Shown: piece after piece, positions 1-18,447 of the stretch
Layout: each line of letters begins with the position of its first letter
How positions within the stretch are numbered: position 1 is the stretch's first letter
NCBI GenBank assembly: GCA_046536775.1
Contig: JAWDMD010000009.1
Location: 1-18,447 of the forward strand
Source of the DNA: Candidatus Nanopusillus sp.
Lineage (GTDB): Archaea; Nanobdellota; Nanobdellia; Nanobdellales; Nanobdellaceae
Direction of reading: 5' to 3'
Length of the DNA stretch: 18,447 nt
Made by a program: the position numbers and the translations under genes
The notes under the pieces: generated by a model
What the model was told of the DNA's origin: nothing
The model's database searches: none
The model's input: only the letters and a program-made list of their open reading frames with translations

Positions 1-2070
1 CCGGGACAGTGACGGGCTAGTTACGTCGTTCGCAGAGCCAGCATTTAACTGGCAAGGCATTACGCTACCTTAAGAGGGTCAGAGTTACCCCCGCCGTTTA
101 CCGGTCCTTACCCCCCTTGAATGGGGGATTCAGATACCGGTGCTGAGCAGACGTCACCCCCAGTACAAACCCTTTCGGGCTTGCTGGGAGCTATGTTTTT
201 GTTAAACAGTCCACCCGTCCTTGCCACTGCGACCTGCGGTCTGCACCGCAGGCATCCCTTCTCCCGAAGTTACGGGACCAATTTGCCAAGTTCCCTAGAC
301 CGGCTTGACCCCCACGGCCTTAGGCTTTTCACCCAGGGGACCTATTCTGGAATTCGGTACGATCGCCCCGAATCGCACCCCTTCCCTTTTCATTGCTAGA
401 AGGCCTCAGCATAACCCTTTCGGGCCCATCAGGGTTTAGACCGGTTCTCGCCATGACGGCACTCCCCGGTCCTATCCCCCTTGGCACAGTAGATGGGTTT
501 TACCCCACCCCCGTGTACACTTAGCCTTCCAGGTCGGGAAGAGGCGTTGCGTTACCGCATCTATCGGAGCGGTAGGGGAATATTAACCCCTTTCCCTTTC
601 TCCAGACTCCACTCGGAGCCTAGATTAGGATCGACTAACCCCAGGCTGATTTTCATTGCCTGGGAAACCTTTCCCCCTTCGGCCAACGGGATTCTCACCC
701 GTCTGATTCTTACTACCGCGGGGATTCTCATTCCCGACAGCTCCAAGCTCCCTTTCGGGAACCCTTCTAGGCCATCGGGACGCCCACCTACCTCACGCTG
801 TTATTAAACAGCGGACCGAGGTCTCGGCGGCTGGCTTAGACCCGTCCGTTTGCGGAGCCTATCCCCTCGTCAGGTGAGTTGTTACACACTCCTTGGATGA
901 TAGCCACTATTAGGCCCACATCCCCGATGTCTTAGGGAACAGACTCCTTCAACATCGTTCAGCCAGCACTTTGGGGCCTTAACCTCGGTCTCGGTTGTTC
1001 CCGTCTTGGAATTGCGGATTTCCCGCAACCCCCGCTTCCCGGGCTACGGACCCTATGGCTTCGGAGTTGGACTCTGTACGGAAACCCGTACAGAATCCGT
1101 CTCTCTACACCATAGGGATCCTAACCCGAGACCTGGCTAGGGTCAGTTTCGGTGGGGACCGGCTATGACCGGGCCCGAGTGGCTTTTCACCTCTACTCCA
1201 AGGTCATGAGAGAAATAAGCCCCACCTCTCCGGGCCTCCACGGGAAACCCCGCTTCGCCCTGCCCCGGAGTAGATCGCCCGGTTTCCGGTCATACCCGAG
1301 TGACTAAACCGCCCTTATGGGACGGCGCCCCTCACCTGGAAACCAGGTTACGGGCTTTCGGTTTCCCTATGGCTTCGGTATAAACCTTAACCTCGCCACT
1401 CGGATATACTCCCCCGCAAGTTCTTCAAAACTCATGGTAGAACTAGCTAACACCCTATCTAGTACTCATCTGTCACCAGATTTTCCCAGATAAGGTGCTT
1501 AACTAGCCCTACCAGACAATCCCCGCCCGGTTTCGGACTCTTTTCACCCCCTACCAAGGGTTCTTTTCACCTTTCGATCGCTCTACTGATGCACTATCGG
1601 ACTCGGAAAGTATTTAGCCTTGGGGGCTAGTATCCCCCAAATTCCCAACGGAAATCCAACCGCTGGTACTCTGGAAACGGGAAATCCCATTATTATACTC
1701 CCATACGGGGCTGTCACCCTCTACGGCCCTGGACTTTCACCAGAGTTCTAAGAATATAATAACGGGAAGCTCCCGTTCCTTTACCCCACATCTCCTCTAA
1801 ATTACTCTAGAGGATTCAGTTTAGGCTCCTTCCCTTTCGGTCGCCCCTACTCAGGAAATCACAATTTGTTTTCTATTCCTGCGGGTACTAAGATGCTTCC
1901 CTTCCCCGCGTTCCCCTCCCTTACGGGATGCCTTTCGGCAGGATATCCCATTCGGGTATCCGAAGATCAACGGTTGCATGCACCTCCCTTCAGCTTTTCA
2001 CAGCTTGCCGCGCCCTTCTTCGGCTTCCGAGCCAAGGCATCCACCGAGCGGGTTCTTGAGACTATATATT
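1..2070 (-). rRNA. rrl: 23S (LSU) rRNA, 5' two-thirds; the gene runs off the left edge of the window
   Basis: The reverse complement of 1981-2045 reads GGUGGAUGCCUUGGCUCGGAAGCCGAAGAAGGGCGCGGCAAGCUGUGAAAAGCUGAAGGGAGGUG, the conserved LSU 5' domain. The reverse complement of 41-70 reads AGGUAGCGUAAUGCCUUGCCAGUUAAAUGC, which matches the domain IV region near E. coli ~1920. The segment is strongly GC-rich next to AT-rich flanks. The 5' end (~2065-2075) is estimated from spacing to GGUGGAUGCC. Confidence 0.95.
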
Positions 2071-2105
2071 CCCTTTCATTCCCCTCATCTTTATCATCCG
2101 GATCA

Positions 2106-2128
2106 CTTCTCTATCTTAGATAGAGAAG
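2106..2128. repeat. Perfect 10-bp inverted repeat with a 3-nt spacer (CTTCTCTATC-TTA-GATAGAGAAG) in the 23S/proS divergent spacer
   Basis: Read directly: 2106-2115 is the exact reverse complement of 2119-2128. A GATCAC hexamer occurs at 2101-2106 and again at 2128-2133. Confidence 0.8.
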
Positions 2129-2155
2129 ATCACATACATAATATTAAATAATATA

Positions 2156-3871
2156 ATGTTTAAAAATGTATCACTAGATCTTTTTACTATGAGAGAAAGC
2201 AATTTAGATAAGAATTCTAATTTTTCTGAATGGTATAACAACATAGTAAGAATTTCTAAGATTGTTGATGATAGATATTCTGTAAAAGGAATGCCTGTTT
2301 ATTATTCAAACGGATATTTCGCAATTAGAAAGATATTAAATATATTAGAAGGTGAATTAGAAAAAGAAGGTTTTGAACCATATTGGTTTCCAGTACTAAT
2401 TCCATATGATGTATTTAAAAAGGAAAGCGAACATATAAGGGGTTTTGAATCCGAGGTATTTTATGTTACTCCATCAAAACCTATAGAAGAAGAAAAAGAA
2501 ATAAAATATGTATTAAGACCAACATCAGAAACAGAAATGTATTATATGTTTTCTTTATGGATAAAATCTTACAGAGACTTACCTATGTTAACTTATATGA
2601 CAAATACAGTATATAGATATGAAACAAAAGCAACAAAACCATTAATTAGGGGAAGAGAACTTTTATGGAATGAAGCGCATACTGTACACAAGGATTTGGA
2701 TGATTCAGAAAGAATGATAAAAAAATCTATGGAAATATATTCAAAAGTGTTTTGGGATCATTTATCAATACCACATATATGGGTAAAGAGACCAGATTGG
2801 GATAAATTTGCTGGAGCAGATTATACTTTAGCTGCAGATACAATATTACCTGATGGTAGATTTTTACAAATTGGAACCACCCATTTATTGGGAAGAAATT
2901 TCTCTAAAGCATTTAATATTGTTTTTGAAGATGAACATCCATTTATAAAAATAGATAAAAATAAATTTGAGGCATTTAATGAAGATAATTATAGATATGA
3001 AATAGAAATTATTGAAAATAAAATAAAAATAAGATTATATAACAATAAAGAATTAATTAAATCTTATGAAGGAAATATTGAATTTAATGGAGAAATATCT
3101 GAAGATAATAAAGATTTAATAAATAAAATAAATAATATAATTAAAAATGAATTTAATGAAAATAAATTGGTTAATAAAAAATTCGCTTGGCAAACATCTT
3201 TTGGAATGTCTATGAGAACATTAAGTGCAGTAATTTCAATACATGGAGATGATAGGGGTCTAATATTGCCTTTTGAAATATCTAATATTCAGATAATAAT
3301 TATCCCAATATACTACTCAGAAAATGAAAAAAACAAAATATTAGAATATTGTGAGAACGTATATGATTTATTAAAGGAAAAATATAGGGTAAGAATTGAT
3401 AAAGATGAAACAAAAAGTCCTGGATGGAAATTTAATCAATATGAATTAATAGGAGTACCATTTAGAATAGCTATTGGTAAAAAAGAATTGGAAAAAAATA
3501 CAGTTACAATATCTGTGAGGCAATATAACAATAAAGCAAAAGATTATGAGGTCAAATTAGAAAATTTATTAAATGAATTAAATAGATTAATTATTGAATA
3601 TGATAAGGAACTAAAGGAAAGGGCAAGAAAATATTTTGAGAATAAAATATTAAAAATAGATAATATAAAAGATTTAGAAAATAATTTGGATAAAAATGTA
3701 GCATTTAAAGTTCCTTTCTGTATGGAAGAAGAATGTGCAAAGAATATTAAAGAAAAATACTCACTTAATGTAGGGGGAACAGATATTATACCAGAAGATG
3801 CAAAAGATAAAAAATGTATATTTTGTAATAAAAATGCAAAGTATTATGTATATGTAGGAAAAACTTATTAA
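2156..3871 (+). CDS. proS: Prolyl-tRNA synthetase, archaeal/eukaryotic type, with a lineage-specific ~80-aa insertion
   Basis: 571-aa ORF. It carries class II ProRS signatures (FSEWYNNIV..RYSVKG, LRPTSETEMY, RGRELLWNEAHT, LQIGTTHLLGRNFSKAF, WQTSFGMSMR), a C-terminal Cys-rich domain (CMEEEC...CIFC) and the terminal Tyr typical of archaeal-type ProRS. The start could instead be the ATG at 2189 (M12). Confidence 0.93.
   Translation: MFKNVSLDLFTMRESNLDKNSNFSEWYNNIVRISKIVDDRYSVKGMPVYYSNGYFAIRKILNILEGELEKEGFEPYWFPVLIPYDVFKKESEHIRGFESEVFYVTPSKPIEEEKEIKYVLRPTSETEMYYMFSLWIKSYRDLPMLTYMTNTVYRYETKATKPLIRGRELLWNEAHTVHKDLDDSERMIKKSMEIYSKVFWDHLSIPHIWVKRPDWDKFAGADYTLAADTILPDGRFLQIGTTHLLGRNFSKAFNIVFEDEHPFIKIDKNKFEAFNEDNYRYEIEIIENKIKIRLYNNKELIKSYEGNIEFNGEISEDNKDLINKINNIIKNEFNENKLVNKKFAWQTSFGMSMRTLSAVISIHGDDRGLILPFEISNIQIIIIPIYYSENEKNKILEYCENVYDLLKEKYRVRIDKDETKSPGWKFNQYELIGVPFRIAIGKKELEKNTVTISVRQYNNKAKDYEVKLENLLNELNRLIIEYDKELKERARKYFENKILKIDNIKDLENNLDKNVAFKVPFCMEEECAKNIKEKYSLNVGGTDIIPEDAKDKKCIFCNKNAKYYVYVGKTY
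3859..3863 (-). terminator. Possible oligo-U terminator for the minus-strand structured RNA
   Basis: A T5 run on the minus strand lies 10-14 nt downstream of the RNA's closing helix. It sits inside the last codons of proS on the other strand. The AT-rich background makes this weak evidence. Confidence 0.3.
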
Positions 3872-3872
3872 T

Positions 3873-4102
3873 GTGGCCGTAGGCTGCTTTTAGTATATAT
3901 TCTTCTAAGCGGACAGGCCTTTTACCACCAGGTCATATTTCTCAAGGTGCATATATCCTCTCCAAGTTTACCCAGAGTTACCTCCAGGTATTAACTCTTC
4001 ATCTTCATCGAACATATGTCCGTGATTTCTTATTATGTAGCCAAGGGTTTCCCCTTCCGATTCCTCGGTGGTTTATCGGTAAGCAGACCTTCCTACGGCC
4101 AC
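3873..4102 (-). ncRNA. Unclassified structured RNA (~230 nt) with some RNase P RNA-like core motifs; identity unresolved
   Basis: A GC-enriched island with no ORF. An 11-bp terminal helix pairs GUGGCCGUAGG (4102-4092) with CCUACGGCCAC (3883-3873). A second helix pairs CUGCUU with AAGCAG. On the minus strand two hairpins close with GNRA tetraloops (AAGGG-GAAA-CCCUU at 4043-4055; CCUGGAG-GUAA-CUCUGGG at 3971-3988); on the plus strand these loops would be UUUC/UUAC. A TTTATATA box is centred ~26 nt upstream of the first G, and an oligo-U run lies downstream. Confidence 0.7.
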
Positions 4103-4104
4103 TC

Positions 4105-4112
4105 TTTTATAT
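4105..4112 (+). promoter_or_regulatory. TATA-like box (TTTTATAT) for the plus-strand cluster starting at 4135
   Basis: The box is centred ~26 nt upstream of the ATG at 4135, which implies a leaderless mRNA. It is arranged divergently to the RNA promoter. Confidence 0.45.
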
Positions 4113-4124
4113 GTTTCTTCTAAC

Positions 4125-4132
4125 TATATAAA
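4125..4132 (-). promoter_or_regulatory. TATA box (TTTATATA on the minus strand) for the structured RNA
   Basis: This is a consensus archaeal TATA octamer. Its centre is ~26-27 nt upstream of position 4102, the first base of the terminal helix. Confidence 0.6.
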
Positions 4133-4134
4133 TT

Positions 4135-4293
4135 ATGCCCGATCAAATGCCCCTATTTACATACATGGGATTATATAAGTTTGGAAAGGAAAAGTCAAAG
4201 ATAAAATTAAACAGAAATAAAATAATAATATTTATAATTATTTTCGCGGCTTTAGTATATATTGCAAATATTTATATATCATGTCTAATTTAG
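4135..4293 (+). CDS. Putative 52-aa micro-protein with a C-terminal transmembrane segment
   Basis: My own translation: MPDQMPLFTYMGLYKFGKEKSKIKLNRNKIIIFIIIFAALVYIANIYISCLI*. It is below the ORF-track size cut-off. It has a TATA box at leaderless distance and overlaps the next ORF's start by 13 nt. Confidence 0.35.
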   Translation: MPDQMPLFTYMGLYKFGKEKSKIKLNRNKIIIFIIIFAALVYIANIYISCLI

Positions 4294-4733
4294 AAGAAGA
4301 TTTAGAATATAATAGAAGATATAAAGAAGTTTTACATATATTTAATGTTTCATTGAAAAATAATAAAGGATTAGAAACTGTTAAAAGCTTTATAAAATCA
4401 GTTATTGAATATTATGATTATACAATTGAATTATATTTTAAGAAACTATACGAAAATAAAATTATTGATGAAATTCCAGATAGTCCAATTAAGAGATATA
4501 AAAAGATGATTGAAATTACAAAAGATAAAGAACTTGAAGAATCATTAAAGTATTATAAACTATTAAAACTTGCTTTAAATTCCGATTCAGGAATAATGAA
4601 TGAATATAGAAAAAGTATGGTTATAAAATTTAAGACAGTGGGTGGAGAAGAATTTGAAATAAATATAAAAACTCTAAAAGACATTGCAGAATCTGTTAAA
4701 AAATTTTCTACAATTATTAGTAAATATATATAA
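4281..4733 (+). CDS. Hypothetical 150-aa, predicted all-helical protein, translationally coupled to the MinD-like ATPase
   Basis: The ORF's stop overlaps the next start (TAATG at 4731-4735). I recognise no family. Confidence 0.6.
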   Translation: MSNLEEDLEYNRRYKEVLHIFNVSLKNNKGLETVKSFIKSVIEYYDYTIELYFKKLYENKIIDEIPDSPIKRYKKMIEITKDKELEESLKYYKLLKLALNSDSGIMNEYRKSMVIKFKTVGGEEFEINIKTLKDIAESVKKFSTIISKYI

Positions 4734-5488
4734 TGGCAAAGGTATATACAATATCTTCTGGAAAAGGTGGAGTGGGAAAAACATTTTTTTCTATAAACTT
4801 ATCAAGGGTCCTCTCATTATTAAATTTTAAGACATTATTAATTGATTTTAACCTAAGTACACCAAATGTATCGATAAATCTTGGCTTAGATAATGAAAAT
4901 AACAATATACATAAATTTTTAAGGGATGAAATTGATATAAACAATTGTATAAAAGAATATAAAGAAAATTTTTATATAATTCCTGGAAGTTTAGATATAA
5001 AGGACTTAATATATATTTCTACAGAAAAATTACATAATGGAATAATGAAGATATATGATGATTTTGATTATATCATTATAGATTCTGCTGCCGGGATTGG
5101 TAAAGAAGCTATAGAGGCATTGAAAGCTGCTGAAGAAGTTATAATAATAACAAATTATGAAAAATCCGCAATGTTTGATTCTTATAGAGTTTCGAAAGTA
5201 TTAGATAACTTAGATATAAAAACTATGGGAATTGTTTTAAATAAGATAAAGAAGGATATAAATTATATAAACGCTGAAAAATTTTTTAAAAAGAAAATAA
5301 TAGGAATTGTTCATTATGATGAAAATGTACAAATTTCTATGGACAATGGTATACCTTTAATAGATTATAATATAAATTCCATAGCCTCTAAGGATATAAT
5401 AAAAATTGCAGAAAAAATAAGTGGAAAGGAATTAAATATTAGAAATAGTTTTATATATAATATATTAAAAATATTTAAATGGAAATAG
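4733..5488 (+). CDS. minD: MinD/ParA-family P-loop ATPase
   Basis: Deviant Walker A motif SGKGGVGKT at the N-terminus, Walker B-like IIIDSAAG, and an overall length (251 aa) and layout typical of archaeal MinD-like proteins. Confidence 0.85.
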   Translation: MAKVYTISSGKGGVGKTFFSINLSRVLSLLNFKTLLIDFNLSTPNVSINLGLDNENNNIHKFLRDEIDINNCIKEYKENFYIIPGSLDIKDLIYISTEKLHNGIMKIYDDFDYIIIDSAAGIGKEAIEALKAAEEVIIITNYEKSAMFDSYRVSKVLDNLDIKTMGIVLNKIKKDINYINAEKFFKKKIIGIVHYDENVQISMDNGIPLIDYNINSIASKDIIKIAEKISGKELNIRNSFIYNILKIFKWK

Positions 5489-5751
5489 ATTTTGAATTAG
5501 ATAAAATATTTGAAACATTGGATAGAAAAAAATATAAGAAAATATTATTACAATTTCCTGATGGATTAAAACCATATTCAAAAGAAATATATGATAAAAT
5601 AAAGGAAAAATATAAAGATATTGAAATATATATTTGGTTTGGATCTGATTTTGGCGGATGTGATATACCAATATATTTAGATAAATATGGATTTGATTTG
5701 ATAATCCATTTTGGTCATTCAAAATTTTATAAATTAAAGTTAGATGAATAA
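5479..5751 (+). CDS. dph2: Diphthamide synthesis protein Dph2, N-terminal ~90 aa only (half of a split gene, or a truncated remnant)
   Basis: KKILLQFPDGLKPY...FGGCDI...DLIIHFGHS matches the N-terminal domain of archaeal Dph2 (compare P. horikoshii RVLIQSPEGLR...YGACD...ALIHLGHS), including the first Fe-S cysteine. Full-length Dph2 is ~330-340 aa. This ORF stops after 90 aa and an unrelated gene follows. Confidence 0.75.
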   Translation: MEIDFELDKIFETLDRKKYKKILLQFPDGLKPYSKEIYDKIKEKYKDIEIYIWFGSDFGGCDIPIYLDKYGFDLIIHFGHSKFYKLKLDE

Positions 5752-5980
5752 TAACATATTTCTGATTTTATCAATTATTTTTCTATTTATTTCAATAATT
5801 TTATTATTTATTTATTCGTTATCCAATTCTTCTAATACAAAATTTGCTGGATTAATATTAATAGGTCCAATACCAATATTAATATCAAATTCTTACCAAT
5901 TATCAATTATATTATTAATTATTTTATTGGTTATTATTTTGATTATTTTTATTATCTTCTTCTATAAGATAATCATATAA
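5744..5980 (+). CDS. Small (78 aa) two-TM membrane protein, resembling the archaeal DUF131/TIGR00304 type
   Basis: Two hydrophobic segments flank the motif GLILIGPIPILIS, which I recall as characteristic of small archaeal DUF131 proteins. The start overlaps the dph2-fragment stop by 8 nt. Confidence 0.55.
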   Translation: MNNNIFLILSIIFLFISIILLFIYSLSNSSNTKFAGLILIGPIPILISNSYQLSIILLIILLVIILIIFIIFFYKIII

Positions 5981-6613
5981 CTCTTTTAGATTTTTAAATA
6001 CCATCGTAGCACCAGCAGAAATTAATTCTCTTTTTTTATTTACACCACTAGCAACTCCTATTACATTTATTCCAGCTCTCTTTGCAGCAATAATACCATA
6101 TATAGAGTCCTCTATTGCTAATATTTCATTTGGTAATAAAGAAAATCCTCTTGCTATTTCAATATAACCTTCTGGATCTGGTTTTGTCTGTTTTACATCA
6201 TCAGAAGTTATTACAACGTCAAATAAATTATCTATATGTAGATGTTTTAATATCTGTACTGTTAACTTTCTAGTATTTGATGTAAAAAGTGCCATTTTAT
6301 ATTTTTTATCCTTAAAATAATTTAATATTTGTTTTGCCCCTGGATTAAATTTTATTTTTTCTACATATTCATTTAAAATTACATTTTCAAATTCTTTCTT
6401 TAAATCTTCAATTAATAGATTCAAATTATATTTATTTATTATATTATATATTATTTCTTCTACAGACATTCCAGAATTATCTAGAGAACCATCTAACTTT
6501 ATGTTATATTTTTCTAATATCTTTTTATGAGCTTCATCATAAACTTTCAAGCTATTTATAAGTGTTCCATCCAGGTCTATTATTACTCCTTTTAAATTAT
6601 AAAATACGACCAT
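5924..6613 (-). CDS. HAD-superfamily hydrolase (beta-phosphoglucomutase/phosphatase-like)
   Basis: HAD motif I is IIDLDGTLINS, motif II is LFTSN, and motif III is K...EDSIYGIIAAKRAG. The Asn/Gln-rich C-terminal tail overlaps the convergent gene by 57 nt. Confidence 0.85.
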   Translation of the reverse strand: MVVFYNLKGVIIDLDGTLINSLKVYDEAHKKILEKYNIKLDGSLDNSGMSVEEIIYNIINKYNLNLLIEDLKKEFENVILNEYVEKIKFNPGAKQILNYFKDKKYKMALFTSNTRKLTVQILKHLHIDNLFDVVITSDDVKQTKPDPEGYIEIARGFSLLPNEILAIEDSIYGIIAAKRAGINVIGVASGVNKKRELISAGATMVFKNLKELYDYLIEEDNKNNQNNNQ

Positions 6614-6651
6614 AATTATAATATTTTAAAGAAAGATATAAAATAATTAAT

Positions 6652-7692
6652 ATGATCAAAATAAGAGAACAGATAAGGAATATAATAATTGATAATTATA
6701 TTAAAGAAGGAAAAGATCCTTTTGATTCTATAATTGGACAAGAAAATGCAAAGAGACAAATGTTATCTTCATTAATTTCTGGAAGAAATATATTAATAAT
6801 AGGACCTCCAGGTACTGGGAAAACAACTTTAGCAAAAAATATAGCAAAAATATTACCAGAAATTGATTTTCCAGATGGTATTCCATTATGGGCCTATGAA
6901 GAATTTCCTTTTGTCTCTGAAGAATATAGAAAAAAATGGAAGGAAGGTCCTTTCATAAAAATAAAGGGAGAAGATAGATTTATTAGAATACAAGGTTCTT
7001 ATGATTTATCTGTAGAAGATCTAATTGGAGATATTGATCCTTCAAAAGCATTAAAATATGGGATACATTCTTTGGAATCTTTTATACCTGGAAAAATATT
7101 CAGAGCCCAACATGGTGTATTATTTTTTGATGAGATAAATAGAGCACCTCCAAAGGTTCAAAATAGTTTGTTAGAATTATTAGAAGAAAAGAAAATAACG
7201 ATTGGAACATATGAATTTCAAATACCATTGGATATAATATTTATTGCTACAATGAATCCTGAGAGCTATTATGGAACTGAAAAAATATCTGATGTATTAT
7301 TGGACAGATTTGATATAATAAATTTAGATTATCCAAAAGATATTGATGAGGAAAAGAAAATTATATTAAAATATGGAAAAAGTTCGGATGTTAATTTTTC
7401 TGAAAAATTATTGGAATTAACAATTGAATTTATACAAAAATTGAGAAAAGATGATAGATTGGAAAAGAAACCATCAGTTAGATCTACAATTGGTATTTAT
7501 GAAAAAGCCCAGGCATTGGCTATAATAGATAATAAAGAAAATGTTGAAATTCAACACATATTTGAATCTCTACTATCAATACTACCACACAGGATAAGAT
7601 TAAAACCATCATATAAGATGGAAATAAATGAAGAAGAATATATAAGAAATCAATGGAATTCTTTTATAGTCGGAAAAAACTTTCGGAGTTGA
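6652..7692 (+). CDS. AAA+ ATPase of the ChlI/BchI-MoxR type
   Basis: FDSIIGQENAKRQMLSSL...ILIIGPPGTGKTTLAKNIAKILPEI (Walker A with a ChlI-like N-terminus), Walker B VLFFDEINR, LLELLEEKKITI, and ATMNP. Confidence 0.85.
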   Translation: MIKIREQIRNIIIDNYIKEGKDPFDSIIGQENAKRQMLSSLISGRNILIIGPPGTGKTTLAKNIAKILPEIDFPDGIPLWAYEEFPFVSEEYRKKWKEGPFIKIKGEDRFIRIQGSYDLSVEDLIGDIDPSKALKYGIHSLESFIPGKIFRAQHGVLFFDEINRAPPKVQNSLLELLEEKKITIGTYEFQIPLDIIFIATMNPESYYGTEKISDVLLDRFDIINLDYPKDIDEEKKIILKYGKSSDVNFSEKLLELTIEFIQKLRKDDRLEKKPSVRSTIGIYEKAQALAIIDNKENVEIQHIFESLLSILPHRIRLKPSYKMEINEEEYIRNQWNSFIVGKNFRS

Positions 7693-7780
7693 TTCAGAAA
7701 ATTTAATAAATAGACCTGGAGAATCATTTAAATATAGTTCAAAAGAAATTAAGAAAAATATAAATGAATTAATTGAAAAA

Positions 7781-8764
7781 ATGATTAAAGATGGATATCC
7801 AATATTTGATATAGATAAAATTATGGAAAATAAAAAAGAATATTCTGATATATTATCAAAACTAACTGAATATGATGAAAAAAGGATAAATGAGGATAAG
7901 GATTATAGGTTTAATAAAGAATTTAAGAAATCGCTAAACAAATTAAAGGAAATATTAATTAGTGAAGGATATATAAATGAAAATAGAGAATTAACTGAGA
8001 AATCTTTAATGGAATATTCTAAGTATTTGATAGGAAATATAGAAAAGGAGATTGGTGGTATATTTGAATATGGAAAATACTCATCATATTATATTGGAAA
8101 TGATGAGGAATTTTATAAGAAATATTTTGGTATAGGGGATAAATATAGTAAAATTGATATAAAAGAGACTATAAAAAAATATATAAAGAATAAGGATAGT
8201 ATAAGATTTGTTGTTAATGTTAAAAGAGAAAATAAAGGTGGTAAATATATAATTCTATTGGATGTATCTGGAAGTATGATTGGGGAAAAAATATTTGAAG
8301 CAAAAAAAGCTTTAATATTATTGATATCAAAGATATTGGAAGATAATAATCTAATAGATATAATATTATTTAATGATAAGATTGTTAAAGAATATGATAA
8401 TATTGGAGGATTAAAGGATATAATAGATATATTAAGAATTGTACCAAATGGAAGTACTGATATCGCTTTAGCATTTAATTATTTATTAAATAAAGGAGAA
8501 AATGGACATATAATATTAATAACTGATGCATTGCCAACAAAAGGAGAAAATCCTGTAGAAAGAACTTTAAAGTTAGCCAAAGAATTAAGCCAATATTATT
8601 ATATATCAATAATTGGAATACAATTAAATGATGAAGGAGAAAAGATTGCAAAAGAGATAGTAAAATATGGAAGAGGAAGATTATTTGTTTCTAGGGATAT
8701 AAAAGATTTAAAAAAGCTATTATTATTAGAATACGAAATATCTAAACAACAGATAATAAAATAA
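7781..8764 (+). CDS. von Willebrand factor A (VWA) domain protein, partner of the AAA+ ATPase
   Basis: MIDAS motif LLDVSGSM, then NGSTD, then LITDALPTKGE. The reading frame is already open from 7670, 37 codons upstream of the first ATG. Confidence 0.85.
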   Translation: MIKDGYPIFDIDKIMENKKEYSDILSKLTEYDEKRINEDKDYRFNKEFKKSLNKLKEILISEGYINENRELTEKSLMEYSKYLIGNIEKEIGGIFEYGKYSSYYIGNDEEFYKKYFGIGDKYSKIDIKETIKKYIKNKDSIRFVVNVKRENKGGKYIILLDVSGSMIGEKIFEAKKALILLISKILEDNNLIDIILFNDKIVKEYDNIGGLKDIIDILRIVPNGSTDIALAFNYLLNKGENGHIILITDALPTKGENPVERTLKLAKELSQYYYISIIGIQLNDEGEKIAKEIVKYGRGRLFVSRDIKDLKKLLLLEYEISKQQIIK

Positions 8765-9299
8765 CTTCTTCAGGTTTATTTTCCCCAATATATTTCTTAT
8801 ATTTTCCAGCCAACTTCTTTCTTGCAACATCTAGATAGAAATTTATCCTATCTGTAAAGTCTTGCTTATTATAATATATTGATAGAACAATATTTTTATA
8901 GAATACCTGAGCAGCTCTTGTATAAGGTCTTCCAAATGAATGCCTCATTCCTTGTGAAATTCTGTCCGCACCTGCACCATATACCAATGCATGTTCTCTT
9001 ACAACATGATGAGGATATTTTCTTACAATAAATAAGAATTCTTTTACTTCATTTTCTAAGTATTTTAATATATTTGTTCTTACCGCTTCTAATGAATAAT
9101 CGGATACCTGAACATTATGCAATGCAATTAAATGAGCAACATATTTCCACTGATCTTTTGGTAAATTTACCATTCCCATAATCTGCATCCTCAATCTTGA
9201 TACTGGAGCACCGGGGATTTTATTATAGGTTTTACTATATGAAAATCTTGTATATGGTCTTTCTATTTCTTTAAATATCTTCCAGGGTCTCTTCGCCAT
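8742..9299 (-). CDS. rpl10e: Ribosomal protein uL16 (L10e)
   Basis: MAKRPWKIFKEIERPYTR...YPHHVVREHALVYGAGADRISQGMRHSFGRPYTRAAQV matches archaeal L10e. Confidence 0.9.
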   Translation of the reverse strand: MAKRPWKIFKEIERPYTRFSYSKTYNKIPGAPVSRLRMQIMGMVNLPKDQWKYVAHLIALHNVQVSDYSLEAVRTNILKYLENEVKEFLFIVRKYPHHVVREHALVYGAGADRISQGMRHSFGRPYTRAAQVFYKNIVLSIYYNKQDFTDRINFYLDVARKKLAGKYKKYIGENKPEEVILLSVV

Positions 9300-9300
9300 T

Positions 9301-9786
9301 TTATATCATTTTCTTTAATAATATATTTATATCTTTTCCATAGTACCCATATACTCCACCCTGATTATATGGAACTTTTATACCCTTTCTTGGATAACCT
9401 TTTGATGGAGGTTTTAGTCTAAATATCTTCTTTATTTTTGGTATTGAATCTAAATCTATTTCATTATTTAATAATTTTTCAACGAGTGTATCAATATCCA
9501 TATTTAATGTTTGTTTAATATAATCTTCTGTCAATCTCTTATTTCCTTCCAATCTTCCTCTCTTTAATAATAATTCCTTTAATGTCTCTTTATCTATTTC
9601 TCCCCATGCAACCCACGGTTCTACCCTCTTTATCATTCCTCTTATATCTTTTGTATCTTTCATTATTACCATATAATTATTTCTCCTTAATCTTAACAAA
9701 TATAATGTATCTTTTATCTCTTTATCTGCCTTAACTGTTCCTTTTATCCTTAAAATTGCTAATAATCCCATTTTATACAAATCCAA
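9301..9786 (-). CDS. rpl30: Ribosomal protein uL30
   Basis: LAILRIKGTVKADKEIKDTLYLLRLRRNNYMVIM...VAWGEI is the L30/L7e pattern. It lies immediately downstream of uS5. Confidence 0.9.
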   Translation of the reverse strand: MDLYKMGLLAILRIKGTVKADKEIKDTLYLLRLRRNNYMVIMKDTKDIRGMIKRVEPWVAWGEIDKETLKELLLKRGRLEGNKRLTEDYIKQTLNMDIDTLVEKLLNNEIDLDSIPKIKKIFRLKPPSKGYPRKGIKVPYNQGGVYGYYGKDINILLKKMI

Positions 9787-10531
9787 TCTTTAATCCTGAA
9801 TTTTTGGCATATTCTTCCCTAATTCTATATTCTACTGTCTTTCTTAATGCATTATAAACTGCCATTGCGAAATTATATCTCCTTCTAGTTTGTCCAAAAG
9901 ATTTCATCCATAGATCTTTTATACCTGCTAATCTAAATATTTTTTCCATCTCTTCAGGTGCTACCAATCCTACTCCTCTTGGAGCTGGTAATAGTACAAC
10001 CCTTATAGAACCATAAGATCCTTCAACTTTAAATGGTAAGGAATGTGGAGTTTTAAATGCACATTCCCATGATCCACAACCTCTTGCGATTGGTATAATA
10101 TTCAATTTTGCATTTCTTAACGCCTTTTCCATACATAAAGCAATATCTGAAGATTTTCCAATTCCAACCCCAATATATCCATTTTCATTACCAACAACAG
10201 CAACAGAAACCCATGATGTTTTATTACCTTCAGCAGTTTTTCTTTGAACCATTTTTACAAACTTTGGTCTTCTATATTTACCCTTAGATAATGATAAGCT
10301 AATATATTCATATTTTAAATCTGGTATTAGCGCATCTACAATTTCTGGTTCCAATATTTTATATCCATTTTTAAATACTTGCTCAACAGAATTTATCTTT
10401 CCCTCCCTTACTAATTTACCAAGTTTTGTTTTTGGATTCCAGGATTCTATATTAAACCTTTGCGATCCTATTCTTTCTAAAGCTTCCTGTTCTTTTTTTA
10501 CTTCTTCAACTTCTTTTTGTTCTTCTACCAT
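9773..10531 (-). CDS. rps5: Ribosomal protein uS5
   Basis: The dsRBD-like N-domain (VQRKTAEGNKTSWVSVAVVGNENGYIGVGIGKS) and the S5 C-domain (GSIRVVLLPAPRGVGLVA) are both present. Confidence 0.93.
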   Translation of the reverse strand: MVEEQKEVEEVKKEQEALERIGSQRFNIESWNPKTKLGKLVREGKINSVEQVFKNGYKILEPEIVDALIPDLKYEYISLSLSKGKYRRPKFVKMVQRKTAEGNKTSWVSVAVVGNENGYIGVGIGKSSDIALCMEKALRNAKLNIIPIARGCGSWECAFKTPHSLPFKVEGSYGSIRVVLLPAPRGVGLVAPEEMEKIFRLAGIKDLWMKSFGQTRRRYNFAMAVYNALRKTVEYRIREEYAKNSGLKIGFV

Positions 10532-10689
10532 TTTCTTTTAAATTTATATGACCATACATAGGCCCTTATTTTGCTACTTCTCCCAAATCCACAATGCGAA
10601 CAATACCCCTTATCAGGATTATACGTTTTTCTACCACATCTTCTACATATAACATGATTTACCTTATTTGTACCACCCAATCTTGTCAT
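10525..10689 (-). CDS. rpl37e: Ribosomal protein eL37 (54 aa, zinc ribbon); absent from the ORF track
   Basis: My own minus-strand translation: MTRLGGTNKVNHVICRRCGRKTYNPDKGYCSHCGFGRSSKIRAYVWSYKFKRKW*. The CRRCG...CSHCG pattern matches eL37. Its stop (TAG at 10527-10525) overlaps the uS5 ATG. Confidence 0.85.
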   Translation of the reverse strand: MTRLGGTNKVNHVICRRCGRKTYNPDKGYCSHCGFGRSSKIRAYVWSYKFKRKW

Positions 10690-10744
10690 TTAATGATAAT
10701 ATAAAGAAATATTTTTAAAGTAAATAAGGAACTTTAAATAATCG

Positions 10745-11803
10745 ATGAATATAGATATATCAATAATAATACCGACATTAAATGAAAAAGAGAATATTAA
10801 TGAATTAGTAAAAAGAATAAGAGAAAGCTTAAATGATATAAAATATGAAACAATTTTTGTAGATGATGGATCAAAAGATGGAACAATTGAAGAAATAGAA
10901 AAACTAAAAAAAGAATATAAAAATATAAAACTTGTTGAAAGAGGATATAGAAAAGGTTTATCTTCAGCCTTTATAGATGGACTAAAGTATTCTGATGGAA
11001 AATATGTTGTATTAATGGATGCTGACCTACAACATCCCCCAGAATTATTAAAGAAAATGTATGAAAAGGCTTTGGAGGGTTATGATTTAGTTATTGCATC
11101 AAGGTATATTAAAGGAGGAAAAATAGAGAATTGGAATATTATAAGAGAACTTATATCAAAAACATCAAAAATCATTGCATATATTCTTCTACCAGAAACA
11201 TTAAAAGTAAGAGACCCATTAAGTGGATATTTCTTAATAAAGAAAGATCTATTAGATAATTTCAATGTTTCAAATCCATTTAGTTATAAGGTTCTATTAG
11301 ATATATTAGTAAAAGTAAATTATAATAAATTAATAGAAATACCCTATACATTTAAAGAAAGAGAACATGGAAAATCTAAATTAGGCAAAAAAGTAATTTT
11401 TTCATATTTAAAGCAGGTTTTTTTATTGTTTGACGTTTCTCAATTTATAAAGTTCTATCTAGTAGGATTATCTGGAATTGTTATTAACTTATTAACTTTA
11501 TACCTATTGATGGCTTATCTTCCATTTTATATTTCTTCCTTTCTAGCAATTTTAATTTCAATTATATGGAATTTCATTTTAAATGATTTGTTTGTATTTA
11601 AAATTAAGAAGAAAAAACTTTTGAAAAGGTTTTTGTTATTTTTTGGAGGAAGAGGTTTATTATCAAAACCCGTTCAATATTTATCTGCCCTATTATTTTA
11701 TTATGTATTTGAAATAAACTATTTAATATCACAACTTATTGGCATATTTATTGCTTCTATAATTAATTGGGTCTTTACAAAAGGTATTGTGTATGAAAAG
11801 TAA
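10745..11803 (+). CDS. GT2 polyprenol/dolichol-phosphate glycosyltransferase (Dpm1-like) with a C-terminal GtrA-like membrane domain
   Basis: IIIPTLNEKENI, FVDDGSKDGT and MDADLQHPP are GT2 motifs. The C-terminal ~130 aa form four hydrophobic segments. Confidence 0.85.
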   Translation: MNIDISIIIPTLNEKENINELVKRIRESLNDIKYETIFVDDGSKDGTIEEIEKLKKEYKNIKLVERGYRKGLSSAFIDGLKYSDGKYVVLMDADLQHPPELLKKMYEKALEGYDLVIASRYIKGGKIENWNIIRELISKTSKIIAYILLPETLKVRDPLSGYFLIKKDLLDNFNVSNPFSYKVLLDILVKVNYNKLIEIPYTFKEREHGKSKLGKKVIFSYLKQVFLLFDVSQFIKFYLVGLSGIVINLLTLYLLMAYLPFYISSFLAILISIIWNFILNDLFVFKIKKKKLLKRFLLFFGGRGLLSKPVQYLSALLFYYVFEINYLISQLIGIFIASIINWVFTKGIVYEK

Positions 11804-11895
11804 ATTTATAAATATCAAAAGCGTATATATAAGCCCTATTTTATACAAAAATAAAAGTAGTGCTGATATAATACGCTTTTGATATTTATAAATTT
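11802..11895. repeat. Perfect 25-bp inverted repeat with a 44-nt spacer, between convergent genes
   Basis: 11802-11826 (AAATTTATAAATATCAAAAGCGTAT) is the exact reverse complement of 11871-11895. The left arm begins inside the stop codon of the glycosyltransferase gene. Confidence 0.85.
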
Positions 11896-11974
11896 TATCT
11901 TAGATAAATTTTATAAATAGGTTTTTAAGATTTTATTCATCTCAATAAAAAATATTTATAATATTAATAACCTG

Positions 11975-13264
11975 TCAATAACTATTGTTTATCTTGTTTT
12001 TTACTATTCCATAGATATCTTTCAAATTGTTGATCTGGATTTTAATTCTTTCTTTTGTATACCTATCTTGTAGTAAAACATTATTCTCTGATAATTCTTT
12101 TTTTCCGACAATTAATAAGAACCTTATATCTTTATCTGCTGCATATTTTATTTGCTTATTAAAATCTCTTCTCATTAAATCAATATAACAATTTAACCCA
12201 ATTTCCCTTAATTTATTACATATATTCCAAGCATCTTTAAATGTATCTTCAAAATATATTACACATATTTCTGCATAGGTCTTTTTATCAATCTTAAATA
12301 TTCCTAATTCAATTCCAGCATCAATTAATCTTTCTACCCCAATACTTCCACCAACAGCAGGTATTTCTTCATTTGTAAATAATTTTAACAAATTATCATA
12401 TCTTCCTCCTCCAGATAGTGATCCAATTTTTGGTTTTTCAACAATTGCTTCATATATCATACCAGTATAATAATCTAAACCCCTTACTAAAGATAAATTT
12501 ATTTCTATTTTGTTTTTATCATTTAATAGATCTAAAATATTATTAAAATAATTTATTTCTTTTGATATTTCTTCATATTTTGATAGATAATCAATTACTT
12601 CTTGATTTCTTAACGATATTATTTCAACAATTTTATCCGATAATTCTCCGACAATATTGCTTAATTCTCTCTTTACATTTTCTTTTCCAATTTTATCCAA
12701 CTTATCAATTATTGTATATACTTTTTTTATTTTTTCTTCACTTATATTTAACTTTTTCTCAAAAACAAATCTTAAAAATTCTCTATCATTTATTATAATT
12801 TTATAATTTGAAAAATTAAATTCTTTAAATATAAAATCCACTATATTCAATATTTCTGCATCAGATTCTGGTTCTTTTGATCCAATTATATCAAAATCTG
12901 CCTGATAAAATTCCTTATACCTTCCTTTTTGTGGATTTTCATATCTATAAGATTTATCTATTACATATCTTTTGAATGGTAAACTTGGCCTATGATTTGA
13001 AAAAAACCTTGCTAAAGGTATTGTTTGATCATATCTTAATGCATATTCCTTATCAGAATATGGTAATTTAAATCTCCATATTAGTTTATTTTCAGCTTCT
13101 TCCCCATATTTTCCTTTCAATGTATTCCAATATTCTATTGTTGGAGTTTCTATAGGATCAAATCCAAACCTTTGAAATATTTCTTCTATTTTACTAAATA
13201 TTTTATTTCTTAATATTTTTATTTCGTTGGGAAAATCTCTTAATCCCGATGGCAAATTATACAT
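11975..13264 (-). CDS. hisS: Histidyl-tRNA synthetase
   Basis: Class II HisRS features: LRYDQTIPLARF, FYQADFDIIG, GGGRYDNL, GGSIGVERL, and a C-terminal anticodon-binding domain. Confidence 0.92.
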   Translation of the reverse strand: MYNLPSGLRDFPNEIKILRNKIFSKIEEIFQRFGFDPIETPTIEYWNTLKGKYGEEAENKLIWRFKLPYSDKEYALRYDQTIPLARFFSNHRPSLPFKRYVIDKSYRYENPQKGRYKEFYQADFDIIGSKEPESDAEILNIVDFIFKEFNFSNYKIIINDREFLRFVFEKKLNISEEKIKKVYTIIDKLDKIGKENVKRELSNIVGELSDKIVEIISLRNQEVIDYLSKYEEISKEINYFNNILDLLNDKNKIEINLSLVRGLDYYTGMIYEAIVEKPKIGSLSGGGRYDNLLKLFTNEEIPAVGGSIGVERLIDAGIELGIFKIDKKTYAEICVIYFEDTFKDAWNICNKLREIGLNCYIDLMRRDFNKQIKYAADKDIRFLLIVGKKELSENNVLLQDRYTKERIKIQINNLKDIYGIVKNKINNSY

Positions 13265-13307
13265 TATATTAAATTTAAAAATTGTTTAATAAAATATTTG
13301 GTTATCT

Positions 13308-13754
13308 ATGGTCGCTCATAGAAAGAAAAAATACAGGAAAAATCTTGGACAGAGATATGCTAGAAGGGGTTATAATGATAGAAATAGAGGTAGAGGAAAT
13401 AGGGGTGGTGCAGGTTTCTCTGGATGGAGATTTAAAAAACAAAAATATATTAAGTTAATTAAGGAATTTCCAGAAAGATTTGAAGATAAAAAAGGATTTA
13501 CAAGTATTAAATATAATGCTGAAAAATCCATAATTAATTTAGGAGATATAGAAGAATATTTCGATTATTTATTATCTGAAGAAATAATAAAAAACGAAGG
13601 AGAATATTATATAATTGATCTAGATGAAATAGGTGTCGATAAATTATTGGGAGCTGGAAAAATTAGCAAAAAAATGAAAATATATGTAAAAGAAGCATCA
13701 GAAGGGGCAATAGAAAAGGTTAAAAACATTGGTGGAGAGGTAATAATTAAATAA
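13308..13754 (+). CDS. rpl15: Ribosomal protein uL15
   Basis: A basic Gly-rich N-terminus (RGRGNRGGAGFSG) and LLGAGKISKKMKIYV...AIEKVKNIGGEV. Confidence 0.88.
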   Translation: MVAHRKKKYRKNLGQRYARRGYNDRNRGRGNRGGAGFSGWRFKKQKYIKLIKEFPERFEDKKGFTSIKYNAEKSIINLGDIEEYFDYLLSEEIIKNEGEYYIIDLDEIGVDKLLGAGKISKKMKIYVKEASEGAIEKVKNIGGEVIIK

Positions 13755-14224
13755 TGGACCTATCATTACAAAAAAAGTTAGCATCTAAAATCCTTGGTGT
13801 TGGAAAGGATAGAATATGGATAGACCCAAATAAAATACAGGATGCCTCTAAAGCTTTGAGTAGATCTGATATTTTAGATTTAATTGATAAAGGAATAATA
13901 AAAACAAAATCTGTTAGGGGTCAGTCTAGAACATGGGCAAATTATATTAAGGAACAGAAGAAAAAAGGAAGAAGAAGGGGGGTGGGATCTAGAAGAGGAG
14001 ATAGAACAGCTAGATTAGACAAAAAGGAAAATTGGATTAAAAGAATAAGGGCAATAAGAAAGTTGTTAAGAGAACTAAAAGAGAAAAATATAATCGATAA
14101 AAAGTTATATAGAGAGTTATATAAAAAAGCGAAAAGTAATGAGTTTAAGAGCAAAAGAGCTATTTTAATTTATCTTAAGGATTTAGGGATATTAAAGAAC
14201 GAAAAAGAGGTTTTAAATAAATAG
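13754..14224 (+). CDS. rpl19e: Ribosomal protein eL19
   Basis: LQKKLASKILGVGKDRIWIDPNK...KKKGRRRGVGSRRG is the L19e pattern. Its start overlaps the uL15 stop. Confidence 0.9.
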   Translation: MDLSLQKKLASKILGVGKDRIWIDPNKIQDASKALSRSDILDLIDKGIIKTKSVRGQSRTWANYIKEQKKKGRRRGVGSRRGDRTARLDKKENWIKRIRAIRKLLRELKEKNIIDKKLYRELYKKAKSNEFKSKRAILIYLKDLGILKNEKEVLNK

Positions 14225-14276
14225 CTTATAAATTTTTTTATTTAAGGTTTATAATCGTTTCACCTATATATTCTTT

Positions 14277-14480
14277 ATGGCGACACCATCCCAATTAAGA
14301 ACAGAAATAGAATCTGCATTTAAAAAAGGTGTATCAAAGGAAGAGATAGATAAATTAGCACAACAAATAGGAAGTAAATTAGGAAAGAAACCAACCGTTG
14401 TAAAAGCATTAATTACAAGATATATGAACAAAGGAATGATAAAGGAACAGGGTGGAAAATATGTTTGGACTGGTCAATAA
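14277..14480 (+). CDS. Hypothetical 67-aa basic protein, possibly winged-helix-like
   Basis: The ORF has an AT-box ~27 nt upstream, consistent with a leaderless mRNA. The fold guess rests only on a helix-helix-hairpin pattern (..KALITRYMNKGMIKEQGGKYVWTG). Confidence 0.5.
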   Translation: MATPSQLRTEIESAFKKGVSKEEIDKLAQQIGSKLGKKPTVVKALITRYMNKGMIKEQGGKYVWTGQ

Positions 14481-14682
14481 AATTTTTTGTTAGTTTATAT
14501 TTTATAAAAATATTTAATTTTATATTGAAATATAGACTATAAAAAGCTGAAAAATTATAATCTTATATTAATTTGATAAAAAAATATAAAGAAAGATTAA
14601 GCAAAAGACTTAGAATAAAACTTTATTATTTCTATAATATATAATAGGAATCAAGATATATTCAAAATTGAAAATTTTCAAA

Positions 14683-14757
14683 TGCCCCCACCGGGATTTG
14701 AACCCGGGTCTCGGGGATGAGGACCCCGTATCCTAGACCAGACTAGACGATAGGGGC
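14683..14757 (-). tRNA. tRNA-Glu (anticodon CUC) with a non-canonical C at position 33; no encoded CCA
   Basis: The minus strand reads GCCCCUA-UC-GUCU-AGUCUGGUCUA-GGAU-A-CGGGG-UCCUCAU-CCCCG-AGAC-CCGGG-UUCAAAU-CCCGG-UGGGGGC-A. UCGUCUAG and the 4-nt variable loop AGAC are tRNA-Glu hallmarks. Confidence 0.85.
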
Positions 14758-15041
14758 TATGGGTTATTTAATATATATTCAGAAGTAGGAGTTATAACTA
14801 TTATATTTGTTCCATTATCATAGCATATAATATTTTCTTCTAAACAAATGTTATAATATGTTTGATTTATAGTAAAAGAATAATTTGGATATAATAATAA
14901 TTTAATATAGAAATCCTCTGCTATATATTTACCAATATTTGGTTGATAATAAAAATTATTTTGTAGACTTGAAATAAAGTATAACGTCATAAATAATATT
15001 AAGATTAGATATAATAGAATAAATTGAGATCTCATTTCCAA
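14757..15041 (-). CDS. Small N-terminally anchored secreted protein (94 aa), pilin-like candidate
   Basis: MEMRSQ is followed by about 20 hydrophobic residues. There are 3 N-x-S/T sequons and 2 Cys. Third gene of an overlapping three-gene set. Confidence 0.6.
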   Translation of the reverse strand: MEMRSQFILLYLILILFMTLYFISSLQNNFYYQPNIGKYIAEDFYIKLLLYPNYSFTINQTYYNICLEENIICYDNGTNIIVITPTSEYILNNP

Positions 15042-15376
15042 TATACATCTACATAATCTACTGAGCCATTAATAATATAAAAAGTTTCTATACCTTGTTC
15101 AGATTCATTTAAATTTATATTATTAAATACAACCTGTCCATTTATTTCAACATAATAGTATGGTAAAATATTTGTAACAATTTGATATAAACTATTATTT
15201 AGTTGTTGAGTATTATTTAGATACATATAATTTATTGATATTAGTGATGCATATAGATCTTCCTTATTGTATCCTCTAATATAGAAATTACTATAATATG
15301 TTGAAGTTAAAATAAAAAATAAAACAACTATTACAACTCCCAATTCAATAAATATTGATATACTAAAGGATCTCAT
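15032..15376 (-). CDS. Small N-terminally anchored secreted protein (114 aa), pilin-like candidate
   Basis: MRS-FSISIFIELGVVIVVLFFIL gives a short charged N-terminus, R-S, then a hydrophobic helix. There are 4 N-x-S/T sequons. It overlaps both neighbouring genes. Confidence 0.6.
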   Translation of the reverse strand: MRSFSISIFIELGVVIVVLFFILTSTYYSNFYIRGYNKEDLYASLISINYMYLNNTQQLNNSLYQIVTNILPYYYVEINGQVVFNNINLNESEQGIETFYIINGSVDYVDVYWK

Positions 15377-15765
15377 TGAACTAATACACTAACCAAAAAT
15401 AATGAGCCATCATAATAACAAACTCTATTAAATTCTATATAATTTTGCATGTTTGTTATATTATCGTTGCTAAATATATACTCCTGACTAGTATTACTTA
15501 AATTTTTATATATTATTTCATATGGAAAACCTGCTAAATTATCCATTATATTTGGATCAAAATTATTTGATGTCAGGTTACAAATATCACTAGTATATTG
15601 TTCTGTAATTTCTTTAATTAAAACTCTTCCATTCATAAATTGATTATATATAATTTGATACTTTTCATTAATATTATAAATATAAGAAACTTTCTCCATT
15701 AATAATAAGGTAATAAAAAATATTACTAAGACAATTACAAATAATTCAAAAAACCTATCTAACAT
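15373..15765 (-). CDS. Small N-terminally anchored secreted protein (130 aa), pilin-like candidate
   Basis: MLDRFFELFVIVLVIFFITLLL is an N-terminal hydrophobic helix. There are 4 N-x-S/T sequons and 2 Cys. A TATA box (minus strand, ~15787-15797) sits at leaderless distance from the ATG. Confidence 0.6.
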   Translation of the reverse strand: MLDRFFELFVIVLVIFFITLLLMEKVSYIYNINEKYQIIYNQFMNGRVLIKEITEQYTSDICNLTSNNFDPNIMDNLAGFPYEIIYKNLSNTSQEYIFSNDNITNMQNYIEFNRVCYYDGSLFLVSVLVQ

Positions 15766-15807
15766 ATATTATATATTTTATAAACATTTTTATATATAGA
15801 TGTCTAA

Positions 15808-16383
15808 ATGGATTCAAAACTAGTATCATTATTAAAAGAGAACAAAAAAATTGTTACTGTATCATCTAGTAATTTACCAATATCCAGAAAAGATTCTGAA
15901 ATAGTTGGAAGATTTATTAAATATTTAACAATACCATATGCAAAGAAATATTTGGAAATGGTTATTGAAAAGAAGATTGCAATTCCATATTATAGATATA
16001 AGAAAAAACAAGCACACCATAAAAATGTAATGGGAAAAGTTCCATATGGAAGATATCCAATTAAGGTTTCAAAATATTTTATTAAACTACTAAATTCTTT
16101 AGAAAATAATGCAAAAAATCTTGGATTAGATCCTAACAAAGTTGTAATTGTTTCTGTTAACGTTTCTAAAGGAGATAAGTTCCCTGGAAGATTAAGGGTT
16201 GTAAAGATAAAGGGAGGTCCTAATGGGGTAAGGAGAACATTAATTGTTGTTCATAAGAAAGCATCCCATATTAAAATATATGGATTATATTTAGAATCTT
16301 TAGATACATCTAAGAAGTTAAAAAGAAAAAGCTTAAAACAAATCGTTAAACAAATAATAGAAGAATGGCATCAAAAAATATAG
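15808..16383 (+). CDS. rpl22: Ribosomal protein uL22, with a C-terminal extension
   Basis: NLPISRKDSEIVGRFIKYLTIPYAKKYLEMVIEKKIAIPY..., ...NNAKNLGLDPNKVVIVSVNVSKG and RTLIVVHKKASHIKI. It is followed by uS3, as in the canonical S10 operon. Confidence 0.85.
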   Translation: MDSKLVSLLKENKKIVTVSSSNLPISRKDSEIVGRFIKYLTIPYAKKYLEMVIEKKIAIPYYRYKKKQAHHKNVMGKVPYGRYPIKVSKYFIKLLNSLENNAKNLGLDPNKVVIVSVNVSKGDKFPGRLRVVKIKGGPNGVRRTLIVVHKKASHIKIYGLYLESLDTSKKLKRKSLKQIVKQIIEEWHQKI

Positions 16384-17042
16384 AAGAACTATTAAAAGAA
16401 CAAAAAATACAAGCAATCCTAGATAGAACTTTAAAAAGCAGATTTAAAGGTAAATTAATTAGTAAAGTTGAATATTTCAAGGTTTCAATGGGTACAAAGG
16501 TTATTATACATTGTGCAAGACCAAGATTAGTTCTAGGAAGATCAAATGAAAATTTAGATGAAATTAAAAGAATTGTAGAAAATATCGCAAATGTTAAAGA
16601 TCCAAGTATAGAGGTTGTTGGTATTGAAAATCCTTTGTTAGATTCTGAAATTGTTGCAGATTTAATTGCATCTCAGATAGAAAGATATGGAAATAGAGCA
16701 ATAAGAAGAATTATGCAAAGAGTAATGGAACAAGTAATGCAGGCTGGTGCTTTAGGTATTGAAGTAAGAGTTACTGGAAAATTAATTGGAGATAGAACAT
16801 CTACAATAAGAGAACAAAGAGGATATATTAAAAAATCTGGAGAATTAAATAAAATAATTGGAAAGAGTATAAGGCATGCAAAATTGTCTTCTGGAGTACT
16901 TGGAGTGCAGGTCAGAATATTAAGATCAACAGATAAATTACCAGATAGAATAAAGATAAAGGATTTATCGGAAATAAAACCTGAAGAATTAGAAAAAATA
17001 GATCCTTCTTTATTAGAAAAATTATCTAAACAGGGTCAATAA
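16365..17042 (+). CDS. rps3: Ribosomal protein uS3
   Basis: A KH domain plus GALGIEVRVTGKLIGDRTSTIREQRGYIKKSGE...GVLGVQVRI. Confidence 0.92.
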   Translation: MASKNIEELLKEQKIQAILDRTLKSRFKGKLISKVEYFKVSMGTKVIIHCARPRLVLGRSNENLDEIKRIVENIANVKDPSIEVVGIENPLLDSEIVADLIASQIERYGNRAIRRIMQRVMEQVMQAGALGIEVRVTGKLIGDRTSTIREQRGYIKKSGELNKIIGKSIRHAKLSSGVLGVQVRILRSTDKLPDRIKIKDLSEIKPEELEKIDPSLLEKLSKQGQ

Positions 17043-17987
17043 TTATTTTAATCTATCAATAAATATTTTTATAATATCCTTTGAATTTAATATTCCCAAA
17101 GTTCCTTTTATACATTTTCTTTCAGAGAAATTTTTTACAAACCCATATCTTGAATATTTTGAATATATCATAACAGGTACAGGATCTGAGATGTGTCTTC
17201 CTTTAATTGATGATGTAGAATGATCTCCTGTAATCAATATTGAATCAAAATATTCTTTTATTCTTTTTATTAGATATTCATCAATTTCTTCAATTACTTT
17301 TTTCTTTTTAAATGGTTCTTTTAAGTGAGATAAAATATCTGGAGCCCTTATATGAATAAATATTATATCATATTTATTTCTATTTGCTATTGCATATTCT
17401 GAAAATGAAAATAAATTTTCATTAATCTTTCCAGTAGTTCCAAAAGGTTTTTCATAATCAATCTTTAAATATTTTGCAATTGATAAATGTATAGGACTTG
17501 ATGATAAATATAATGCCTTTATTTTATATCTATTTTCAAATAAATCTTTTTTATTTAAATCTTTATATATAATTTTGTTTTTTATCTTATATTTCTTTAA
17601 TTTTTCAATTATTTCTTTATCATAATTATCAAAAATCAATATATAATCATTATCCTTATACTTTATTATATCATATATATCTTTTATTTTTGGTTCCTCT
17701 TTTGATTTTATTTCAATTAAAAATTGATTTTCCTTTAGTTCTTTATATATTAATGCTTTAAATATTAATTCATTATATTTAAAATTATAACCCAATAACG
17801 ATAAATTTGATTCGATACATTTTGGAATATGTCCTCTTTCTTTTGTATATAATAATCCACATTCTGAATATCTTACCAATCTATCAATATTTTGTTTTTT
17901 AGTATCTTCTAATGGTGTTTTATGTCTTAACTCTTTAATTAGATTATCACCCAATCCATCTAATATAATAAATATTCCTTTATCCAT
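17043..17987 (-). CDS. apgM: Archaeal-type cofactor-independent phosphoglycerate mutase (ApgM-like, alkaline-phosphatase superfamily); short form
   Basis: IFIILDGLGD at the N-terminus, NLSLLGYNF, and ITGDHSTSS...H..DPVPV near the C-terminus match ApgM motifs. At 314 aa it is shorter than the ~400-aa proteins I recall for this family. Confidence 0.65.
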   Translation of the reverse strand: MDKGIFIILDGLGDNLIKELRHKTPLEDTKKQNIDRLVRYSECGLLYTKERGHIPKCIESNLSLLGYNFKYNELIFKALIYKELKENQFLIEIKSKEEPKIKDIYDIIKYKDNDYILIFDNYDKEIIEKLKKYKIKNKIIYKDLNKKDLFENRYKIKALYLSSSPIHLSIAKYLKIDYEKPFGTTGKINENLFSFSEYAIANRNKYDIIFIHIRAPDILSHLKEPFKKKKVIEEIDEYLIKRIKEYFDSILITGDHSTSSIKGRHISDPVPVMIYSKYSRYGFVKNFSERKCIKGTLGILNSKDIIKIFIDRLK

Positions 17988-18026
17988 ATTATTTAAATTA
18001 TTAAAATTTCTAAATATAATTATTAA

Positions 18027-18110
18027 GCGGCGGTGCCCGAGTGGTCAAAGGGGCTGGGCTCAAGACCCAGTGGAGTAGATCCGTCGGGGGTTCAAATCCC
18101 CTCCGCCGCA
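18027..18110 (+). tRNA. tRNA-Leu (anticodon CAA), class II with a long variable arm; no encoded CCA
   Basis: GCGGCGG-UG-CCCG-AGUGGUCAA-AGGG-G-CUGGG-CUCAAGA-CCCAG-UGGAGUAGAUCCGUC-GGGGG-UUCAAAU-CCCCU-CCGCCGC-A. Confidence 0.92.
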
Positions 18111-18237
18111 TAGATTGTTTTTATAATTTTAGATAATGTTATTAAAAACGATATTCTCCACTTCTTTCTTCTACCATGATATTTTATCACAGCCCTGAAA
18201 TAAATTTATATATATAAATATAAGAAATTTAATAATC

Positions 18238-18309
18238 GGGCCCGTAGTCTAGTCGTAGGATGTCGGCCTTGCAAGCCGGAGATCCCGGGTTCAAATCCCG
18301 GCGGGTCCA
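18238..18309 (+). tRNA. tRNA-Ala (anticodon UGC) with the G3:U70 identity pair; no encoded CCA
   Basis: GGGCCCG-UA-GUCU-AGUCGUA-GGAU-G-UCGGC-CUUGCAA-GCCGG-AGAUC-CCGGG-UUCAAAU-CCCGG-CGGGUCC-A. The D-loop is short (7 nt) and reads GU where G18-G19 is expected. A TTTATATA box at 18205-18212 is centred ~26 nt before the mature 5' end. Confidence 0.9.
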
Positions 18310-18335
18310 CTTTTATTTTTTAAAATTATAAAAAA

Positions 18336-18447
18336 TTAAGCAATTATACATTCTGACCATCCACAATCCATACATACAACACAACCAGCTTCATGTTTTA
18401 ATCTTGTAGATCCACATACAGGACATTTTTCAATTTTGTTATTTTCA
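18336..18447 (-). CDS. 3' end of a gene that runs off the window; C-terminal 4-Cys(+) zinc ribbon, possibly a ribonucleotide reductase C-terminus
   Basis: My own minus-strand translation: ...ENNKIEKCPVCGSTRLKHEAGCVVCMDCGWSECIIA*. The CPxCG...GCxxCxxCGWSxC tail resembles the C-termini I recall for archaeal class II/III RNRs. This is memory-based and uncertain. Confidence 0.4.
   Translation of the reverse strand, partial: ENNKIEKCPVCGSTRLKHEAGCVVCMDCGWSECIIA

Follow-up and report, generated by a model that had tools for sequence, protein, structure and literature searches.

The window analysed here, an 18,447-nucleotide stretch of very AT-rich archaeal DNA, carries a truncated 23S rRNA gene, proS, three tRNA genes and scattered ribosomal-protein genes (Table 1). 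Homologues of its ProRS place the host in the Nanopusillaceae (Nanoarchaeota), the best matches being hot-spring metagenome proteins (87-95% identity), followed by 'Nanopusillaceae archaeon' (~72%) and Nanoclepta (55%). The 23S rRNA gene is solitary in the window and at loci L001-L003 and L006, with T2SSE/T2SSF (pilus/archaellum-type ATPase genes) on one side and proS on the other, and neither 16S nor 5S rRNA genes were detected in the fetched flanks around it at these same loci. Between proS, which ends at 3871, and the next ORF, which starts at 4135 and belongs to a divergent operon, the GC content is 0.39-0.47 (over ~3850-4150) compared with 0.17-0.31 in the flanks, and no ORF of at least 50 amino acids overlaps 3873-4102. 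An earlier prediction made from the letters of the window had described this GC-enriched, ORF-free island correctly. Its minus strand folds at -78.2 kcal/mol (z = -5.5 against shuffles; plus strand, z = -3.5).

On sequence evidence, the minus strand of 3873-4102 is almost certainly the gene for the RNA subunit of RNase P, which trims tRNA 5' ends, in this hot-spring nanoarchaeon of the Nanopusillaceae. In E-value mode, positions 3869-4106 of that strand match RF00373 (archaeal RNase P RNA) over model positions 1-288 with 65.2 bits (E = 6e-18), in line with the original prediction's guess of an RNase P RNA that is highly reduced and has no P3 hairpin. The match appears in this mode only, Rfam at its gathering thresholds giving no match at the locus; the curated gathering threshold for RF00373, 84 bits, is an operational cut-off and not a biological feature. 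The window copy falls below that cut-off because the positions of P2, P3 and P16/17 are deleted: its alignment omits model positions 12-34 (the P2 5' strand and P3) and the six-base P2 3' strand, and collapses the 37-nt P15-P17 insert to 1 nt. Strain-level substitutions relative to Nst1 bring its score down to 65 bits. Orthologues range overall from 63.9 to 91.3 bits; four syntenic copies exceed the cut-off (L002, 86.6; L003, 85.5; L006, 91.3; L011, 86.1 bits), these being the ones that align end to end, and four copies miss it (Nst1, 71.0; N. acidilobi, 68.2; Nanobdella, 63.9 bits; and the window copy). The RNA is a structural variant within the RF00373 family, one that has neither P2 nor P3. 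The minus strand was assigned as the RNA strand because G-U cells outnumber A-C cells in the orthologue alignment (86 versus 10). As a side observation, the RNase P RNAs of cultured or type organisms (N. acidilobi, CP010514, L014; Nanobdella, AP019769, L019; Nst1, L021) lie at 64-71 bits and thus under 84, and in these three genomes the gene would probably be passed over by annotation pipelines that apply the threshold.

Contigs with ProRS homologues have the same gene order, with a gene-free gap of ~264 nt after proS and an orthologous RNA in each gap; at L011 the RNA no longer lies beside proS and is still head to head with the downstream operon. A search pattern of 26 bases from the invariant 3' part of the RNA recovered it in 14 species-level genomes, including N. 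acidilobi, Nanobdella aerobiophila, Nst1 and strain YN1. A looser pattern with two anchors, run on the metagenome collection, yielded 21 more copies in metagenome contigs and one chance match (L031), and no relatives outside the Nanopusillaceae came from that search. RNase P RNA was absent at the proS loci of Nanoclepta (L005) and a marine relative (L009). Once duplicates were removed, 32 distinct sequences entered the alignment, sharing 66-94% identity with the window copy. The Nst1 orthologue (contig APJZ01000002; L001/L021) is 92.9% identical to the window copy and has the same flanking genes.

A fold model, written from the Rfam alignment and inspection of variants and then mapped to window coordinates (Table 1), places 97.4% of the cells of the 32 sequences in standard pairs, compared with 34-43% when partners are slid by one to three columns. 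Compensatory changes, in which both sides of a pair have changed, occur in 41 of 65 pairs, and values this high are not attained in any of 500 shuffles. They are found in every helix but P10 and P15, which are 2 bp each and invariant, so that covariation is uninformative for these two. Helices P1, P4, P5, P7-P12 and a mini P15 are present and P2, P3, P6, P16 and P17 are absent, the P2 3' strand and model positions 12-34 being deleted in all orthologues. Because P2 is gone, P4 is merely nested between P1 and P5, and the RNA has no pseudoknot. The canonical P4 made of CR-I and CR-V, with its bulged U, is present (eight pairs, 98.8% of cells paired, four of the eight pairs compensatory), as are P10/11 with the J11/12 and J12/11 T-loop module, and P12. 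All five conserved regions, CR-I to CR-V, align in canonical order and are invariant or nearly so; GGAA.GUC within CR-I does not vary among the 32 sequences, and the P9 loop is a GNRA tetraloop in every orthologue. Around the minimal P15, for which the family form is GG-N4-5-CC, there is no L15, P16, P17 or P6. RNAalifold, blind to the fold model, arrives at P1, a P4 of identical register, P8, P9, P10/11 and the whole of P12, to which it adds two further covarying pairs. Its GGYGG/CCGCU hairpin in place of P5/P7 was rejected: a single cell of that hairpin is compensated and three are broken, compared with six compensated pairs for P5/P7. A scan for extra covarying column pairs beyond those of the model turned up nothing but noise at polymorphic transition sites. 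P12 contains a possible L7Ae-type K-turn, GAUGAAGAUGAA (3998-4009) opposite GGAGA (3959-3963), suggested by the Rfam alignment and the invariant AUGA and GGA only.

Table 1 Features of the locus and its surroundings (window positions; RNA elements written as minus-strand RNA).
Feature	Position	Strand	Description
23S rRNA gene	1-2068	minus	Truncated
proS	2156-3871		
U5 run	3859-3863	minus	10 nt after P1; antisense to last proS codons; candidate termination signal
RNase P RNA gene (almost certain)	3873-4102	minus	Bounds are first to last P1 base; ~230 nt
P1 5' strand	4095-4102	minus	GUGGCCGU; pairs with 3873-3880; 8 bp; 5/9 modelled pairs compensatory; RNAalifold
P1 3' strand	3873-3880	minus	ACGGCCAC; covariation, RNAalifold
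J1/4		minus	4 nt (AGGA), between P1 and P4
CR-I	4083-4094	minus	AGGAAGGUCUGC; aligned to consensus GAGGAAAgUCCcC; directly after P1, no P2/P3 between
P4 5' strand	4082-4090	minus	AGG-U-CUGCU, bulged U4087
P4 3' strand	3881-3888	minus	AGCAGCCU; part of CR-V; RNAalifold agrees on P4
P5 5' strand	4078-4081	minus	UACC; pairs with 3923-3926; 100% of cells paired, 2/4 pairs compensatory
P5 3' strand	3923-3926	minus	GGUA
P7 3' strand	3927-3930	minus	UGGU; pairs with 4069-4072; 4/4 pairs compensatory, 99.2% of cells paired
P8 hairpin	4057-4068	minus	CCGA-GGAA-UCGG; Rfam alignment, covariation, RNAalifold
P9 hairpin	4043-4056	minus	GAAA tetraloop; 4/5 pairs compensatory
P10 and P11 5' strands	4034-4042	minus	P11, 3/4 pairs compensatory
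CR-II (J11/12)	4022-4033	minus	AUAAGAAAUCAC; aligned to consensus ACAGAAACGAcA
P12	3946-4021	minus	Four stacked sub-helices, GUAA tetraloop at 3978-3981; 17/23 pairs compensatory
CR-III (J12/11)	3938-3945	minus	UUGAGAAA
P11 and P10 3' strands	3931-3937	minus	Rfam alignment, covariation
J5/15 linker	3920-3922	minus	AAA; ACA in most orthologues; last two A invariant
Minimal P15 hairpin	3911-3919	minus	GG-CCUGU-CC; both pairs invariant
CR-IV, 4-nt linker and start of CR-V	3889-3910	minus	GCUUAGAAGAAU-AUAU-ACUAAA; P2 3' strand (six model positions) deleted
CR-V	3881-3894	minus	ACUAAAAGCAGCCU
TATA-like box, mirror image	4105-4112	plus	TTTTATAT; 26 nt upstream of ATG 4135 of the 52-aa ORF; putative function
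Archaeal TATA box for the RNA	4125-4132	minus	TTTATATA; centre ~26 nt upstream of G4102
52-aa ORF	4135-4293	plus	Hydrophobic C-terminus; weak archaeal Sec61-beta match (NCBIfam NF002318)
150-aa protein gene	4281-4733	plus	Nanopusillaceae only, 18 homologues
90-aa ORF	5479-5751	plus	Match to the Dph2 (diphthamide-synthesis) profile, confined to its first 58 positions of 302

The original prediction had drawn a different fold, with an 11-bp terminal helix, a 6-bp helix beyond it and two crossing helices, ACCACC/GGUGGU and GAGGAAUCGGA/UCCGCUUA, likened to the P2/P4 pseudoknot. We give this fold practically no chance of being right. Its pairings can be drawn in the window sequence, but those of the pseudoknot do not covary among the related loci that support the RNase P fold, and on each measure 436-491 of 500 shuffles do as well as the alternative pairings taken together, whereas the competing P4, P5, P7 and P8 pairings are compensated. 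ACCACC/GGUGGU proved to be P7 and P5 in the wrong register, one position being unpaired in 22 of 32 orthologues, and the U/C position of the other helix is unpaired in 31 of 32. Its two strands, which had been read as CR-I (GAGGAAUCGGA) and CR-V (UCCGCUUA), are the P8 hairpin and the 3' side of P15 plus CR-IV, respectively, and the real CR-I and CR-V lie elsewhere (Table 1). Of the terminal helix, the outer 8 bp are P1, but the inner CCU (3881-3883) belongs to P4, because 3882 covaries with 4089 (G-C, A-U, G-U) and not with 4093. Five of the six pairs of the 6-bp helix form the lower part of P4, an identity that had been missed together with the bulged U. The ACAGAA element, reported as missing, is present as invariant ACUAAA at 3889-3894. 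Both GNRA loops noted on the minus strand alone are where they were said to be (GAAA, 4048-4051; GUAA, 3978-3981), and a third, GGAA at 4061-4064, had been overlooked.

The stretch AGAAnnAUAUAUACUAAA between P15 and P4 (entered as window 3877-3893 in alignment A2) is invariant in every distinct orthologue of the family, including the most divergent one, L011, at 66% identity overall; its last twelve bases were unconstrained in the second search pattern. Conservation this strong exceeds what would be required of a plain linker standing in for the P2 3' strand.

An own promoter for the minus-strand RNA, as originally predicted, is supported by the TTTATATA box, which keeps its position in nearly all of 27 distinct upstream flanks and lies a few nucleotides further upstream in L006 and L011. 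A mirror-image box faces the opposite way, and the 32 nt that separate the RNA from the divergent 52-aa ORF have the appearance of a compact promoter for both directions, from which the ORF would be transcribed as a leaderless mRNA. The bidirectional arrangement (4103-4137) is conserved across the family, including L011, where proS no longer adjoins. The U5 run that had been noted downstream does exist, but it is weak evidence for a terminator because it lies across the final proS codons and has no counterpart in L002, L003 and L011. A scan for sigma-70 promoters and intrinsic terminators was set aside as irrelevant to an archaeon.

Neither the RNA nor its lack of P2 and P3 is new, contrary to what the original prediction implied. 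An RNase P RNA and three protein subunits were reported for Nst1, one of the terrestrial Nanoarchaeota, in 2013, the short RNA being read as 'partial degradation' (Podar 2013, PMC3655853). A later study listed Rpp21, Rpp29, Rpp30 and L7Ae in Nst1 but no Pop5, and guessed at a remodelled catalytic domain (Samanta 2016, PMC4919917). In March 2026, P3 and P2 were described as deleted 'within Nanoarchaeales (Nanopusillaceae)' (PNAS, PMC12974513), the supplement modelling the Nanobsidianus stetteri RNA, which 'lack[s] both helices P3 and P2'. What is added here is a helix-by-helix coordinate map, covariation from 32 orthologues, the sub-threshold Rfam scores and the compact bidirectional promoter. 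The case is of interest as a cellular, non-organellar RNase P RNA without helices that are usually counted in the universal minimal core. P1-P4 and P10/11 are what is usually taken as the 'conserved minimal core' among RNase P RNAs (PMC2858038), and the missing P2/P3 are to that extent a counterpoint to the RNase P reading; loss of both is otherwise known only from yeast mitochondrial RNAs (PMC3790967). With P2 and P3 absent, the pseudoknot and the platform on which Pop5 and Rpp30 dock are lost.

The RNAs of Nst1 and other Nanopusillaceae (PMC3655853, PMC12974513) are products of the same gene and likewise have no P2/P3; the window copy differs from that of Nst1 by strain-level substitutions only, several of them compensatory, such as A-U for G-C in P7. 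Type M RNAs (Methanococcales, Archaeoglobus; M. jannaschii cryo-EM structure, PMC6565675) resemble it in having P15 as a simple hairpin, no P6, P16, P17 or L15, a 3-nt J5/15 linker, a P12 with a K-turn region and dependence on several proteins. Unlike it, they have P2/P3, the Pop5/Rpp30 platform, and no P8; membership in type M was rejected, P8 being present and covarying in the window RNA and P2/P3 absent. Type T RNAs (also type P; Thermoproteaceae, RF02357) are similarly strongly reduced (~200 nt), with RNA loss paired with protein loss (Rpp21 in type T), but they drop the specificity domain and keep P1-P4, whereas the window RNA keeps the specificity domain and has part of the catalytic-domain scaffold deleted. 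Membership in type T was also rejected, P7-P12, CR-II and CR-III all being present. Budding-yeast mitochondrial RNAs (Rpm1) share the absence of P2/P3 and the retention of P1, P4 (CR-I, CR-V) and often CR-IV; in contrast to the window RNA, they are organellar, very A/U-rich, devoid of specificity-domain elements and dependent on the 105-kDa Rpm2 protein.

Transcription would start from the RNA's own TATA box, at or just before G4102, and give a product of ~230 nt. Homology and covariation show that P1 runs directly into CR-I/P4 and that P1, P4 and P5 make up a single continuous, nested stack. An entire specificity domain (P7-P12, CR-II, CR-III) branches off at P5/P7, and P4 is closed by the 3-nt J5/15, the tiny P15 hairpin and the fused CR-IV/CR-V strand. 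Because P1, P4 and P5 stack coaxially in bacterial RNase P structures, this stack should survive the removal of P2/P3. If solved RNase P structures are a guide, the core of P4, CR-I, CR-IV and CR-V would bind the metal ions for catalysis, gauging of the acceptor and T arms of the pre-tRNA would fall to the CR-II/CR-III T-loops together with the J5/15 adenosine, and the enzyme would then remove the 5' leader. J5/15 occupies the position of the 'A anchor' and may share its role, by analogy with the P5-P15 linker of the M. jannaschii structure (Wan 2019, PMC6565675).

The lineage with this reduction is sister to Nanoarchaeum equitans, the one organism known to manage without RNase P (PMC3655853), and two further readings build on that neighbourhood. 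One is that the locus holds a non-functional relic of an RNase P RNA gene, in decay and en route to the complete loss seen in N. equitans. The 'partial degradation' reading of Podar 2013 (PMC3655853), the disappearance of P2, P3, P6, P16 and P17, and the failure to find Pop5 in Nst1 (PMC4919917) speak for decay, but we consider it extremely unlikely because a relic would not be expected to preserve 97.4% pairing and 41 compensated pairs among sequences with just 66-94% identity to the window copy, nor to retain five invariant conserved regions and a conserved promoter. The other is that the RNA is functional and derived from RNase P but has a main job other than removal of tRNA 5' leaders, for example where tRNAs are leaderless as in N. 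equitans. That this sister lineage does without the enzyme makes such a change conceivable, and in this very AT-rich DNA the TATA-to-tRNA spacing within the window is ambiguous; the TATA box of tRNA-Ala lies ~3 nt too far upstream for a leaderless start, which is weak evidence against. The tRNA-measuring and catalytic core itself (CR-II/CR-III T-loops, J5/15 adenosine, P4) is conserved, and we assign a changed job hardly any probability. A working RNase P RNA that acts on pre-tRNA leaders is the reading we retain.

For such a working RNase P, the protein complement bears on how the loss of P2/P3 might be accommodated. In the M. jannaschii structure, the P2/P3 junction carries Pop5, and the dimer is held together by contacts between Rpp30 and P2-P3 (PMC6565675). 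Because the P2/P3 junction is the seat of Pop5 there, the absence of Pop5 in Nst1 is consistent with the loss of P2/P3, and by the same analogy the deletion would fit the remodelling guessed at by Samanta 2016 (PMC4919917). Within the window, no ORF matched an RNase P protein family. With Pop5 and its P2/P3 seat both gone, the Nanopusillaceae holoenzyme might have been rewired: it could be a monomer instead of a (Pop5-Rpp30)2-bridged dimer, and a lineage-specific protein could take over from Pop5 in holding CR-IV. We regard this scenario as very unlikely. A candidate for such a subunit could be the Nanopusillaceae-only 150-aa protein, whose operon shares the 32-nt bidirectional promoter with the RNA, a linkage that is kept at L011 where that with proS is not.

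Several observations concern the neighbouring genes in their own right. The 150-aa protein has an invariant EVLHIxNVSLKNNKGLE motif and a confident AlphaFold model (pLDDT 88.6, pTM 0.84), its sole full-length resemblance being a weak one to HEPN-type HepT toxins (TM 0.56, E = 0.73). The idea that it is a divergent Pop5 found no support, the model having no Pop5-like fold and its best PDB match not being significant (E = 0.29). The 52-aa ORF upstream of it matches NF002318 with E = 4e-4 and 20 bits against a cut-off of 55, and is called as a gene in most related loci. Further along, on the minus strand at 14757-15765 and directly upstream of tRNA-Glu, lie three consecutive overlapping ORFs (130, 114 and 94 aa), for which Pfam and NCBIfam gave no match. 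The 90-aa ORF at 5479-5751 is consistent with the split Dph2 gene given for Nst1 (Podar 2013, PMC3655853).
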